DNA of 63,274 bases, counting the filler. It is 5 parts of 5 records of this genome, joined end to end, with 100 filler letters (N's around TTAATTAATTAA, not from the genome) between each part and the next. Parts side by side here need not be neighbours in the genome. Positions count along the whole stretch, not along the records: positions 20,647 to 27,805 come from SRR20825010_1698; 4 more parts are not named here. One strand, written 5' to 3'. The position numbers were made by a program, and so were the translations under genes. Below the pieces are notes generated by a model. That model saw only the letters and a program-made list of their open reading frames with translations. It did no database searches and had not been told where the DNA came from. This document shows, piece after piece, positions 1 through 63,274 of the stretch (positions within the stretch are counted from its first letter, which is position 1; each line of letters starts with the position of its first letter).

Positions 1-64
1 GCGGAGCCATGGATGGCGGAGCCCGAGCGTCACATGGACGTGCCGTAAGGAGCGTGTTTTGGAC
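1..64. repeat. REP-like palindromic intergenic element (partial at window edge)
   Basis: GCGGAGCC occurs twice, with short hairpins GCCAT-GG-ATGGC and CAC-ATGGAC-GTG followed by GCGTGTTTTGGA. It lies downstream of the thiolase stop and resembles a dispersed element I recall from Marinobacter genomes; copy number cannot be checked here. Confidence 0.45.
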
Positions 65-131
65 ACCCACTCCCAACGGGCACTTTCACCCAAGCCAAGG
101 GCAACCGAGGCTTCAGGCAGCAACCAAAGCC

Positions 132-1313
132 TTAGGCAACCTCAAACAATCCAGCAGCACCCATACCGGTGCCGACGCACATGGTGACGACCACATATTT
201 TACGCCCCGGCGTTTGCCTTCGATCAGGGCGTGGCCGACCAGGCGGGAGCCGGTGGTGCCGTAGGGGTGGCCGACGGCGATGGCGCCACCGTTGACGTTC
301 AGGCGGTCCATGGGGATGCCAAGTTTGCGCTGGCAGTACAGAACCTGCACGGCGAAGGCTTCGTTGAGTTCCCACAGACCGATGTCGTCGACGGACAGGC
401 CGGCGCGTTTGAGCAGTTTGGGAACCGCGAAGACCGGGCCGATGCCCATTTCGTCGGGTTCGCAACCAGCAACCGCGAAACCACGGAAGATGCCCAGCGG
501 AGTGGCGCCGCGCTGTTCGGCCACTTTGCTGTCCATCAGCACGCAGGCAGAGGCGCCGTCGGAGAACTGGCTGGCGTTGCCGGCGGTGACTACGCCGCCT
601 TCCATCGCCGAGCGAATCTTGCTGACGCCTTCCAGATTGGTGCCCGGGCGGATGCCTTCGTCCTGGCTGATGGTGACTTCCTGGCTGCTGAGCTGGCCGG
701 TGGCCTTGTCAGCCACGCCCATGGTGGTGGTGATGGGTACGATTTCGTCGTCGAACTTGCCGTCCTCGCGAGCCTGATCCGCCAGGTTCTGGCTGCGGAC
801 GCCGTATTCGTCCATGTCTTCTTTCTTGATGTCGTAACGCTTGGCCACGGTTTCCGCCGTGTCCAGCATGGACCAGTAAAGCTCCGGCTTATTCTTTGCC
901 AGCCAGGGTTCCATGAAGTAGTTCTGGTTCACGTTGGCCTGCACGGTGGAGATGGATTCCACACCGCCGGCAACCATCACCGGTACCCGGTCAACCGCAA
1001 TGTGGTGGGCGGCCATGGCGATGGCCTGCAAGCCGGACGAGCAGAAGCGGTTGATGGTCGCGCCGCCTACGGTCACAGGCAGGCCAGCACGGATGGCACC
1101 CATGCGGGCCACGTCGTTACCGGTGGAGCCTTCTGGCAGGGCGCAGCCCATCAGCACGTCTTCGATCTCGTTGGGGTCGACCTTGGAGCGCTCGACCGCG
1201 TGCTGGATGGCGTGACCGGCCAAAGTTGCGCCGTGGGTCATGTTCAGGCCGCCGCGCCAGGATTTGGCCAGGGGCGTGCGGGCGGTGGATACGATGACAA
1301 CATCATTAGACAT
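132..1313 (-). CDS. Acetyl-CoA C-acyltransferase (thiolase), PimB-like
   Basis: Thiolase motifs [26 protein letters not shown] and [18 protein letters not shown] upstream. Confidence 0.95.
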
Positions 1314-1385
1314 AACAATTCTCCTTCGTTCGAAGCGCCTGTTTATCGATAAAGGGCAGGCGCCCCGAGGGTATTTGTGGACCGG

Positions 1386-3482
1386 TTATTTGGCGTCGAA
1401 ACCTTTGCCTTCCTCAGCGCGCTTGGCCAGCAGCGCTGCGGGCTCCCAGAAACCAGGCTGGGTGTGGCGGTCTTCGGTGAAGGCCTGCATGGCGCGCACC
1501 ACGTTTGGCAGCCCGACTTCCTCGGCGTAGTGCATGGGGCCGCCGCGGAACACGGGGAAGCCGTAACCGGTCAGGTACACCATGTCGATGTCGGAGGCCC
1601 GCTGGGCAATGCCCTCGTCCAGAATCTGGGCGCCTTCGTTCACCAGTGCATAAACGCAACGTTCAACGATTTCCTGATTGCTGATCTTGCGTGGTTTGAT
1701 GCCCAGTTCAGCGCGGACTTCGTCCACCACTTTGTCCACTTCCGGGTCGTGCAGGGCGTTGCGGTTGCCCGGCTCGTAGCGGTAGAAACCGGCACCGGTC
1801 TTCTGGCCGTAGCGGCCCATTTCGCAGATGCGGTCGGCCAGCACCATCTTCACCATGTCAGGGTTTTCCTCGTACTGGCGTTTGCGGATGGCCCAGCCGA
1901 TGTCGCCGCCGGCCAGGTCGGCCATGCGCAGCGGGCCCATGGCAAATCCAAATTTTTCGATGGCCTTGTCGATCTGTTGCACGCTGGCGCCTTCTTCCAG
2001 CATCAGCAGGGCTTCGCGCTGGTACTGGTTGATCATGCGGTTGCCGATAAAGCCGTCGCACACGCCGGAGACCACGGCGGTCTTCTTGATGGTCTTGGCG
2101 AGTTTCATGGCGGTGGCCAGTACGTCCTTGGCAGTTTTCTCGCCACGGACGACTTCCAGCAGCTTCATGATGTTGGCCGGACTGAAGAAGTGCAGGCCGA
2201 TGACGTCTTCCGGGCGCTTGGTGAAGCTGGCGATCTTGTCCAGGTCCAACGTCGAGGTGTTGGAGGCCAGGATCGCGCCCTGTTTGCACACCTCGTCCAG
2301 CTTCTCGAACACGGACTGTTTGACGCCCATCTCTTCGAATACGGCTTCGATCACCAGATCCACGTCGCTCAGGTCGTCATAGGTGAGGGAAGGTTTGAGC
2401 AGAGCCATCTTGGCCTTGGCGTCGTCTTCGCTCATGCGGCCTTTCTTCACACGGCCCTCGTAGACTTTGCGAATGGCTTCCACGCCACGGTCGAGGCCTT
2501 CCTGCTTCATCTCGACCAGCGTCACTGGGATGCCGGCGTTCAGGAAGTTGATGCTGATGCCGGTGCCCATGGTGCCGCCGCCAATCACGCCAATGGATTT
2601 GATGTCTCGGGTCGGGGTGTCGGACGGCACGTCGGCAATCTTGCTGGTCAGGCGTTCGGAGAAAAACGCGTGACGCAGGGCGCGGGATTCCGGCGTTTGC
2701 ATCAGATTGACGAACGCTTCGCGCTCCACTTCCATGCCCTTGTCGAACGGCATGGTGACGGCGGCTTTCACGGCTTCGACGCACTTCAGCGGGGCCGGGT
2801 AGTTCTTGGCCATGGCACCCACGGTGTTCTGGGTGAACATAAAGAAGCCTTCCGGGTTCGGGTGCTTGGCTTTCAGGTCGCGCACTTTTTTCAGTGGAAG
2901 GTTCTCGCTGACCACCTTGGTGGCGTAGGCAATGGCCGCGTCCAGCAATTCGCCGTCGATAATCTCATCGAACAGGGCGCTGCCCTTGAACTGTTTGGCA
3001 GGTACGACGCTGCCGGAGACGATCATATTTACAGCGTGCTCAGCTCCGATGACTCGTGGCAGGCGTTGAGTACCGCCGGCGCCTGGCAGCAGGCCCAATT
3101 TTACTTCCGGCAGGGCGATTTGCGCGTCCGGCTTGGCGATGCGGTAGTGGCAACCCAGGGCCAGTTCCAGTCCGCCGCCCATGCAGGCGCCGCTGATGGC
3201 CGCGATCACCGGCTTGCGGCTGCTTTCCACGTAGTTGACTACCGTGTTCAGGTTGGGTTCGGCAAAGGCTTTGGGAGAGCCGAACTCGCTGATGTCGGCG
3301 CCGCCGGAGAAGGCACGGTCGGAGCCGATCAGTACCACGGCTTTCACTGCATCATCGGCTTCTGCCTGCTGGATACCGTTAACAATACCCCGGCGGAGTT
3401 CAAGGCCCAGACCATTGACGGGCGGGTTGTCGAGTCGGATGACGGCGATGTTGCCGTTCACATCGTAATGGGCAGTACTCAT
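1386..3482 (-). CDS. Bifunctional enoyl-CoA hydratase / 3-hydroxyacyl-CoA dehydrogenase (FadB/PimF-like)
   Basis: Crotonase N-terminus (FSGGADISEF, GGGLELAL, LPEVKLGLLPGAGGTQRLPR), Rossmann GGGTMG and LHFFSPA. Start moved to ATG at 3482 (MSTAHY), which has a GGGAG RBS. Confidence 0.95.
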   Translation of the reverse strand: MSTAHYDVNGNIAVIRLDNPPVNGLGLELRRGIVNGIQQAEADDAVKAVVLIGSDRAFSGGADISEFGSPKAFAEPNLNTVVNYVESSRKPVIAAISGACMGGGLELALGCHYRIAKPDAQIALPEVKLGLLPGAGGTQRLPRVIGAEHAVNMIVSGSVVPAKQFKGSALFDEIIDGELLDAAIAYATKVVSENLPLKKVRDLKAKHPNPEGFFMFTQNTVGAMAKNYPAPLKCVEAVKAAVTMPFDKGMEVEREAFVNLMQTPESRALRHAFFSERLTSKIADVPSDTPTRDIKSIGVIGGGTMGTGISINFLNAGIPVTLVEMKQEGLDRGVEAIRKVYEGRVKKGRMSEDDAKAKMALLKPSLTYDDLSDVDLVIEAVFEEMGVKQSVFEKLDEVCKQGAILASNTSTLDLDKIASFTKRPEDVIGLHFFSPANIMKLLEVVRGEKTAKDVLATAMKLAKTIKKTAVVSGVCDGFIGNRMINQYQREALLMLEEGASVQQIDKAIEKFGFAMGPLRMADLAGGDIGWAIRKRQYEENPDMVKMVLADRICEMGRYGQKTGAGFYRYEPGNRNALHDPEVDKVVDEVRAELGIKPRKISNQEIVERCVYALVNEGAQILDEGIAQRASDIDMVYLTGYGFPVFRGGPMHYAEEVGLPNVVRAMQAFTEDRHTQPGFWEPAALLAKRAEEGKGFDAK

Positions 3483-3543
3483 GTAGCAGCTCCCTGATAC
3501 TGGCATTGGATAGTAGGCGGTGTACGGAAGACCTGTTGAATTA

Positions 3544-3600
3544 TCCATACACTGGTGTATTGTTTGTCCATACACTAATGTATGTTTTGGGCGGGGTCAA
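3544..3600. promoter_or_regulatory. Tandem TetR operators overlapping a sigma70-like promoter of the beta-oxidation genes
   Basis: Palindromes ATACAC-TG-GTGTAT (3547-3560) and CATACA-CTAA-TGTATG (3569-3584); minus-strand TTGACC-N17-TAGTGT (3600-3572). Confidence 0.7.
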
Positions 3601-3672
3601 CGCTTTCAAACATGGCTCCGCTGTTGATGTAGAATTCACACCCAACAGCCAGTAGCAGGACCAGATTCCACC

Positions 3673-4293
3673 ATGACGGATGCCAAACCTCAGAAACGCC
3701 GCAGCCGCAAGACGCCGGAAAAAGCTCAGTTGACCCGCGACGACTGGCTGGATGCGGCCGCCGGCGAGGTTGCAGCCGGTGGTTTCAGCAACCTGAGGGT
3801 GCTGACCCTGGCAAAAAAGCTCGGTGTGACCCGTGGCAGTTTTTACTGGCACTTCAAGGACCACGAAGACCTGGTGGTGCGTTTCCTCAACCGCTGGCGG
3901 GACCGGCGTCTGCACGAGCTTCAGTACTGGAAACCCAAGGGCGGGGATGTCGAAACCGAATTGCGGCAAATTCTGGAACTGTTGCTTACCGATGCGTCCC
4001 GTAATATCCGTCGCCTGCAGGTGGAGCTGGCGGTGCGGGATTTTGCCCGCAGAAATGACTACGCGGCTGATCTGGTCACGCAGGTGGACGAAGCGCGCAT
4101 CAATCAGAATTGCGAGTTGTATGAACGGTTGAGCAGTGATCCCCAGCGCATTCGCGATCTGTCGCTGCTGATGTACGTGGCCACCATCGGCTCCCAGGTG
4201 GTGCTTACGGGGAAGAAGGGCGATGCTGAAACCATACGCCGGGTGGAAGACTTGATGGCGCGCGTGGCGTTGGGGCAGCGTGATGACGGTTAG
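3673..4293 (+). CDS. TetR/AcrR family transcriptional regulator
   Basis: HTH LAKKLGVTRGSFYWHFKD; divergent from the beta-oxidation genes. Confidence 0.93.
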   Translation: MTDAKPQKRRSRKTPEKAQLTRDDWLDAAAGEVAAGGFSNLRVLTLAKKLGVTRGSFYWHFKDHEDLVVRFLNRWRDRRLHELQYWKPKGGDVETELRQILELLLTDASRNIRRLQVELAVRDFARRNDYAADLVTQVDEARINQNCELYERLSSDPQRIRDLSLLMYVATIGSQVVLTGKKGDAETIRRVEDLMARVALGQRDDG

Positions 4294-5101
4294 ATGGCTG
4301 GCCCTGATCCTGCTGGGGCTCTGTGCCGGCGCCGTTCATGCAGCCGGAGATGAATGTATGGACGGCGCCACCACTGAACTGGAACAGATGTATTGTCGCG
4401 TAGTGAGCGAAGGGCTTGGCGGGGGCTTGCCGTCCCCCACGGATTTCAAGCGCAACGATCCGCAGGTGCAGGCATTGCTTCTGCGGCGCCCTGCCGGGCG
4501 ACTGGGCCTGGAAGTGCCTGAGCCGGGTGCTCCCGCGCAAGCCGACTCCAGCCCCGGATCGTCTGGCGCGGAACCGGAACCCGTTCGAACCGGGTCTGAA
4601 GAAGACCCGTCGCAAAGCGGGTTGCTTTCGGATTGCCAACTGGAAGGCCAACGCATTGCCTGTCCCCGGCAGCGCTATGATCTGGTCTCAAACCAACCCA
4701 ACAGCCAGCTGGCGGAAGGGGCCCTGGCGGAGGATAACCGCCTTGGTCTGCGTCCGTTCGAGGGCAACCGCGATGATTCAGAGGCCGTGCGCCGATACCT
4801 CTCCAAGGCGTACGACCGCTACATCCCCGCGATGGTGGACATCGGCCTGGGCGCCAACACCATGAGCTTCACGGCGTTCCACAACGCCTTTCACACCATT
4901 GAGGATGGCGGCGTCGACTTTGCCCGGCGTATGGAGCAGACCTTCACCTTGCTGAAGCAGGACAAGAAAAAACTCGCGGTAAAAGCCCGTTACCACAACG
5001 AGCTTCCGCAGGACCTGTCCCTGTGCACGGTGATCAACCGCGAGATCGTGGTGTGTGACAACGTCGGCACCAACTGGGTGTACGTCAGCCCGTCGAGGTA
5101 A
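4280..5101 (+). CDS. Secreted hypothetical protein
   Basis: Signal-peptide-like N-terminus (RWLALILLGLCAGAVHA), Cys pairs and coding-like codon use; overlaps the TetR 3' end. Confidence 0.7.
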   Translation: MMTVRWLALILLGLCAGAVHAAGDECMDGATTELEQMYCRVVSEGLGGGLPSPTDFKRNDPQVQALLLRRPAGRLGLEVPEPGAPAQADSSPGSSGAEPEPVRTGSEEDPSQSGLLSDCQLEGQRIACPRQRYDLVSNQPNSQLAEGALAEDNRLGLRPFEGNRDDSEAVRRYLSKAYDRYIPAMVDIGLGANTMSFTAFHNAFHTIEDGGVDFARRMEQTFTLLKQDKKKLAVKARYHNELPQDLSLCTVINREIVVCDNVGTNWVYVSPSR

Positions 5102-5105
5102 CAGC

Positions 5106-5978
5106 TCAGGCTGTGTCCAGGAAATCGTTGAGATACCCGGCGACGGCTTCGGGTTGCTCTTCCTGCAGGAAGTGGCCAGCCTCCACCTCCTTCACTCGCA
5201 GGTCTGCGAAGCATTCCTCAATATGATTGAGGTACTCCGGAATGATCACCTTGTCCTTGTTGCCGTAGATATACAGGGCGGGCATGGGCCACGTATGGTC
5301 TGCCGTGGTGGCCCAGCGTTTGGCGTCTTCGTGGAAGGTGCGGTAGTAATTGGAGCTGGTACCCGGCGTTCCCGGAATCCGGAAGGTGCGCACGTATTCG
5401 TCGAATGCGTCCCGTGGAAACGGGTCGCGGTTCCAGGTGCGCAGGAAATGCCCCAGCCAGGTCTCTTCGGCGCCCGGAATCATCGCTTCAGGCAGGCCTG
5501 GCGTCTGCATGAAGTGCTGATACCAGTAGGCTGCACCGCTGCTGGCGCGGACCTTCTCGATCACTTCCTGGTTGCCCTTGAGGTTGTTGATGATGGCGAT
5601 GTTCATGATCACCAACCTTTGCACTCGGTCGGGGATGGCCAGTGCGACTTCCTGGGCGACGATGCCGCCCCAGTCGTGGCCCACCAGCTGAAACTCGTCA
5701 ATACCAAGCTGGTCCAGCAGGCTGATCACATCCTGTGCCATTTCCTGCTTGCGGTAGTGTTCGATGTCCGGGCTGCGTTCACTGTCGCCCAGTCCTCTCA
5801 GGTCGGGGGCGATGATGCGAAAACCCGCCTTCAGATACGCTGCCACGTGCTCCCAGCAGTAGGAGCTCTCCGGCCAGCCGTGGATCATCACCAGCGCCTT
5901 GCCACCGGGTGCCCCGCCTTCTCGCCAGGCGAAGCGTCCCCGGGGCGTTTGTCGCTGTTTTGGTTCAGACAGGTGCAT
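5106..5978 (-). CDS. Alpha/beta hydrolase, epoxide hydrolase / haloacetate dehalogenase-like
   Basis: HGWP oxyanion motif, PDLRGLGDS, GHDWG (Asp nucleophile) and GHFLQEEQP. Start at 5978 (MHLSEP) with GGAG RBS. Confidence 0.88.
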   Translation of the reverse strand: MHLSEPKQRQTPRGRFAWREGGAPGGKALVMIHGWPESSYCWEHVAAYLKAGFRIIAPDLRGLGDSERSPDIEHYRKQEMAQDVISLLDQLGIDEFQLVGHDWGGIVAQEVALAIPDRVQRLVIMNIAIINNLKGNQEVIEKVRASSGAAYWYQHFMQTPGLPEAMIPGAEETWLGHFLRTWNRDPFPRDAFDEYVRTFRIPGTPGTSSNYYRTFHEDAKRWATTADHTWPMPALYIYGNKDKVIIPEYLNHIEECFADLRVKEVEAGHFLQEEQPEAVAGYLNDFLDTA

Positions 5979-6044
5979 GGCTGGGCTCCGTGAATGCGAA
6001 TGGTACTGCTGCCAGACCATAAACGGACTGACGCAATCGCGCAA

Positions 6045-6953
6045 TCAGAGGGTGTCCACCGGCCTGCCCAGATCCCGAAGCACCGTGTCTACAACCATGG
6101 GGCTCCATAGCAGGCGGTGGTGGCCCAGGCCACGGGTGCGGAGTACGTTGGCGTTTTCCCAGTTGTTGAAAACCCGTTCGCTTTCGTCTGGCGAGATGGA
6201 GGTGTCATCGTCATCAATGACCATCAGGCCTCGCTGGGTGAGGGTCCGTGACAGGGCTTCCAGGTCCAGTTGCTCCCAGACGGATTTGCCGAAACGCTCC
6301 TCCATCAATTGCAGATGCACCGCCAGAACGTTCTGACTCAGGCCGAGTTGACGGCCCAGGTTATCCATCACCGCCGTGAGGCTGACAGGGGGCGCCAGCA
6401 TGACCAGATAATCAGGCTGAAGGCCGTCCGCGATTGCGCGGGCAGCGGCAATGCAGCCAATGGAATGGGCCAGCACCCCGTGGACCCGGCCGACGCTGGC
6501 CGCCACCCTGGCAACGACTTCGGCCATCTCGAACAGGTTGGTGCTCTCGCCCTGGGCACGGCCGTGGGCGGGGGCGTCGAACAGCACCACACGATAGCCG
6601 GCTTCCACCAGCGGGTTGACCCAGGCGCCGAACTGGATGCCGGCACCGGCCCAGCCGTGAACGCCCAGAATCACAGGCCCCTGGCCCCAGGAATACACCG
6701 GAATGGTCCGGGCGCCGTGCTGCAGCTGGGTATAGCTGTCAGCATTGTCCAGCAGGTATTCATAGCGGGATGGCATGGGCAGGCGCGAGGGCCTGAACGC
6801 CATGCGGTTAACCAGCCGGCCGGCTTTTTCAGGAGCCATTCGACCGTAGAGTTGAAGTGCCAGGCGGATGGGCGAAAACCCCTTCGGGCCTTCAACCTTG
6901 TGGGTTGTCGGTCGCTCGAAGATCACTGATTGAGTGTTCAGTTGTGAGGTCAT
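6045..6953 (-). CDS. Alpha/beta fold hydrolase (Ser nucleophile)
   Basis: VHGWAG, FDAPAHG, AHSIG and TRGLGHHRLL motifs. Confidence 0.88.
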   Translation of the reverse strand: MTSQLNTQSVIFERPTTHKVEGPKGFSPIRLALQLYGRMAPEKAGRLVNRMAFRPSRLPMPSRYEYLLDNADSYTQLQHGARTIPVYSWGQGPVILGVHGWAGAGIQFGAWVNPLVEAGYRVVLFDAPAHGRAQGESTNLFEMAEVVARVAASVGRVHGVLAHSIGCIAAARAIADGLQPDYLVMLAPPVSLTAVMDNLGRQLGLSQNVLAVHLQLMEERFGKSVWEQLDLEALSRTLTQRGLMVIDDDDTSISPDESERVFNNWENANVLRTRGLGHHRLLWSPMVVDTVLRDLGRPVDTL

Positions 6954-7063
6954 GGTGAAAGTCCTTCTTCCAGTGGTAGTGGATGACAGGTTCAGGTTAG
7001 GGCTTGCGGGTTGCCAGCAGGAGTGTCATATTTGACATATAAAGTGCTGAAAGGGCCATTTAC

Positions 7064-8068
7064 ATGTTCAACGTTGCCATTGTTGCCTTTCCCAACTGCC
7101 ATGCCTCCGGTGTGCACGGCATCATGGATTTCTTCACCGTTGCCAACTTCTGCGGCCGCGCTCCGGCTGGCCGTAGCGAGCCCCTGTTTAATTGCCAGGT
7201 GGTGACGGTGGACGACCAGCCAGTCCGCGGGTACAGCGGCGCGGTGGTGACGCCAACCTGCAAGCGTGGGGATTTCGAGCCGGACCTGATCGTGGTGGGC
7301 TCCTCGGTGGAAGCCGCCGTGGGCGCGGAACGGCTGGAGAAGACGCTTGCACCCTCAAGACCGCTTTACGGCTGGTTGCGGGACGGGCTGGAAAGGGGCG
7401 CCGTGCTGGCGAGCGTCTGCACCGGCAGTTTCGTACTGGCGGAGGCGGGTTTGCTGGACGACCAGGTGGCGACCACCCACTGGCGGGCAGCGCCGCTGTT
7501 CCGTGCCCGCTATCCACACCTGCGCCTGGAGGAAGACCAGTTGCTGGTGGATAACGGCCGCATCATCTGTGCCGGCGGCGCCACTGCGTTTGTGGATCTG
7601 TGTAGTTACCTGGTGGAGCGCTTCTCGTCACCGTCGGTTGCCCTGGCCTGCAGCAAGATGCTGGTGCTGGACGGCCGCCGGGCGGAGCAAACGCCCTACA
7701 TGGCCTTCTACAGCCAGAAAGCCCATCAGGATGACGCTATCCGCAAGGCTCAGTCCTGGCTTGAACAGCACTACGCCGATGCACTGACCATCGACGAAGT
7801 GGCTGCCGTAGCGGGCCTCGGCACCCGCACCTTCAAGCGTCGTTTCAAGGAAGCCACTGGCGAAACCCCGATCGGCTACCTGCAGCATCTTCGGATCGAG
7901 GCGGCCAAGCACCTGCTGGAATCCAGCCGCGAACAGACTGCACGCATCATCTGGAGTGTGGGTTACGAAGATGCCAGTTCGTTCCGGAGGCTGTTTAAAC
8001 GCACGGTAGGCTGTACCATGGAGCAATACCGCAAGCGTTTCAGCTATGTATCCCCAAAAGTGGCCTGA
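7064..8068 (+). CDS. GlxA-family (DJ-1/PfpI + AraC HTH) transcriptional regulator
   Basis: [22 protein letters not shown] and C-terminal AraC HTH ([27 protein letters not shown]). Confidence 0.92.
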
Positions 8069-8103
8069 TGCCCCGACGATCCCCGACCGAAGACAGGACT
8101 CCC

Positions 8104-9051
8104 ATGCCCGGCAAAAACTCCACCCGCCTCAACAAATACATCAGCGAGAGTGGCATGTGTTCCCGGCGGGAGGCCGACCGCTATATCGAGAACGGCAACG
8201 TTGCCATTAATGGCAAGGCGGCCCAGGTGGGCGATCAGGTGCTGCCCGGTGACAAAGTCACGGTGAACGGTCAGTTGATCGAGCCGCGAGACGAAGAGGA
8301 CCTGATCTTTATCGCCCTCAACAAGCCCGTGGGCGTGGTCAGCACCACCGACCCGGCGGAGCGCCGTAACATCGTCAACCATGTGGGTCACGGTGAGCGG
8401 ATCTTCCCCATTGGCCGACTGGACAAGGACTCCCAAGGGCTGATTTTCCTCACCAGCAACGGTGATCTGGTGAACAAAATCCTGCGCGCGGGCAACAACC
8501 ACGAGAAGGAATACCTGGTCACCGTCAACAAGCCGGTGACCGCAGAATTCGTGCAGGGTATGAGCGCCGGGGTACCGATACTGGGCACGGTCACCAAACG
8601 CTGCCAGGTCGAAAAGGTGTCCCGTTTCGTGTTCCGTATTACCTTGGTTCAGGGCCTGAACCGACAGATTCGTCGCATGTGCGAGTTCTTTGATTACGAG
8701 GTCACGAAGCTCGAGCGTGTGCGCATCATGAATATCAGCCTCAAAGGACTAGCAGTCGGAGAGTGGCGGGATCTGGGGCCGAAGGAGTTGGCCGGGTTGT
8801 TTGACATGATCCGCGATTCGTCCTCGGAAGTGAGCTCCGATACCCGTAGCGAAACGAAAAAGCCGGTGAGCAAGCGGCCTGGCAAAAAGCCCCGGACATC
8901 GCCATCGGGACCTCGTGGAAAGGGCGTAAAGGCAGGACAGCCCGGTAGGCCAGGAAAGCCCGCTGGAAAACACGGCAAACCCTCGCGCCCGGGAAAACCC
9001 GGCAAGCCGGGGAAGCCACGCAAACCCAGGCAAAGCAGCGTTAAGCGCTAG
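8104..9051 (+). CDS. rluF: 23S rRNA pseudouridine synthase F
   Basis: S4 domain [18 protein letters not shown], catalytic [25 protein letters not shown] and a basic Pro/Gly/Lys tail. Start at ATG 8104. Confidence 0.92.
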
Positions 9052-9130
9052 GATACGTTCACTTCCGTACGGCACGAAGGCGCCACTGTCGCTATGCTAT
9101 ACCGTTTTTACCCCTGACCGGATATTCTGA

Positions 9131-9763
9131 ATGTTTGAAGCGTTTATCAGTACCTACATCAGCAGCACGATCCGTTTTCTGTTCCTGCTGGCGCCGTTCT
9201 TTGTGGTGACCATGTTCCTGGCGCTCACCCGGGGCCTGCCGGCGGCGGAAAAGAGTTCGATCATCCGCCGTTCCACGGTGTCCGCGTTGATCCTCGGGCT
9301 GGTGCTGTTCTTTGCCGGGCCACTGTTGTTCAGTGCCATTGGCATTACCCTGAATTCGTTCCGGATCGGTGCTGGCAGCCTGCTGTTCCTGACCGCCATC
9401 AGCCTGGTCACCAGTGGTACCCGCAACCACGCCACGGGGTTGCCGGATGAAGACCGCGATGACATTGCCGTGGTGCCACTGGCGATTCCGGTGATGATAG
9501 GCCCTGCGACCATCGGTGCCATCCTGGTTTACGGGGCCGAGCTGAACGCTGTGCCGGAAGTGGCCGGAGGGCTTCTGGGGCTGGTGTCGGGGCTGGTTAT
9601 CCTGGCGGTTCTACTGCACTTGTCCGGATACCTGGAAAAGGCGCTGGGCAAGACCGGGCTGAACATACTCTCCAAGATCAGCGGCCTGATTCTGTCTGCC
9701 ATGGCGGCGGAAATTGTTCTAACGGGCATCGCTGGATTTATTGCTTCCACGTCGGCCTCCTGA
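9131..9763 (+). CDS. MarC family membrane protein
   Basis: Six hydrophobic segments; FRIGAGSLL and AVVPLAIPVMIGPATI motifs. Confidence 0.9.
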   Translation: MFEAFISTYISSTIRFLFLLAPFFVVTMFLALTRGLPAAEKSSIIRRSTVSALILGLVLFFAGPLLFSAIGITLNSFRIGAGSLLFLTAISLVTSGTRNHATGLPDEDRDDIAVVPLAIPVMIGPATIGAILVYGAELNAVPEVAGGLLGLVSGLVILAVLLHLSGYLEKALGKTGLNILSKISGLILSAMAAEIVLTGIAGFIASTSAS

Positions 9764-10317
9764 TGTCTTTCGATACCGTAGCGCACAATCGCAGTCGCCA
9801 GCAGTTTAACGGGGTGTCTTCCGTGTGGCTGTTCGGCTATGGCTCGCTGATCTACAAGGTGGACTTCCCCTTCCTTGAGCAGCAGCCGGCGACGATTGAA
9901 GGCTGGGCCCGGCGTTTCTGGCAGGGCTCCCATGATCATCGCGGTACTCCGGAGGCTCCCGGGCGTGTGGTCACGCTGATCAGCCAGCCTGGTGCGACAT
10001 GCAAGGGTATGGCCTATCGGGTATCACCGGACGTGTTTGAGCACCTGGATGTACGTGAGAAGAACGGCTACCTGCGCTTCAGCACGACCATGACATTTGA
10101 TGACGGTAGCAATGCGGAAGGCCTTGTTTATATTGCCACCGAGGACAACGCCGCTTTTCTGGGGCCCGCTTCGACGCTCGACATTGCCAGCCAGATTGCG
10201 CGTTCGTCCGGGCCAAGTGGCCCTAACAGCGAGTATCTGCTGAAACTGGCGGACGCTTTGCGTACGCTGGGTGATCATGATCCCCACGTGTTTGAGCTGG
10301 AATCCCACCTGCGTTGA
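9763..10317 (+). CDS. chaC: ChaC-like glutathione-specific gamma-glutamylcyclotransferase
   Basis: WLFGYGSLI, RRFWQGSHDHRGTPEAPGRVVTL and GPSGPNSEYL motifs. Confidence 0.88.
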   Translation: MSFDTVAHNRSRQQFNGVSSVWLFGYGSLIYKVDFPFLEQQPATIEGWARRFWQGSHDHRGTPEAPGRVVTLISQPGATCKGMAYRVSPDVFEHLDVREKNGYLRFSTTMTFDDGSNAEGLVYIATEDNAAFLGPASTLDIASQIARSSGPSGPNSEYLLKLADALRTLGDHDPHVFELESHLR

Positions 10318-10500
10318 TTCTGTCGTGACGGTCAGCCGGCCACGGCAACTGTAAAGACTGTCCGCGCCTGCGTAAAAGAAGTGCAAAGCCGCCGCTGATC
10401 GCCTGACTTTCCCCGGAAGTTCCGTACTCTGAAATTAGGGAGCAGCCACAGAGTGTTCGTGGATGCTAATCCGGGATCTGAAAAGATCGGGAGAAGAGCG

Positions 10501-10935
10501 ATGAAAGCATTTCTGATTGGCAGTTGTTTCGTTGGCCTGATAATGGCCACCAGCCCGGCTGTGGCAGACTCTGACAGGCGGGAGAACCACAGGGCAGGGT
10601 TCCACCAGAAAGTGGACCACGACAGGGGCATACCCCACCACAAGAAGCTTCTGTCATCCCGGCACCGCGATGCGGATGCACACCACGGCCACCGGGATCG
10701 CAAGCATGGCTGGAAAAACAAGGCTCACAACCGACACAAACACGGTTGGAAGCATAAGAAGTACCACCAGAAAAGGCATGGTTACCATGGCCACAAGCGC
10801 CATTGGAACAAACACCGTCACCATTACCGGGATGATCGTGGCACCCGTTTCCGGTTCTACTACAACAACGGCACCTACCCCATGGAGTATCAGGTGCTGC
10901 AGGGCGCTCAGCTACTGATTGACGTAACTCGTTGA
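10501..10935 (+). CDS. Secreted His/Lys/Arg-rich low-complexity protein
   Basis: ATG at 10501 after GGAGAAGAG; signal peptide MKAFLIGSCFVGLIMATSPAVA; His-rich central tract. Confidence 0.65.
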   Translation: MKAFLIGSCFVGLIMATSPAVADSDRRENHRAGFHQKVDHDRGIPHHKKLLSSRHRDADAHHGHRDRKHGWKNKAHNRHKHGWKHKKYHQKRHGYHGHKRHWNKHRHHYRDDRGTRFRFYYNNGTYPMEYQVLQGAQLLIDVTR

Positions 10936-11172
10936 TTGTTTGGGTTAAAGCCTCTCGCCGGCGCCTGTGAACGGCGCCGGCTCTTCAGTCCAATCAGTAT
11001 CAGCGGCACGACGATCATGGTGCTGCCAGCCAGGAACCAGAGGTCCGGCACTTCGGAGAACCAGACCCAGCCAATGCCGACTGCCCAGATCAGGCCGGTG
11101 TATTCGGCGCTGGTCACCTGGTTGGCATCCACCTGCTGGTAAGCCAGCAAAACGGTGATGTTGTAGCCCAGA
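10908..11172 (-). CDS. DMT/EamA family transporter, C-terminal fragment (truncated by contig end)
   Basis: Frame stays open to the linker: LGYNITVLLAYQQVDANQVTSAEYTGLIWAVGIGWVWFSEVPD, typical of an EamA C-terminus. Confidence 0.8.
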
Positions 11173-11272
11173 NNNNNNNNNNNNNNNNNNNNNNNNNNNN
11201 NNNNNNNNNNNNNNNNTTAATTAATTAANNNNNNNNNNNNNNNNNNNNNNNNNNNNNNNNNNNNNNNNNNNN
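11173..11272. other. Artificial contig linker
   Basis: N44-TTAATTAATTAA-N44 (stop codons in all six frames). Confidence 0.98.
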
Positions 11273-11975
11273 TCGGTCGCACGCTGGCCATGTTCAGCAC
11301 GCGTGCGGCAATGCCGCGCTCCTGAAGAATGGCGGCGGCAAGCAGGACGCGGTGGGTCAGGACGCCATTGGCGATGATGGTCAGCGCATCGCCATCGCGC
11401 AGCATGTCGGCCTTGCCGAGCGTGAACCGATGGCCTTCCGGGAGCAGATCCGGCACGCCGACGCGGCTCAGCCGCAGGAAGCAGCCGCCCTGGTGGGCCG
11501 CGGCCCAGCGTATGGCGGCGGCGGTCTCGATCCGGTCCGCAGGCGCGATCACCGGCACGTTCGGCAACGCCCGGATCCAGGCGAAATCCTCGATCGAATG
11601 ATGGGTCGGGCCGAGTTCGCCATAGGCCATGCCCGAGGAGATGCCCACCAGTTTCACATTGGCTTCGGAATAGGCGACGTCGGCCTTGATCTGCTCCAGC
11701 GCGCGTCCGGTCAGGAACGGTGCTGCGGCGCATACGAACGGGATCTTGCCGCCATTGGCAAGGCCGGCGCCGACGCCGACCATGTTCTGCTCGGCAATGC
11801 CGACATTGATCAGCCGCTCGGGAAACCTTTCGCCGAAGCCGCCAAGCTTGGACGAGCCGACGGAATCGTTGCACACCGCGACGATATTGTTGTCGAGCGC
11901 GGCGAGTTCCTCCAGCGCCTCGGTAAAGGCATTGCGGCAATCATGCAGTTTCGCGGTTTCGAAAGAGATATTCAT
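11273..11975 (-). CDS. Transketolase, pyrimidine-binding/C-terminal subunit (3' truncated)
   Basis: NVGIAEQNMVGVGAGLA and GPTHHSIED; overlaps the stop of the upstream subunit gene. Confidence 0.92.
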
Positions 11976-12793
11976 CGAATGGCCTCCTCAAGTTCGGCCA
12001 TGGCCTGCCGGTATTGTTCCTCGCTGGGCACCTTGTGGTGCCAGGCGACATTGTCGGACATGAACGAAATGCCCTGGCCCTTGTTGGTGTGCGCAACGAT
12101 GCATTTCGGCCTGCCCGCGGTGACGGTTTGCGGCGACAGCGCCTTGCAGATCGCCTCCATGTCGTGGCCGTCGATTTCCTCCACCGCCCAGCCGAAGGCG
12201 CTGAGTTTCGGCGCAAACGGGGCGATATCGTTGGTGTCGGCAAGCCGCGCGCCCTGCTGCAGGCGGTTGTGGTCGATAACCAGCGTGAGGTTGTCGAGGC
12301 CGAAATGGGCTGCGGCCATGATCGCCTCCCAGTTCGACCCTTCCTGCATCTCGCCGTCGCCAGTGATCACGAAGGTGCGCCAGGATGCGCGGTCGAGCTT
12401 GGCAGCCTTGGCCATGCCGACAGCCACCGGCAGACCGTGGCCGAGCGGACCGGTGTTGGTTTCGACGCCTGGAACCTTGACGCGGTTGGGATGGCCGTTG
12501 AGGCGGGAGCGATGCTTGAGGAAGGTCGCGATCTCATCCCTGTCGATGAAGCCCTTCTCGCTGAGCACGATATAGAGCGCCAGCGCCGTATGGCCCTTCG
12601 ACAGCACCAGCCGGTCGCGCGCGGGATCGAGGGGGGCTGCCGGGTCGACGGACATGACGTGGAAATAGAGCGCGGTCAGCAGATCGGTGACCGACATTTC
12701 TCCGCCGATATGACCGGCCCCCGCCTCGTAGACGGCCTTGAGATCGCGGCGTCGGATGCGATTGGCGATAACGCGCAGTTCCTGGGGGTTCAT
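11972..12793 (-). CDS. Transketolase, N-terminal TPP-binding subunit
   Basis: GHIGG, LSKGH, TGPLGHGL and TPP motif GDGEMQEGSNWEA...DHN. Confidence 0.93.
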   Translation of the reverse strand: MNPQELRVIANRIRRRDLKAVYEAGAGHIGGEMSVTDLLTALYFHVMSVDPAAPLDPARDRLVLSKGHTALALYIVLSEKGFIDRDEIATFLKHRSRLNGHPNRVKVPGVETNTGPLGHGLPVAVGMAKAAKLDRASWRTFVITGDGEMQEGSNWEAIMAAAHFGLDNLTLVIDHNRLQQGARLADTNDIAPFAPKLSAFGWAVEEIDGHDMEAICKALSPQTVTAGRPKCIVAHTNKGQGISFMSDNVAWHHKVPSEEQYRQAMAELEEAIR

Positions 12794-12803
12794 GAGTCAC
12801 CTA

Positions 12804-13010
12804 TGAATAATTATTCTATAAGAAGTAAACATGCGATTAGGGCTTTTGTCAAGGTGAACAAATTGCTTCCAGGTCATATCCGGACGACATGCCTGCACTA
12901 TATGGCTAGAGTGCGGGCCCTCAAAGTCGCGCTTTGCTGCATGGCGGCTGCTTGACAGGCTCGCGCCCATCGTCTATGGATTTTCCATCAGGTGTGAATA
13001 CATATGCGCA
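12804..13010. promoter_or_regulatory. Divergent promoters with a repeated operator-like palindrome
   Basis: GAATAA-TTATTC (12805-12816) and related TGTGAATA-CA-TATGCGCA (12993-13010), each just before a start codon; TTGACA on the minus (12852-12847) and plus (12952-12957) strands. Confidence 0.55.
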
Positions 13011-13024
13011 TGGAGGAGGAAAAC

Positions 13025-14005
13025 ATGGCAATTACACAGGAGTCCCCTGCGCAAAAGCCGCGCCTGTCGGAAATCGTATCGCTGTCCGGCGCCACGGGGC
13101 CACTGATCGGCCTCGTGCTGCTGTGCATCTTTCTGACGCTGGCGACCGATTCCTTTCTGTCCTTCCGCAATTTCCTGAACATTCTCGACCAGATCACCGT
13201 GCTCGGCATCATGGCCGTGGGCATGACCTTCGTCATTCTGATCGGCGGCATCGATCTGTCGGTCGGTTCGGTGCTGGCGCTTGCGATGATGGTGCTCGGC
13301 TACCTCAACGTCGAGGCCGGGATGCCGATGGCGGTTGCGATCGGGGGTGCGCTTGTCGCGTCTGCGATCTGCGGCATCGTCTCGGGGCTGATGATCACCG
13401 AGTTCAGGGTGCCGGCCTTCATTGCCACGCTTGCGATGATGTCGGTCGCGCGCGGACTTGCCAACATGGTCACCAACGGCTCGCAGATCATCGGCTTCGC
13501 GCCGTGGTTCAACATGAGCGCGATCATCCGTTACGGCGGCTTCCTGACGATGACCGTCGCCGTGATGCTTGTTGTTTTCGTGGTTGCGATCCTGTTCCTG
13601 CGCTATCGCGAGGGCGGGCGGATGCTCTATGCGATCGGCGGCAGCCAGGAGGTCGCGCGGCTTGCCGGCATCAATGTCCGCCGCACGACGGTGCTGGTCT
13701 ATATGAGCTGCGCATCGCTGGCGGGTCTGGCCGGCGTGCTGCTGGCCGCCCGTCTGGACTCCGTCCAGCCAAGCTCCGGCGTTTCCTATGAACTCGATGC
13801 GATCGCGGCGGTGGTGATCGGCGGAACCAGCCTTTCGGGCGGATCGGGCGGCGTCGTCGGCACGATCATCGGCGTCCTGATCATCGGCGTTCTGCGCAAC
13901 GGTCTCAATCTTCTGTCCGTATCCCCGTTTCTGCAGGCCGTCATCATCGGCGCGGTCATCGTGCTCGCGGTCGCGGCCGAGACCTTCAAGCACAGGGGAA
14001 ACTGA
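13025..14005 (+). CDS. Sugar ABC transporter permease (RbsC-like)
   Basis: GMTFVILIGGIDLSVGS and YELDAIAAVVIGGTSLSGG; GGAGGAGG RBS before ATG 13025. Confidence 0.95.
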   Translation: MAITQESPAQKPRLSEIVSLSGATGPLIGLVLLCIFLTLATDSFLSFRNFLNILDQITVLGIMAVGMTFVILIGGIDLSVGSVLALAMMVLGYLNVEAGMPMAVAIGGALVASAICGIVSGLMITEFRVPAFIATLAMMSVARGLANMVTNGSQIIGFAPWFNMSAIIRYGGFLTMTVAVMLVVFVVAILFLRYREGGRMLYAIGGSQEVARLAGINVRRTTVLVYMSCASLAGLAGVLLAARLDSVQPSSGVSYELDAIAAVVIGGTSLSGGSGGVVGTIIGVLIIGVLRNGLNLLSVSPFLQAVIIGAVIVLAVAAETFKHRGN

Positions 14006-14102
14006 GCATTCGGCCGGGTCTGCGGCCAAACACTGAGCCCGCGCAACCGGGCTTCAACCGGGTCCGGAACATCGAGACCCGAAACACCAGGAGGAGAATA
14101 TC

Positions 14103-15038
14103 ATGAAAGCCTATCAGAAAGTAATGGCGGTTGCGCTTGCATCCGTCGCTATCGCCGGTCCGTCTCTGGCCGACGAGGTGAAGAAGATCGGACTTGCGGT
14201 CCCGAACCTGCAGGCGGACTTCTTCAACCAGATCAAGCTCGGCGTTGAAGGCTATGGCGCCGAAAAGGGCATCGAGGTTATCGTCGTCGACGCCAAGAAC
14301 GACACGGCAACCCAGGTCAGCCAGGTGCAGGACCTCATGACCCAGGGCATCGATGCGTTCATCTACATTCCCGCCGGTGCGGCCGCTGCCGCCGTGCCGA
14401 CCCGTCTCGCCCGCGCCGAGGGCATTCCGGTCATCAATGTCGACCGCACGCCCGAAGGCGCGCCGGGCGATACCTTCATCGCCGGCGAAAGCATCGAATC
14501 CGCCTATCAGGTCTGCGCGCACATCATCGGCCTTGCCGGCGGCGAGGGCAAGATGGCGATGATCCACGGCCAGAAGGGCACGACCCCCGAGGTCGATCGC
14601 ACCAAGGGCTGCATGCGCGCGATCGAGGAAAACCCGGGCGTCGAACTGGTCACCGAGCAGTGGAGCCAGATGTGGTCGCCGGACGAGGGCTTCTCGATCG
14701 CCCAGAACATGCTGCAGGCCCATCCCGATATCAATCTCATCTTCGGTCAGGCCGATGGTCTCGCCATGGGCGCCGCCAAGGCGGTCGATGTTGCCGGTCT
14801 CGACGATCAGGTGATCATCGGCGGCTATGACGGCGATGTCGCGGCACTGGAATATCTGGCCAAATGCGACGGTCCGTTTGTGGTGACCGCGACCCAGAGC
14901 ACCCAGTTGATGGGCCGGCTTGCCGTCGATTCCGCGATCAAGGTTGCGGCTGGCGAGAGCGTTCCCGAACGCCAGACCCCGAATGCGGTGCTGACGACCT
15001 GCGAAACCGCTCCGGAATATGTCAAGAAGCATCCCTGA
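14103..15038 (+). CDS. Sugar ABC transporter substrate-binding protein (RbsB-like)
   Basis: Signal peptide; periplasmic-binding-protein type 1 motifs GIPVINVDR, DGLAMGA and GYDG. Confidence 0.92.
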   Translation: MKAYQKVMAVALASVAIAGPSLADEVKKIGLAVPNLQADFFNQIKLGVEGYGAEKGIEVIVVDAKNDTATQVSQVQDLMTQGIDAFIYIPAGAAAAAVPTRLARAEGIPVINVDRTPEGAPGDTFIAGESIESAYQVCAHIIGLAGGEGKMAMIHGQKGTTPEVDRTKGCMRAIEENPGVELVTEQWSQMWSPDEGFSIAQNMLQAHPDINLIFGQADGLAMGAAKAVDVAGLDDQVIIGGYDGDVAALEYLAKCDGPFVVTATQSTQLMGRLAVDSAIKVAAGESVPERQTPNAVLTTCETAPEYVKKHP

Positions 15039-15076
15039 TCCATCAGGGTGATGCGACTTCGAGAAAGGGCGGCGCC

Positions 15077-16570
15077 ATGACCGAAACCGGCAAGTCTCCA
15101 ATCCTGTCCCTCAGGGGCATTCGCAAGTCCTACGGACCTGTCGAGGTGCTGCACGGGATCGATCTGGATATCCATGCCGGCGAGGTGGTGGCGCTGCTCG
15201 GCGAGAACGGGGCCGGCAAGTCCACCGTTTCGAACGTCATTTCCGGAACGGTGATGCCGACCTCCGGGACGATGACCTGGCAGGGCGCACCCTACGCGCC
15301 CGCCAACCCGCGCGAGGCGATCGACGCCGGCGTCGGCATGATCCATCAGGAACTGCTGCTGCTGCCGCATCTGACGATTGCAGAGAATATCTTCGTCGGC
15401 CGCTATCCGATGAGAAACGGCCGGCTCGATCGCGCCGAGATGAACCGGCGCGCCCATCATGGCCTCGAGCGGCTCGGCCTCGACATATCGCCGCGCCGCA
15501 AGGTCGAGAACCTGTCGACGGCAAGCCAGCAGTTGATCGAGATCGCCAAGGCCCTGACGCTGAATGCGAAACTCCTCATCCTCGACGAGCCGACGGCCGC
15601 GCTCGGTGGCGAGGAAACCCGGTTGCTGTTCAAGCAGATCGAGCGACTGAAGGCCGAGGGCGTCGGCATCATCTACATTTCCCACCGGCTTGAGGAGATC
15701 AGGAAGATCGCCGACCGGATCGTGGTGATGCGCGATGGAGACAAGGTTCAGGAATTCGACACCGCCGATCTTCCCGTGCGCACCATTGTCGAGGCGATGG
15801 TCGGGCGCAGCATGGAGCAGATGTTTCCGCCGCTGCACATGCCGAGCGAGGAAACCGTGCTGGAGGTCAGCGGGCTTTGCGCGCCGAGCGGGCGGTTCAA
15901 TGATGTCAGCTTCTCCGTGCGCCGGGGCGAGATTTTCGGAATAGCCGGCCTCGTTGGCGCGGGCCGCACCGAACTGGTGCGCGCGATCGCCGGCGCCGAT
16001 CCGATCGCGTCCGGCACGATCACGCTCAACGGCGAGGATATCACTCCCGGTTCGCCGGCCGAGGCGATTGCCAACGGCATCGTTCTCGTGCCCGAGGATC
16101 GCAAGCTGCAGGGCGTGATCCTCGATCATACGATCGCCGAGAACATCGCCTATTCGAATTTCGAGACGGTCAGCCGCGGCGGCTGGCTCAGCAAGGGCCG
16201 GGTCCGCGCGTTTGCCGATGACAATATCGCCAAGTTCGGGGTCAAGGGCAAAGGTCACCAGAAGGCCGGCGAGATGTCGGGCGGCAACCAGCAGAAAGTG
16301 GTGATCGCCAAATGGCTCGCCCGCAATCCGCGCGTTGTGCTTCTGGACGAGCCGACCCGGGGCATTGATGTCGGGGCGCGCTCCTCGATCTATGAAATCA
16401 TTCACGGCCTGGCCGAAAACGGCGTTGCCGTGATCGTGGTCAGCTCCGATCTCGAGGAGGTGCTCGGCGTTTCGAACCGCATCCTCGTCATGGCGGCCGG
16501 CCGGCAGACGGGTATTCTGGACCAAAGCGAGGCAAACGATGTCTCGGTGATGGAACTGGCCACCGCCTGA
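15077..16570 (+). CDS. Sugar ABC transporter ATP-binding protein (RbsA-like, two NBDs)
   Basis: GENGAGKST, LILDEPTAAL, SGGNQQKV and DEPTRGIDVGA. Start at ATG 15077. Confidence 0.95.
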   Translation: MTETGKSPILSLRGIRKSYGPVEVLHGIDLDIHAGEVVALLGENGAGKSTVSNVISGTVMPTSGTMTWQGAPYAPANPREAIDAGVGMIHQELLLLPHLTIAENIFVGRYPMRNGRLDRAEMNRRAHHGLERLGLDISPRRKVENLSTASQQLIEIAKALTLNAKLLILDEPTAALGGEETRLLFKQIERLKAEGVGIIYISHRLEEIRKIADRIVVMRDGDKVQEFDTADLPVRTIVEAMVGRSMEQMFPPLHMPSEETVLEVSGLCAPSGRFNDVSFSVRRGEIFGIAGLVGAGRTELVRAIAGADPIASGTITLNGEDITPGSPAEAIANGIVLVPEDRKLQGVILDHTIAENIAYSNFETVSRGGWLSKGRVRAFADDNIAKFGVKGKGHQKAGEMSGGNQQKVVIAKWLARNPRVVLLDEPTRGIDVGARSSIYEIIHGLAENGVAVIVVSSDLEEVLGVSNRILVMAAGRQTGILDQSEANDVSVMELATA

Positions 16571-16589
16571 CACATAAAGGGAGACCACC

Positions 16590-17372
16590 ATGAACAGGTT
16601 CAAGGGCAAGACCGTCATCGTCACCGGCGGCAACAAGGGGATTGGGCTCGCCATCGCCACCCGCTTCGCCGCCGAGGGCGCCAATATCGTCATCGCCTCC
16701 GTCGAGGCCGAGGTCGAGGCCGCGGCCAAAACGCTGTCCGAAACCGGCGCGAAGGCTATCGGCGTGGTCTGCGACGTGACCGACCCCGACGCCGTCGCGG
16801 CGCTTTACGATCGCGCTGCAGCGGAGTTCGGCGGCGTCGATATCTCGGTGCAGAATGCCGGCATCATCACCATCGCGAAGGTCGAGGATCTGACGGTTGC
16901 CGAATGGGATGCGACGATGGCGGTCAACACCAAGGGCGCGTTCCTGTGCTGCCAGCAGGCGATCCGCCACATGCGGGCCTCGGGCAAGGGCGGGCGGCTG
17001 ATCAACATCGCCTCCGGTCAGGCGCGCGACGGGTTTATCTACACCCCCCATTACGCGGCTTCGAAATTCGGCGTCATGGGCATGACCCAGAGCCTCGCCA
17101 AGGAAGTGGCGCTCGACAACATCACCGTCAACGCCATCTGCCCCGGGATCATCAGGACCGATATGTGGGACTATAACGACCGCGTCTGGGGCAGGATGCT
17201 CGGCGATTTCAAGCCCGGCGAACTGATGGCGAGCTGGGTCGAGAACATTCCGATGAAACGGGCGGGTGAGGGCAAGGATGTCGCCGGCCTGATCGCCTTT
17301 CTCGCGAGCGAGGATGCCGATTACATCACCGGCCAGACCATCAATGTCGATGGTGGGCTGATCATGTCGTGA
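16590..17372 (+). CDS. SDR family oxidoreductase (polyol/sugar dehydrogenase-like)
   Basis: TGGNKGIG, NAG, YAASK and ITGQTINVDGG. Confidence 0.92.
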   Translation: MNRFKGKTVIVTGGNKGIGLAIATRFAAEGANIVIASVEAEVEAAAKTLSETGAKAIGVVCDVTDPDAVAALYDRAAAEFGGVDISVQNAGIITIAKVEDLTVAEWDATMAVNTKGAFLCCQQAIRHMRASGKGGRLINIASGQARDGFIYTPHYAASKFGVMGMTQSLAKEVALDNITVNAICPGIIRTDMWDYNDRVWGRMLGDFKPGELMASWVENIPMKRAGEGKDVAGLIAFLASEDADYITGQTINVDGGLIMS

Positions 17373-17419
17373 CGAAGGTCTGTCAACGATGATGACCGCA
17401 TAGCAGAAAGGCACGGACA

Positions 17420-18220
17420 ATGAACGAGAATGCCGAAATCAGACTGAACGCGCCTGCGCTGTTCGATCTTTCAGGCCGGGTCGCGCTCGTCACCGGGGCG
17501 GGCAGCGGTATCGGCCAGCGCATTGCCATGGGGCTCGCCCAATGCGGCGCCGATGTCGCGCTCGTCGACCGGCGCACCGATGACGGGCTCGCTAAAACGG
17601 CCGCCTTCATCGCGAAGACGGGCCGTCGGTCGTTGCAGATAGCGGCCGATGTGACCTCGGCAGAGGCGCTTGAAGATGCCGTTGCGAAAACCGAATCCGA
17701 ACTCGGGCCGCTGCGTCTCGCGCTGAACGCGGCCGGCATCGCCAATGCCGCTCCATGCGAGGACATGTCCGAGGATCAGTACCAGACCCTGATGGATATC
17801 AACATGAAGGGCGTGTGGCTCTCCTGCAAGGCGGAGGCGCGGGCGATGCTGGCCCATGGCAAGGGCGGCGCGATCGTCAATATCGCCTCGATGTCCGGCG
17901 TGATCGTCAATCGCGGGCTCTCCCAGGCGCATTACAACGCCTCCAAGGCCGGCGTGATCCACATGTCGAAGTCGATGGCGATGGAATGGGTGGATCGCGG
18001 CATTCGCGTCAATTCGATCAGCCCCGGCTATACCGCGACGCCGATGAATACCAGGCCCGAAATGGTGCACCAGACCAGGGAATTCGAAAGCCAGACGCCG
18101 ATGCAGCGTATGGCAAGCGTCGATGAGATGGTCGGCCCGGCAGTATTCCTGCTGTCCGATGCCGCCTCATATTGCACCGGCGTCGATCTCCTCGTCGACG
18201 GCGGGTTCTGCTGCTGGTAG
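17420..18220 (+). CDS. SDR family oxidoreductase (polyol dehydrogenase / ketose reductase-like)
   Basis: TGAGSGIG, ASMSG, YNASK and NSISPGY. Confidence 0.92.
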   Translation: MNENAEIRLNAPALFDLSGRVALVTGAGSGIGQRIAMGLAQCGADVALVDRRTDDGLAKTAAFIAKTGRRSLQIAADVTSAEALEDAVAKTESELGPLRLALNAAGIANAAPCEDMSEDQYQTLMDINMKGVWLSCKAEARAMLAHGKGGAIVNIASMSGVIVNRGLSQAHYNASKAGVIHMSKSMAMEWVDRGIRVNSISPGYTATPMNTRPEMVHQTREFESQTPMQRMASVDEMVGPAVFLLSDAASYCTGVDLLVDGGFCCW

Positions 18221-18235
18221 CACCGCTGGCACCCG

Positions 18236-20473
18236 TCAATCGACGTCGAGCGTCTCGGGCACGAGTTCGCGATCCTCGCCGAGTTCGAAGACGATCCGGT
18301 TCAGCCGGCCGGGAAAGGGCGATGGCCCCGACAGCCTGTCGCTGAGCGGCGGCTGGGTCGCCAGACCGACCGAAAGCGGCGACAGTGAGGTGCGCAGCAA
18401 TACGGCCTCGATTGCGCCTTGCGCCGCGACGTCATCGTCGACAACGAGCCGCGCCTCGCCTTTCAGCGAGCCGGTCTTGTCGAATTCGAAGCGGAGCGTG
18501 TGGTCGCCCGGCGCAAGCGGCGTTTCGGCCACAAGCTCGGTGATCCTGCCGCAATAATTATAAACATAGGCGGGCCGGCCACCGGTGAGGATCAGGCCGT
18601 AGCCGCCATAGCTGTTGCCGGCGGTCAGGATCGCGCCATCCGGACAGGTTTCGTCATAGGTCAGCTCGATCGTGATCGTGTGAGAGACATCCTGCGTAAG
18701 CGGCGCTGCTTCTGCCGGAATGGCATCGATCGGCGGATAGTAGACGAAGCGGTTGCGGGCGCGCACCGAGCCGGGCTTGGGGTCCGGCTTGAACAAATTG
18801 TCGCTGTCGTCGAGCGGCAGCACGTCGTATTTGCCGGCCTCCGCCCACCAACGCTCCTTCATTTCCTGCAGCTTCGCGGGTTCGCTTTCGGCGAGATCGT
18901 GGAGCTCGGAGAAATCCTCGTCGAGGTGGTAGAGTTCCCAGTGTTCGCTGTCGAAGGAACTGCCGGCCTCGTGTTTCGTCACCGCCTTCCAGCCCTCGTG
19001 CCAGATGCTGCGGTGGCCGTACATCTCGAAATACTGGGTCTTTTTCCGGGTCGGCGCTTCGGCCTCGTCGAAGCTGTAGGCGATACTGGTGCCGTGGATC
19101 GGCATTTGCGGAATGCCGTTCACGCTCTCAGGCGCGGTCAGGCCGCACAGTTCCAGCACCGTGGGGGTAATGTCGGTAACATGGTGGAACTGGTGGCGGA
19201 TGCCGCCGCTGTCGGCAATTTTCTTCGGCCAGGAAATGATCAGCGGATCGCGCACGCCGCCGCCATGGGTGAAGGATTTATAGAGTTTCAGCGGCGTGTT
19301 GGAGGCTTGCGCCCAGCCCCAGGGATAGTTCGAATAGCTTTTCGGCCCGCCGATCTCGTCATAGGCGGCAAGGTTTTCCGCCGTCGAATCCGGCAGGTGA
19401 TTGAACCAGCGCAGCACGTTCGCGGTGCCTTCCGGCCCGCAATCGATCGAGGCGCCGTTGTCGGAAATCAGGACAATCAGCGTGTTGTCGCGCCGCCCGA
19501 CCTTTTCGAGGAAGGCGAGCAGCCGGCCGAATTGCTGGTCGGTATAGTCGAGCAGCGCCGCATAAGCTTCCTGCAGCCGCGTGGCGGAGCGTTTCTCGTC
19601 ATCGCCGAGCGTTTCCCAGGGGGCGACGCCGGCGTTGGAGGGCGGCAGCGCGACATCGTTGCGCACGACGCCGAGCGCCTTCTGGCGGGCAAGCCGGCGT
19701 TCGCGCTCCTCGTCCCAGCCGTGGTCGAAACGGCCGCGATATTTCTCCATCACATCTTTCGGCGCGTGGTGCGGAAAATGTCCGGCGCCGAAGCACAGAT
19801 GCATGAAATAGGGCGTTTCCGGCCGGAGCGAGATCTTGTTCGACAGCATGCCGATGGCCTTGTCGACCAGATCCTCGGAAAGGTGATAACCCTCCTCCGG
19901 CGTTTTCGGCGGCATGGCGATGCGGTTGTCCTCGACCAGTTCCGGATAGAACTGGCTGGTGCCGCCGTTCATGAAGCCGTAGAAACGCTGGAACCCGCGC
20001 CCGAGCGGCCACTGGTCGAAGGGGCCGGCGGCATTGGCGTCCTCGGTCGGGGCCAGATGCCATTTGCCGACGGCGAAGGTCGAATAGCCGTGCGGTTTCA
20101 GCATCTCGGCAAGCGTCGCCGCTTTCGGGGTGATCGCGCCGCGCCCGCTTGGCCAGCCCATGTCGACATTGGCGAGATAGCGCATGCCGACTGAATGGTG
20201 GTTGCGGCCCGTCAGGAGCGAGGCGCGGGTCGGCGAGCACAGCGTGGTGGTGTGGAAATTGCTGTAGCGCAGTCCCTTTTCCGCCAGGCTGTCGAAGTTC
20301 GGCGTCTCGATCTCGGAGCCGAAGCAGCCGAGGTCGGAATAGCCGACGTCGTCGAGAACCACATAGATGATATCGGGCGCGCCATCGGGGGCGGGCGGGC
20401 GCGGCTCATACCACCGCGTCGATTCCTGATGGGTGCGGCCCAGATGTCCGCCTGTCGTCTGAGGCTTTGTCAT
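18236..20473 (-). CDS. Cys-type arylsulfatase (AtsA-like, no signal peptide)
   Basis: LDDVGYSDLG, formylglycine signature CSPTRASLLTGR, GKWHL, SDNG and HHVTDITPT. Confidence 0.93.
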   Translation of the reverse strand: MTKPQTTGGHLGRTHQESTRWYEPRPPAPDGAPDIIYVVLDDVGYSDLGCFGSEIETPNFDSLAEKGLRYSNFHTTTLCSPTRASLLTGRNHHSVGMRYLANVDMGWPSGRGAITPKAATLAEMLKPHGYSTFAVGKWHLAPTEDANAAGPFDQWPLGRGFQRFYGFMNGGTSQFYPELVEDNRIAMPPKTPEEGYHLSEDLVDKAIGMLSNKISLRPETPYFMHLCFGAGHFPHHAPKDVMEKYRGRFDHGWDEERERRLARQKALGVVRNDVALPPSNAGVAPWETLGDDEKRSATRLQEAYAALLDYTDQQFGRLLAFLEKVGRRDNTLIVLISDNGASIDCGPEGTANVLRWFNHLPDSTAENLAAYDEIGGPKSYSNYPWGWAQASNTPLKLYKSFTHGGGVRDPLIISWPKKIADSGGIRHQFHHVTDITPTVLELCGLTAPESVNGIPQMPIHGTSIAYSFDEAEAPTRKKTQYFEMYGHRSIWHEGWKAVTKHEAGSSFDSEHWELYHLDEDFSELHDLAESEPAKLQEMKERWWAEAGKYDVLPLDDSDNLFKPDPKPGSVRARNRFVYYPPIDAIPAEAAPLTQDVSHTITIELTYDETCPDGAILTAGNSYGGYGLILTGGRPAYVYNYCGRITELVAETPLAPGDHTLRFEFDKTGSLKGEARLVVDDDVAAQGAIEAVLLRTSLSPLSVGLATQPPLSDRLSGPSPFPGRLNRIVFELGEDRELVPETLDVD

Positions 20474-20546
20474 GTCTGTCTCAAATGGTCTTTTGTTTGG
20501 CGGGTCGGGGTGACGGAAAACCGGATTCCACTTTTTCGCCCGACGC

Positions 20547-20646
20547 NNNNNNNNNNNNNNNNNNNNNNNNNNNNNNNNNNNNNNNNNNNNTTAATTAATT
20601 AANNNNNNNNNNNNNNNNNNNNNNNNNNNNNNNNNNNNNNNNNNNN
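20547..20646. other. Artificial contig linker
   Basis: N44-TTAATTAATTAA-N44. Confidence 0.98.
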
Positions 20647-20728
20647 GCTCTCAACCAACGTGCTACGATGATTGGATCCGACGGGTGGGACTCACCGGTT
20701 GGTTTGCTTCTCTTTCAAAGGTTCCCTC

Positions 20729-21082
20729 ATGTTCGCCGGTGGTTTGGTCCTCGCCAGCACACTGATCTTTTTCGCTGTTTGGTTGCAGCGTTCCGAACAG
20801 GTCGGCTGGTCGCATGAAAGATTCGACGAAGAAATCGATCAGTCCTACATGCAACGCCGACGTCGCTCTCGCAAACGAGTGAACTTCTTGTTCTTGGTTT
20901 GTGGCATCTTGGTGTTGGTCGCGACCTTGGCCACTCCCAGAAACCATGCCGTGTGGCTGTGCTGTTGGATTTCGGTGATGTTGTCGCTGATGACCATTCT
21001 GATGCTAGCCGGACTGGATGCTTTGCGAACGATGCGGCACGTTCGCCATCGACTGGATCACCTGCGTCAAAAACGGTCGTGA
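20729..21082 (+). CDS. Small membrane hypothetical protein (about 3 TM)
   Basis: Three hydrophobic segments; likely start at ATG 20729. Confidence 0.65.
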   Translation: MFAGGLVLASTLIFFAVWLQRSEQVGWSHERFDEEIDQSYMQRRRRSRKRVNFLFLVCGILVLVATLATPRNHAVWLCCWISVMLSLMTILMLAGLDALRTMRHVRHRLDHLRQKRS

Positions 21083-21172
21083 GTTTTTACCGGAGGGCTC
21101 GCGCCCTACCGCTTCAAATGGACGTGTGAAACTTGTCTTCGGTGGGTTGTGTCTTGACATTGAGCCACGGCG

Positions 21173-23035
21173 ATGGCTATCGACCGAGACATGCTGACCG
21201 ATGAATCCATTGCTGTGCGTCGTCCTCGACGATGGGACGAACCGATGGACCCGCACATGACCGATGCGGACGTGGGATGGTTGCGCGAACAGTCCCCCTT
21301 TTCGAACCTGGATCCGGCCGCGTTTCCCAAATCGATTCCGCTCGATGGCATCCTTCGGAACGATTGTCGATTGCATCGTTTCGCTCACGGCGAAGTGATC
21401 GCTCGCGAGGGTGATTACGCAAACAGTGCGTTCCTATTGGTTGATGGACACGCTGAACTGTTGACTCGCGAATTGCCACCGGAATTGCTCGGTCGTCGTG
21501 AAACCGAAAAAGTATCGTGGCCCAAAGCGGTTTGGCAATTGCTCCGACCTTCCGGCGTTCGCGAAGCTCGGCGTCCCGAGGAAGTCGTCCCGAATGTCGA
21601 CTTACATGCCTCCGCCCATCATGCGGACGATCGTCCTCCGGTTTTACAGTTGCAGGACTTCGATGGGCTGGTGCGAGCCGGCCAAAGTGTGCGATTGAGT
21701 CCGGGCGAATTGTTCGGTGAGGTTGCGGCGATGTATCGGTCGCCGCGATCGGCCACAGTTGTTTCGCAGGGCGATAGCACGTTGCTGGAGATCCGACTGC
21801 AGGGTCTGAAGATGCTGCGTCGCGATCCCGCGTTTTCGCAGCGGATGGACGATCACTACCGAGAAAACTGGCTGCCGATCCACCTGCGTGAAATCCCATT
21901 GTTGCGATTTCTACCCGAGCAAAATTTGCAGCGAGTGGTTGCGGCGACGGTCCAACGTTCATTCGGTCGATTGGAATGGAATGCGGACTACAAAAAGACT
22001 CGCAAGCTTTCTCCCGCCGAGCAAATTGAAAGCGAACCGGTGGTGGCCACCGAGGGTCATCAGGTCACGGATCTGATCATCGTTCGCAGCGGTTTTGGGC
22101 GGGTTTGTCAAAGCTACGGTGTGGCTCAACGAACGACCGCGTACCTCGGCAAGGGCCACCTATTCGGTCTGGAAGAGATCGCGTTGGGTGTCACCAATGA
22201 AGACGGACCGATCAATTTGCCGCTGCAGCATTCGCTTCGTGCGGTCGGGTTCCTAGACACGTTGCACATCCCGGTCGAATGCTTTGCAACCGACATTTTG
22301 CCACACGTTCGCCGCAGCGAATTGCCAGCTTCGGCCGCGAAAGCGTTGTTGCGAATGCCGGCATCCGAGGAGGCTCGTGAACGTCGCAGCGAAGAGCGAC
22401 CGAAGGTGGATTTGCCGATCGTTTCGACCGCGATGAATCACACCAGCGAGGAAACATGGCAGGATTTGCCGAGTCCAACCGGGACATCCTTTGAGCCCAC
22501 CGGATTGCTCGAGTTCATCGTTCAGAATCGTTTTAACAACGGTCGCGAAGCGATGATCATTGATTTGCATCGTTGCACCCGTTGCGATGATTGCGTCAAA
22601 GCCTGCGCGAGCGTGCATGATGGCAATCCCAAGTTTGCTCGCGTTGGCGTCAACCATGATCGACTGCAATTCGTTCAGGCATGCATGCACTGCACCGATC
22701 CCGTTTGCATGATCGGTTGCCCAACGGGAGCTTTGCACCGCGAGGAATCGACCGGCCACGTTCGTGTTTCGGAATCCATTTGCATTGGTTGCGGCACGTG
22801 CGCCAAAGGGTGCCCGTACGGCAACATCGAAATGGCGGCAGTGAACGATCACAAGGGACGTCCCTACACCGACGAAGCGAGCAACCGGCCGATCACCAAG
22901 GCGACCAAGTGCGACATGTGCAGTGGACTGCCCAGCGGGCCGGCATGCGCCGCGGCGTGCCCACATGATGCGATCGTTCGAATTGACTTGAGCGAATCGC
23001 CGCCGCTGGAAGACTGGTTGAGGAGACGAACATGA
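21173..23035 (+). CDS. Cyclic-nucleotide-binding domain / 4x[4Fe-4S] (DmsB/NrfC-type) fusion protein
   Basis: cNMP motifs GEVIAREGDYANSAFLLVDG and FGEVAAMYRSPRSATV, plus a second degenerate cNMP domain. Four Cys groups: CTRCDDCVKAC, CMHCTDPVCMIGCP, CIGCGTCAKGCP, CDMC...CAAACP. Confidence 0.88.
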   Translation: MAIDRDMLTDESIAVRRPRRWDEPMDPHMTDADVGWLREQSPFSNLDPAAFPKSIPLDGILRNDCRLHRFAHGEVIAREGDYANSAFLLVDGHAELLTRELPPELLGRRETEKVSWPKAVWQLLRPSGVREARRPEEVVPNVDLHASAHHADDRPPVLQLQDFDGLVRAGQSVRLSPGELFGEVAAMYRSPRSATVVSQGDSTLLEIRLQGLKMLRRDPAFSQRMDDHYRENWLPIHLREIPLLRFLPEQNLQRVVAATVQRSFGRLEWNADYKKTRKLSPAEQIESEPVVATEGHQVTDLIIVRSGFGRVCQSYGVAQRTTAYLGKGHLFGLEEIALGVTNEDGPINLPLQHSLRAVGFLDTLHIPVECFATDILPHVRRSELPASAAKALLRMPASEEARERRSEERPKVDLPIVSTAMNHTSEETWQDLPSPTGTSFEPTGLLEFIVQNRFNNGREAMIIDLHRCTRCDDCVKACASVHDGNPKFARVGVNHDRLQFVQACMHCTDPVCMIGCPTGALHREESTGHVRVSESICIGCGTCAKGCPYGNIEMAAVNDHKGRPYTDEASNRPITKATKCDMCSGLPSGPACAAACPHDAIVRIDLSESPPLEDWLRRRT

Positions 23036-23970
23036 GTGTGGCTGAACGCCGCCGTTCTGCGTCGTCGCGACGTTGGCAACAATTCCGCACCGATGCCCTG
23101 TCCAAATTCCGTCGCCGAGTGTTTGGCACCGGTCGAGCATGGTCGTTTCGTCGTCGACGAATCGCGAGTTTGATCGTTGTCGCGATTGCGATTGTGTTAA
23201 CCGCCTGGATATCGCAAACGCTGCATACGGCGCTCTATCGAAGCAGCGTGATGACGGGCTGGACGCTGCTGAGTTCGATCTTGATTTTGTTTGCGATCGG
23301 CATTCGTCGTCGGATTCCGATCTTGCCACTGGGCACGATGAGCACCTGGACTCAGGTTCACATTTTCACCGGTCTGTTTGCGTGTGGCGTGTTTGTGATG
23401 CACGTGCCCGCGATCGCGACGGGACGACTGATCGCGGATGGTTGGCTGGAAGGAACGCTGAGCGTCTTGTTCATCGGCGTCAGCCTCTCGGGATTCTATG
23501 GGATCCTGGCGAGTCGTCGATTGCCGGCTCGTTTGACCGCAATGGGCAGCCAACCTCGGTACGATCAAATCGATTGGCATCGAGAGCAATTGGCGGCACG
23601 CGCGACGCAGCGTCTGGACAGTTTGACCAGCGTCGACTCTCAACGCGTCTTGGGCGAGTTTGACGATCAATACCTTCGTCGGTATCTCGAGTCACCGCTT
23701 TCGTGGTCACACCGCTTGTTCGCTCATTCGTTTCGACGTCGCCGTTTGGTGATCGGTTTGAATGAGCTGCATCGGTACTTGGGAGACGACGGCAAAGAAG
23801 TTGCTGACGAACTTGCCGGTTTGGTTCGTCGCCGCGATGAACTGGACACACAGCACGCTCTTCAGTGGCGACTGCGGGCTTGGGTGGCGGTTCACGCCGT
23901 GATGTCGTTGGGATTGGTGGCGCTCGCCATCATGCACACCATTCATGCATTGCAGTTTGTGGAATCATGA
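23032..23970 (+). CDS. Polytopic membrane protein with intramembrane His residues (possible heme-b/quinone module)
   Basis: About 5 TM segments; His pairs in QVHIFTG...VMHVP and AVHAVMS...IMHTIH; ATGA overlaps on both sides. Confidence 0.7.
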   Translation: MSVAERRRSASSRRWQQFRTDALSKFRRRVFGTGRAWSFRRRRIASLIVVAIAIVLTAWISQTLHTALYRSSVMTGWTLLSSILILFAIGIRRRIPILPLGTMSTWTQVHIFTGLFACGVFVMHVPAIATGRLIADGWLEGTLSVLFIGVSLSGFYGILASRRLPARLTAMGSQPRYDQIDWHREQLAARATQRLDSLTSVDSQRVLGEFDDQYLRRYLESPLSWSHRLFAHSFRRRRLVIGLNELHRYLGDDGKEVADELAGLVRRRDELDTQHALQWRLRAWVAVHAVMSLGLVALAIMHTIHALQFVES

Positions 23971-26315
23971 GACGCGACGACTTTCAATTGCCGATACCAC
24001 CGAGGATCGAACGCCCCGGACACCCGTACGCATGCGGGCGTTCACCGGGATGCGATCCGTGTCTGCATGGACCGAGCCGCACCGGTGCGTGCCCCTTTGC
24101 CGACAGCGATGATTCTGAGAACGAGGCTTGTTCTCCACGACGAACTTGGGCGGGACGTCGACGTCAATTCACAGCCGCGATGCTGGCGATTTTGGCCGCC
24201 GCGATGGTCGTTCTCTTCGCGACTCGAGCGACACCCAAAGTCATTCAGCCGGGCAACCTGACAACCGCTCACGCGCAAATCCTGTCGGGCGAATTGGCTC
24301 AAGACCGATGTGCGGCGTGTCACCAAAATGCGACCAGCAACCGCTGGCTGACATCCTCCAGCGACCCGACATCGAGCAAGCAGAACGAAGACAAAGGCCT
24401 GTTCAGTTTGGCAAACTGGATCGGTGGCGATGATACGAAACACGCCGACATGCCGACTGTGGCCATGACCGACTTGTGTCTGAATTGCCACGAGCAACAA
24501 ATGCCGCGCGAGTCGGCTCGATGGGCACACAATTTGTCGCAGGAAGTCCGCGACGAACTGACTTTGGCCGCGATCGAGAAACGCGATGGCAGGCTCCGTA
24601 ATGACGGGCCCCGTGATAGTAGGCTCGCTGATGATAAATTCGCAAGCAGCCAGCCCAGCGATGGTCAGTCCAGTGATTTGGTTGCGATTGCGAAGATTTC
24701 CGAAGCTTCCTCAACGGTTCCCACCGTTCAAACGGTCAGCCGGAAGTCATCGCTGCAAAACAACTTGGCCTGCAGTGTTTGCCACCAAGAACACCATGGA
24801 GCGGATGCGAACCTCGCCGCCATCACCGATTCGCGTTGCCAAACCTGTCACGTCAATCAATTTGGTTCCTTTGCTGATTCGCATCCCGAGTTTGGCCAGT
24901 GGCCGTACGCGCAAGCGTCCAACATCCACTTTGATCATGGAAGGCACGCGAAGATTCATTTCCCCAGTGAAGCTGAGAAACGAAACGGTGGAGATTCATC
25001 AAGCTCCAACGCCTTTGCGACGTTTGATTGCAAGACATGTCACGTCGGACCGAGTTTCTCGAGTTTTGATCTGGACTCGACCGATCCGGTGATGACAACG
25101 TTGCCGTACGAGATTGCTTGTGCGCAGTGCCATGATGAAGCGTTGCGAGTTCAAGTTGCCGAAGGTCCCGCTTTGTTGCAGCTACCGGTCTTGCCGGACG
25201 ACATCGCACTGCAAGTTGAAGATTGGCCGACTCTGGCGACGGGTTTTGCCGATGGCACGGTGGATGGCTGGATGGCGTTGATGTTGCGAGAGCAGATCAG
25301 CGAGTCGGCTCTGAATCGTTTCCGGCGTGTTGATTCGGCGAACTGGGATTCGCCAATTGTCCAAGTCGAAGCGGTATCGCTGGGCAGGGCGATCACCAAG
25401 CTCTCACAAGAGTTGGCGACGACCGGTCAAGATGCACTCATGCAAAGACTGCGAGAAGCTGGGATCGATGAGCAAACCGCTCTGCCGCTCGTCGAATCGT
25501 TTCCGCCTCAATTGGTTCGTGACGCGCTGCGGGTTTGGTTTGGTGAAGCTGACACCGCCGCCGAATCCAAAGTCGATTCATTGATGCAGGCTGGTGCGTT
25601 CAGCGGATTGCTGGACGATGACGTCAAGAGCGAATTCGACAACGACTTTGGCGGCGGGTTCGGCGGGGCTGATCCGTTGCTTGCCGATGACCCGTTGCTG
25701 GCCGACGATCCATTGACCTCTTGGTCCACCACCGAGGAAGAAACGCCCACGCCGGAAAAAGCTGACTGGGCGGCCGAGTTGGCGGCTCGCTACGACGCAG
25801 CCAAAACACAATCGTTTGGTGGCTGGTATCGAGACGATGTGACTTTGTCGGTTCGCTACCGCGGCAAAGGTCACTCCGACGCGGTGTTGCGATCGATGAT
25901 CGAGATCATTCAGCGGTTACCATCCGATGACCCGCTCAAACAATCCTTGTTGGCTCAGCCAGCGGTTCAAGCCTGCGTGGGGTGTCACCAGGTGCAGACA
26001 GATTCGTTGGCCAATGCGTCACTCGCTTCGATGCGATGGCAAGCATTCCGCGATAAAGAAAACGGCGATCGGCTCACTCATTTCTCACACACGCCTCACT
26101 TGAACGTGCAGGGATTGCAGGATTGCAAACACTGCCACCAACCTGGAACGACCAATGCGGCCAATGCGGTGCACATGGTGGGTGAGTCGCCGGTCGATGC
26201 GTCGCCTGAATTTTTGCCGATGACGAAGGCGAGCTGTTCCAGTTGCCACACCAAGTCGGCGGCGGGGGATCACTGCACTCGATGCCATCGCTATCATGTG
26301 CACGATGTCCCATGA
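23967..26315 (+). CDS. Membrane-anchored multiheme cytochrome c (10 CxxCH)
   Basis: CAACH, CLNCH, CSVCH, CQTCH, CKTCH, CAQCH, CVGCH, CKHCH, CSSCH, CTRCH; single TM after RRRQ; start at ATG 23967 by ATGA overlap. Confidence 0.88.
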   Translation: MRRDDFQLPIPPRIERPGHPYACGRSPGCDPCLHGPSRTGACPFADSDDSENEACSPRRTWAGRRRQFTAAMLAILAAAMVVLFATRATPKVIQPGNLTTAHAQILSGELAQDRCAACHQNATSNRWLTSSSDPTSSKQNEDKGLFSLANWIGGDDTKHADMPTVAMTDLCLNCHEQQMPRESARWAHNLSQEVRDELTLAAIEKRDGRLRNDGPRDSRLADDKFASSQPSDGQSSDLVAIAKISEASSTVPTVQTVSRKSSLQNNLACSVCHQEHHGADANLAAITDSRCQTCHVNQFGSFADSHPEFGQWPYAQASNIHFDHGRHAKIHFPSEAEKRNGGDSSSSNAFATFDCKTCHVGPSFSSFDLDSTDPVMTTLPYEIACAQCHDEALRVQVAEGPALLQLPVLPDDIALQVEDWPTLATGFADGTVDGWMALMLREQISESALNRFRRVDSANWDSPIVQVEAVSLGRAITKLSQELATTGQDALMQRLREAGIDEQTALPLVESFPPQLVRDALRVWFGEADTAAESKVDSLMQAGAFSGLLDDDVKSEFDNDFGGGFGGADPLLADDPLLADDPLTSWSTTEEETPTPEKADWAAELAARYDAAKTQSFGGWYRDDVTLSVRYRGKGHSDAVLRSMIEIIQRLPSDDPLKQSLLAQPAVQACVGCHQVQTDSLANASLASMRWQAFRDKENGDRLTHFSHTPHLNVQGLQDCKHCHQPGTTNAANAVHMVGESPVDASPEFLPMTKASCSSCHTKSAAGDHCTRCHRYHVHDVP

Positions 26316-27006
26316 ACTCCGACAGCCGTCTCAACCGACGAACCCATTTTCCAGTCGTCACACGCGGCCGGGTGCGATTCCGTTTCGCTTTGACCTGAAC
26401 GGAAGCGATCGGGCAGGGCACATCGCGAGAATCCTGGCGGGCTTGCGACAACATCGACTCGGTTTGATCGTTGGAAATCACGGGACTGGCAAGTCGACGC
26501 TGTTGCACGACATGGCCCACGCGTTGCAGGAGAAGTTTCCCGGCGGGAAATGGATTCAACTGACCGCCGATCCCAACCGCTCGCCGATCGCTGTCGTCTC
26601 CAACATGCTGCAGAACGACCGAGCCGCGACCGAGACACAGGCAACGGTTTCGCCTGGTGGAGTGCTGGTTATCGACGGGGCGGAACAATTGTCTCCGTGG
26701 GGACGCTTTCGAATTCGTCGACGAGCTCAACAAGCGGGCCACGTTTGTTTGGCGACGGCACATCGGGATCTTCGCGGTTTTCACGTGTTGCACCGAACGA
26801 AGGTGACCGCCAAGCTGATTGAGGACTTGCTGGCAGAATTGCTGAGAGACCATCCGAACGCCCGAGAAAAGCTGGCGAAGGTCGAGAAGGCGGAATCAAT
26901 GCCGTCTTTCGCCGATGTCACCGATGTTCGCGAACTTTGGTCTCAACTCTATGATGTTGTGGGACTGTCCTCGGAAACGCCATCTTCGGAGATGCCTGAG
27001 CCATGA
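26305..27006 (+). CDS. Small P-loop (AAA-like) ATPase
   Basis: Walker A GNHGTGKST and Walker B LVIDGAEQL; overlaps the cytochrome stop. Confidence 0.75.
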   Translation: MSHELRQPSQPTNPFSSRHTRPGAIPFRFDLNGSDRAGHIARILAGLRQHRLGLIVGNHGTGKSTLLHDMAHALQEKFPGGKWIQLTADPNRSPIAVVSNMLQNDRAATETQATVSPGGVLVIDGAEQLSPWGRFRIRRRAQQAGHVCLATAHRDLRGFHVLHRTKVTAKLIEDLLAELLRDHPNAREKLAKVEKAESMPSFADVTDVRELWSQLYDVVGLSSETPSSEMPEP

Positions 27007-27080
27007 ACGTCCGACAACCGCATCGATCTCCGGCCTGACGCGCCCCCCAAAAATTGCCCCGACCTCTGAGTGGATCATTC

Positions 27081-27719
27081 ATGGCTGTACGTTTGAACGT
27101 GATCGTGCTTCGTCCCACCGGCGAACATCGCCATTTTGATCCTGCATGTGACGATGCCGTGGGGCAGTTGCTCGGTCGGCCAGGACTCGATCTTGTGTTG
27201 CTCGATCGCATCCCTGGACCGGACGAGTCCGGCACGGAACGATTGGCAGTGGAATCAATCGCGGGCGATGTCGCTTGCGTTGGTTGGACGGAAGCCGAAA
27301 AGGTTTCCGAACCGCTTGGGTTGTTGGGCAAACGGGTCGCTCGTGTGCCGCACCGACGAGACGTGGATGCCGCCCCGGTTCAAGGCGATGAACCGATCGC
27401 GAAGCTGTATCACTTTGACATGCGTCGCGAAGGTGCGTCGCAGACGATTTTGGCGGACTTGCAAGCGTTGCTGGCGACTCGACAGACTCCGATGTTTCAG
27501 ATCGGGATGGCTGGTTCAACGTCATCTAAACAGACGAAGGCGACGTCGGCGTCCAAGGCCCAGCCCAACGCCGCCCCCATCCAAAACGTGACGCCGTCTT
27601 TGGCCAAGCCACCCGCGTCAGAGGCTTCGCCGTTGGGTTCCGCCACGCCGCCATTGACCAAGAACCAATCCACTGACTTGGACGCATTGGTGGATGAACT
27701 GGACGAGTTGGATCTTTGA
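27081..27719 (+). CDS. Hypothetical protein
   Basis: Open frame with an Ala/Pro/Ser/Thr linker and acidic C-terminus (LDALVDELDELDL). Confidence 0.6.
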   Translation: MAVRLNVIVLRPTGEHRHFDPACDDAVGQLLGRPGLDLVLLDRIPGPDESGTERLAVESIAGDVACVGWTEAEKVSEPLGLLGKRVARVPHRRDVDAAPVQGDEPIAKLYHFDMRREGASQTILADLQALLATRQTPMFQIGMAGSTSSKQTKATSASKAQPNAAPIQNVTPSLAKPPASEASPLGSATPPLTKNQSTDLDALVDELDELDL

Positions 27720-27805
27720 TTTGTGCGAGTGTTTGCAAGTGGACTTGGTTGCGATGCGGTTTGGCGGTTGAAAATTGCCCGACGGAACAGTTGAGGACAA
27801 CGGTT

Positions 27806-27905
27806 NNNNNNNNNNNNNNNNNNNNNNNNNNNNNNNNNNNNNNNNNNNNTTAATTAATTAANNNNNNNNNNNNNNNNNNNNNNNNNNNNNNNNNNNNNNN
27901 NNNNN
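27806..27905. other. Artificial contig linker
   Basis: N44-TTAATTAATTAA-N44. Confidence 0.98.
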
Positions 27906-27906
27906 C

Positions 27907-28488
27907 GACATGGCCAAGATCGAGGCCGGTCATTTCGATCTTCACGAGGACGAGGTAAGCCTCATGGAAATCGGTGCCGAGGTGCTGCGCATGTTGCGCC
28001 AGTCTGTGGAAACAGCCCGCGTCGTGCTGAAGGTCAAGGCACTTCCCGCATTGCCGAACATCCTTGCCGACGAGCAGCAGGTGCGCCGTGTGCTGGTCAA
28101 TCTCTTGTCCAATGCTATCAAGTTTACACCGGCTGGCGGTCAGATCACACTTTCGGCCAGCGAGAACGAATGCGGCGGGTTGGACATGCGTGTGACGGAC
28201 ACTGGCATCGGCATTCCCGAAGACAAGATCGACAAGGTGCTGGAGCCTTTCGAGCAAGTGGAAAACAGCTTCACCCGCACCCGCGCAGGCACCGGTCTCG
28301 GCCTGCCGCTTGCAAAGGCGATGGTAGAATCGCATGGCGGAACGCTCACCATTTTCAGCACGCTTGGCAAAGGCACCTGTGTCTGTGTTTCTCTGCCGCC
28401 CGAGCGCACAATCCGCGCCGCAAGCGTCACACCTTTGTCCCTCTCCCCGTGGGAGAGGGAGGGGCGAGCTTTAGTGAGCGGAGGGTGA
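27907..28488 (+). CDS. Sensor histidine kinase, C-terminal HATPase fragment (PleC/DivJ-like; 5' truncated)
   Basis: DMAKIEAG, NLLSNAIKFT, DTGIGI, PFEQV and GTGLGL boxes. Confidence 0.9.
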   Translation, partial: DMAKIEAGHFDLHEDEVSLMEIGAEVLRMLRQSVETARVVLKVKALPALPNILADEQQVRRVLVNLLSNAIKFTPAGGQITLSASENECGGLDMRVTDTGIGIPEDKIDKVLEPFEQVENSFTRTRAGTGLGLPLAKAMVESHGGTLTIFSTLGKGTCVCVSLPPERTIRAASVTPLSLSPWEREGRALVSGG

Positions 28489-28492
28489 GGGG
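28438..28492. repeat. REP-like palindromic element (CCCTCTCCC..GGGAGAGGG...GGGTGAGGG)
   Basis: Perfect 10-bp stem TCCCTCTCCC-CGT-GGGAGAGGGA (28438-28460) followed by GGGTGAGGG; lies between convergent genes. Confidence 0.7.
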
Positions 28493-28535
28493 GTGAGGCG
28501 GGTCAGGAATTGGTCCAGTGGGGGAGTGTTTCTCC

Positions 28536-29234
28536 TCATCCCTCAGCCAGCGCCACCATCTGCCTGTAAGTATAGATATTCACACCCGTGCCATCGCGTC
28601 CCACCGCCGCAATCATCGCAGCCGCGACCGTCTCAGCCGGAATGCTTTTATAAATTGCCGCGGTGCCGATCATCAGCGGGTTCATGAATGGCGAAAGCTT
28701 CATCATCAGGCTCTCGCCCTGACGGCTTTCATTTCGCGATCCCAGCAAAAGACCCGGATGGAAAATATGCAGGGCGTCAAAGCCGATCTCTTTGACAGCA
28801 TCTTCCACCTCGCCCTTGACGCGCGAATAGAAAATCTTGCTCTCCGCCGATGCGCCGACGGCTGTGACAAGCGCGAAGTTCCGCGCGCCCGCCGCTTTTG
28901 CCGCACGGGCAAATCCGACCACATAGTCAAAATCCACTTTGCGGAATGCCGCCTGACTGCCTGCTGTTTTGATCGTTGTCCCCAATGTGCAAAATGCATC
29001 TGTGGGCGAGACTTGTGCCTGCGCCACAGCGCTTTCCAGATCCTCCAGCGGACCCACAATCTGCTTCAGCTTCGGATCGCTCGTCGTAATCTCCTTGCGC
29101 GTCACGGCAACAAGCTCACTGTAAAGCGGTGATGCCAGAAGGTCGCGCAGCACATAGCCTCCCACCAGCCCCGTGCTGCCCGCCAGCAATGCCACCCGTT
29201 TTCCTGTTGCCATTGTCCCACCCCGTTCCGTCAT
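28536..29234 (-). CDS. NAD(P)-binding oxidoreductase (HTATIP2/YraR-like atypical SDR)
   Basis: AGSTGLVG, FCTLGTTIKTAGSQAAFRKVDFDYV and FYSRVKGEVE; alternative start at 29213. Confidence 0.88.
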   Translation of the reverse strand: MTERGGTMATGKRVALLAGSTGLVGGYVLRDLLASPLYSELVAVTRKEITTSDPKLKQIVGPLEDLESAVAQAQVSPTDAFCTLGTTIKTAGSQAAFRKVDFDYVVGFARAAKAAGARNFALVTAVGASAESKIFYSRVKGEVEDAVKEIGFDALHIFHPGLLLGSRNESRQGESLMMKLSPFMNPLMIGTAAIYKSIPAETVAAAMIAAVGRDGTGVNIYTYRQMVALAEG

Positions 29235-29242
29235 GTTGTGGC

Positions 29243-30502
29243 TTAAAGCCCTCTGGGCACATCGCCCGTATATCTTGCTCTGGGGCGGATCATCTGGCCC
29301 GAACGATGCTGTTCGATTGCATGCCCGATCCAGCCTGCCGTGCGCCCCATCACGAATACGGCAAGTCCCGCGCCGGGCAGCATGCGCAATGTGGCGCTCA
29401 TCGCCCCGATTGCAAAATCGATACTGGGTGCCACACCGCCTGCATCCGTCATCACCTGCATGATCCGCTTGGAACGCAGAAAGGCAGGGTCGTCACCATA
29501 GGCCGCTTCCATGATCTCAATCAGCTTGGCCGCACGCGGATCACCGTCGGGATAAAGCGGATGTCCAAAGCCTGGCACGGGGTCGCCATGCCGCAGCCGC
29601 ATCAACACAGCATCCTCAAGGTCTTGCCGATGCGCCATATCGGTTAGAAAGCTTTCCACACGACTGGTAAAGCCGCCATGGCGTGGCCCCTCTGCCGCGC
29701 AAATGCCAGCTTGCACCGAAGCATAGAGTGTCGATCCTGTGCCCGCCACGCAGCGCGCGGTAAAGGCGGATGCGTTGAGTTCATGATCTGCGCAAAGCAC
29801 CAGCGCCGCACGGATCACATGCGCCGCGCGCCTGTCGCCCATGGTCATCGCCCTGGCCAGCACCTCATGCACCGGCGCAGCACTTGGCGGCACTCCGGCA
29901 ATCACGCTGGCCACAAGTCGCGTCAGTTTTGCGCCTGTCGAGGCAAGGCCTCGTTCCGTGCGGTTGTAGATCGACGGGTCAGTGGTAGCTGCGGCAGGCA
30001 GCAAAGTCAGGCAGCGCGCAATCGGTGGCAGCTGCGCCACCTCTGCGGTCAGCCGTTCCATCATCGGTGTGGGCGTGGGCACATTGTCCTGCGTGAAGGG
30101 CTGCACATCGCGGCACCCCCAGAGCAGGGTGGAGACTTGCTCAAGGCTTGAGCTTTCCGCCAGCACGGTTGCGTCCGCCCCGCGATAATAGAGCCGCCCG
30201 TCAGAAATCAGAGTAATGGCGCTCTCCAGCACAGGCACGCCGCCAAAGCTCATCGTGCTGCGCGGATCGCCTGTCTGCGCGGGCGAGGAAGTTTGGCTGG
30301 TGCGGCGTTCCTTCAGCTTGCGCACGTCCTCCGCGCGATAGCGTTTGGCGCGGCTGTCGGGCACCGGCTCGGAGCGGATCAGGTCACGGCTCACATAGGC
30401 ATAGAGCGTGGCAAGGCTTACACCCAGTTCGGCAGCGGCCTGTTTGGCTGATAAATAGAGGCTTTCCGGCGTATTTGGCTTACTGACCATCTTGAGGCTC
30501 AT
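29243..30502 (-). CDS. Citrate synthase-like protein with N-terminal excisionase/MerR-type HTH
   Basis: YLSAKQAAAELGVSLATLYAYVSRDLI HTH; citrate synthase motifs ADHELNASAF, GPRHGG, GFGHPLY..GDPR and IRPRARY. Confidence 0.88.
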   Translation of the reverse strand: MSLKMVSKPNTPESLYLSAKQAAAELGVSLATLYAYVSRDLIRSEPVPDSRAKRYRAEDVRKLKERRTSQTSSPAQTGDPRSTMSFGGVPVLESAITLISDGRLYYRGADATVLAESSSLEQVSTLLWGCRDVQPFTQDNVPTPTPMMERLTAEVAQLPPIARCLTLLPAAATTDPSIYNRTERGLASTGAKLTRLVASVIAGVPPSAAPVHEVLARAMTMGDRRAAHVIRAALVLCADHELNASAFTARCVAGTGSTLYASVQAGICAAEGPRHGGFTSRVESFLTDMAHRQDLEDAVLMRLRHGDPVPGFGHPLYPDGDPRAAKLIEIMEAAYGDDPAFLRSKRIMQVMTDAGGVAPSIDFAIGAMSATLRMLPGAGLAVFVMGRTAGWIGHAIEQHRSGQMIRPRARYTGDVPRGL

Positions 30503-30513
30503 ATTTTTATATA

Positions 30514-30530
30514 TTGATTAGCTTAATCAA
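30514..30530. promoter_or_regulatory. Operator-like inverted repeat between divergent citrate synthase genes
   Basis: Perfect TTGATTA-GCT-TAATCAA; a further TTGATT half-site at 30533. Confidence 0.65.
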
Positions 30531-30612
30531 GATTGATTGTAATGCAATCCCCCCTCAGATTTCCCCCATAGAGCGAAGCCAGTCAGCTTTGCCCCAAATC
30601 CGAGGTGCCAAA

Positions 30613-31734
30613 ATGTCCAAGTTCGATCCCTCCGGTCAGGCCAGTTCCAACGGTCTTGATAAGGTTGTCGCCGCCGAAACAGCCTTGAGCCATGTCGATG
30701 GCGAAGCAGGCCGTCTCGTTATTGCCGGCTATGATCTGGAAGCTCTGGTCGCCACCCATGACTTTGAAGCCGCAGTCGCCTTGCTCTGGCAGACAGCAGG
30801 TCTCGATCCCGCGCCGGATGCGGCCAGTTTGCGCCATCAGCTTGGCAAGGCGCGTGTGGCGGCCTTCCGCCTCGTGCCGGTCCTTCTTGCTGCCGCGCGG
30901 GGCCTCACAGTGACCGAAGGTCTGCGTGCAGGCCTTGCGCTCTTGTCCGACGATGACGAGAGCGGACTTTCCCCGCAGGTTCGCGCCGTCGGCGCCGTGC
31001 CGGTCTTTGTTGCGGCCCTTTGCCGGCGTGATCAGGGCGAACCCGCTGTCGCCCCCGTCGCCAAAGATGGTCACGCCGCCGACTTCCTGCGCATGTTGCG
31101 CGGCACGCCTGCCAGCGCGGCCGAGGTCAAAGCTCTCAATGCCTATCTCGTCACAGTGACAGATCACGGCATGAACGCTTCCACATTTACAGCTCGTGTC
31201 ATCGCTTCCACACGTGCAGGTCTTGTCTCCGCGGTCGTCGGCGCGCTGGGTGCATTGAAAGGACCGCTGCATGGCGGTGCGCCCGGTCCCGTGCTCGACA
31301 TGCTTGATGCCATCGGCACACGCGACAATATCAAGCCTTGGCTTGTGGCCGAGATTTCAAAAGGCGAGCGCCTCATGGGGTTCGGCCATCGCGTCTATAA
31401 GGTGCGCGATCCCCGCGCAGATGTGTTTAACAAGGCCGTGACGCTACTGACAAACGGCAACGAGCGCGTGCGCTTTGCCCGCGATGTCGAGCAGGTGGCG
31501 CTTGCGACGCTGAAAGAGATGAAGCCCGACCAGCGTCTTGATACGAACATGGAGTATTACACAGCCGTCCTGCTCGAAGCCTTGGGCATCCCCCGCGATG
31601 CGGTCACGGCCGTCTTTGCGCTTTCGCGCATAGCCGGTTGGTCGGCCCATGTCATCGAGCAGGAAAGGGTGGGGCGCCTCATTCGTCCGCAGTCAAACTA
31701 TATTGGCCATTGGCCCGACAATCAGGCGGCCTGA
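30613..31734 (+). CDS. Citrate synthase / methylcitrate synthase family (CitA-like)
   Basis: DHGMNASTFTARVIAST, GPLHGGAPG, GFGHRVYKVRDPR and TNMEYY; ATG 30613 with GAGGT RBS. Confidence 0.9.
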   Translation: MSKFDPSGQASSNGLDKVVAAETALSHVDGEAGRLVIAGYDLEALVATHDFEAAVALLWQTAGLDPAPDAASLRHQLGKARVAAFRLVPVLLAAARGLTVTEGLRAGLALLSDDDESGLSPQVRAVGAVPVFVAALCRRDQGEPAVAPVAKDGHAADFLRMLRGTPASAAEVKALNAYLVTVTDHGMNASTFTARVIASTRAGLVSAVVGALGALKGPLHGGAPGPVLDMLDAIGTRDNIKPWLVAEISKGERLMGFGHRVYKVRDPRADVFNKAVTLLTNGNERVRFARDVEQVALATLKEMKPDQRLDTNMEYYTAVLLEALGIPRDAVTAVFALSRIAGWSAHVIEQERVGRLIRPQSNYIGHWPDNQAA

Positions 31735-32778
31735 ATGAAGATCGACCATCACGTTCTCCGCTGCTTTGAACATCAAGCACTGGCCTGTGAGTTATTGGGT
31801 TCGCCCTTTACCTCGCGGGTCTGCGCCTTGCTAGGAACGCGTTTGACATCACGCTCGCGCTTTGGTGGCCGTATCGCGCGTTGGCCTGAGACGGCAGGCG
31901 ACGATGTTCTGGCGTTGCGGGCGGCAGGCGCACTCAATGCTTTGGCAGGTTCGGGCAAATGCCCCGAACTCACCGCCGCCTATCCGCCGCACACTGTTGA
32001 TGACGAGACGCTTTGGTCGGGCATCAGCTCCGCCATCACTGTGCATGACTGGTTCTTACATGATTATCTCGACAGCCCTCCCCAGACCAATGAAGTCGCG
32101 CGTTCTGGTTCACTGCTCGGAGGTGCTCTGCATCTGGCATCCGACATCGGCCTCCCGTTAGATATTTATGAAATCGGATCGAGTGCGGGATTGAATCTCG
32201 GCTTCGACCATTATCATTATGATTTCGGTGGCAGCACATGGGGCCGTGCCGACGAAGATGTCCATATCGCACAGGATTGGAAAGGCCCGTTGCCGCCGCT
32301 CGATGCACCGCTCTCCATCTGGCGTCGGCAAGGTTGCGACCAGAACCCGCTTGATCCGTCACAAACGGCAACACGCACGCGGCTCTTGTCTTATTGCTGG
32401 CCCGACCAGTCGGCCCGCATCGCACGTCTCGAAGCAGCCCTTGCCAGCACGGCCCGCTCCGGTCTGCTGGTGGAGAAAGCCGATGCCGCCGATTGGGTGG
32501 AACATCATTTTTCTGCCGCGCCAGAGAAAGGCTTTGCCCGTGTCCTCATGCATTCCATCGTCTGGCAATATCTCCCGCCGGATGTGAAGGCGCGTGTCAG
32601 TTCGGCCATGAATGCGGCCGGTCGCACCGCAAGCCCTGATGCACCGGTGGCTTGGCTCCGTGTCGAGCCGGATGGCAGCCAACCCTATGCAGAAGTGAAG
32701 TTGACGATCTGGCCTAATCGCGAAACACGTATTTTAGGCAACGCCGATTTTCATGGCCGCTTCACGCATTGGCTCTGA
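31735..32778 (+). CDS. DUF2332 family protein
   Basis: PPQTNEVARS, EIGSSAGLNL, WPDQ..R..RL and HSIVWQYL motifs. Confidence 0.82.
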   Translation: MKIDHHVLRCFEHQALACELLGSPFTSRVCALLGTRLTSRSRFGGRIARWPETAGDDVLALRAAGALNALAGSGKCPELTAAYPPHTVDDETLWSGISSAITVHDWFLHDYLDSPPQTNEVARSGSLLGGALHLASDIGLPLDIYEIGSSAGLNLGFDHYHYDFGGSTWGRADEDVHIAQDWKGPLPPLDAPLSIWRRQGCDQNPLDPSQTATRTRLLSYCWPDQSARIARLEAALASTARSGLLVEKADAADWVEHHFSAAPEKGFARVLMHSIVWQYLPPDVKARVSSAMNAAGRTASPDAPVAWLRVEPDGSQPYAEVKLTIWPNRETRILGNADFHGRFTHWL

Positions 32779-32788
32779 TGTGGCGGCC

Positions 32789-33226
32789 TTAGTTCGTCGG
32801 ACAGACTGGCGCTCCGCCAAATACGACCTGCATCAGTTCAACCGGTGGGCGCTCCATCAATTCAGGGTGCCATTCACTGCGCACGACCAATTGTGTCGCG
32901 AGCTGATTATATGACCTCGCACCGGTGATCATGATGCAGTCAGGCATATAGACCGGTACACCGGAATTGGGCCGTCCCTCGTCGCCGCCGGTCGCAGCTT
33001 TCACCGATGTGAAGTATCCGGCCATGAATTGTCGGCAATAAAGCCCAAGTCGCGGTGTCGGACCTTGCGGGTTCAGTGAAAATTCACTCAATACTTTGCA
33101 CGCTTCATAAAGGTCTTTACCTGTAGAAATACGGGTTCGGGCATCTGCGATGCGCGGAACAAGGCTTGCCGCCATGAAAGCTGCGATAATGGCGGTCCGA
33201 AAGGTCGTATTGAGTAAAATGGTCAT
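32789..33226 (-). CDS. Secreted Rap1a/Tai-like immunity-family protein
   Basis: Signal peptide, then TGKDLYEAC...C..FMAG...C...QL...HPE...P...PVCP pattern; GGAGG RBS before ATG 33226. Confidence 0.6.
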   Translation of the reverse strand: MTILLNTTFRTAIIAAFMAASLVPRIADARTRISTGKDLYEACKVLSEFSLNPQGPTPRLGLYCRQFMAGYFTSVKAATGGDEGRPNSGVPVYMPDCIMITGARSYNQLATQLVVRSEWHPELMERPPVELMQVVFGGAPVCPTN

Positions 33227-33312
33227 TGCAGAGCCTCCCTCTGGCAAACACAATGAACCATCCAGCGGTGAAACGGGAAGCCCTTCTTGGCAGCCCGCGA
33301 ACGGAAAGTCGG

Positions 33313-34440
33313 ATGAAAGCAAGATTGCTTCTTTATGGCGTTGATGATTTTGCGGGCGGGTTGATTTCTCGTCGCGCCGCCCAAAGAGGCTTTGCCCATA
33401 TCGCATCTGGTCCCGACATTGCCCGTGTCGCATCCCTGTCCAATGAGCTTTCGCGCAATACGCCCAACCTTGTCGAGCCACGCATCTTCGGACTGGCGGA
33501 TAAAGAAAAACTTTGTGCCCAGCTTGATGATGTGGCCGTTCTGGTCAACGCTTGTCCCCGCTTTAGCGAGGTCGCTCCGGCCCTGATCGAGGCATGTCTT
33601 GCAACAAGAACAAATTACATCGATCTCTGCTCGAAAAGCATCGATCTCTTGAAGGTTTTTGATCGAAATTCGGATGCTCTGGCAGCTGGAATCACACTTG
33701 TCCCCGGTGCTGGTTTCGATGCCTGCGCCGTCGACTGCATGTCTGCTCGGCTCGCCACCATGCTTCCCAGCGCCACGCATCTGACCATTGCGGTCTCGCG
33801 GTCACCGCTCGCGCAGAGTGAGGCCCGCGCCATTGTCGCGGCTTGCCGCGAGCCCGGCGAGTTACTGCGCGACGGTGTTTTGGTGCCTGAAAATCCGGGT
33901 GCCAGATCGTTGCAGATCGATTTCGGGCAGGGCGAAGTGGATGCTTGGCTTGCGCCATGGCGCGGCGAAAGTGTTATCGCTAAAAGGCGCGGACCGTTCA
34001 AAAATGTAGAGAGTTTCGAGGTGTTTCTCCCCGCACTTGTCCGTAGTGTGATCAAACCAGGCTTGCGTCGCTGGATGTTCAGGCGAGGCTACCGTATTGC
34101 CGCTCTTGAGCGCAAAATCGGCACAAGTCGCGAAGGGCCAACCAAACGCCAAATGGCAAGAAATGCTTGTATTATATGGGGCGAAGCACGCAACAGTGAA
34201 GGCCAGACTGCCCGTGCACGGCTCCAGACCCCGGCCTCACACATCTACACAGCCGATGCCGTTATTCCGCTTGTGCGTGGTTTGATGGATGCAAAAGTGC
34301 CAGCCGGCGTCCACTTTCCTTCAGAGGTTGGCGGTGCAGCCTTGGTCGAAAGCATTGACGGTGTGCAGTGGCGCGAATTGCCCGATGCTAAGGAAGCAGA
34401 GGCGCATGATCTTCCATCATCCGCAGTAGCACTGGCCTGA
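33313..34440 (-). other. Antisense region of the saccharopine dehydrogenase-like gene (no independent gene supported)
   Basis: Only short shadow ORFs on this strand; the real gene is the plus-strand CDS at the same coordinates. Confidence 0.3.
33313..34440 (+). CDS. Saccharopine dehydrogenase-like (trans-acting enoyl reductase family) protein with degenerate NADP motif
   Basis: Family layout recognisable (LVNACPRF, LIEACL...YIDL, LVPGAGFD, IWGEARN...ARLQTP..Y.T), but the Gly motif reads YGVDDFAG. Start at ATG 33313. Confidence 0.75.
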   Translation: MKARLLLYGVDDFAGGLISRRAAQRGFAHIASGPDIARVASLSNELSRNTPNLVEPRIFGLADKEKLCAQLDDVAVLVNACPRFSEVAPALIEACLATRTNYIDLCSKSIDLLKVFDRNSDALAAGITLVPGAGFDACAVDCMSARLATMLPSATHLTIAVSRSPLAQSEARAIVAACREPGELLRDGVLVPENPGARSLQIDFGQGEVDAWLAPWRGESVIAKRRGPFKNVESFEVFLPALVRSVIKPGLRRWMFRRGYRIAALERKIGTSREGPTKRQMARNACIIWGEARNSEGQTARARLQTPASHIYTADAVIPLVRGLMDAKVPAGVHFPSEVGGAALVESIDGVQWRELPDAKEAEAHDLPSSAVALA

Positions 34441-34441
34441 C

Positions 34442-34717
34442 TCATTCAGTACCAGTGACGCGCTTCCACCAGCGATCAGATAGCTGGCTGACGCATTCGC
34501 TCTGTGTGTAATTGCTCGTCATCATCCGCGCCATGGCTTTTGCACCTTCCGGAGTCTCGCTTTTCGCGACACCCAGCACGTCGGCAATCTGGCCATAGCT
34601 CTCATCCGCAATATCCTGCGCCAGCATCCGGCACGGGTCAGCCGTTCCATAGCGAATGACAGGAGCGGCCACCAATACGATGAGAACGAGAGCGATCAAT
34701 CCAAAAATGAGGCGCAT
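34442..34717 (-). CDS. Small membrane-anchored hypothetical protein
   Basis: Hydrophobic N-terminus and two Cys (DPC...EC). Confidence 0.6.
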   Translation of the reverse strand: MRLIFGLIALVLIVLVAAPVIRYGTADPCRMLAQDIADESYGQIADVLGVAKSETPEGAKAMARMMTSNYTQSECVSQLSDRWWKRVTGTE

Positions 34718-34752
34718 ATCTGTGCTCTTTGTAATTTGATAGTAGAAATTAT

Positions 34753-35133
34753 TTAGTAGCCACTCGGACCATTGTTGCGGCCCCGTGCATCTGCCGGATA
34801 GTCGCTAGTCAATCCGCCTTGTGTTGCCCTGCAAGCATTGAAGCCCTTCTTCCATCCGGTGCGATAAGCCGCATTCTGCGCCCATCCTGTCGCGTCGCGG
34901 TAAAGCGTTGAAGGATCATGCGGGTTGAAGCCGTTGCCCGTTGCACAGCCATCGGCATAGCCTGCACCGTAATTGGGATCATCTGCGTATTTGCTTTTGC
35001 CCCCAAGCGGTGTCGAGCATGCGCTTAACGCCAGAATAGCCGCAAATCCAAGCATTACTGCGAAATGTGAACAAGTTTTTTGCGCCAAAGCTCTATGCCT
35101 CACCTGCTGTTTTCGCACAGCATAGGGAGCCAC
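34753..35133 (-). CDS. Hypothetical lipoprotein
   Basis: Lipobox LSAC; YxxGYADGCATG...YRTGWKKGFNAC pattern; exact start uncertain. Confidence 0.65.
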   Translation of the reverse strand: MAPYAVRKQQVRHRALAQKTCSHFAVMLGFAAILALSACSTPLGGKSKYADDPNYGAGYADGCATGNGFNPHDPSTLYRDATGWAQNAAYRTGWKKGFNACRATQGGLTSDYPADARGRNNGPSGY

Positions 35134-35156
35134 GGGCTGCGATGCTAGTGCGAAGG

Positions 35157-35172
35157 TTTACGAGCTTTTAAC
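35157..35172. promoter_or_regulatory. Candidate CtrA box
   Basis: TTTA-CGAGCTT-TTAAC, one mismatch from TTAA-N7-TTAAC, upstream of the DUF2336 gene. Confidence 0.45.
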
Positions 35173-35239
35173 GCTGCAGATGGTCTTATGTCTGTTTAAG
35201 GTTGTGTCAGGTTTAAGGGCACATACAAAGGGATACGGC

Positions 35240-36349
35240 ATGGCCATGAGTGGCAGTCCGGCAATACGAGCGCGAGAGGAGGGTGCGCCGACGCAAGTCG
35301 ACGCGCGTGAACTTCTGCTGCGCCGCATGTGCGACCTTGCAATCATGCCGCCTGGAAAACTGACATCACACGAACGTGGTCTCATCGACACTGTTGTTTC
35401 ATCAGCAATTGCTCGTCTTGATCTCGCCTCACGTCGCCGTATTGGCGAACGCATCGCTCAATTACCCGAAGGTCCGCCCGAACTCACACTTGCGCTGGCG
35501 CGTGACGAAATAGAAGTGGCCGCGGCCGTTCTCAAGAGCAATCTGGGAATTCAGCCCGTTGATCTGGCCCAGATAGTTCGCGAGTTCGGGCCGGAACACC
35601 ATTTGGCTGTTGCAGAGCGCAAATCACTACCGGGCATTGTCGTTGACGCTCTTGTCGAAATGGCAGCACCTGAAGCTATTTGCCGAATGCTCGCAAATCT
35701 TTCGGCTGAGTTATCGAGCAGAACGCTTGAAATCCTGGTTCGCCGAAGCGCGACGGAAGCAGCCTATCAGCCTCTTTTACTCGCACGACCGGAGATGAAT
35801 ATTCGGGCGGCGCAATTGATGTTCTGGTGGGTGCCAGCGGCCGCGCGAAGTGAAATTCTGGTTCGCTACTCTGTCGAGCGTCGCATGATGCACAATGCAT
35901 TGGACGACGTGCTGGAAGAGGGGCTGGCTGCAAATGTTACGGACGAGGCGTTGCAGGTAGCGTTTTCGCTTGTTCGCCCGCCTGTAGTGTCATCGCGTGC
36001 GCAGATACAGAGGCTGATCGATCAGGCTAACAGACATGAGCGAGAAGGCTTTATTGCCGAGATTGTCTATGCAGGTCATGTGCGTCCCGAAACAGCATTC
36101 CGCATTTTCAGCGATCTGGGCGGAGAGCCAATAGCTGTATTTGCCAAGGCCATCGGTATGACACGCGCCGAGTTCGCCGACCTTTTGGCAGCACTTGCAG
36201 GTTTCCGTGGTATCGATTTTACAGACAAGCATATTGCCGAGCGTGTCTCGACTGTATTCGATCTCATCTCAAATGATCGAGCGGATTTTGTGCTGCATTG
36301 TTGGGACTGGGCTATATCCGCCGAAGCGCAAATGCCAATCGAAAGCTGA
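35240..36349 (+). CDS. DUF2336 domain protein
   Basis: LARDEIEVAAAVL, HHLAVAERK, DALVE and MLANLSAELS patterns; start at ATG 35240. Confidence 0.8.
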   Translation: MAMSGSPAIRAREEGAPTQVDARELLLRRMCDLAIMPPGKLTSHERGLIDTVVSSAIARLDLASRRRIGERIAQLPEGPPELTLALARDEIEVAAAVLKSNLGIQPVDLAQIVREFGPEHHLAVAERKSLPGIVVDALVEMAAPEAICRMLANLSAELSSRTLEILVRRSATEAAYQPLLLARPEMNIRAAQLMFWWVPAAARSEILVRYSVERRMMHNALDDVLEEGLAANVTDEALQVAFSLVRPPVVSSRAQIQRLIDQANRHEREGFIAEIVYAGHVRPETAFRIFSDLGGEPIAVFAKAIGMTRAEFADLLAALAGFRGIDFTDKHIAERVSTVFDLISNDRADFVLHCWDWAISAEAQMPIES

Positions 36350-36353
36350 GTTT

Positions 36354-37202
36354 CTATTCCGCTGCACTGGCTGCCGAATGCGGAACCTCGGATTTTTCTG
36401 TTTCCGCACGGTTGCCAAACACATCTTCCGCCGCAGGCATGAAACCCGGCTGTGTTACGACATTTTCTAGTGCAGTGCGGGCGCGTGCAGCGGTTTCGAT
36501 AATGTCGCTCTCGGCGCGGTCCACAAGGTCTAGAATTTCCCTCACACCTTTCAGAACATCATCCAGCCAGAGCTCACTATCCTGTTTGGAACCCTCTGCA
36601 AATTCGCTATTGGCTTTGAGCGACACGGCATCGCTTGCTAGCGTGGTCACGGCGCGGCGCACTGCTGCAGTGTTAAAATCTGTCGGGCCCGTGACAAGAT
36701 TGACCAACATACGTACTTGCGCACGCACGCCCTCCACCAGCGCGAGACGTTCGCGCAGTTTACGGCTGTCATCATCAATGGACGGGGCAAGATCATCTAG
36801 CGAGACATTGAGCACACGCGCAATGGCCGCCATGGTCTTGAATGTGCCGTCTTTCTTGCCTGTCTCGATTTCAGATAAGTAGGCAGGGCTGATTCCGGAG
36901 GCGCGCGCGAGCGCCACGGCTTTCAGTCCGCGCGCAAGGCGCCAGACCCGAACAGGGTTTTCGCCATCTGCAATTCTGTGTGCGACACTTGCCGGCACGC
37001 CGACTGTACCGCCCATTCTGTCCACAGCCTTGCCAGCCATGGTGCCGCGTGCGTTCATCAGCTCGCGCGCCGCAGCAACCGTTTGCATTAGAAGGGCATA
37101 TTCTTCGGTCGGAAGCACAACAAATTGTGCTGAGCCATCTTGTCCTTTGATGGACTGTGGCTCCCGTGTGTCGCTTGGTTTGATGTTGTCCCGATCGCTC
37201 AC
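36354..37202 (-). CDS. XRE-family HTH protein with antitoxin-like N-terminus and long helical C-terminal extension
   Basis: FVVLPTEEY; GENPVRVWRLARGL..LARASGISPAYLSEIETGKKDG. Confidence 0.8.
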   Translation of the reverse strand: MSDRDNIKPSDTREPQSIKGQDGSAQFVVLPTEEYALLMQTVAAARELMNARGTMAGKAVDRMGGTVGVPASVAHRIADGENPVRVWRLARGLKAVALARASGISPAYLSEIETGKKDGTFKTMAAIARVLNVSLDDLAPSIDDDSRKLRERLALVEGVRAQVRMLVNLVTGPTDFNTAAVRRAVTTLASDAVSLKANSEFAEGSKQDSELWLDDVLKGVREILDLVDRAESDIIETAARARTALENVVTQPGFMPAAEDVFGNRAETEKSEVPHSAASAAE

Positions 37203-37290
37203 GCGCCCGCTATCCCAATTAGCTAAATTCTTTAATCTTCAATCGAACCATAGGGGCAGACGAAAGTCCAATAACCTGTGCGCGACCTTG

Positions 37291-38346
37291 TCAGCTACGC
37301 CAACGCAGGGTGGTGGGTTTGACGGGGTTCTCAAAGGGGCGTCCTTGGTCGAGGGAAGCGTTCCATTCGGTTTTTAGCCGTTGGTACCATTTGGCTTGCA
37401 CGTCGGCATCGTTGATCAACATCAGGCGCGGATCGAATTTCAGACCTTCCTGTTGTAGATTGACCATGTCGCGATCCTGACCGAGGAAGCGTCGCAGGAA
37501 AATGCGGGCGATCGGCTTGAACATCGTCAGAAACGGCATTGTCCAATAAAAGGACTGCGTGATTTCGGTGGTGTTTTTATCAATTGGTGTAACGCTTGTC
37601 AGGCCCACAAGCTTGTGACGGCCAACCGTGATCCGCTCTATGCGAACGCCCGGTAGGCGGAAGGCAATTTCAGTTGTCGGCTTTCCGCCCAGTATTTTAT
37701 AGGCCAGCGAGTTGCTGGAAGGTTGATGCTCCACCATTGCAAAGCCAAGCTCTGACGGCGCAAAAGCTTTCGCCTTTTCATGAATGGATGCTTCTGATCG
37801 CCACCACCATGCCTGGTGCACAAATGGGCCATGTGCAGGGTCCATCAATCCGATAACCGCATGATCGACATGGCAGGAAAAGGTCATAGTCTCGCGAATA
37901 TTTGCAGGGCGATTGTCAAAGCCTGGCATCAGCGGCGGCTCATGTGTCGGGGACAGGTCGGCACGTTTATCGTCTGCCATGTATATCCAGATATTGCCTT
38001 GCACCTCGCGCAAGGGGTAGGCGCGAACGCGAATTCGTTCGATGTCCATGTCCTGCCCCGGCACCAGCGAAGGAATATGCGCACAAGCCCCGTCCGCGCG
38101 GAATTGCCAGCCGTGATAGGGGCACTCCACAACTGCTTCGCCGCAAACGCTGCGTTTGTCATTGAGTATCTGGCCAGCTGAAAGAGGTACACCGCGATGA
38201 GGGCAAATGTCGCGCAATGCAAAGACGGAACCGTCAGGTTTGCGTCCGATCACAACCGGTTCGCCTAATAACACCTTGTGAACCAGATCGCCTGCTTTAA
38301 GGGTCTCCCCCGGCATAGCGAAGTACCAAATGTCTCTCAAATACAT
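37291..38346 (-). CDS. Rieske non-heme iron oxygenase (VanA-like alpha subunit)
   Basis: Rieske CPH...CPYH and mononuclear Fe motif DPAHGPFVH...D. Confidence 0.9.
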   Translation of the reverse strand: MYLRDIWYFAMPGETLKAGDLVHKVLLGEPVVIGRKPDGSVFALRDICPHRGVPLSAGQILNDKRSVCGEAVVECPYHGWQFRADGACAHIPSLVPGQDMDIERIRVRAYPLREVQGNIWIYMADDKRADLSPTHEPPLMPGFDNRPANIRETMTFSCHVDHAVIGLMDPAHGPFVHQAWWWRSEASIHEKAKAFAPSELGFAMVEHQPSSNSLAYKILGGKPTTEIAFRLPGVRIERITVGRHKLVGLTSVTPIDKNTTEITQSFYWTMPFLTMFKPIARIFLRRFLGQDRDMVNLQQEGLKFDPRLMLINDADVQAKWYQRLKTEWNASLDQGRPFENPVKPTTLRWRS

Positions 38347-38743
38347 TGCCGATTATCCGATGCTCACGTGGATTGCGTTTCACCATATACGTGATTTGCG
38401 GAATTCAATCAGTTTGAATTTCGGGCCAATTTGTAGGTGTAAACCGAAAATCGGAATGGGGCTTCTACATTGTTGCGACACGCTCCTGCCCCTAGCACAA
38501 ATGCACCTTAGTATAAATCTGAATGTATTCACTGATCAAATGGAGGTCGAATATTTCGTCCAGTTGATTTTCATCACAATCTAGTTTTCCGATCTATTGA
38601 TGCTTAGTGTCCCAATTGGTATAAGAGCGCCGTGCTTCACTTTAGTGTAATGCGTATTCTACAACGCCATTCAGACCGGTTTTCTAATAAGGCCGAGGCT
38701 GGTGGGGCCGCAGTGCTGAGGAACGGTTGTAGGAAGGGGCAAA

Positions 38744-39160
38744 ATGAACGCCAAGGCCGATTTGATTGATCTGACAACTGACATTGTGTCGGCTTATGTC
38801 GGGCACAATAATGTGACACCCGATGAGGTGTCTGCGCTCATCCATCAGGTTTATCAGGCTTTGCAGGCGGCGGCCGGTGGGAATTATTCTGCTCCGGCGG
38901 AAAAGTCCGAGCCTGCCGTGTCCATTAGTAGTTCTGTAACACCGGATTTCCTTGTCTGTCTTGAAGATGGCAAGAAATTCAAGTCCCTTAAGCGCCATCT
39001 GCGTACGCATTATAATTTGGAGCCGGACGAGTATCGCGAAAAGTGGGGCCTTCCACGCGATTATCCTATGGTGGCTCCGAACTACGCGCGGGCCCGTTCT
39101 AAGCTCGCCAAGAAAATGGGTTTGGGGCAAAACGGCCGACGCCGTGCAGCAGGAGAGTAA
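38744..39160 (+). CDS. mucR: Ros/MucR family transcriptional regulator
   Basis: LTTDIVSAYV, CLEDGKKFKSLKRHLRTHY and KWGLPRDYPMVAPNYA..RS.LAK.MGLG; AT-rich upstream region. Confidence 0.95.
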   Translation: MNAKADLIDLTTDIVSAYVGHNNVTPDEVSALIHQVYQALQAAAGGNYSAPAEKSEPAVSISSSVTPDFLVCLEDGKKFKSLKRHLRTHYNLEPDEYREKWGLPRDYPMVAPNYARARSKLAKKMGLGQNGRRRAAGE

Positions 39161-39303
39161 GTCAGTCTTGCTGACTTTCTATCTGCTCTTAATGTCTTCC
39201 TGCAGCTAGTCAACAGACTTGCATTGGCTCGCAAGGCGAATCATCATCGTTAAAGTGATTCGCGACACTTCCCGGGGGGAGGTCGAGCCGGAGGAGATGC
39301 GCC

Positions 39304-39813
39304 CTGACACCGCAGGATCAAGCCATCCGAGCACAGCTCATTGTTCCTGAACAGCTTCAGTTGTTCGATTATTGGCGCGCGAAGTGCTCCGATACTCGTT
39401 TCCCTGTGCGTGCGGATATACAGCCTGCTGAGATAAAGTCTCTTCTTCCGAGCTTGTCTATATTGGAAGTGAGTGGCGAGGCCCCGCTGCAATTGCGCGT
39501 CCGGCTAGCAGGTACGCGTTTACGCGACTATCTGGGGGTTGAGACAACCGGGCGAATACTTTCCGATTTCGATCTCGGTGATCAACGCTCCTATTGGGAA
39601 GCTGCCTATCAGGAGGTTTTGGTTGGGGCTCGTCCGGCGCAAGGTGTAGTGCCGCTGACCCCATGGGCACAGCCACATGTTTTTCAGTTCTGGCTCCGTT
39701 TGCCACTTATGGACGCGAAGGGCGCAATCGTCATGGTTCTAGGGCATGACGCATTCCTTCAGTCTGAAAAAGCGCGCGCGCTCGCAGATCGCGCAAATCT
39801 TCGTATAGCCTGA
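39304..39813 (+). CDS. Stand-alone PAS_5-type domain protein
   Basis: LFDYW...P.RADI.P......LP...RVRLAGT...G.E.TG...RLPL. The frame is open upstream of the listed TTG to a CTG at 39304 that follows GGAGGAG. Confidence 0.75.
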   Translation: MTPQDQAIRAQLIVPEQLQLFDYWRAKCSDTRFPVRADIQPAEIKSLLPSLSILEVSGEAPLQLRVRLAGTRLRDYLGVETTGRILSDFDLGDQRSYWEAAYQEVLVGARPAQGVVPLTPWAQPHVFQFWLRLPLMDAKGAIVMVLGHDAFLQSEKARALADRANLRIA

Positions 39814-39884
39814 CTTCGCTCATTGCCTTGCAACTGTCTTGTTCTTTCTGTGACAATGGCAACTTCTGTGAGGGAGTGGATGTA

Positions 39885-40352
39885 TTGACCAGAAAAGATC
39901 AGTCAAAATTGACGGGCGTTACATTTCTAGCCGGACTTATGTGTTTCATTGCTGCGCCTAATGCGCTGGCGAGCGATGCCGCAACTTTGGAAGCGGATGA
40001 GCATGTGGTCCAGATTGGTGAAACAGCCACGTTTGATATCAACTCTTCCTCGGTTGCTTCATCTGATCTTCAGGCATGGTGCGAAGTGTCAACGTCCGGA
40101 CGGGCAAGTTTGATGTTCGACGCTGAACATTACGTCCCTCTTTCAGAGCCGTCAGTTGGAGATGTGGTGAGCCTTTCGACCGGCGAGACCCGTCGTTTTG
40201 AGTTACATGGAACGGTGGAAGCCAATCGCGGAGATGCCTATGTCGCATTTGCCTTTACCGGGGTGCCAACAGCAATGTGCTTTCCTGGAATGCAATGCGA
40301 TGGTGCGACGGCGGGGGCTAGTTCTGTCAAAGTCACTTGTGACAATTACTGA
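39885..40352 (+). CDS. Secreted beta-rich hypothetical protein
   Basis: Signal-like segment ending ALA; four Cys in the mature part; TTG start with GGGAG RBS. Confidence 0.6.
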   Translation: MTRKDQSKLTGVTFLAGLMCFIAAPNALASDAATLEADEHVVQIGETATFDINSSSVASSDLQAWCEVSTSGRASLMFDAEHYVPLSEPSVGDVVSLSTGETRRFELHGTVEANRGDAYVAFAFTGVPTAMCFPGMQCDGATAGASSVKVTCDNY

Positions 40353-40922
40353 TCAGAAATAGCGGATAAGCATGACTACCGGTGCGACCCAACCCAATGC
40401 GGCCAACGCATAAGCATCATGACCGGGCTCCGGCGGGACGAGAAGAAATGTTCCGTTTCCAGATGATATAAACCGACCAAACCCGCCTTTCTCTCCGTCA
40501 AAGGCGACAAAGCAATCTTTGCCAACGGCGCGTTTCAATTCAGTCCCTTGAATTCTGTCGGCGATGACGATGTCGCCCGCGCAGTAGTTCCCCATATTCT
40601 CGGCAATGCGAATGGCAATTGGATTTTTTGCCAGGGCGTCAAGTGTGATGTCCTCGTGTGCCAAACCCTGCTGAACGGACAATGTTCCTGTCCGATCAAT
40701 TTTGCCGACACAGGGTATGCGTGAAGGTGTCACGCTCTCCGGTATCAGCTCTGTCACCGGCACATTGTAGATCTCCGCAAATCTCCGCAGCCAGCTCATC
40801 GAGACATTCATATCAGCGGTTTCGAGGCGAGAAATTGTGGCCGCAGTCGTCCCAAGCAGTTTTGCCATTTGAGCCTGCGTGAGACGGCGTAGCTGCCGAT
40901 GATGACGAATGCGAGTTTTCAC
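40353..40922 (-). CDS. XRE-family phage-repressor-like regulator (RogA-like candidate)
   Basis: RIRHHRQLRRLTQAQMAKLLGTTAATISRLET HTH plus an S24-like beta C-terminus; divergent from the gafY/gafZ-like pair. Confidence 0.8.
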   Translation of the reverse strand: MKTRIRHHRQLRRLTQAQMAKLLGTTAATISRLETADMNVSMSWLRRFAEIYNVPVTELIPESVTPSRIPCVGKIDRTGTLSVQQGLAHEDITLDALAKNPIAIRIAENMGNYCAGDIVIADRIQGTELKRAVGKDCFVAFDGEKGGFGRFISSGNGTFLLVPPEPGHDAYALAALGWVAPVVMLIRYF

Positions 40923-41021
40923 ATGCCTTGCCTTCAGTTGCGCTGAATCAGCGACGAAACTTACATGAATTTATCCCCACCATGTACGAAACGCGTAATT
41001 TTACCATAGGAACCATGGGGT

Positions 41022-41036
41022 GTTCTTGTAATGTTC
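41022..41036. promoter_or_regulatory. Alphaproteobacterial LexA (SOS) box
   Basis: GTTC-TTGTAAT-GTTC, an exact GTTC-N7-GTTC, 34 nt upstream of the gafY-like start. Confidence 0.7.
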
Positions 41037-41070
41037 GTATTGGATGCGTGAATATGCTGGGAGAGTCAAT

Positions 41071-41493
41071 ATGCCGGATGTAATTTGGGAGGAAAAGAAG
41101 GGAGATGTGAGGTTGCCAACAGTTTTGGCAATTGCTCCCAGGTTGGTGGGCAAGGATCAGCGCCGCGGCTGCGATATCGAGAGCAGAGCACAGGTCACAT
41201 TGGCCCAGGAGGTTGTAGCCGTTGCACTTCATATTTCGGTATCTGAGTTGAGAGCGCCTACACGGAGACAGGCACCAGTAGCACTGGCACGGCAAATTAC
41301 GATGTATCTACTACATGTGTGTTTTGGGTTCAGCCTGTCTGCTGTCGGGCGTTATTGCGGGCGGGACCGGACCACTGCGGCACACGCGTGCCGCCAGATC
41401 GAGGACCGACGAGATGACCCGGCATTCGACAACTTGATGGACCGACTTGAATTCGCATTGCATGCCTTGCCTGTCGGGACGGTGCGCCAATGA
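41071..41493 (+). CDS. gafY: DnaA domain IV-like HTH protein; GafY-like GTA activator
   Basis: ALARQITMYLLHV..SLSAVGR..GRDRTTAAHACRQIEDRRDD with no AAA domain; ATGA-coupled to the DUF6456 gene. Confidence 0.72.
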   Translation: MPDVIWEEKKGDVRLPTVLAIAPRLVGKDQRRGCDIESRAQVTLAQEVVAVALHISVSELRAPTRRQAPVALARQITMYLLHVCFGFSLSAVGRYCGRDRTTAAHACRQIEDRRDDPAFDNLMDRLEFALHALPVGTVRQ

Positions 41494-42254
41494 TAGACTT
41501 GCCTGAACGTGAGTTAGATCGCGAATTGCGCCGCATTCTGCGTCCATTTTCTCAGCCTGGCAGCTTCGTATGCGCGTTGAACGATAAGGAATATGGGCTA
41601 TTCCTGAAATCTGGCACGCGCAAAGCACCATTTCTGAAAATTACTCCGCGTATATGGCGTGCTTTCGAACTTCGGGATCTGGTTGTCGGGTCCGCCGACG
41701 CACCGGAACCGCGTTGGACCCTTTCAGATGTGGGGCGGGCCTATGCGCGGCGATTGCAATGTTTGGATGATCCCTTCAGAGCACAGCACCAGCAGCGCAC
41801 CGAACAAATCATAACGATGGCGGGCAAGTCGCAACGAGTATTGTTCAACGAGGCGGAGACTTCATTGGTTTGGTTAAGTCGGCGGAAGACACCAGGCGGA
41901 CAACCAATGGTTTCCAAAATTCAACTCGAAGCGGGGGAGCGCTTACGACGCGATTTTACGATAGCGCAAATGGATCCGCGCGTTACCACGGACTGGAATT
42001 TTTCGTTCGTGGCGCGCTCTGCGGGCGCGAGACCGCGCGATCTTGCGGATGTTTCTGATACGGTGCTAGCGGCGCGGCAGCGGTTGGCCAATGCACATAA
42101 GGCCGTTGGCAAAGGGTTATCCGATGTGCTGACAGAAATCTGTTGTCACCAGCGCGGTCTGGAAGAGATTGAGCGGCAATTTGGTTGGCCACGAAGATCG
42201 GGCAAAGTTGTCTTGCAAATCGCTCTCGATCGCTTGGCGGAGCATTACAACTGA
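41490..42254 (+). CDS. gafZ: DUF6456 protein; GafZ / GafA C-terminal-like GTA activator
   Basis: NEAETSLVWL.RRK, AGERLRRDF..AQM.PRVT.DW and CC..RGLE..ER..GWP.RSGKVVL.IAL.RLA.HY. Confidence 0.75.
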   Translation: MIDLPERELDRELRRILRPFSQPGSFVCALNDKEYGLFLKSGTRKAPFLKITPRIWRAFELRDLVVGSADAPEPRWTLSDVGRAYARRLQCLDDPFRAQHQQRTEQIITMAGKSQRVLFNEAETSLVWLSRRKTPGGQPMVSKIQLEAGERLRRDFTIAQMDPRVTTDWNFSFVARSAGARPRDLADVSDTVLAARQRLANAHKAVGKGLSDVLTEICCHQRGLEEIERQFGWPRRSGKVVLQIALDRLAEHYN

Positions 42255-42274
42255 GAGATTAAAGTCGGATCGGT

Positions 42275-42706
42275 TTATGCGCCTGCCAACAGCGAGGCGG
42301 CATCTGATTTGACACGCTCGACCATTGAATAGAGACCGTTCGAACGCTGCGGAGAGAGATGCTCGTTCAAGCCGAGCTTTCCGAAAACCTCGCGAGCATC
42401 AATGCCAAGGATTTCTTTGGCGCTTTTGCCGGAATAGATGCGCAGCACGATAGCTATTAGGCCGCGGACAATAAACGCATCGCTATCACCACGGAAGGTA
42501 ATGCTTTGTTCCGGGGCATTGTCGTCAGGCTCTGTAACCAGCCAGACCTGACTGACACACCCTTGTACCTTGTTGGTATCTGAGTGTTCGGCATCACTTA
42601 GCGGTTCAAGCTCTTTTCCAAGCTCGATCACATAGCGATAGCGATCTTCCCAATCATCAAGGAAAGAAAAATCGTCAATTAGGTCTTCAATACTCATCGG
42701 TCGCAT
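42275..42706 (-). CDS. sufE: SufE family Fe-S cluster sulfur acceptor
   Basis: DDWEDRYRYVIELGK, VQGCVSQVW, GDSDA.IVRGL and LSPQRSNGL. Confidence 0.93.
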   Translation of the reverse strand: MRPMSIEDLIDDFSFLDDWEDRYRYVIELGKELEPLSDAEHSDTNKVQGCVSQVWLVTEPDDNAPEQSITFRGDSDAFIVRGLIAIVLRIYSGKSAKEILGIDAREVFGKLGLNEHLSPQRSNGLYSMVERVKSDAASLLAGA

Positions 42707-42754
42707 TTCTCTTGTTCACAGACAGGAGATAGACCCCGAAGCCTAAATGCACAA

Positions 42755-42783
42755 GCGCCGCCCGGAGAAATACCGGGCGGCGC
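42755..42783 (-). terminator. GC-rich hairpin, probable terminator of the DUF5330 gene
   Basis: Perfect 11-bp stem GCGCCGCCCGG-AGAAATA-CCGGGCGGCGC; weak U tail. Confidence 0.55.
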
Positions 42784-42830
42784 AAAGCGGAAGAGCAATA
42801 GGAAGAAGCGTGTAGCGCCTTCGGGCCGAA

Positions 42831-43241
42831 TTAGGCTCCGGTCAAATCTGCCTTGCTGAGCGGACGGGGTGCAGCGCTCACTGCCTTCGGTTCAGGTCCG
42901 GTTTCCTGCGATTGGCGGGCTTTTTCTGTGAGCCAGAGGAAGGCTTGTCCACCGTAATAGCTGCCCTGACGGGCAACATGGGCAACGATGGCGCCCCCGC
43001 GAGAGCAAACATCCGGATTTCGGTCACAAAACCCCAGCACATCTCCGGCTGATTGGGCCGCTAGGGAAAGCATCTCGCCCGCATTTACATCATCGTCCGC
43101 TGAATTGGCGGCGTCTTTTGTATAAGCGGCGGGGATGGCGCCATTGCCAGATTCATTTTGGGCTGTGGCCTGCATCCCTGCTGTGGGCAGGAGGAAGGCA
43201 AGAACTGTAAGCCAAAAGGCGGCTCGGAGAATGAATGACAT
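42831..43241 (-). CDS. DUF5330 domain protein
   Basis: FILRAAFWL.V...LP and D...FCDRNPDVC; adjacent to sufE as in other Alphaproteobacteria. Confidence 0.8.
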   Translation of the reverse strand: MSFILRAAFWLTVLAFLLPTAGMQATAQNESGNGAIPAAYTKDAANSADDDVNAGEMLSLAAQSAGDVLGFCDRNPDVCSRGGAIVAHVARQGSYYGGQAFLWLTEKARQSQETGPEPKAVSAAPRPLSKADLTGA

Positions 43242-43523
43242 ACTGCTGTTCCTTTCGCATCTCGTTAGCGCAAGGCTACGTCGCCATCCGTAGGTGCCAA
43301 GTTAAATGAATAGATAAAATGCAGTATTACTTGAGATTTGAGTCAATTAAATTCTCTTATGCTTTAAGTTGTTTTGTATATTTACTTTAGTATTGATATT
43401 AATTCTCGTCGAATTTTTTGAAATTACTTATAAAATTTGAATCTGATTTTTCTCAAATCAGATTCAGACTTGTTTCAAATTGCTTATATCCCTCCGCTCT
43501 CCTGCTATTTTTTGAAAAGTTAC

Positions 43524-43560
43524 AAAGAAAAAGCCCCGCGGACCCAAGGTCGGCGAGGCT
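43524..43560 (-). terminator. Rho-independent terminator
   Basis: 13-bp stem with one mismatch and one G-U pair, followed on the minus strand by a U-run; lies just after the stop at 43584. Confidence 0.65.
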
Positions 43561-43583
43561 ATAATCTTAGTTGCAGGGCGCGT

Positions 43584-44657
43584 TTAGTGCGTGCCGGGCA
43601 GAGCAGCGGACCAGCAAGCACGGATGTCTTCTACAGCGTGGGTGCCTGTGCACCATGCTTCCTCGGAAGGGAAATGGGCGGCCGCAACGCACTGATTGAG
43701 GTTCAGCCGCGCCCAGTTGAGGCAGCTTGTTGTTTCATCTTTGCCACCAGAAATCGGAACAATCGGAGCTGACATGATCTCGCGGGCACCGCGGGCCAAA
43801 ATTTTGGCCATCACATTATAGGAATAGGCTTGGGCTTCCGAGATTGGTGACAGAGCCGCGAGGGTTGTGCTCAAAGTGTCGGTCGGACTTGCAGCTTTCG
43901 CTGCCTTTGTTTCTGGCTCGGTAGTGAGGGGTGTATTCATACCCCATTTCTGCTTTTGGAATTTGAAAGCCGTATCGATAAAGCGTTTACGCAGTTTGGT
44001 CAGGCGGGCGTCTTCTGTCTGAGCCGATACCATAACGGCAGAGATGGCGGCGTCAGCGCCAGGCATACGCATGACATATTCTGGGTCATTTAAAGAACCG
44101 AGAAGCTTGGCTTCGCCATGAATGCGCAGTTCATTGCGAACGCCTTTGGCAAACACCGCCGTATTGGCCGCTGTCATGGCGCGGGCAGCATACCAGCCGT
44201 CAGCCAATGTTTCGGGTTGGCTGAAACGCAACGTCTTCAGAACCCGCCGGACTTCCTTGGGTGAATTGAGTTTGCTGGTTTCAGCAATATTAATTGCCTT
44301 GTCGAATTTGAAATACGGGTCGGCAATCCGGGAAAGCGGCATACCGCGCGAAATTTCGCTAATGCCTGCACGAGGATCAATGGATGCGACGAGGACATCG
44401 CGGTTGCGAGGGGACATGAGAGGAATAGGAATACCCGCGCTGGCTATGCTGCCACTGTCATATCTATTGCCTGCCAGCATATTGTCGGCCGCGGGCGAAG
44501 GAAGGGGCACTGGCGCCGCATTCATTTTGTCCAATGAGGCCGTGTCGCCTTGAATGACGGTACAACCTGAAAGAGCCAAAGCGAGAATTACCGCACTTAG
44601 CCCCATCCGACGAGCCGGACGAAGGGCCGATTGGCCCAGGCGCTGTTCACGACGCAT
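43584..44657 (-). CDS. Hypothetical lipoprotein with 4-Cys C-terminal domain
   Basis: Lipobox LSGC; CLNWARLNLNQC...WC.G.H....C. Confidence 0.7.
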   Translation of the reverse strand: MRREQRLGQSALRPARRMGLSAVILALALSGCTVIQGDTASLDKMNAAPVPLPSPAADNMLAGNRYDSGSIASAGIPIPLMSPRNRDVLVASIDPRAGISEISRGMPLSRIADPYFKFDKAINIAETSKLNSPKEVRRVLKTLRFSQPETLADGWYAARAMTAANTAVFAKGVRNELRIHGEAKLLGSLNDPEYVMRMPGADAAISAVMVSAQTEDARLTKLRKRFIDTAFKFQKQKWGMNTPLTTEPETKAAKAASPTDTLSTTLAALSPISEAQAYSYNVMAKILARGAREIMSAPIVPISGGKDETTSCLNWARLNLNQCVAAAHFPSEEAWCTGTHAVEDIRACWSAALPGTH

Positions 44658-44830
44658 ATGGTACTCCCCTATGGACCGGCAATTAATCTATGCGCACAAG
44701 CCATTGTTCATTTATGAGCCAATGACGGCGCAGGTAACTGGTCTGTTGCAAGTCTAGTGCCCCCTCGAAAATTGGGCAAATGCATAAGCATGGTAAGCTT
44801 GGGTAAATCCGGTCAATAGGGACACAAGAT

Positions 44831-45181
44831 ATGGGTATGGAGGCAGCGCCGAGGCTAAAGGCGGAAATCTGGGTCAAAGCGCTGATCCGCCGCTGCGAGG
44901 TAGCCGGAGCGGCCGCCATGGTTGTAAGGCGTGGCGATTCAACGTCAGGTGTTGTGCTGGTCAAAGTCAACCGTTTGGATCGAACGGCTACTGTTTTCAC
45001 CCCGGCGCGCGACGGTGAGGGCGCTTTTGTCTGGTTGCGTGGCACCGGCGTAGATCCGGTCGATGAGGCCGATGCTGACGCCTATATCGAGCGTCAACGC
45101 AAATTCGATCCCGACCTTTGGGTGGTCGAGATCGAAGATCGTGCTGGGCGGCATTTTCTGGACGAACCGATCGCAGGATAA
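44831..45181 (+). CDS. DUF1491 family protein
   Basis: RLKAEIWVKALIRR..RRGD..G and RQRKFDPDLWVVEIEDR.GRHFL. Confidence 0.88.
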   Translation: MGMEAAPRLKAEIWVKALIRRCEVAGAAAMVVRRGDSTSGVVLVKVNRLDRTATVFTPARDGEGAFVWLRGTGVDPVDEADADAYIERQRKFDPDLWVVEIEDRAGRHFLDEPIAG

Positions 45182-45202
45182 GGCAAACCGGCTGTTGGTG
45201 TT

Positions 45203-45421
45203 TCAGGGACGCATGAATTCGAAATCTTCATCAGGGTCGAGATGTTCAATCGCGGTTGTAAGTTCTTCGCGAATATCCTCGATTGTTCTGCTTTCGCGCC
45301 AAATGCGAAGAACCTGCTCAAACATGATCCGGCCCAATACGTCGCCGGGTATCTGCAGTTCACTGGCTTCTTTCAGCATGGCGTCTACATGAGGGGTCAC
45401 AATGTCGCGGGCATTGGTCAT
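45203..45421 (-). CDS. Small hypothetical protein
   Basis: Acidic 72-aa ORF ending LDPDEDFEFMRP; GAGAG RBS. Confidence 0.6.
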   Translation of the reverse strand: MTNARDIVTPHVDAMLKEASELQIPGDVLGRIMFEQVLRIWRESRTIEDIREELTTAIEHLDPDEDFEFMRP

Positions 45422-45624
45422 GGCACTAATTCTCTCAAAAAATATCAATGTCTGAATCTTGGCTGAAGGCCCCTCTTGATGCACCTGTCATGTTGTCGCG
45501 TTGACTGAAAATGCATGGGAATTGGGGGCTGAACACGTGTTCTTACTTAGTCATTCTTCTCTATAGGATGACATTCTGCCCCGTCTTGGAGTAGGGTCCG
45601 GCCCATTCGGAACTGGAGACGACC

Positions 45625-47232
45625 TTGAACACGACCGCCGCCGCCCGACCAGGCACAATCGAAGACGAAGTGAGCACACGCCGCACCTTTGCCATCATTT
45701 CGCATCCTGACGCGGGCAAGACAACGCTGACTGAAAACCTGCTTTTGATGGGGGGTGCCATTCATCTAGCTGGTCAGGTGAAGGCGCGCGGCGATAGCCG
45801 ACGCGCCCGTTCGGACTTTATGAAGATTGAACAGCAGCGTGGTATCTCGGTTTCATCCGCTGTGATGACCTTCGAATATGAGGGTATCACCTGCAATCTG
45901 CTCGATACACCGGGCCATGAAGACTTTTCCGAAGACACTTATCGCACGCTGACGGCAGCCGACAGCGCCATCATGGTGATTGATGCGGCAAAGGGTATTG
46001 AAGCCCAGACCTTGAAACTTTTTGAGGTATGCCGCCTGCGCGATGTTCCAATCATCACATTCATCAACAAAATTGATCGTGAAAGCGTCAGCCCGTTCGA
46101 GCTGATGGATGAGATTTCGTCAAAACTCGCGCTCGATTGCGCGCCGATGATTTGGCCTGCCGGCATGGGCGGTTTGCTCAAGGGCATCTTTGATCCCGAG
46201 CAGGACCGCTTCATTCCTTATGATCGCATGAATGAAGGCAAGGAAGCGACGCGCCTGAGTGGTGATGAGGTCATCAATTATATGAGTGCGGCCGAACTTG
46301 CCGAATTCCGGGAGGAAATGGAACTGGCGCGCGAAGGGTCGCCAAAATTCGATCTCGAGGCCTATCGTGCAGGACATCTGACGCCTGTTTATTTTGGAAG
46401 TGCTTTGCGCAAGCTTGGCGTGCGCGAGCTTCTGGATGCAGTAAAGAAATTTGCTCCCACACCGCGCCCTCAACCATCATCCGCGCGGCTTGTGCAGCCC
46501 AATGAACCGAAAGTTTCAGGCTTTGTGTTCAAAGTGCAAGCAAACATGGATGCGAACCATCGAGATCGCATTGCTTTCATGCGGATTTGCTCAGGGCGTT
46601 TCAAGCGGGGTATGCGACTCCGAGTGTCCGGCTCGGGCAAGACCATCGGTATTCACAATCCGACCCTCTTTTTTGCGCAGGATCGGGAGCTGGCGAGCGA
46701 AGCGTTCGCCGGTGATATTATCGGCATTCCCAATCACGGTACGATCCGCGTGGGGGACACTCTGACCGAAGCCGAAGAAATGACCTTCACAGGTATTCCG
46801 AATTTTGCTCCGGAAATCTTGCAGCGTGTGCGCCTTGACGATCCGATGAAGGCAAAGCATATGCGCCGCGCGCTGGAAAGCCTTGCGGAAGAAGGTGTGA
46901 CGCAGGTTTTCAAGCCGCAAATCGGCGCTAACTGGATTGTTGGGGTGGTGGGACGTTTGCAGCTTGAGGTTCTCGCTGCGCGCATCGAAAGCGAATATGA
47001 AATCAAAGTCGGGTTTGAAGCTGCACCTTTCGAGACCGCTCGGTGGGTGATGTCAGATGATCCGGCAGAGATGAAGCGTTTTGTTGAGGCCCATAGAGGC
47101 AATATGGCCGACGACCGCGATGGCGCTCCAGTCTTTTTGGCAAAGAGCAATTGGGAGCTGGGATACACGTCGGAGAAGTGGCCCAAAGTTAAATTCTCTG
47201 CGACACGCGAGCGCGCACCCGTCACTGAATGA
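45625..47232 (+). CDS. prfC: Peptide chain release factor 3
   Basis: RRTFAIISHPDAGKTTLTE, DTPGHEDFSEDTYRTL and FKVQANMD..HRDRIAF. Confidence 0.97.
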   Translation: MNTTAAARPGTIEDEVSTRRTFAIISHPDAGKTTLTENLLLMGGAIHLAGQVKARGDSRRARSDFMKIEQQRGISVSSAVMTFEYEGITCNLLDTPGHEDFSEDTYRTLTAADSAIMVIDAAKGIEAQTLKLFEVCRLRDVPIITFINKIDRESVSPFELMDEISSKLALDCAPMIWPAGMGGLLKGIFDPEQDRFIPYDRMNEGKEATRLSGDEVINYMSAAELAEFREEMELAREGSPKFDLEAYRAGHLTPVYFGSALRKLGVRELLDAVKKFAPTPRPQPSSARLVQPNEPKVSGFVFKVQANMDANHRDRIAFMRICSGRFKRGMRLRVSGSGKTIGIHNPTLFFAQDRELASEAFAGDIIGIPNHGTIRVGDTLTEAEEMTFTGIPNFAPEILQRVRLDDPMKAKHMRRALESLAEEGVTQVFKPQIGANWIVGVVGRLQLEVLAARIESEYEIKVGFEAAPFETARWVMSDDPAEMKRFVEAHRGNMADDRDGAPVFLAKSNWELGYTSEKWPKVKFSATRERAPVTE

Positions 47233-47257
47233 TCTGCCAGTAACTATCTGAGGACCG

Positions 47258-48439
47258 ATGACTGACTTTCCTGCCGAGTTTGTGAATTTCTGGAATCTTG
47301 TCGTAAGCGTGTGGCAGACCGGGGTCTTTGGTCGCAGCATCGGAGAGCTCCTGATCGCTCTTTTGATTTTTGGCGTTTTTTTTACGCTGCGTGGTCTTTT
47401 TGCGCATTACATACTCGTCGTTCTGGATCGCTGGGTCGGCAAGACGAAAAACACGTTGGATGACGCTTTGCGCGATGCGGTGGTCGATCCGCTCAAATTC
47501 CTCTTTCTTATTCTCGGTATTTTCTTTGCCACGCAATACCTGTCTTTTTCGGGTAAGACCGAGTTGCTATCCGATCACGTGAACAGAACGCTGATTGTGG
47601 TCGCGATATTCTGGGTGTTGCGCAACGCGGTTGAGCCGGTTGGCGATTTTTTTCGAAACCTCAATCATCTGCTGACACCAGAAATTGTGGACTGGATGAT
47701 CACTGGCGCACGCGTCGGCGTGATATTGATCGGTGCTGCGACCATTCTGCAAATCTGGGGTATTCAAGTGGCCCCGATTATTGCGGGTCTTGGTCTTTTC
47801 GGTGTTGCCGTTGCATTGGGCGCGCAGGACTTGTTCCGCAATTTGATTGGTGGTGTATCCATTCTGATCGAGCGCCGTTTCGGTTTCGGTGACTGGATCA
47901 AGGTGGACGATGTTGTGGAGGGGACGGTTGAAAAAATCGGCTTCCGTTCGACCTTAATCCGCCGCTTCGATAAAGCACCGGTTTATGTGCCAAACCAGAA
48001 GCTTTCCGACAGCGCCGTCACCAATTTTTCGGCGATGACCTATCGGCGGATTTCATGGTCAATCGGGTTGGAGTATCGTACCACGCATGACCAATTGCGT
48101 GTTATCCGCGACAAGATCGAGGACTATCTCACGTCTAGCGGAGATTTTGTCCAGTCGCCCGAAGCCGCTATGTTTGTGCGGGTGGATGCATTCAATGCAT
48201 CTTCCATTGACCTCATGGTTTACTGCTTCACATATACCACTGTCTGGGGCGAATGGCTGGAGCTGAAGGAAAAACTTGCCTTTAAGATCAAGGAGATTGT
48301 CGAAGACACGGGTGCAGGCTTTGCCTTTCCGAGCCAATCGCTCTACGTCGAGACGGTGCCTCCGAGCAAAGACGAGCTTGTCACGCGTCGTGAAAATGCT
48401 GACGCGCTCGGCATACGGGCGGCGACGTCTAACGATTAA
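47258..48439 (+). CDS. MscS family mechanosensitive channel
   Basis: GLGLFGVAVALGAQD, GDWI...EGTVEKIGFRST and FAFPSQ. Confidence 0.92.
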   Translation: MTDFPAEFVNFWNLVVSVWQTGVFGRSIGELLIALLIFGVFFTLRGLFAHYILVVLDRWVGKTKNTLDDALRDAVVDPLKFLFLILGIFFATQYLSFSGKTELLSDHVNRTLIVVAIFWVLRNAVEPVGDFFRNLNHLLTPEIVDWMITGARVGVILIGAATILQIWGIQVAPIIAGLGLFGVAVALGAQDLFRNLIGGVSILIERRFGFGDWIKVDDVVEGTVEKIGFRSTLIRRFDKAPVYVPNQKLSDSAVTNFSAMTYRRISWSIGLEYRTTHDQLRVIRDKIEDYLTSSGDFVQSPEAAMFVRVDAFNASSIDLMVYCFTYTTVWGEWLELKEKLAFKIKEIVEDTGAGFAFPSQSLYVETVPPSKDELVTRRENADALGIRAATSND

Positions 48440-49746
48440 GCGACACTCACATCAATCGCGGTTTTCAGAGCGTTGACCATCCGGTCAAGTTCGCCATCTG
48501 TGACAGTGAATGCGGGGCCGATACAAAGTATGTCTCGTACCGCGCCCGTTCCGCCAGTGTAGAAGAATACGCCTTCCTCGACACCTGCGCCGACAATGCG
48601 CTGTGTCATACGGGTTTCCACGGGGAACATTTCGAGCGTTTCACGGTCTGCCACCACTTCAATGCCGAAGAAAAGGCCTTGGCCCCGAATTTCAGCAACA
48701 TTGGGATGTTGGCCTAGTGCAGCATCCAGACGTTCGCGCAGTTCCTCGCCCTTTTTGGCCGAGCGCGCAACCAGTTCCTCGCGCTCCATGATTTCGAGAA
48801 CTTTGTCTGCGGCAGCGCACGCACCCGGATGGCCGCTATATGTGTAGAACATCGGTGCCACGCCAGCATTGGCGAGAGGGGTCATCACATTGTCACTGGC
48901 AAAAACCCCGCATATTGGTGCGTAGCCTCCCGCAAGCCCTTTACCGGAAATCATGATATCGGCTTTGAGGTCGAAATGCTCGGCCGCGAAGTTTTTACCT
49001 GTACGTCCGAACCCCACCATCACTTCATCGGTGATGATGAGAATGCCGTGACGCCGACAAATATCCTGCACCATTGGCCAGTAGCGCGCGCCAGGCATGA
49101 TCGCACCACCGGATGAACCATTGATTGGTTCGCAGACAAAGGCCGCAATCGTATCTGGACCTTCATTCAAAATAAGATTTTCCAGTGCTTTTGCAGCCGC
49201 AATGTCGAAATCTGGATGATGTCGTCCAAGTGGTGATCTAAGGCTATAGGGCGTGGGCGCACGGAGCGCACCAGTCATCACACTCTCAAACCCGACCTTG
49301 CGCGCCACATGCCCGCCGACGGAGAGAGTGAGCGCTGTTGTGCCATGATATGAAATATCACGCCCGATAATTTTGGTCCGCCGCGTTTCACCCTTCGCAT
49401 TGAAATGTTGTAAGGCAATTTTAAAAGCGGCGTCGCAGGCTTCCGATCCACCGCTGGCAAGCCATACACGCGTTAGATGCGGTGGCAGCCAAGCGCGACG
49501 CAACCTTTCGACAAGCCGCTTACGCTGAGGTGTCGTGAATGGCGGGATCGCATAACTCATGGAGACCATTGCAGCCGCTGTCGCATCGGCAACTTCTTTT
49601 CGACCATGCCCGATGTTGGAAATAATAGCGCCGCCGCTGGCGTCCAGAAGAACCTTCCCGTTGCTCAAATAGAGTGTGCGGCCTTCGGCATGATCAACAT
49701 CGATGACATTGGGGTTTGGCACAAATGGCCAGAGCTGATCCGACAT
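48436..49746 (-). CDS. Class III PLP-dependent aminotransferase
   Basis: GGSEA, SYHG, EPI.G, DEVMVGFGRTG and SGKGLAGGY. Confidence 0.92.
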   Translation of the reverse strand: MSDQLWPFVPNPNVIDVDHAEGRTLYLSNGKVLLDASGGAIISNIGHGRKEVADATAAAMVSMSYAIPPFTTPQRKRLVERLRRAWLPPHLTRVWLASGGSEACDAAFKIALQHFNAKGETRRTKIIGRDISYHGTTALTLSVGGHVARKVGFESVMTGALRAPTPYSLRSPLGRHHPDFDIAAAKALENLILNEGPDTIAAFVCEPINGSSGGAIMPGARYWPMVQDICRRHGILIITDEVMVGFGRTGKNFAAEHFDLKADIMISGKGLAGGYAPICGVFASDNVMTPLANAGVAPMFYTYSGHPGACAAADKVLEIMEREELVARSAKKGEELRERLDAALGQHPNVAEIRGQGLFFGIEVVADRETLEMFPVETRMTQRIVGAGVEEGVFFYTGGTGAVRDILCIGPAFTVTDGELDRMVNALKTAIDVSVA

Positions 49747-49765
49747 ACAAGTTTCCTAGATTGGT

Positions 49766-50638
49766 CTAAAGACCCGCAAATGTATTGCAGGCCGAAGGCT
49801 TGCCACTATCATATCCGCGTCTCAGCCACTGCGTGCGTTGGGCGCTGGACCCGTGTGTGAAGCTATCTGGCATAACGCGACCTTGCGAGCGGCGCTGCAA
49901 TGTGTCGTCGCCTATTGCGTTGGCAGCGCGCAATCCGTCTTCGATATCATTGCGATCTATTATGATCGCTCCATCTGAGGCCGCGCCTGCATTTGCCGCC
50001 CAGACACCGGCATAACAATCTGCCTGAAGCTCCAATGCAACAGAGTAGCGGTTGGCCTCCGCTTTGCTTGATGCTCGCTTTTGCGCAGCCTGCACTTTGG
50101 CCGATGTGCCCAGTACGGTCTGAACATGATGTCCGACCTCATGTGCAATCACATAGGCCTTGGCGAATTCGCCGGGTGCACCAAAGCGCGTGGATAGTTC
50201 GTTGAAGAAATCAAGATCAAGATAGATGCGCTCGTCTCGCGGACAATAGAAGGGCCCCATGGCCGACTGGCCCATGCCGCAACCCGTGCCGGTGGCTTGT
50301 GTATAGATCACAAGAGGTTGTGGACGACGATAGGGGGTGGCATTGCCTTCAAGCAATCCTGTCCAAACGCGTGTTGAAGATGTGAGGATGACGTCGACAA
50401 ATTTTCCGGCCTGATCCTCAGGCGTCCCGCGTTGGCCTTCGGTTTGTGTATAGGATGTACCACCTCCGCCCTGATCTATCGCACCGATCAAAGTGGCCGG
50501 ATCAATGCCGAAGACAAAGTAGCCGACTAGCAAAATCGCGACGCCACCAAGACCGATCCCGCCACCACGTGATACTCTAGGCCGCATGCCGCGCCGGTCT
50601 TCTATATTACCGCCGCGTTCTCCATCTTCCCAGCGCAT
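49766..50638 (-). CDS. YpfJ-like neutral zinc metallopeptidase
   Basis: NIEDRRG, GPFYCP.D, AHEVGHHVQ, ELQADC and SFTHGSS.QR. Confidence 0.9.
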   Translation of the reverse strand: MRWEDGERGGNIEDRRGMRPRVSRGGGIGLGGVAILLVGYFVFGIDPATLIGAIDQGGGGTSYTQTEGQRGTPEDQAGKFVDVILTSSTRVWTGLLEGNATPYRRPQPLVIYTQATGTGCGMGQSAMGPFYCPRDERIYLDLDFFNELSTRFGAPGEFAKAYVIAHEVGHHVQTVLGTSAKVQAAQKRASSKAEANRYSVALELQADCYAGVWAANAGAASDGAIIIDRNDIEDGLRAANAIGDDTLQRRSQGRVMPDSFTHGSSAQRTQWLRRGYDSGKPSACNTFAGL

Positions 50639-50742
50639 CATGTCCTCATCAGCTGTTCTTGTATTTTCAGTATGGCCTAAGCGCGGCCCCGCTTCCATGC
50701 GACATCGCTCCATCGTATGGTGCGGCTATCTGGAGGTTTATC

Positions 50743-52020
50743 TTGAAAATTGTCGTTGTAGGCGCCGGTATTATCGGCGTGACCACCGCATATGAGCTGG
50801 CCGAACGCGGGCATCAGGTGACATTGCTGGACGGCCGCAACGGGGCCGGACTGGAAACGAGCTTTGCAAATGGCGGCCAGCTAAGCGCCAGCGAGGTCGC
50901 GCCTTGGGCCGGACCAGAAGTGCCTTGGCTTGTGATGCGCTGGCTTGGCCGCGTAGATGCGCCGTTTCGCTTGAAGATAAAGCCCGATCCCGAACAATGG
51001 TTGTGGCTTTGGCGCTTTCTCTTGAGGTGCCGAACTTCGGCTCGCGCCGAGCGTCTGCTGCCAAATCTGGGTCTAGCGCTTCTGTCGCGCGCGCGCATGG
51101 ATGCGATTGCAACGAAATTCGACAATGACCCGATTAATTTTGACGAAAAGCGGGAAGGCATTCTCCAAGTTTTCCATCACGAGGCAGGATTGAAGAGTGC
51201 CGCCCGATCCATTGACCAGATGGATAGAGCTGGTCTTCCCCAACGTGTTTTGACCCCCCAAGAAATCGTGGATCTGGAGCCTGCACTGGGTCCGACTGTG
51301 GAACAGGGAGGCGTTGTAGGTGGCCTTTTTTGTGAGGGTGACCGAAGTGGGGACGCCCATAAATATACACAGGCACTGGCCGAGCGCGCACAGAAGCTCG
51401 GTGTGGCTTTCGTTTCCTCTGCCGAAGTCACCGGTTTCGATATGAAAGGTGACCGACTAACAGGTGTCCGGACAAGAGCATGGACCTTTGATGCTGATGC
51501 TATTGTGCTTGCCGCGGGCGTCGGGACGGCGCGGTTGGCGCGTATGGTTGGGCTTCGCCTGCCTGTCTATCCGCTCAAGGGTTATTCAGTAACCTTGCCT
51601 GTCGACGGGCTTCAGGCTCCACAGATCAGCATGACTGACGAAGCCCGCAAAGTTGTGGTCTCAAGACTGGGGAACCGGCTTCGAATTGCGGGCACAGCCG
51701 AAATAAGCGGCTACGATACCGAATTGGAGATGCCTCGCGCTCGTTCGGTCTTGAACGCAACCATGTCGCTTTTCCCTCAGATGGAAGAGGTCAGGGATCG
51801 GGCCGAATTCTGGACAGGCTTGCGACCGATGAGCTCGGATGGCAGCCCAATTCTTGGGCAGGCCGGTCGATTCAAAAATCTCTATCTCAACACGGGTCAC
51901 GGCTCCCTTGGCTGGACAATGGCAGCTGGAAGTGCCTCTGCGGTCGCAGATCAGGTCTGCGGCGCGGCGTCGCAATTTGACTTAAGTCCTTTCAGCATAA
52001 AGAGATTTTACTTTACCTGA
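50743..52020 (+). CDS. dadA: D-amino acid dehydrogenase
   Basis: GAGIIG, ETSFANGGQLS, YPLKGYS, WTGLRP and NTGHG.LGWTM; TTG start after GGAGG. Confidence 0.88.
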   Translation: MKIVVVGAGIIGVTTAYELAERGHQVTLLDGRNGAGLETSFANGGQLSASEVAPWAGPEVPWLVMRWLGRVDAPFRLKIKPDPEQWLWLWRFLLRCRTSARAERLLPNLGLALLSRARMDAIATKFDNDPINFDEKREGILQVFHHEAGLKSAARSIDQMDRAGLPQRVLTPQEIVDLEPALGPTVEQGGVVGGLFCEGDRSGDAHKYTQALAERAQKLGVAFVSSAEVTGFDMKGDRLTGVRTRAWTFDADAIVLAAGVGTARLARMVGLRLPVYPLKGYSVTLPVDGLQAPQISMTDEARKVVVSRLGNRLRIAGTAEISGYDTELEMPRARSVLNATMSLFPQMEEVRDRAEFWTGLRPMSSDGSPILGQAGRFKNLYLNTGHGSLGWTMAAGSASAVADQVCGAASQFDLSPFSIKRFYFT

Positions 52021-52037
52021 TCGCTGGAAATGAGGCA

Positions 52038-52135
52038 TTTTTGTGCGATGCACAAAAACCACTTGACGGTAGGGCTATTGCCCCTTATTTCATTGTGCAA
52101 CGCACAAATTCATCGACTTGGTTTGTGCATCGCAC
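52038..52135. promoter_or_regulatory. Three PhaR-type TGC-N3-GCA boxes around the phasin promoter
   Basis: TTTTTGTGC-GAT-GCACAAAAA (52038-52058), TTGTGC-AAC-GCACAA (52093-52107) and TTGTGC-ATC-GCAC (52123-52135); TTGACG -35 at 52063. Confidence 0.75.
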
Positions 52136-52176
52136 TGCACGGAAAAGCAGCGCCCCCGCAAAGCAGGAGATTTTAG

Positions 52177-52554
52177 ATGACTGAAGCGACCACAGCCCCC
52201 AAGGCCAAAGCCAAGAAGACGACAAAAGCCAAGCCGGCTGCTGCCAAGAAGCCCGCTGCTTCGAAAGCTGCTCCGAAGAAGGTGAAAACCCCCATTGAAA
52301 TGGCTCAGGGCATCATCACTGAACTCACGCGTACCAATTATGAAGAGACCGTTGAAACAGCCAAGGCTGTGATGAAATCCGGTGACATTCGTTCGGCTGT
52401 CGAACTTCAGAGCGAATTCGTTCGTGCCTCGCTGAAGCGCAATATCGATGCCGCCCGCGAAATCAACGAGCTCGCCGTGTCGGCTGTGCGTGAAGCCACT
52501 GCGCCTTACGCCGCTAAGTTCACGGAAGCTTTCGAAAAGCTCCGCGCCGCCTAA
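52177..52554 (+). CDS. Phasin family protein with Ala/Lys/Pro-rich N-terminus
   Basis: AVELQSEFVR amphipathic phasin helix; PhaR-type boxes upstream. Confidence 0.8.
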   Translation: MTEATTAPKAKAKKTTKAKPAAAKKPAASKAAPKKVKTPIEMAQGIITELTRTNYEETVETAKAVMKSGDIRSAVELQSEFVRASLKRNIDAAREINELAVSAVREATAPYAAKFTEAFEKLRAA

Positions 52555-52590
52555 TTTGGCGCTACAATCTCTAGCTAGTCCTGTTGTGTA

Positions 52591-52622
52591 AAAGCCCGCC
52601 CCTTTGTTGAGGGGCGGGCTTT
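52591..52622. terminator. Bidirectional rho-independent terminator
   Basis: AAAGCCCGCCCCT-TTGTTG-AGGGGCGGGCTTT between convergent genes. Confidence 0.85.
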
Positions 52623-52648
52623 GTATTTTCGAAACATGATTTTTCGCG

Positions 52649-53155
52649 TTAGTCGGCGCGAGCAGCTAGTCGCTGACGAAGTGAAAGCACCGGTGTCTTG
52701 CCGTCTGCGCTTGTCTGATAGGCATAGGTGAATGTGGCCAACGCCTCCGCATAGGCTTCTGGGGTAATGTCGTCACCGACTTCCAATGCATCAAACCCGA
52801 CGCGCTTCATGTAATTGAACTGGTCGCGCAATACACCGCCCACGGCACGTACTTCACCTTTGAAGCCGAAGCGGTCACGCAGCATGCGCGCATAGGAATA
52901 GGCGCGTCCGTTGCGATAAGTGGGGAACTCAAGTGCGACAAGATCCAGACGGTCAAGGTAGTCAGCAATCGGTGTCGGCTCCTGTCCGCTTTTCAGGCGA
53001 ATGCCGAGCTTGTCCTTGCGTGCGAGAAGCGCATTCTGGTCTGTATTAAAGCGTTCAAGGCTGACAATTACGGGGCCACTTTCAGGTAGCGCGTCGTCAT
53101 CGCCAAGCGTTGTCCATTCGTCAGTAATGAACGCGTCGTTCTTAATGAGCTGCAT
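52649..53155 (-). CDS. DUF934 protein (sulfite reductase-associated)
   Basis: LEFP.YRNGRAYS.AR.LR.RFGF.GEVRAVG.VLRDQ...RVGFD. Confidence 0.88.
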   Translation of the reverse strand: MQLIKNDAFITDEWTTLGDDDALPESGPVIVSLERFNTDQNALLARKDKLGIRLKSGQEPTPIADYLDRLDLVALEFPTYRNGRAYSYARMLRDRFGFKGEVRAVGGVLRDQFNYMKRVGFDALEVGDDITPEAYAEALATFTYAYQTSADGKTPVLSLRQRLAARAD

Positions 53156-54800
53156 AGAGTTTATCCTTGAACGGCTGCACACCGACGCGACGGTAGGTGT
53201 CGATGAAGATTTCGCCGTCTTGGCGCAGTTCCATATAGGTGCCGATTATGGTCTCGACCGCATCGATAATCTCTGCCTCAGTGAAGGCAGGGCCAACAAT
53301 ATCACCAATGGCGGCTGTCTCGTCAGCCGCACCGCCCAGTGTGACCTGATAATATTCGACGCCTTTTTTGTCCACGCCAAGGATGCCGATATGGCCAACA
53401 TGGTGATGGCCGCAAGCATTAATGCACCCAGACATGTTGACGTGTAACCGTCCGATATCCTGCTGGCGGGCAATATCCTGAAAGCGCTCGGAAAGGCGTT
53501 GCGCAATCGGGATCGAGCGGGCATTTGCGAGGTTGCAATAGTCCAGACCGGGGCAGGCAATCTGGTCGGTGATCAATCCGATATTCGCAGTTGCAAGATC
53601 ATGTGCTTTTAAAGCGGTGTACACCTCGAAAAGATCGCGCTTGCGCACATGGGCAAGGCACAAATTCTGTTCGTGAGCCGCGCGCACTTCCGAGAATGCG
53701 TATTTGTCGGCAATGTCGGCGATGGCATCCATCTGCTCAGCCGAGCAATCGCCAGGTGTCAGGCCGACGGGCTTGAGTGAAATATTTACGATGCTGTAGC
53801 CCGGCATTTTGTGCTTTGACACATTGGACTTCATCCAGTCGGCAAAGCCCTTGTCCTTGGCAATCAATGCGTCGATTTCCGGCACATCATCGGAAAGGTC
53901 TTCCCAGGCGGGGGGCGCAAAATATTGCTGAATGCGGGCAACTTCTTCGTCGGGTAGATTCAATGCTCCGCGCGCTTTGATTTCCTTGAATTCTTCCTCG
54001 ACCTGACGTCGGATCTCGTCGACACCAGCTTCGTGGATCAAAATCTTGATACGGGCTTTATAAGAATTGTCGCGGCGTCCAAACATATTGTAGACGCGCA
54101 GAATGGCTTCCAGATAGCCAAGCAGATCTTCGCGCGTCACAAAGTCGGAGACTTTTTTGCCAATGATAGGCGTCCGGCCGAGTCCGCCACCGGCCCAGAC
54201 TTCATAGCCAATTTCGCCCGCCGCGTTCTTGACGACCTGAACACCGATGTCGTGCACACGAATGGCGGCACGGTCATTCTCTGTCGCTGATACAGCAATC
54301 TTAAATTTGCGCGGCAGGTAGGAGAATTCGGGATGGAAGGTTGACCACTGGCGGATCAATTCGCAAATCACGCGGGGGTCTTCTAATTCGCCCGGCGCAG
54401 CACCGGCATGATGGTCTGAAGTCGTGTTGCGAATGCAGTTGCCCGATGTCTGAATGCAATGCATCTCGACCGAAGCAAGCTCTTCCAGAATGGCGGGTAC
54501 ATCCTTCAGCGCTGGCCAATTCAGCTGGAGGTTCTGGCGCGTGGTGAAATGGCCATAGCCCTTATCATATTTACGTTCGATCTCTGCAAGTTTGCGCACT
54601 TGACGCGAACCCAGCGTGCCATAGGGAATGGCAATGCGCAGCATGTAGGCATGCAACTGCAGATAGACACCGTTCATCAAGCGCAGGGGCTTGAAGTCGT
54701 CTTCTGCCAATTCGCCGGACAGCCGGCGTTCTACCTGTCCGCGAAATTGCGCGACACGCTCGTTCACCATCTGCTGATCGAATTCATCATACCGGTACAT
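53142..54800 (-). CDS. cysI: Nitrite/sulfite reductase hemoprotein (CysI-like)
   Basis: MYRYDEFDQ, HFTTRQN, LPRKFKIA, CPGLDYC and SGCINACGHH siroheme/4Fe-4S ligands. Confidence 0.92.
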   Translation of the reverse strand: MYRYDEFDQQMVNERVAQFRGQVERRLSGELAEDDFKPLRLMNGVYLQLHAYMLRIAIPYGTLGSRQVRKLAEIERKYDKGYGHFTTRQNLQLNWPALKDVPAILEELASVEMHCIQTSGNCIRNTTSDHHAGAAPGELEDPRVICELIRQWSTFHPEFSYLPRKFKIAVSATENDRAAIRVHDIGVQVVKNAAGEIGYEVWAGGGLGRTPIIGKKVSDFVTREDLLGYLEAILRVYNMFGRRDNSYKARIKILIHEAGVDEIRRQVEEEFKEIKARGALNLPDEEVARIQQYFAPPAWEDLSDDVPEIDALIAKDKGFADWMKSNVSKHKMPGYSIVNISLKPVGLTPGDCSAEQMDAIADIADKYAFSEVRAAHEQNLCLAHVRKRDLFEVYTALKAHDLATANIGLITDQIACPGLDYCNLANARSIPIAQRLSERFQDIARQQDIGRLHVNMSGCINACGHHHVGHIGILGVDKKGVEYYQVTLGGAADETAAIGDIVGPAFTEAEIIDAVETIIGTYMELRQDGEIFIDTYRRVGVQPFKDKLYAAH

Positions 54801-54839
54801 GATACGTCCTATTCAAATTTGACTGTTCACTCCTGAAAC

Positions 54840-55178
54840 TCAGGAGTGAACGCCATCAAGCTCTGCCTGTTTGCCAAGATCCGTGCGCACCGTCGGACCG
54901 GCCTGACGGATTGCTTCGCGCACGCTGGCGGCGCGGATACCCGTGTCGGCTTGTTCGATTTCAAAGAGATAGATGTCGACGACGAGCACATCCGGATCGA
55001 GAAATTTGAGAGCGCGCGCGAGCAAGGCCTCAGCCGCTTCTTTGCCATCGGCCACTTCGGCGTCTTGCAGCGATTCAGCCCATTCGTTGTTCTTGGTCAG
55101 ATAAACAACAACACCGTCTGACAGGCGATTTGCTGTGACTGCCTGAAACTGGGCACCTTTGCGCGAATGTTGGGCCAA
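54840..55178 (-). CDS. DUF2849 protein
   Basis: VTANRLSDG.VVYL and RE.IR..GPT; TTG start at 55178 after AAGGAGG. Confidence 0.85.
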   Translation of the reverse strand: MAQHSRKGAQFQAVTANRLSDGVVVYLTKNNEWAESLQDAEVADGKEAAEALLARALKFLDPDVLVVDIYLFEIEQADTGIRAASVREAIRQAGPTVRTDLGKQAELDGVHS

Positions 55179-55357
55179 AATGCCCTCCTTCAAACTCTGG
55201 AGTCACGAAAGCCGGCCCGTCTACGGACCTCTCTCAAGTTGGGCGTAACATGGGATTTTTTATAAAGCGCGTCAACCGGAGTGTGAAAATATATTATTGC
55301 CAATTAATTTAAGTGGAATTGATCATTTTTGGCTTATTTCTGCCGATTTTGAATCGC

Positions 55358-56149
55358 TCAGCCTTCGCGTCCGACAGCACTTTCATGCCAATGCCGCAGC
55401 AGGCGGTTCTCCACCCATGAAAGGATAAAAAAGATCACAATTCCCAGAACCGACAGCAGCAGGAGCGCGGCAAACATTTTGGGAATATCGAGCCGGTTGC
55501 CAGCCTCAATGATCCGCCAGGCAAGGCCCGTCGATGCACCCGATCCGGCCACGAATTCAGCCACCACAGCGCCGATAAGGGCGAGGCCGCCGGAAATTTT
55601 CATGCCTGCCAGCATGTAGGGCAGGGCGGAAGGCAGCAGGAGTTCGCTCAGCACCTGCCAGCGGCTGGCACCATAGAGCCGGAAGAGATCATGCAGATTG
55701 TGGTCGGCAGAGCGCAGACCGAGTGTCGTGTTGGACAGGATGGGGAAGAAGGCCACGATCCAGGCGATGATGAGCAGTGCCAGTTCCACACGGTCATAGC
55801 CCACCCAGATCAGGATGAGCGGGGCAATTGAGACGACAGGCGTGACCTGAAGAATGACGGCGTAGGGAAAGAGAGCTGCTTCGGCAATTCGGCTCTGTGA
55901 AAAGACAATGGCAATTCCGACACCGCCGATGACGGCGAGTGCGAAGGCAAGCAATGTGACGCGCAAGGTGACCCAAAGCGATCCCATGAGCGAGCCGAAA
56001 TTGGTCATCAGGCTTTCCGCAATCCGGCTCGGCGCGGGCAACACGAATTCAGGCACACCATTCACGCGCACCAGAACTTCCCAGAGCAGAATGAACCCGA
56101 TGCCGACGAAAAGCGGGACGAGAATGCGAAGCGCGCGGGAGTCTTCCAT
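55358..56149 (-). CDS. ABC transporter permease (SsuC/TauC/NMT1-type)
   Basis: LPAPS.I, QVTPVVSIAPL and ALIGAVVAEF; TAATG overlap with the ATPase gene. Confidence 0.92.
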   Translation of the reverse strand: MEDSRALRILVPLFVGIGFILLWEVLVRVNGVPEFVLPAPSRIAESLMTNFGSLMGSLWVTLRVTLLAFALAVIGGVGIAIVFSQSRIAEAALFPYAVILQVTPVVSIAPLILIWVGYDRVELALLIIAWIVAFFPILSNTTLGLRSADHNLHDLFRLYGASRWQVLSELLLPSALPYMLAGMKISGGLALIGAVVAEFVAGSGASTGLAWRIIEAGNRLDIPKMFAALLLLSVLGIVIFFILSWVENRLLRHWHESAVGREG

Positions 56150-56928
56150 TATGCGGCTCCTGTTTCTTGCGGGCGCAGCGCATCGGAAATCCCGGCGCAA
56201 TAGTCCAGATAGGACGGCTTGGAACGAAAGGCGCGACCACGCGGGAACGGCTCGTCAATGGTTATGTCGCGCAAAATACGCCCCGGACGCGCACCCATGA
56301 CCAGCACGCGCTCTGACAGATAGACTGACTCATAAACGCTATGTGTGACGAAAATCACGGTCCAGTTTTCCGCTTGCCATAAGGCCAGCAAATCATCATC
56401 GAGCTTCTCGCGTGTGAATTCGTCAAGCGCCGCAAAAGGCTCGTCCATCAAAAGCACAGGCGGACGGGTGACAAGCGCCCGCGCGATGGAAACGCGCATC
56501 TTCATGCCGCCCGACAATTCCCGCGGATAGGATTTTGCAAAATCGGCCAGCCCGACGCGCGACAGCGCATCCATGATCTGCGGGGCAACCTCTTTGGAGG
56601 ATTGGCCTTTGAGCTTGAACGGCAGATAAACATTCTCGAACACGCTTGCCCAAGGCATCAGCGTTGCATCCTGAAAAACAAAGCCAATGTCGTCAGGCCG
56701 TATTCCATTGTGGCCAGCCCAATCGATCTCGCCGCTGCTCGGCGCAATGAGACCGGCAACCATGCGCAACAAAGTGCTCTTGCCGCAGCCCGACGGTCCA
56801 AGCAGCGAGACGAATGACCCTTGTGCTATCGACGTCGAAACGCCTTCCAGCGCAAGTGTGCCGTTATCATAAGTCTTGGAGACGTTATGAAGGTCAATAA
56901 GCTGGTGGGAGGTTTTTGCTTGTGTCAT
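56149..56928 (-). CDS. ABC transporter ATP-binding protein (SsuB/TauB-type)
   Basis: GPSGCGKST, LSGGMKMR and LMDEPFAALD. Confidence 0.95.
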   Translation of the reverse strand: MTQAKTSHQLIDLHNVSKTYDNGTLALEGVSTSIAQGSFVSLLGPSGCGKSTLLRMVAGLIAPSSGEIDWAGHNGIRPDDIGFVFQDATLMPWASVFENVYLPFKLKGQSSKEVAPQIMDALSRVGLADFAKSYPRELSGGMKMRVSIARALVTRPPVLLMDEPFAALDEFTREKLDDDLLALWQAENWTVIFVTHSVYESVYLSERVLVMGARPGRILRDITIDEPFPRGRAFRSKPSYLDYCAGISDALRPQETGAA

Positions 56929-56935
56929 TCCGTCG

Positions 56936-58792
56936 TCAGCAACCTTGCTGAGTGGGTGTCGGTGAAAATCTGAGCCGTTGCTCGCCTAGCATTATATCGG
57001 GTAACAGGTTTGGAAGTGGCGCAACAAATTCAGGCTTGTCCTTGACCATTCGTTTGTTGGTTTCGGTACAGTAGTTCTCTGGATGCCATCTTCCGAGAAC
57101 TTTCCATTGTCTATCCTCATCGAGACCTAGGGCAATAACTTCGCCATAAGAAGACAAGATGATTTCGCTCTGTTCGTCCTTATTCAAATCTACAATACGT
57201 GCATTGCATTTTCCGGTTGGCGCTCGAAGGCAATCGGGAAGTTTTCCCTGAGACTCAGAGGACCAGTCCTGATTGATAAAAGATTCAGGCAGCGCTTGAT
57301 TTTGGTCGAGTAGCGTTATGTTTTTCTCCAATGCCCTGGCATTCGGGCGGGATACTGCTGCGTTGTATTTACTCCGAGAGTCTAGCGCAGCTTGAACATT
57401 TTCGTGCATCAATGCGCTGTCTTCCCCGTCATACTTCGACAGGCGTTCCAGCGCAGCCTTGCCATAACGTCCGCCATCCCAACGTAGACTCTTGAAGTCG
57501 AGTGTGGCGGCGTCAACTACTCCGCGCTCGAAGCGTGCCATTTGGCTCGATACGCCAATGCGTATGGGGTCCGCTATCGGGGTTAGAAGCATAATCATCA
57601 CAGCAAGAATGAATATGGCTGCGCAAAAATTCCAATCCTCTATCGTCTTGAGCCATGCCCCGCGCTGGAGTGCGGCATAGAAGTATCCAATGGCATAGAA
57701 GGCCGCGATGATAACGCAGGCAAAGGCCAGAACGCGCTCGCTGGTCCAGCCATATTGCTGTACGCGCAATATAATAGCATAGGCAGCGAGGACTGTGAGC
57801 GGCACAGGCACAAACATTGATGCCAGCGTCACGTAACGTAAAAGAGAGTGCGGCGCGCGCTCCGCAGCGCCGTCCTGATAAACGGCGTTGATGAGAATGA
57901 GTATGATGGCGGCGGAAGACAACATCAGAGCGGCGGCGCTCTGTGTGCCCCAAAGTAGCTGGATACCTGTGAAAGGCAATGCAAGCAGAAACCCGTAAAC
58001 GAGTAATGTGAGCAACGGCAAGAGCCATGACAGAAGCGTCAGCGCCAGAGTGCGTGCGCCGCGAATGAGGCCCGCATTGACATCAGTGATATGAAGGGCC
58101 CCAGCAACAACAAGTGCAGAGATGGGGATGGAAAACCATTCACGTTTCAAGAGTTCACTGAGAAACGTAAGTTTGATGATTTGAAATAGTTCTGCTCCAA
58201 GCCAAAGAAACGCCCAGAACACACCGACAAAGGCGGAGGTCAGCGCCACTTGAATGCCATGTTTCCAGGCCACATCAAAATGTGTTGGGTAGCTCGCTAT
58301 AAACTTACGTTCGCCATCACCACCCACGATCAATGTATGTGTGATGAACAAGCTTGCGGTCACTGATGCAAAAAAGAAAAAGGAAGGGATGATATGCGGT
58401 ACCCAACCGCTTTGATCCTTCATTGCGTCGCTGCCAAATTGGTTTTGCTGCGCGGCCTTGTATGACCAGTCGACTGGCCAAGCGTGCCAGATTTCGTAAA
58501 AGGCTAAAGCAGAAAGCGCAACGGTCGCGGAGACAAGCCAAAAAAGGAGTGTGCGAATGCGCATCGTACCCACCGCTTGAATGGCGATGAGCGGCACGAA
58601 TAATGAAACAATCAGCATCGGCGCAAAAAAGAGGCCGCTCGTAGCGGGCCACATTTTTTCTTCTATAGCGAGATAAAGGAGATATAGCGCCACACCTTGA
58701 ACTAAACCGATGGCAAGGCGAAGAGCGAATAGATTTTGCGCACGCGCTGGCGATAGAAAATTCTGATCGGGCATCAGACCTCGCAAAGACAA
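56936..58792 (-). CDS. DUF4153-like polytopic membrane protein
   Basis: More than 10 TM segments; LRVQQYGWT..R and DP.RI.V.SQ.AR; alternative start at ATG 58774. Confidence 0.72.
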   Translation of the reverse strand: MSLRGLMPDQNFLSPARAQNLFALRLAIGLVQGVALYLLYLAIEEKMWPATSGLFFAPMLIVSLFVPLIAIQAVGTMRIRTLLFWLVSATVALSALAFYEIWHAWPVDWSYKAAQQNQFGSDAMKDQSGWVPHIIPSFFFFASVTASLFITHTLIVGGDGERKFIASYPTHFDVAWKHGIQVALTSAFVGVFWAFLWLGAELFQIIKLTFLSELLKREWFSIPISALVVAGALHITDVNAGLIRGARTLALTLLSWLLPLLTLLVYGFLLALPFTGIQLLWGTQSAAALMLSSAAIILILINAVYQDGAAERAPHSLLRYVTLASMFVPVPLTVLAAYAIILRVQQYGWTSERVLAFACVIIAAFYAIGYFYAALQRGAWLKTIEDWNFCAAIFILAVMIMLLTPIADPIRIGVSSQMARFERGVVDAATLDFKSLRWDGGRYGKAALERLSKYDGEDSALMHENVQAALDSRSKYNAAVSRPNARALEKNITLLDQNQALPESFINQDWSSESQGKLPDCLRAPTGKCNARIVDLNKDEQSEIILSSYGEVIALGLDEDRQWKVLGRWHPENYCTETNKRMVKDKPEFVAPLPNLLPDIMLGEQRLRFSPTPTQQGC

Positions 58793-58801
58793 GAGGTTGG
58801 A

Positions 58802-59438
58802 TTACTTCTTCATAAGTTCCGCTTTGAGGTCGTTGCCGACGCCCTGATTGACGAACTCCAGTGTGAAGGCGCTATGCACATCGATGTCGGCGGGAAAGAC
58901 ACCTGTGCTAGACATTTCATTAGAGAAGGTCTGCCAGCGTTCTTCCGTCATGGCACCAATGCCGAGCGTTTCGGTGTCGCCGCTATCGACGATGCCGTAT
59001 TGTTTGAGCGTCTCAAGTCCATGTGCCAGAAGGGCATCTGTCATTTCCGGATTGTCTGCTTTGATTAGTTCATTGGCGGCAGTGTTGTCGCCATAGAGAT
59101 ATTCGACCCAACCTCTGATGCTGGCATCGACAAATTTCTGAACAACATCGGGATGCTCGGCAATCATGTCGTCAGTTGCCATGATGAAGGCGGCATAGCC
59201 CGGATAGCCATTGTCAGAGAGCAGAAAGACTTGAGGTTTGAACTTGCCTTGTTGCTCGATCGTGTATGGCTCGGACGAGAGGTAGCCTTCCTGAATTGCA
59301 GTCTTGTCGGTGAGAAAGGGGGCGAGGTTGAAAGTGTACTTGCGGATCTGGTCGTCGGTGAATCCATATTTGGCTTTGAGCCATTGCCAGAAGGAGCCGA
59401 CGGTCGCATCGGCGACAAGGATCGGTTTGCCCTTCATG
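58802..59438 (-). CDS. NMT1/THI5-like ABC substrate-binding protein, C-terminal part (5' truncated)
   Basis: YTFNLAPFL, GYLSSEPY, FVDASIRGW and IGAMT.ERW. Confidence 0.85.
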
Positions 59439-59538
59439 NNNNNNNNNNNNNNNNNNNNNNNNNNNNNNNNNNNNNNNNNNNNTTAATTAATTAANNNNNN
59501 NNNNNNNNNNNNNNNNNNNNNNNNNNNNNNNNNNNNNN
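59439..59538. other. Artificial contig linker
   Basis: N44-TTAATTAATTAA-N44. Confidence 0.98.
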
Positions 59539-59652
59539 CCCAGATTCACCACGTAAATCCCCGTTAGCCGGCATTATCAGTGGACCTATGGTTTTCTTCG
59601 TCAGAAGAATGAGCTAAAACGCGATAAGCCACTTACTGGATAGGATGCTCCC

Positions 59653-60279
59653 ATGCGCCGCGCGAAATACATGCCAACCGAGGACCGTCGTAACGAGGCT
59701 GTCGAGGCAGTCATTGACCTCGCCGCAGCGAAAAGCCCGGAAGACATCACAACCACGGCCATCGCCGGAAGAATGAAGTTCAGCCAGGGCGCGCTGTTCC
59801 GACATTTTCCGAGCAAGGACGCAATCTGGCGCGACGTCATGAACTGGGTTTCCGATCGCCTGTTTGAGCGCATCGACAAAGTTGCCGGCGCCGAGTCTGA
59901 TCCCGTAGCCGCGCTGGAGGCGATGTTCATGGCGCATGTTGGTTTTGTGGCCGAATACCCGGGCGCGCCGCGAATCCTGATGGGGCAACTTCAACGCACT
60001 GGAGCAACCCCGGCCAAACAGGCCGCGCAGTCCCTGACTACGAACTACGAAACCCGGCTTCGCCGCATACTGGCGGCAGGAAAAAGTTCCGGTGCCTTAC
60101 CTGCCAGTCTTGACGAGGCTGCCGCAGCGACGCTTTTTCTTGGCATGATCCAGGGTCTGGTGGTGCAGGCACTTATCAGTGGAGACCAGGCGCAGATGCT
60201 GGACAATGCACCGCGGGTGTTCGCGATCTATCGTGCTGGTTTACTGCAGGATGGGAAATTAACGAAGGAACGCGAATGA
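59653..60279 (+). CDS. TetR/AcrR family transcriptional regulator
   Basis: ITTTAIAGRMKFSQGALFRHFPSKD HTH. Confidence 0.9.
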   Translation: MRRAKYMPTEDRRNEAVEAVIDLAAAKSPEDITTTAIAGRMKFSQGALFRHFPSKDAIWRDVMNWVSDRLFERIDKVAGAESDPVAALEAMFMAHVGFVAEYPGAPRILMGQLQRTGATPAKQAAQSLTTNYETRLRRILAAGKSSGALPASLDEAAAATLFLGMIQGLVVQALISGDQAQMLDNAPRVFAIYRAGLLQDGKLTKERE

Positions 60280-60576
60280 GACCGGCGTTTGCGGTGCCGG
60301 ATCCGGCGGAAAGCCAGCACGGGATCGTCGAGCCACGACCGGTGGGACGGCTTTGTTCTGTCGCAGACCGAAGTTCACGTCACGACAGGACGCTTCCGTT
60401 CTGGCCATCAAGCTGAGAGCTATGCACTGGTAGTTACGGCCGCATCGCCAATTCCAATGTCATTAGGTGTACAAGACAGAAAATGAAACGTATCGTCTAG
60501 CCACCTTCCTTGCTCATGAATTCAAAATACCTTAACTTTGTTCAAGGTCGTAATTCATATACTACACAATTCTTGA

Positions 60577-61215
60577 TTATAAGCGTATTGCTTTCAAGAT
60601 CTGGTTGGCTGCATCGTCGAAGTCCGATTTCCGCAGGCGCGGCACCTCCAGAGTGGCAGCCACCACGGGTGCAAAGTCGGCATAGAACTGGGTCGTGGCC
60701 CATATCATGATGAAGAAATGCCTCGGATCCAATTCCGGAAACCGGCCTTCCGAGATCCACTGCTGGACCGCCTCGCAGGCTTCGCGCGTCACCTCCAGCA
60801 TGTGCTGGCGCTGCCGGCGCGACAGGAACTTGCCGCCGCGTAGCAGTTCGCCCGCGAAGAAACGTGATTGCGCTGCGTTCCGACGCGAACTCTCCAGCTT
60901 TTCGCGAACGTAATCCGCGAGCGCCTCGCGCGGGTCGCGTTCGGGGCGGATATGGCGTAAGGCCGCATCCCAGTCGCGAAAGACCTCCGCGATCAGCCGC
61001 TCATAGATCGCTGTCTTGGTCTTGAAATAGTAGTAGACGTTCGCCTTGGGTAAGCCCGATTCCTCGGCGATCTCGGAAATCGTCGTCCCGTCGAAGCCCT
61101 TGGCCGAGAACAGCCGGACGGAGACCTCGAGTATCTTCGCTTCGTTGCGCGCGCGGATCCGGCCTTCATTGTCTCCATCCGCCTTTTTCCGTTCGCCACC
61201 AGATTGACGTGCCAT
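60577..61215 (-). CDS. RutR-like TetR family regulator
   Basis: IAEESGLPKANVYYYFKTK, SRFFAGELLRG and HFFIMIWATTQFYADF (RutR C-terminal signature). Confidence 0.85.
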   Translation of the reverse strand: MARQSGGERKKADGDNEGRIRARNEAKILEVSVRLFSAKGFDGTTISEIAEESGLPKANVYYYFKTKTAIYERLIAEVFRDWDAALRHIRPERDPREALADYVREKLESSRRNAAQSRFFAGELLRGGKFLSRRQRQHMLEVTREACEAVQQWISEGRFPELDPRHFFIMIWATTQFYADFAPVVAATLEVPRLRKSDFDDAANQILKAIRL

Positions 61216-61296
61216 GCTGCCTGTCCGCTTTCAATGCCTAGTTTCGGCCTGTCTTAGCAGCTTCAGTGCGCAGGGCAAGAACGCCCTCTACAAAAT

Positions 61297-61346
61297 CTGA
61301 CGTTATCGTCAGGTTTATCGAAAATAAAACTTGACGAAATCGTCAG
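61297..61346. promoter_or_regulatory. Twin RutR-box-like operators
   Basis: CTGACG-TTAT-CGTCAG (61297-61312) and TTGACG-AAAT-CGTCAG (61331-61346); same geometry as TTGACC-N4-GGTCAA. Confidence 0.72.
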
Positions 61347-61380
61347 GATCGTCTTCCCTTGAGGCAGCAGGGAGACGACC

Positions 61381-62229
61381 ATGACAACGACATTGCGCCA
61401 CGCACTGTCCGAGATGACCGCAGGTTGGAAGGACGACCTTCCGCCCGACTGGCGGTCGGTGATGGACCATGTACGGACCGGGGTCTACGAGGTCGATGAA
61501 GGCCTGGACCTGGAGGTTTGGGAGCCGATCTTCCCCGCGCGAAAGGGTCGGACCTTCCCCGGAGCTCCCAACGGCGCCCACATGCTCCGAGCCTTCGACG
61601 ATGTGCGCGCCGACAGCGTGCGGGTGGTACTTCTCGGACAGGATCCCTACCCCGAACCTGCCGCTGCGACCGGACGCGCCTTCGAGATCGGCAACGCGTT
61701 GGTCTGGCGCGACCTCGACCGCATGTTCTCGAAGTCAATCCGGGCGTGGACCCAGATGCTGATGGCAGCCCGTCACGAGCGCCCCGAACTGTCAAAGAAT
61801 TTTGCGGCCTGGTCGGAAATGCTCGACGAAATAGAGGCCGGGACCATGGCCATCGAGGCGCCGACGGAGATGGCGGACCGGCAACAACGTGAAGGCGTCC
61901 TGCTGCTGAACTCGTCGCTTACGCTGAGCCGCTTCCGGCGGGACATCGACCCGCACCAGGCGCGCGGCCATGTTCCGTTCTGGGCACCGATGATCCAGGC
62001 GGCGCTTCGGCATGTCGCCAGCCAGGGACGCCCGGTCGTCTTCGTGGCGCTCGGGCAGGCCGCAGCCGACAATCTCGAGGCGGCAGGGTTGCTGCCAGCA
62101 CGAGAACCGCACCTGTCGTTGGTTCTGCCGCATCCGGCCTATGCAGAGGAATTCCTCGCCTGCCCCAATCCGTTCCTTGCCACCAATGCGCACCTTGCGC
62201 GCATGGGTGAACAGCCGATCGACTGGTAG
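61381..62229 (+). CDS. Uracil-DNA glycosylase family 1-like protein (divergent)
   Basis: VVLLGQDPYP, ATGRAF, GVLLLNSSLTL, PHPAY and NPF...N..L..GEQPIDW. Confidence 0.82.
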   Translation: MTTTLRHALSEMTAGWKDDLPPDWRSVMDHVRTGVYEVDEGLDLEVWEPIFPARKGRTFPGAPNGAHMLRAFDDVRADSVRVVLLGQDPYPEPAAATGRAFEIGNALVWRDLDRMFSKSIRAWTQMLMAARHERPELSKNFAAWSEMLDEIEAGTMAIEAPTEMADRQQREGVLLLNSSLTLSRFRRDIDPHQARGHVPFWAPMIQAALRHVASQGRPVVFVALGQAAADNLEAAGLLPAREPHLSLVLPHPAYAEEFLACPNPFLATNAHLARMGEQPIDW

Positions 62230-62236
62230 ACACATC

Positions 62237-63274
62237 ATGACAAAGACTTACGATTTCATAGTGGTTGGAGCCGGATCTGCAGGCGCGGTGCTCGCCAACC
62301 GCCTGAGCGCCGACGGCCGCCACAAGGTCCTGCTCCTGGAGGCCGGCGCAAGGGACAGAAATCCGCTAGTTCGGTTGCCGATGCTGATGGGCAAGCTGTT
62401 TCATTCAGGACTCTACAACTGGCACTATAACACAGAGCCCGAGCCGCACCTGAATGGGCGCAAGCTCTACTGGCCGCGCGGAAAGGTGCTCGGCGGTACA
62501 TCCACGATCAACGGCATGATCTATGTGCGCGGCAACCGGCATGACTATGACCGCTGGGCGCAGCTAGGACTGCCGGAGTGGAGTTACGAGAAGGTTCTGC
62601 CCGCCTTCCTGAGATCGGAAACCAATCCGGAGCGCGGTGACGGTGAGTATCACTCCACGAAGGGCGAACTGACTGTGTGCAGGGCTCGGTCGAAGAACGG
62701 CTTGTTCGACACGTTCATCGAAGCCGGCGAACAGGCAGGTCTTCCGTTCAACGACGATTTCAACGGCGAAGCGCAGGAGGGTGTCGGTCGTTACGACTTC
62801 ACGATCCGTAATGGTCGGCGCTGGTCCACATCGTCGGCCTTTCTCAAGCCCGCCGAGAAAAGATCGAACCTAACTATCCTTACCGGCGCACACGTGACCG
62901 GTCTGACTTGGGAGGGAAGCCGCGTGACAGGCGCCACCTGGTTCCGCAACGGGCGTCCGGAAAGTGCGACTGCGGCGCGCGAGGTCATCGTTTCAGGCGG
63001 TACAGTAAACTCTCCGCAACTGCTGATGCTTGCCGGTATCGGCCCCGCCGCGCACCTCGCTCAGCACGGCATCACGGTCCGGAAGGATCTGCCCGGCGTC
63101 GGGCAGAACGTCCAGGATCACGTCGATTGCGTGATGAGTTGGGAGTGCAAGCAGCCGGTCACGCTTTACAGCGATCTGCGCATTGACCGTCTGACGGCCT
63201 CAATGATCCAAGCCATGCTCTTCGGAACAGGGGTGGTCACGACATTCCCCTATGAAGGCGGCGCATTCCTGCGC
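62237..63274 (+). CDS. GMC family oxidoreductase (choline dehydrogenase-like), 3' truncated; absent from the ORF track
   Basis: Read by hand: MTKTYDFIVVGAGSAGAVLANRLS...WPRGKVLGGTSTINGMIYVRG...SPQLLMLAGIGP...GVGQNVQDH; no stop before the window end. Confidence 0.92.
   Translation, partial: MTKTYDFIVVGAGSAGAVLANRLSADGRHKVLLLEAGARDRNPLVRLPMLMGKLFHSGLYNWHYNTEPEPHLNGRKLYWPRGKVLGGTSTINGMIYVRGNRHDYDRWAQLGLPEWSYEKVLPAFLRSETNPERGDGEYHSTKGELTVCRARSKNGLFDTFIEAGEQAGLPFNDDFNGEAQEGVGRYDFTIRNGRRWSTSSAFLKPAEKRSNLTILTGAHVTGLTWEGSRVTGATWFRNGRPESATAAREVIVSGGTVNSPQLLMLAGIGPAAHLAQHGITVRKDLPGVGQNVQDHVDCVMSWECKQPVTLYSDLRIDRLTASMIQAMLFGTGVVTTFPYEGGAFLR

Follow-up and report, generated by a model that had tools for sequence, protein, structure and literature searches.

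The ptdEFG genes of the Rhodopirellula group: a candidate inner-membrane core of the dispersed Ptd/PCC4 conduit with a conserved cyclic-nucleotide pocket

Gene layout and identity of the locus

N-spacers separate the contigs that make up the window analyzed here (63,274 nucleotides); the locus of interest lies on a single contig, at positions 20647-27805, and genome-level statements are drawn from related genomes. Four overlapping genes lie on this contig (Table 1), with ATGA junctions at 23032 and 23967 and a further overlap between the third and the fourth, exactly as read in the first-pass annotation; a promoter/terminator scan stayed at chance level (3 vs 2.1; 10 vs 9.1). In the neighborhood check proposed there, the first gene is located directly upstream of the second in 80/80 GTDB loci and the third comes next in 72 of the 80, an arrangement that favors the model proposed below, although in 8/80 loci the first two are intact and the third is missing, which counts against it. 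The fourth gene, which matches Pfam AAA_16 below the cut-off (E=3e-7), was considered as a fourth subunit and rejected: it is found near the trio in just 16/80 loci, in two arrangements (in 8 it follows the trio on that strand, in the other 8 it lies upstream and faces the opposite way), and is a local neighbor outside the conserved module.

Table 1. Genes of the locus, with positions in the window
Gene	Coordinates	Strand	Length	Predicted features
ORF A, PtdE	21173..23035	+	620 aa	tandem CNB + 4x[4Fe-4S], cytoplasmic
ORF B, PtdF (PCC4 inner-membrane protein)	23032..23970	+	312 aa	5 TM helices
ORF C, PtdG	23967..26315	+	782 aa	TM-anchored decaheme cytochrome c
ORF D, P-loop/AAA ATPase-like	26305..27006	+	233 aa	overlaps ptdG

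Judging by motifs, heme counts and gene order, the first three genes are ptdEFG of the ptdABCDEFG cluster, which by the same signs is the cluster described as PCC4 subgroup II. The Ptd cluster was named, and reported in Planctomycetes, by Elbon et al. (bioRxiv 10.1101/2023.11.21.568154), who call the function of the ptd operon completely unknown; as presented in that preprint and in PMC5566968, the descriptions of ptd and of PCC4 are both bioinformatic.

PtdE combines a conserved cyclic-nucleotide pocket with a polyferredoxin domain

An HMM scan of PtdE detected Pfam cNMP_binding (E=3.9e-18) and Fer4_11 (E=4.1e-9), and the protein contains no hydrophobic segment and no export signal, in agreement with the absence of a signal peptide noted at first pass. 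Its first phosphate-binding cassette (CNB-A, FGE..PRSATV) is intact, with G182, E183 and R192 plus an invariant extra R189, and the second (CNB-B, FGLEE) is degenerate, again in agreement with the initial reading. According to PMC11224242, the Gly, Glu and Arg of the cassette bind the ribose and phosphate of the cyclic nucleotide. A Foldseek search with the AF2 model (pLDDT 84) placed tandem CNB-A/B domains of PKA-R and PKG on top (E=2.5e-15), so that PtdE shows both the Gly-Glu...Arg cassette and the fold of ligand-binding CNB domains of the CRP/PKA/PKG type. Residues 181-200 are among the most conserved of the protein (mean identity 0.90), R192 is present in 108/120 close homologs, and all three cassette residues are kept in 65/71 distant metagenomic and 18/20 family PtdEs. 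By these signatures, the first cNMP pocket is intact and conserved.

Downstream of a disordered linker (residues 413-440), residues 461-608 form a domain of the HycB/HydN type, predicted to carry 4x[4Fe-4S]. The domain contains 16 of the 19 cysteines of PtdE; these 16 are invariant in 120/120 homologs, which suggests four 4Fe-4S clusters, as opposed to the two counted by Elbon et al. The 16 cysteines of the first-pass annotation thus stand, whereas their likeness to DmsB/NrfC does not: scores against these families are 48-56 bits with cut-offs of 214-378, and the domain is closer to the cytoplasmic HydN/HycB wires (best matches NCBIfam HydN, E=1e-17, and PDB HDCR HycB3, E=1.4e-17), all NCBIfam scores being far below cut-off.

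PtdF and PtdG: putative b-type and c-type heme wires

PtdF contains five hydrophobic segments with two His pairs, as first described. The motif WX3HX13H occurs twice, on TM3 (W106, H110, H124) and on TM5 (W284, H288, H302), SGXXG lies on TM4 (S153-G154..G157), and a cytoplasmic helical insert of ~110 aa separates TM4 from TM5. Among distant representatives, the four motif histidines are virtually invariant (H110 and H124 in 148/148, H288 in 146/147, H302 in 145/147) and other histidines are poorly kept (H65 in 3/145, H305 in 0/146). These residues point to a predicted diheme-b protein of the ferric-reductase/NOX-like kind, in line with the nearest ESM Atlas cluster, which is named ferric-reductase-like (score 0.95). 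PtdF has no NCBIfam match and no match to Pfam PF01794, which was weakly hit (E=4e-4) by 1 of 7 homologs scanned; the PtdF profile found nothing below E=0.1 among PDB sequences and Foldseek found no match at E<=0.001 for the AF2 model (pLDDT 93). Fold comparison remained at background level, both for the HyaC cytochrome b (Z 8.0, rmsd 3.9 over 138 aa) and for SpNOX (Z 6.4, rmsd 5.2 over 147 aa), which weighs against the NOX-like assignment, and the VIA structure lists are filled by generic helical bundles.

The PtdF profile matches 2182 clusters at 50% identity. Two kinds of fusion favor the model proposed below: one natural fusion of PtdE with PtdF, and PtdF-like domains fused to NAD(P)H flavoproteins, upstream of multiheme genes, at two loci. 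An apparent fusion of PtdF with PtdG was dismissed, being a single member with the second His motif cut and a frameshifted look.

The single TM segment (68-86) and ten CxxCH motifs initially seen in PtdG were both confirmed, and the ten motifs are kept in 62/62 aligned PtdGs. Among 12 further conserved histidines, 11 occur in 60-62 of the 62 and H159 in 52, suggesting that the periplasmic decaheme domain is an all-bis-His wire. The N-terminal cytoplasmic segment contains C23, C32, C42 and C55, conserved in 49-50 of 62. Conservation of motifs and gene order thus supports the cytoplasm-to-periplasm conduit that had been proposed, in which Fe-S, putative diheme-b and heme-c subunits are combined with a conserved cNMP pocket.

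Dispersal of the ptd cluster

In the Rhodopirellula group, the ptd cluster is dispersed into ptdAB, ptdD and ptdEFG loci, which is described here for the first time: profiles of PtdA-D have no match in the window or in the 80 loci, and ptdAB and ptdD are found at separate loci in 5/5 related genomes. That the three genes are the whole system, as had been assumed, is accordingly not supported. Complete ptdA-B-C-D-E-F-G clusters are present in other Planctomycetota (four loci), and 79 metagenome loci contain E in 79, F in 75, G in 61, C in 52, D in 48, A in 39 and B in 39. Among 101 family genomes, ptdF is present in 38, ptdG in 39 and ptdA in 39; 38 have both ptdA and ptdG and 61 have neither, counts that are not independent events because related genomes share gene content. 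In five MAGs lacking ptdG, ptdA is undetected or truncated in 5/5, and ptdD is undetected or riddled with stop codons in 4/5. All these patterns favor the model set out below.

The claim that the system has no flavo subunit is likewise unsupported, since the FNR-type PtdC is normally in the cluster, though in the Rhodopirellula group the 11 closest genomes gave no clear match at E<=1e-62, which counts against the model below. R. europaea 6C encodes a generic FNR+2Fe-2S protein that does not group with Pirellulaceae PtdC in a tree with an unsupported backbone. The Sphingobium PtdE carries an N-terminal Pyr_redox domain, a further point for that model, and its locus is flanked by metallophosphoesterase genes; a plasmid search returned only 12 records, all from Sphingobium.

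Is the conduit gated by a cyclic nucleotide?

With an intact cyclic-nucleotide pocket in its Fe-S subunit, the wire may be turned on or off by a second messenger. Genomic context provides a candidate source: a class III cyclase gene adjoins the cluster in 10/20 loci of other Pirellulaceae and in 4/20 loci across the phylum, compared with a background of 18 genes in 44.7 Mb. By alignment to Cya2 and CyaB, the selecting residue of the cyclase is Asp, within a guanylyl-like Asp/Lys pair. No class III cyclase gene was detected at the 80 Rhodopirellula-group loci or, at E<=1e-45, in R. europaea 6C; just 5/79 metagenome loci have one nearby, all adenylyl-type, and a general link between cyclases and ptd was rejected on this count. 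The same cyclase family is present in 16/62 ptdG-negative genomes, and of 16 further cyclase loci, 12 are next to neither a ptd-like nor a multiheme gene, all of which weighs against the gated model. An anti-phage Pycsar role was also discarded, given that neither PtdE nor PtdF has a PADLOC match and the cyclases match PycC through the catalytic domain only.

The same conduit could be ungated, with the CNB domains as a structural or vestigial scaffold, or binding another ligand, and a wire that works constitutively or under transcriptional or phosphorylation control. This would agree with the degeneracy of CNB-B everywhere, with a whole clade in which R192 is replaced by His or Gln and the rest of the module is kept (10/75 readable Rhodopirellula-group loci), with the failure of 11/35 more distant cNMP-FeS proteins to fit the canonical cassette pattern, with the occurrence of FHA domains on PtdE, PtdC and the cyclase and of a kinase gene at one locus, and with PCC4 subgroup I, which as described in PMC5566968 has no Fe-S gene altogether. 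We nevertheless consider it unlikely, given the strong conservation of segment 181-200 and of the cassette in distant orthologs, the enrichment of cyclase genes next to the cluster in Planctomycetota, and the metallophosphoesterase genes beside the Sphingobium locus. Loss of the cassette Arg does not track loss of ptdG: 10/10 Arg-less loci keep ptdG, and 7/7 readable loci without a ptdG match (one of them merely cut at a contig end) keep the Arg.

A tentative model and its alternatives

What the computation shows is the identity of the genes, their conserved motifs and order, their dispersal and their joint occurrence; from this we infer which cofactors are bound, how the subunits meet, which way electrons run, what the donor is in the Rhodopirellula group and that the system is gated, as follows. 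A cytoplasmic reductant would deliver electrons through the four putative [4Fe-4S] clusters of PtdE to a pair of b hemes in PtdF, one ligated by H110/H288 near the cytoplasm and one by H124/H302 near the periplasm, from which they would pass to the ten hemes of PtdG, to the tetraheme PtdD and, at the porin PtdB, to the pentaheme PtdA. NAD(P)H would be the reductant in most lineages, with PtdC (FNR+[2Fe-2S]) as its entry point, and in the Rhodopirellula group another donor would take its place, such as ferredoxin or a non-dedicated FNR. Binding of a cyclic mononucleotide to CNB-A of PtdE would modulate the flow. That ptdEFG encodes the inner-membrane core of a dispersed Ptd/PCC4 system of this kind, a split NADPH oxidase or ferric reductase-like enzyme extended by a heme wire and modulated by cNMP, appears to us an even proposition. 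The fuller picture is distinctly more speculative: possibly, Ptd/PCC4 is a second-messenger-gated, NOX-like conduit spanning the whole envelope, in which cGMP made by a dedicated, FHA-bearing class III cyclase of Pirellulaceae with a guanylyl-type Asp/Lys base-selecting pair binds PtdE and switches the flow between reductants in the cytoplasm and a 19-heme wire ending at the porin, the Rhodopirellula group having a dispersed, PtdC-free version.

The flow might instead run inward: Fe(II), Mn(II) or humics outside the cell would be the source, and electrons would travel through porin and cytochromes to PtdF and the quinone pool, with PtdE as a side branch to ferredoxin or NAD. Electrons run downhill from NAD(P)H to heme, and Rhodopirellula are aerobic heterotrophs which, to our knowledge, are not metal oxidizers. 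Together with the FNR-type NAD(P)H protein PtdC in most clusters and the fusions of related membrane domains to NAD(P)H flavoproteins, this makes the inward route improbable, even though the 11 closest genomes of the Rhodopirellula group yielded no dedicated NAD(P)H dehydrogenase. An inward conduit into quinone is the PCC4 model of He et al. (PMC5566968), who detected PCC4 in Zetaproteobacteria and Hyphomicrobium and suggest that its cytochrome b reacts with quinones.

Equally hard to credit is a redox sensor in which the heme chain would report outside redox conditions to the clusters of PtdE, and thence to cNMP binding or to a cyclase or FHA partner, with signaling rather than bulk flux as the output. 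No output domain accompanies CNB and Fe-S in PtdE, the combination of 19 c hemes, porin and dehydrogenase seems made for flux, and ptdAB is highly transcribed in ODZ MAGs; a sensor would, for its part, explain why some MAGs retain intact E and F alongside decaying c cytochromes, why FHA, cyclase and kinase genes adjoin the cluster, and why PtdE is one of just three cNMP-domain matches in R. europaea 6C.

Known porin-cytochrome conduits are fed by the quinone pool and controlled at the level of transcription. If the outward, cNMP-modulated model is true, a CNB subunit wiring a widespread conduit to cytoplasmic Fe-S clusters would amount to direct allosteric control of extracellular electron transfer, and aerobic heterotrophic planctomycetes would gain an unexplained envelope-spanning redox system. 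The cluster having been named twice already, the value of the present analysis lies in the means of testing that it offers: cultured strains (R. baltica SH1, UniProt Q7UHT6/Q7UHT7), a soluble CNB fragment, the natural Arg-to-His clade as a control, and a candidate cognate cyclase.

Comparison with known systems

The first-pass statement that no characterized example is known is correct to the extent that we found none characterized biochemically, although the genes already had names, PtdEFG and PCC4; a search of openly accessible literature found no paper joining cGMP, guanylyl cyclase, multiheme cytochromes and electron transfer. As in the ptd operon described by Elbon et al., PtdE with cNMP and 4Fe-4S domains, ferric-reductase-like PtdF and periplasmic decaheme PtdG follow in identical order; in contrast to it, only EFG are together here, with ptdAB and ptdD elsewhere and no clear ptdC. 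The main text of that preprint makes no mention of cyclase, FHA, cGMP, Rhodopirellula or PCC4. PCC4 subgroup II (He et al. 2017, PMC5566968), which includes Planctomycetes, comprises a porin and 4-, 5- and 10-heme cytochromes, an inner-membrane protein with SGXXG and two WX3HX13H motifs, and an upstream Fe-S gene (pfam13247). The locus reproduces the 5-TM protein with these motifs on TM3/TM5 and TM4, the directly upstream PF13247 + PF00027 gene (both above cut-off, 80/80) and the downstream decaheme with one TM anchor (72/80), and differs in that pentaheme, porin and tetraheme genes are outside the cluster, which in PMC5566968 is contiguous and proposed to carry Fe(II) oxidation inward into quinone; the main text of that paper mentions neither a cNMP domain nor a cyclase.

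The HycB/HydN/CooF subunits (HDCR HycB3, FHL HycB), which provide the best sequence matches of the C-terminal domain of PtdE, have no CNB domains and are partnered with hydrogenase or formate dehydrogenase. The Nrf/Hmc/Act/Qrc loops follow the same general plan, in which Fe-S, membrane and multiheme subunits are combined; in these loops the membrane subunit resembles NrfD and has 8-10 helices, and the Fe-S subunit usually resides in the periplasm. PtdF, with five helices and no NCBIfam match, and PtdE, with no export signal and low NrfC/DmsB scores, place the trio outside the NrfCD/DmsBC/Hmc/Act redox loops. NOX and ferric reductases (FRD), such as SpNOX and MsrQ, have four His on TM3/TM5 with 13-residue gaps, as PtdF does (the motif link is made in PMC5566968), and the full ptd cluster resembles them in its FNR-type FAD/NAD(P)H module as the electron source. 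Unlike these enzymes, the Ptd system has the dehydrogenase as a separate protein, adds a CNB-bearing polyferredoxin and a multiheme wire, and includes a membrane subunit with a large cytoplasmic TM4-TM5 insert and a structural match at background level.

Genomic setting of the trio

On sequence grounds, and judged against the descriptions in two papers (discussed below), the products of genes A, B and C are PtdE, PtdF and PtdG. Together with the AAA ATPase-like gene D they are confined to a single contig. An ORF check bore out the coordinates and overlaps of this four-gene set as first annotated, along with the 16 Fe-S cysteines of PtdE, the five hydrophobic segments of PtdF, and the 10 CxxCH motifs and single TM segment of PtdG. 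The genes flanking each artificial spacer come from different contigs with differing G+C and hence are not neighbours. PtdF is 98-99% identical to Rhodopirellula proteins, and R. baltica SH1 carries near-identical copies of PtdE and PtdF (Q7UHT6, Q7UHT7); genome-level statements rest on relatives, namely R. europaea 6C, two Stieleria genomes, a Novipirellula genome and a Rubripirellula MAG (G001-G005).

Coordinates of the features discussed
Feature	Sequence	Position	Strand	Remark
Contig with the four-gene locus	window	20647-27805		
ptdE (A)	window	21173-23035	+	
ptdF (B)	window	23032-23970	+	
ptdG (C)	window	23967-26315	+	
Cys-rich PtdG N-terminus	window	23967-24130		residues 16-61
Acidic PtdG repeat	window	25620-25720		DPLL-DD type, heme-free middle
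AAA ATPase-like gene (D)	window	26305-27006	+	
AAA gene and next 212-aa hypothetical gene	window	26305-27719		
Artificial spacers (N-TTAATTAATTAA-N)	window	11173-11272, 20547-20646, 27806-27905, 59439-59538		
FNR+2Fe-2S / PtdF-like / heptaheme module	R. europaea 6C, L148	7680-12123		
Pyr_redox-BFD-PtdF-like fusion, then decaheme	R. europaea 6C, L149	8365-11761		
Flavin-cNMP-FeS fusion, PtdF-like, FHA-like decaheme	Sphingobium herbicidovorans plasmid pMSHV, L081	7187-21219		
PtdF-like domain beside cytochrome of 15-26 heme motifs	L160	8169-15656		also L162, L167

A dispersed variant in the Rhodopirellula group

The trio is real and conserved. In all 80 GTDB Rhodopirellula-group loci ptdE lies upstream of ptdF, with ptdG next in 72. 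Gene D is close to the trio in 16/80, in two arrangements; it moves as a pair with the following hypothetical gene, and the pair lies upstream on the opposite strand in Stieleria and kin. Profiles of PtdA-D had no match in the window or in the 80 loci, and ptdAB and ptdD sit at separate places in 5/5 related genomes. Among 101 genomes of the family Pirellulaceae, ptdF was found in 38, ptdG in 39 and ptdA in 39 (E<1e-100, a cut chosen after a gap between 1e-104 and 2e-65 was seen; weaker paralogues beyond it occur in 15 further genomes). ptdA and ptdG occur together in 38 of these genomes and are both missing in 61. In G325, which has ptdG without ptdA, ptdF contains stops and the ptdG open frame is only 325 aa. 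Five of the eight MAGs lacking ptdG were examined: none yielded ptdG, ptdA was either not found or truncated in every one, and ptdD either was not found or was interrupted by stops in four. Although MAGs have gaps and related genomes are not independent, internal stops at an unlinked locus lead us to argue that the dispersed ptd genes constitute one system. Of the 101 genomes, 22 gave a PtdC orthologue (21 with ptdG, one without), and none was found in the 11 genomes closest to the window; L178 of R. europaea is an ambiguous candidate.

Predicted heme sites of PtdF and PtdG

The PtdF profile, built from 31 sequences, matched 2182 representatives; among the best 150 of these, less two excluded fusions, the four histidines (H110 and H124 on TM3, H288 and H302 on TM5) are conserved in 148/148, 148/148, 146/147 and 145/147. 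In the AF2 model (pLDDT 93) the N-terminal part forms four helices, followed by a helical insert and an extended fifth helix; the model matches cytochromes b only at background level. The positive-inside rule suggests that TM3 and TM5 are parallel, so that H110/H288 would bind a predicted cytoplasmic heme and H124/H302 a predicted periplasmic one.

PtdG has 12 conserved histidines besides those of the CxxCH motifs, sufficient for ten bis-His hemes. Four cysteines of its cytoplasmic N-terminus (C23, C32, C42, C55) are kept in 49-50 of 62 sequences and possibly form a Zn or Fe-S site, on the membrane side that is wrong for heme; elsewhere in the Planctomycetota, ptdG copies begin with a similarly Cys-rich stretch. 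In the acidic repeat, D569, L571, D581 and L583 are kept in 58-59/62, and similar Asp/Leu repeats are found near the PtdA N-terminus in L143.

The PtdE pocket and the cyclase link

The predicted fold of PtdE is confident (pLDDT 84): in the model, the N-terminal 400 residues resemble the tandem CNB-A/B domains of PKA-R and PKG. The nearest relatives of the C-terminal domain are the cytoplasmic HycB/HydN wires. The cassette G/E/R are ribose/phosphate residues of CNB domains, according to PMC11224242. Across 120 PtdE homologues F181, G182 and E183 are invariant, and R192 is kept in 108, with His in the other 12; the second cassette reads FGLEE. The full G+E+R set is present in 65/71 metagenomic and 18/20 family PtdEs, and an extra arginine, R189, is invariant. 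As counter-evidence, R192 is gone in 10 of 75 readable Rhodopirellula-group loci. The arginine is swapped, mostly to His, in L003-L009 (Aporhodopirellula, Neorhodopirellula and kin), L027, L075 and L078, where the module is intact; such loci are a predicted natural cNMP-blind control.

Of 20 family loci, picked from 38 partly for long contigs and linkage, 10 have a class III cyclase gene adjoining the cluster. So do 4 of 20 phylum loci, among them a near-identical pair and one whose gene is a canonical adenylyl cyclase; the background is 18 such genes per 44.7 Mb examined. Some adjoining copies contain an FHA domain. The base-selecting pair is Asp + Lys in 12 of 13 aligned copies, versus the adenylyl Lys + Asp, and the best PDB match is 2w01, that is, Cya2, of the Glu/Lys type. 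Cya2 has guanylyl cyclase activity. In PfPucC the guanine-selecting pair is reported to be an acidic residue + Lys. Against the link, the cluster-adjoining cyclase family is present in 26/39 ptdG-positive but also in 16/62 ptdG-negative genomes, and of 16 further cyclase loci only four lie near ptd-like or multiheme genes. No such cyclase lies beside the cluster in the 80 Rhodopirellula-group loci; in R. europaea 6C the family was not found at E<=1e-45, and the genome encodes one divergent relative besides two cyclases of the adenylyl type. The 79 metagenome loci include only five cyclases, of the adenylyl type.

On balance, the PtdE pocket is likely ligand-competent, and the messenger may differ by lineage. 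Gating of the conduit by cNMP, as initially proposed, is a hypothesis; we consider an ungated wire unlikely. A hint of phosphorylation control comes from FHA insertions in PtdE or PtdC, and from a Ser/Thr kinase gene adjoining the cluster (L128, L131, L136, L137, L189).

Direction of electron flow and related modules

At L149 and L160, PtdF-like domains share a polypeptide with an NAD(P)H flavoprotein and have multiheme genes downstream, the Sphingobium PtdE has a flavin domain of its own, and an E+F fusion is known. These architectures favour NADPH-oxidase-like outward flow modulated by cNMP binding to PtdE, a scheme to which we give about even chances. Electrons would pass from NAD(P)H via FAD, [2Fe-2S] and 4x[4Fe-4S] to two b hemes, then through 10+4+5 c hemes to the porin, with cNMP bound to PtdE modulating the flow. 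An inward conduit, in which metal oxidation feeds quinone, seems improbable, and we hold it equally doubtful that the conduit is a redox sensor.

The Sphingobium locus is flanked by two metallophosphoesterase genes, an Omp85/ShlB gene and a large LVIVD multiheme gene. A second, more distant cluster type (L096, L097, L146, L150-L159) combines a PtdF-like protein, decaheme and tetraheme cytochromes and a cNMP protein that carries additional Fe-S domains and often has a degenerate cassette. The L160, L162 and L167 clusters are possibly PCC3-like.

Relation to described clusters

The ptd preprint (bioRxiv 10.1101/2023.11.21.568154) lists PtdA as a pentaheme cytochrome, PtdB as a porin, PtdC as an FAD/NAD(P) oxidoreductase, PtdD as a tetraheme cytochrome, PtdE as a cNMP + 4Fe-4S protein, PtdF as ferric-reductase-like and PtdG as a decaheme cytochrome, with the cluster function given as unknown. 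Orthologues of A, B and C occur within complete ptdABCDEFG clusters of other Planctomycetota; the PtdC of these clusters combines FNR and [2Fe-2S] and is anchored in the membrane. The 79 metagenome loci, many on short contigs, contain E in 79, F in 75, G in 61, C in 52, D in 48, and A and B in 39 each. Neither the main texts nor the examined supplements of the two papers contain the co-decay, the cyclase link restricted to some lineages, or the dispersed form that lacks PtdC; the remaining supplements may show domain architecture. The trio was initially thought to have no characterised example: it is indeed uncharacterised, but it had been described twice from sequence, as ptd and as PCC4. In the latter (PMC5566968), a porin is joined by cytochromes of 4, 5 and 10 hemes and by a membrane protein that has an SGXXG motif and a pair of WX3HX13H motifs; in subgroup II an Fe-S gene lies upstream of the membrane-protein gene. 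The PtdF of the window likewise has SGXXG and both WX3HX13H motifs.

Follow-up and report, generated by a model that had tools for sequence, protein, structure and literature searches.

Comparison with orthologous loci shows that three adjacent genes at the end of a 63,274-nt stretch of DNA (the window, to which all positions refer) correspond to the front of a dedicated operon with a predicted role in the uptake and use of pyrimidine nucleosides or nucleobases. The protein predicted from its first gene has a uracil-DNA glycosylase (UDG) fold which, judged from alignments, has lost its DNA-handling parts but keeps the uracil pocket and the catalytic residues. The absence of a DNA-probing loop, together with the position as first gene of a conserved uptake operon, makes a small uracil-containing molecule, and not DNA, the probable substrate. 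To the fuller reading, in which the UDG fold heads a repressor-controlled operon for pyrimidine nucleoside or base utilisation and releases uracil from a small molecule, we give an even chance. A sequence-only reading of the window had likewise proposed that a glycosylase fold was recruited to pyrimidine salvage or catabolism, coupled to a GMC oxidoreductase and under RutR-type control, and the conserved neighbours, the private GMC and the unique operator-like boxes described below support this.

Gene organization

The features of the region are listed in Table 1. The ORF calls agree with the layout anticipated from the sequence, in that a TetR-family gene is divergent from the UDG-like gene and the GMC start codon lies 7 nt past the TAG stop codon of the latter (62227-62229). 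The GMC ORF is open-ended at the end of the window, and the genes beyond it were inferred from locus L001, which is 92% identical. No Rfam RNA families were found in positions 59400-63274.

Table 1 Predicted features of the UDG-like locus, with window positions and the basis of each assignment
Feature	Position	Strand	Basis
RutR-paralogue TetR-family repressor, 212 aa, divergent from the operon	60577-61215	-	Pfam, NCBIfam, structure match
Operator box 1 (putative), perfect 16-bp palindrome CTGACGTTATCGTCAG	61297-61312		Pattern search and conservation
Operator box 2 (putative), perfect 16-bp palindrome TTGACGAAATCGTCAG, closer to the UDG-like gene	61331-61346		Pattern search
Shine-Dalgarno-like GGGAGA, 5 nt before the UDG-like ATG	61370-61375	+	Sequence reading
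UDG-fold protein, 282 aa, distinct family-1-like clade, first gene of the operon	61381-62229	+	Pfam UDG, AF2/Foldseek, hhalign
GMC (FAD) oxidoreductase, ATG at 62237, first 346 aa, cut by window/contig end	62237-63274	+	Pfam GMC_oxred_N

The UDG-fold protein

The match of the protein to the Pfam UDG model is weak (31.3 bits, cut-off 24.3), and with 58.3-81.6 bits it stays below the cut-offs (143-237) of all five NCBIfam ung models. The top Foldseek matches of its AF2 model (pLDDT 96.1) are all family-1 UNG proteins (query-normalised TM-score 0.5-0.6, 20-26% identity), the first being the unconventional family-1 UNG of Nitratifractor salsuginis (5x3g), and hhalign against E. coli Ung gave a probability of 99.7. 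Automatic annotation calls these proteins uracil-DNA glycosylase, and the clusters returned from the ESM Atlas all carry the same name.

The motifs GQDPY, ATGRAF, LLLN and HPAYAE are all present, and G86-Q-D88-P-Y90 aligns with Ung residues 62-66. Residues D88, Y90, F101, N177 and H251, which align with Ung D64, Y66, F77, N123 and H187, are found in 79, 78, 81, 81 and 79, respectively, of the 82 sequences in the family alignment. This clade shares with family-1 Ung/UNG the fold, the Asp and Tyr of GQDPY, the Phe that stacks, the Asn of LLLN and the His of HP. The phosphate-pinching Ser residues of Ung are those of the Pro-rich loop and the Gly-Ser loop and two in the intercalation loop. Where Ung has the HPSPLSAHR loop the UDG-like protein has HPAYA---E, i.e. 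a 3-residue deletion (which takes in S192), S189A, L191A and then an acidic residue, so that, relative to family-1 Ung, the loop is shortened and has neither the Leu nor the two Ser. In the window protein Gln takes the place of the Gly-Ser loop Ser, a position that varies in the family, and the sole phosphate-pinching Ser retained is S119, which aligns with Ung Ser88 and is kept in 75 of the 82 sequences. Among 194 family proteins HPSP[LFM] does not occur, whereas HPAx[AG][DE] is found in 116; net charge across the family has a median of -6. The profile alignment with E. coli Ung also reveals three insertions, one of 7 aa right after AFE, another of ~20 aa and one of 11 aa upstream. The sequence-only reading was accordingly correct that GQDPY and LLLN are kept, that HPSPLS has become HPAYAE and that residues are inserted after the ATGRAF motif. 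Together with these insertions, the residues conserved specifically in the family (W16, W24, P52, T97, E102, W109 and H197 in the 82-sequence alignment) and the Arg residues invariant across 15 orthologues (R54, R70, R99, R121, R131 and R184) point to a rebuilt substrate site.

Some family members are fused to other sequences. P0160, P0205 and P0294 are real fusions of a ~235-aa unknown domain and a UDG-like domain. The fused domain has one stand-alone homologue (P0295), no Pfam match and no likeness to the NIPSNAP profile, its predicted model is poor (pLDDT 52), and it was not found in any locus examined. Frameshifts or chimeric gene calls seem to account for four other candidate fusions (P0125, P0154, P0243 and P0149).

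A conserved operon with transport genes

The full operon reads RutR paralogue (divergent) / UDG-like, GMC, NIPSNAP, Bmp/PnrA-type binding protein, double ABC ATPase, two permeases and a tail gene. A neighbourhood survey of the clade, which had been proposed as a check, covered 18 orthologous loci with UDG-like proteins 47-92% identical to that of the window, and found conserved neighbours with transporters downstream: the order TetR / UDG-like, GMC, NIPSNAP, Bmp-type ABC importer, tail gene is kept in 14, the GMC gene directly follows the UDG-like gene in 17, a NIPSNAP gene is present in 16 and a divergent TetR_C_3 regulator in 15; these counts are not independent, as L001-L005 and L008-L010 are closely related. 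The survey is decisive against an ordinary repair ung. A distant member, L068 (35% identity), lies in an unrelated context.

The tail gene is predicted to encode an amidohydrolase of the TRZ/ATZ type (Amidohydro_1, deaminase-type), a RihA-like nucleoside hydrolase or a thymidine phosphorylase, and its product would make or deaminate a free base. Transporter and tail genes are of the same kinds as in Bmp/PnrA nucleoside importers with RihA-type hydrolases; compared with such salvage operons, however, the binding protein is distant (at most 90 bits to every solved relative) and the hydrolase scores below the RihA cut-off. Solved relatives from the Bmp family are, among others, an atrazine-binding protein (6pi5) and the riboflavin-binding TpN38(b) of Treponema (4iil). 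In L014, a gammaproteobacterial MAG, an NCS1 nucleobase permease replaces the Bmp importer, an arrangement that fits a free-base substrate better than a nucleoside. The closest solved relatives of the NIPSNAP protein are named merely "hypothetical" or "uncharacterized", and we know of no counterpart of the UDG-like/GMC/NIPSNAP trio in ordinary nucleoside salvage operons.

The GMC oxidoreductase

The GMC protein of the window matches Pfam GMC_oxred_N with 183.7 bits. Full-length orthologues are 544 aa long and have GMC_N and GMC_C domains, as have BetA-type enzymes. Its best solved relatives are choline dehydrogenase (9lq0, 457 bits) and chloramphenicol oxidoreductase (8b7s, 374 bits); pyridoxine 4-oxidase and HMF oxidase rank lower, and all of these oxidise primary alcohols. 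That the enzyme might be a plain choline dehydrogenase had been raised as an objection, and the data speak against it: the full-length L001 protein is accepted by the broad "choline dehydrogenase" subfamily model of NCBIfam (666.1 bits, cut-off 605) but fails the betA equivalog (602.8 bits, cut-off 732.1), and, unlike BetA, it is without nearby bet genes. In a sample of 401 genomes of the class, only the three bearing the UDG-like gene gave scores of 1052-1069 bits, and the next best GMC reached 740 bits; the resulting orthogroup, separated from the next GMC by more than 300 bits, is private to the UDG-like gene (3 of 3 genomes with it, 0 of 398 without). In the 1.5 kb on either side of the next 17 best GMC loci (47-52% identity), genes for UDG-like, NIPSNAP or TetR proteins are absent.

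The regulator and its putative operators

The regulator has a TetR_N + TetR_C_3 (YcdC-like) architecture (55.5 and 117.3 bits). Its top NCBIfam models are two RutR models, with scores of 133.6 and 125.4 bits that fall under the equivalog cut-offs (368 and 230), and the closest solved structure is E. coli RutR (3loc, E 3.7e-32). In the consulted portion of PMC4325133 the uracil contacts of RutR are given as L74, W77, L78, K101, W167, Q171 and Q179 of the other subunit, and L78 of the E. coli protein is said to clash with the 5-methyl of thymine; Tyr79 of the same source was left out of our comparison, there being no Tyr at chain index 79. The window regulator retains W77, K101, W167 and Q171 on the uracil face, as do 15 of 15 regulators, and these residues and the TetR_C_3 domain are a likeness to the group of E. 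coli RutR and PydR of Pseudomonas and Rhizobiales as treated in that portion of PMC4325133. In contrast, 14 of the 15 have Asp in place of L78 and Val or Leu in place of Q179 (Asp and Val in the window), and the L74 position is Phe, Leu or Ile in 14 and Arg in L014. Residue by residue, the alignment shows a predicted pocket that retains what reads the O2/N3/O4 face of uracil and the stacking, with the differences lying at the positions that face C5 and N1. The predicted target also differs from those of RutR and PydR, being the UDG-like operon and not rut, pyd or carAB genes.

Two palindromes of RutR-box geometry had been noted between the divergent genes, and this description stands: both have a RUT-type frame, are conserved and are unique genome-wide. 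CTGACGTTATCGTCAG and TTGACGAAATCGTCAG, with a start-to-start spacing of 34 bp, are the sole perfect matches to TGACG-N4-CGTCA in the window; allowing one mismatch there are 8 matches against 2.65 expected, a number reached in none of 100 shuffles. In 13 of 15 loci, and also in L252, the UDG-like gene is preceded by paired boxes with a spacing of 33-34 bp, and in 5 of 5 whole genomes the two-box pattern is confined to the UDG-like operon (the reversed control pattern gave 0 matches). In one of them (G005) a second box pair is positioned in front of bmp, and GGTCA half-sites are seen in several orthologous loci. With the RUT box given in PMC2952853 the window boxes have T-7, G-6, A-5 and C-4 in common, and with its consensus the TTGAC...GTCAA frame, but positions -3 and -2 differ, and the tandem arrangement of two boxes is a further difference from RutR. 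The repressor probably binds both palindromes.

Distribution

In contrast to housekeeping Ung, the UDG-like gene is a rare accessory gene in a transport/catabolic operon, with occurrences in 3 of the 401 sampled genomes of the class and 2 of 401 in the phylum sample (one being the reference genome itself). Each of five host genomes has 2-5 UDG-superfamily matches, counting the UDG-like protein's own where it scored; the others score 68-132 bits on the Pfam UDG model. A canonical ung was detected in G001 only (266 bits) and was not found above the cut-off in the other four host genomes searched. A metagenome scan with the family profile returned nearly exclusively canonical Ung, because the search pattern was the shared GQDPY strand, and L068 was the only family member recovered. 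Viral contigs gave no close family member, the Ung-like matches being 23-32% identical; L150, where a phage UDG of 254 aa is encoded next to portal and terminase genes, falls outside the clade. The cultured hosts include Hoeflea olei JC234 and Labrys sp. KNU-23. Our literature search found no paper on the UDG-like operon or on a non-DNA UDG. The supplement of PMC5343134 has no glycosylase or NIPSNAP entry, its sole GMC entry being a target of the PsrA regulon and not of RutR, and the consulted portion of PMC12709175 concerns another system.

Proposed function and alternative explanations

In the reading that we put forward, the inducer of the repressor would be a uracil derivative and not plain uracil, and the UDG-like protein would be a cytoplasmic enzyme with no part in duplex-DNA repair. 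Its intact uracil pocket and Asp/His pair may cleave the N-glycosidic bond of a nucleoside-type substrate to give uracil, and the GMC partner would oxidise an alcohol group, either on that substrate or on the sugar set free. In one version GMC would convert the 5'-CH2OH to a carboxylate as a stand-in for the DNA phosphate, and conserved Arg residues of the UDG-like protein could hold this carboxylate; the NIPSNAP protein may act on the product. Against this, every mechanistic step is inferred, and since the nucleoside hydrolase or thymidine phosphorylase at the tail already cleaves nucleosides, a second cleaving enzyme looks redundant unless its substrate differs.

Another reading, which develops that of the earlier note, is that the operon serves 5-hydroxymethyl pyrimidines: a deaminase and/or the UDG-like protein would yield 5-hydroxymethyluracil, the GMC enzyme would oxidise its CH2OH to formyl or carboxyl as in fungal thymidine salvage, and the regulator would sense 5-hydroxymethyluracil. 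The Asp at position 78 of the regulator could hydrogen-bond the 5-CH2OH, the solved GMC relatives are compatible with such an oxidation, deaminase genes are found in the operon or adjoining the gene, and in L015 an IPNS-type 2OG oxygenase gene is divergent from the UDG-like gene, with thymine dioxygenase as the ninth best solved relative of its product (E 6e-34). We nevertheless consider this unlikely. The GQDPY Tyr, which excludes 5-substituted uracils in Ung, is retained in nearly all members, just one of the 18 loci has the oxygenase, for which thymine dioxygenase is not the best solved match, no iso-orotate-type decarboxylase was seen in the operon, where the amidohydrolase is of the TRZ/ATZ type, and the viral contigs had no close family member.

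A similarly low probability is assigned to an action of the trio on a free base, where the UDG fold would be a uracil-binding module for other chemistry (e.g. addition of water at C6) and the GMC enzyme would dehydrogenate the product, in a molybdenum-independent oxidative route. It would suit the tail genes, which all end in a free base while the sugars differ (RihA-like hydrolase, thymidine phosphorylase, base-type deaminase), the permease of L014, and the Bmp relatives 6pi5 and 4iil, as Bmp-family proteins also bind free bases. However, we know of no non-glycosidic chemistry of this kind for a UDG fold, and with both Asp and His kept, cleavage of a glycosidic bond is the simpler assumption. 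Barbiturase (PF09663) had a match in 0 of 5 host genomes, a weak argument as 14 control genomes were also without one.

Slightly less probable again is that the protein is still a uracil glycosylase of DNA or oligonucleotides, co-induced with pyrimidine uptake, which guards the genome at raised dUTP or strips uracil from ssDNA fragments. The fold is that of family-1 UNG, canonical ung was not found above the cut-off in four of five hosts, and the conserved catalytic pentad together with S119 makes activity on ssDNA or oligonucleotides possible. Yet the loop is shortened and acidic, the two loop Ser and the Gly-Ser Ser are gone, other UDG-superfamily genes are present in the same genomes, the gene is rare, and repair leaves the tight linkage to a private GMC and NIPSNAP unexplained. 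Finally, chance adjacency of an ordinary ung and an ordinary choline dehydrogenase, for which the automatic annotation and the broad subfamily match of the GMC could be cited, is highly improbable given that the gene order is kept in 17 of 18 loci, that the GMC co-occurs solely with the UDG-like gene and fails the betA equivalog, and that the UDG-like protein fails the ung models.

Implications

To our knowledge, the UDG superfamily is a textbook DNA-repair family whose members act on DNA. We see it as evenly poised whether the protein described here is the first superfamily member with a metabolic, non-DNA substrate and, with GMC and NIPSNAP, part of an undescribed route of pyrimidine catabolism distinct from the reductive, Rut and molybdenum-dependent oxidative routes, under a RutR paralogue tuned to a uracil derivative. 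The existence of cultured hosts opens the question to direct testing. If true, a DNA-repair fold would have been recruited into small-molecule metabolism and a missing piece would be added to bacterial pyrimidine catabolism; the systematic database name "uracil-DNA glycosylase" would be corrected for the clade, and bacterial NIPSNAP proteins would gain a testable context.

Gene layout

The UDG-like gene lies on a separate contig, which makes up the final 3.7 kb of the window (Table). Because of the artificial joiner ahead of this contig, genes upstream of 59440 may not be physical neighbours of the UDG-like locus. Just before the joiner the N run cuts a binding-protein fragment, and next to it lies an ORF whose translation looks like a multi-pass membrane protein and that is without a Pfam match. 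The TetR_C_24 gene adjoins the regulator, and the same gene pair is present in the orthologous locus L001 (7488-8114). Every motif quoted in the sequence-only reading was found in the sequence, and its description of two palindromes between the regulator and the UDG-like gene and of a GMC gene starting 7 nt after the UDG-like stop was borne out.

Features at and next to the UDG-like locus (positions in the window)
Feature	Position	Strand	Remarks
618-aa ORF	56936-58792	-	
NMT1/THI5-like binding-protein fragment	58802-59437	-	cut by N run
Joiner	59440-59538		artificial N...TTAATTAATTAA...N run
Separate contig	59539-63274		
TetR-family gene, TetR_C_24	59653-60279	+	208 aa; ORF and Pfam domain
Regulator, TetR gene	60577-61215	-	212 aa
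Intergenic region, regulator/UDG-like gene			165 bp
Palindrome 1	61297-61312		predicted operator box
Palindrome 2	61331-61346		predicted operator box
UDG-like gene	61381-62229	+	282 aa; GGGAGA precedes; stop TAG
GMC oxidoreductase gene	from 62237	+	7 nt past the UDG-like TAG; leaves contig end at residue 346

The UDG-like protein belongs to a distinct clade

The UDG-like protein only just passes the Pfam UDG cut-off (31.3 bits vs 24.3) and stays below the cut-offs of all five NCBIfam ung models (58-82 bits vs 143-237). A word-indexed search gave 1023 relatives, of which the best 120 have 274-310 aa and 49-92% identity and come mainly from Rhizobiales, plus Variovorax and others; in an exhaustive search of representatives the matches numbered 1542 at E <= 1e-3, falling to 195 with a threshold of 1e-10 and to 50 with 1e-30. 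Cultured hosts of the gene include Hoeflea olei JC234 and Labrys sp. KNU-23. Distant named members are found in Gammaproteobacteria and Acidimicrobiia MAGs and in Rhodobacterales, and the automatic annotation of all is uracil-DNA glycosylase. Canonical Ung proteins share just 25-30% identity with the UDG-like protein, and no solved one matches better than E 1e-12. The AlphaFold model, based on the 82-sequence family alignment (A1), is confident (pLDDT 96.1, pTM 0.93), and its best Foldseek matches are exclusively family-1 UNG, with TM-scores of 0.5-0.6 on the query and 20-26% identity. The UDG-like protein is a member of a distinct clade. A 254-aa UDG gene on a viral contig (L150, 1527-2288), with a helicase fragment on one side and lambda-type portal and terminase genes on the other, was rejected as a clade member (29% identity to the window protein).

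Profile alignment with E. coli Ung (probability 99.7) places D88, Y90, F101, N177 and H251 of the UDG-like protein on Ung D64, Y66, F77, N123 and H187, and in A1 these residues are conserved in 79, 78, 81, 81 and 79 of the 82 sequences, respectively; the counterpart of Ung Ser88 in the alignment, S119, is kept by 75 of the 82. The roles ascribed to Ung residues and loops, such as the minor-groove loop and the intercalating Leu, follow the general Ung literature. The minor-groove loop HPSPLSAHR of Ung reads HPAYA---E in the UDG-like protein, i.e. three residues are deleted, both serines and the intercalating Leu are absent and an acidic residue comes next, and in the Gly-Ser loop, too, the Ser is replaced. 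Among 194 family proteins of 265-312 aa none has HPSP[LFM], while HPAx[AG][DE] is found in 116 (112 of 120 closer relatives vs 4 of 74 distant ones). Family members have a median net charge of -6.

Compared to Ung the protein also has three insertions: one of 11 aa (residues 55-65) bearing a conserved GAPxGAH, one of 7 aa (103-109) after AFE with conserved G104 and W109, and a helix of about 20 aa (about 135-155). Conservation specific to the family includes W16, W24 and P52 (invariant in A1) as well as R54, R70, R99, E102, R121, R131, R184, D190, H192 and H197 (invariant among 15 orthologues). In three betaproteobacterial fusion proteins, P0160, P0205 and P0294, a conserved domain of about 235 aa, marked by IRLWLGWR and GLPxExALLGY motifs, stands N-terminal to the UDG-like domain (only P0294 has a named source, Pseudorhodoferax), and one stand-alone homologue (P0295) has the domain alone in a Rhodocyclaceae MAG; it is without a Pfam match, and its model is too poor for use (pLDDT only 52).

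The regulator and its predicted operators

The regulator matches TetR_C_3 (Pfam, 117 bits), and its best NCBIfam models are two RutR models, both far under their cut-offs (133.6 vs 368 and 125.4 vs 230). For E. coli RutR, PMC4325133 lists Trp77 and Trp167 among the residues important for uracil binding, hydrogen bonds to uracil from Gln171, Lys101 and the partner subunit's Gln179, a contribution of Leu74 to binding and a clash of Leu78 with the thymine methyl. Comparing the window protein and 14 orthologues (n=15; the Tyr79 of that paper is left out since it could not be placed on the chain), we found W77, K101, W167 and Q171 retained in all 15, whereas 14, all but L014, have Asp for L78 and Val or Leu for Q179 (D83 and V184 in the numbering of the window protein).

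The two palindromes are the sole perfect TGACG-N4-CGTCA sites in the 63-kb window and are direct copies spaced by 34 bp. According to PMC2952853 the RUT box is a 16-bp palindrome, with which the window boxes have T-7, G-6, A-5 and C-4 in common. Upstream of the UDG-like gene, 13 of 15 loci (L148 and L149 being outside this count) and also L252 carry two TGAC-N6-GTCA boxes at a spacing of 33-34 bp; L015 has one box plus a degenerate copy, and none were found upstream of the gene in L002 and L014. Each of five whole genomes (3.9-7.6 Mb) has the two-box pattern at one place only, the UDG-like operon, and the reversed control pattern gave no matches. Genome G005 has an additional pair between NIPSNAP and bmp (L012 12834-12880, i.e. 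G005:C6:403054-403100), which suggests that the transporter genes might be separately controlled in that genome.

The gene neighbourhood is conserved

We compared 18 orthologous loci (L001-L015, L148, L149 and L252) using Pfam and a tblastn synteny table. The full order, TetR(-)/UDG-like, GMC, NIPSNAP, Bmp binding protein, double ABC ATPase and two BPD_transp_2 permeases, is present in 14 of the 18, which are not independent since L001-L005 and L008-L010 are close kin; despite this kinship the order persists at UDG-like identities as low as 47-50%. The GMC gene is immediately 3' of the UDG-like gene in 17 loci (absent from L002), NIPSNAP is present in 16 and the divergent TetR_C_3 regulator in 15.

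What closes the operon differs between loci: an Amidohydro_1 protein (L001, L003, L004, L005, L007, L252), a RihA-like nucleoside hydrolase with this amidohydrolase (L006, L148), the hydrolase alone (L008-L011), or a glyoxalase-fold protein and thymidine phosphorylase (L012). The tail amidohydrolase is above no equivalog cut-off, and its nearest relatives are MTA/SAH deaminase, 8-oxoguanine deaminase, atrazine chlorohydrolase and unnamed amidohydrolases. At L002 (8183-10644) the UDG-like gene (77% identity to that of the window) and NIPSNAP are flanked by two CDA-fold deaminase genes, and neither a GMC gene nor operator boxes were found at the locus; genes for an NMT1/THI5-type ABC transporter, CoA-transferase, enoyl-CoA hydratase and FAD-oxidoreductase are in its vicinity. 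In the gammaproteobacterial MAG locus L014, MFS, TonB-receptor and NCS1 nucleobase permease genes replace the ABC importer, and L015 has an IPNS-type 2OG oxygenase where the regulator would be. In L013 (10847-12886) a DDE transposase (IS) truncates the GMC after about 150-185 aa, and an IS66-family transposase lies beyond.

The GMC partner and phyletic distribution

The third gene matches GMC_oxred_N (Pfam, 184 bits). Among 401 genomes sampled from the class, the UDG-like family profile detected members in 3; in the phylum sample, also of 401 genomes, it detected them in 2, of which one is the reference genome itself. The GMC profile (A2) at E <= 1e-150 matched 192 of 401 class genomes; one of the 401, G245, is unpublished and used in tallies only. 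GMC scores reach 1052-1069 bits in the three genomes that carry the UDG-like gene, against 740 bits for the next best. The next-best 17 GMC loci share 47-52% identity with the L003 GMC and have no UDG-like, NIPSNAP or TetR genes within 1.5 kb on either side. The full-length L001 GMC fails the betA equivalog model (602.8 bits vs 732.1), passing a broad subfamily model only; among solved structures it comes closest to an oxygen-dependent choline dehydrogenase and a chloramphenicol-inactivating oxidoreductase. In the five host genomes searched, UDG-superfamily matches number 2-5 per genome, including that of the UDG-like gene where it scored, and canonical ung was found in G001 only.

Possible function

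Searches of a limited literature collection gave nothing on the operon, nor on any enzyme of the UDG superfamily that acts on a substrate other than DNA. We propose, with about even chances, that the UDG-like protein would release uracil from a nucleoside-type small molecule by acting as an N-glycosidase, and that oxidation of an alcohol, on this substrate or on the freed sugar, would fall to its private GMC partner. The N-glycosidase proposal has its main weakness in the tail genes, whose products already cleave ordinary nucleosides, and for this reason three other readings retain some probability: a free base as substrate, which we regard as unlikely, the 5-hydroxymethyl version put forward in the sequence-only reading, likewise improbable, and a residual activity of the protein on single-stranded DNA, which appears quite unlikely. 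An ordinary DNA-repair ung with variable neighbours and a plain choline dehydrogenase, which the same reading had named as outcomes that would speak against it, are both contradicted. From its genes and predicted operators, we read the operon as one dedicated to a pyrimidine nucleoside or base and repressed locally.
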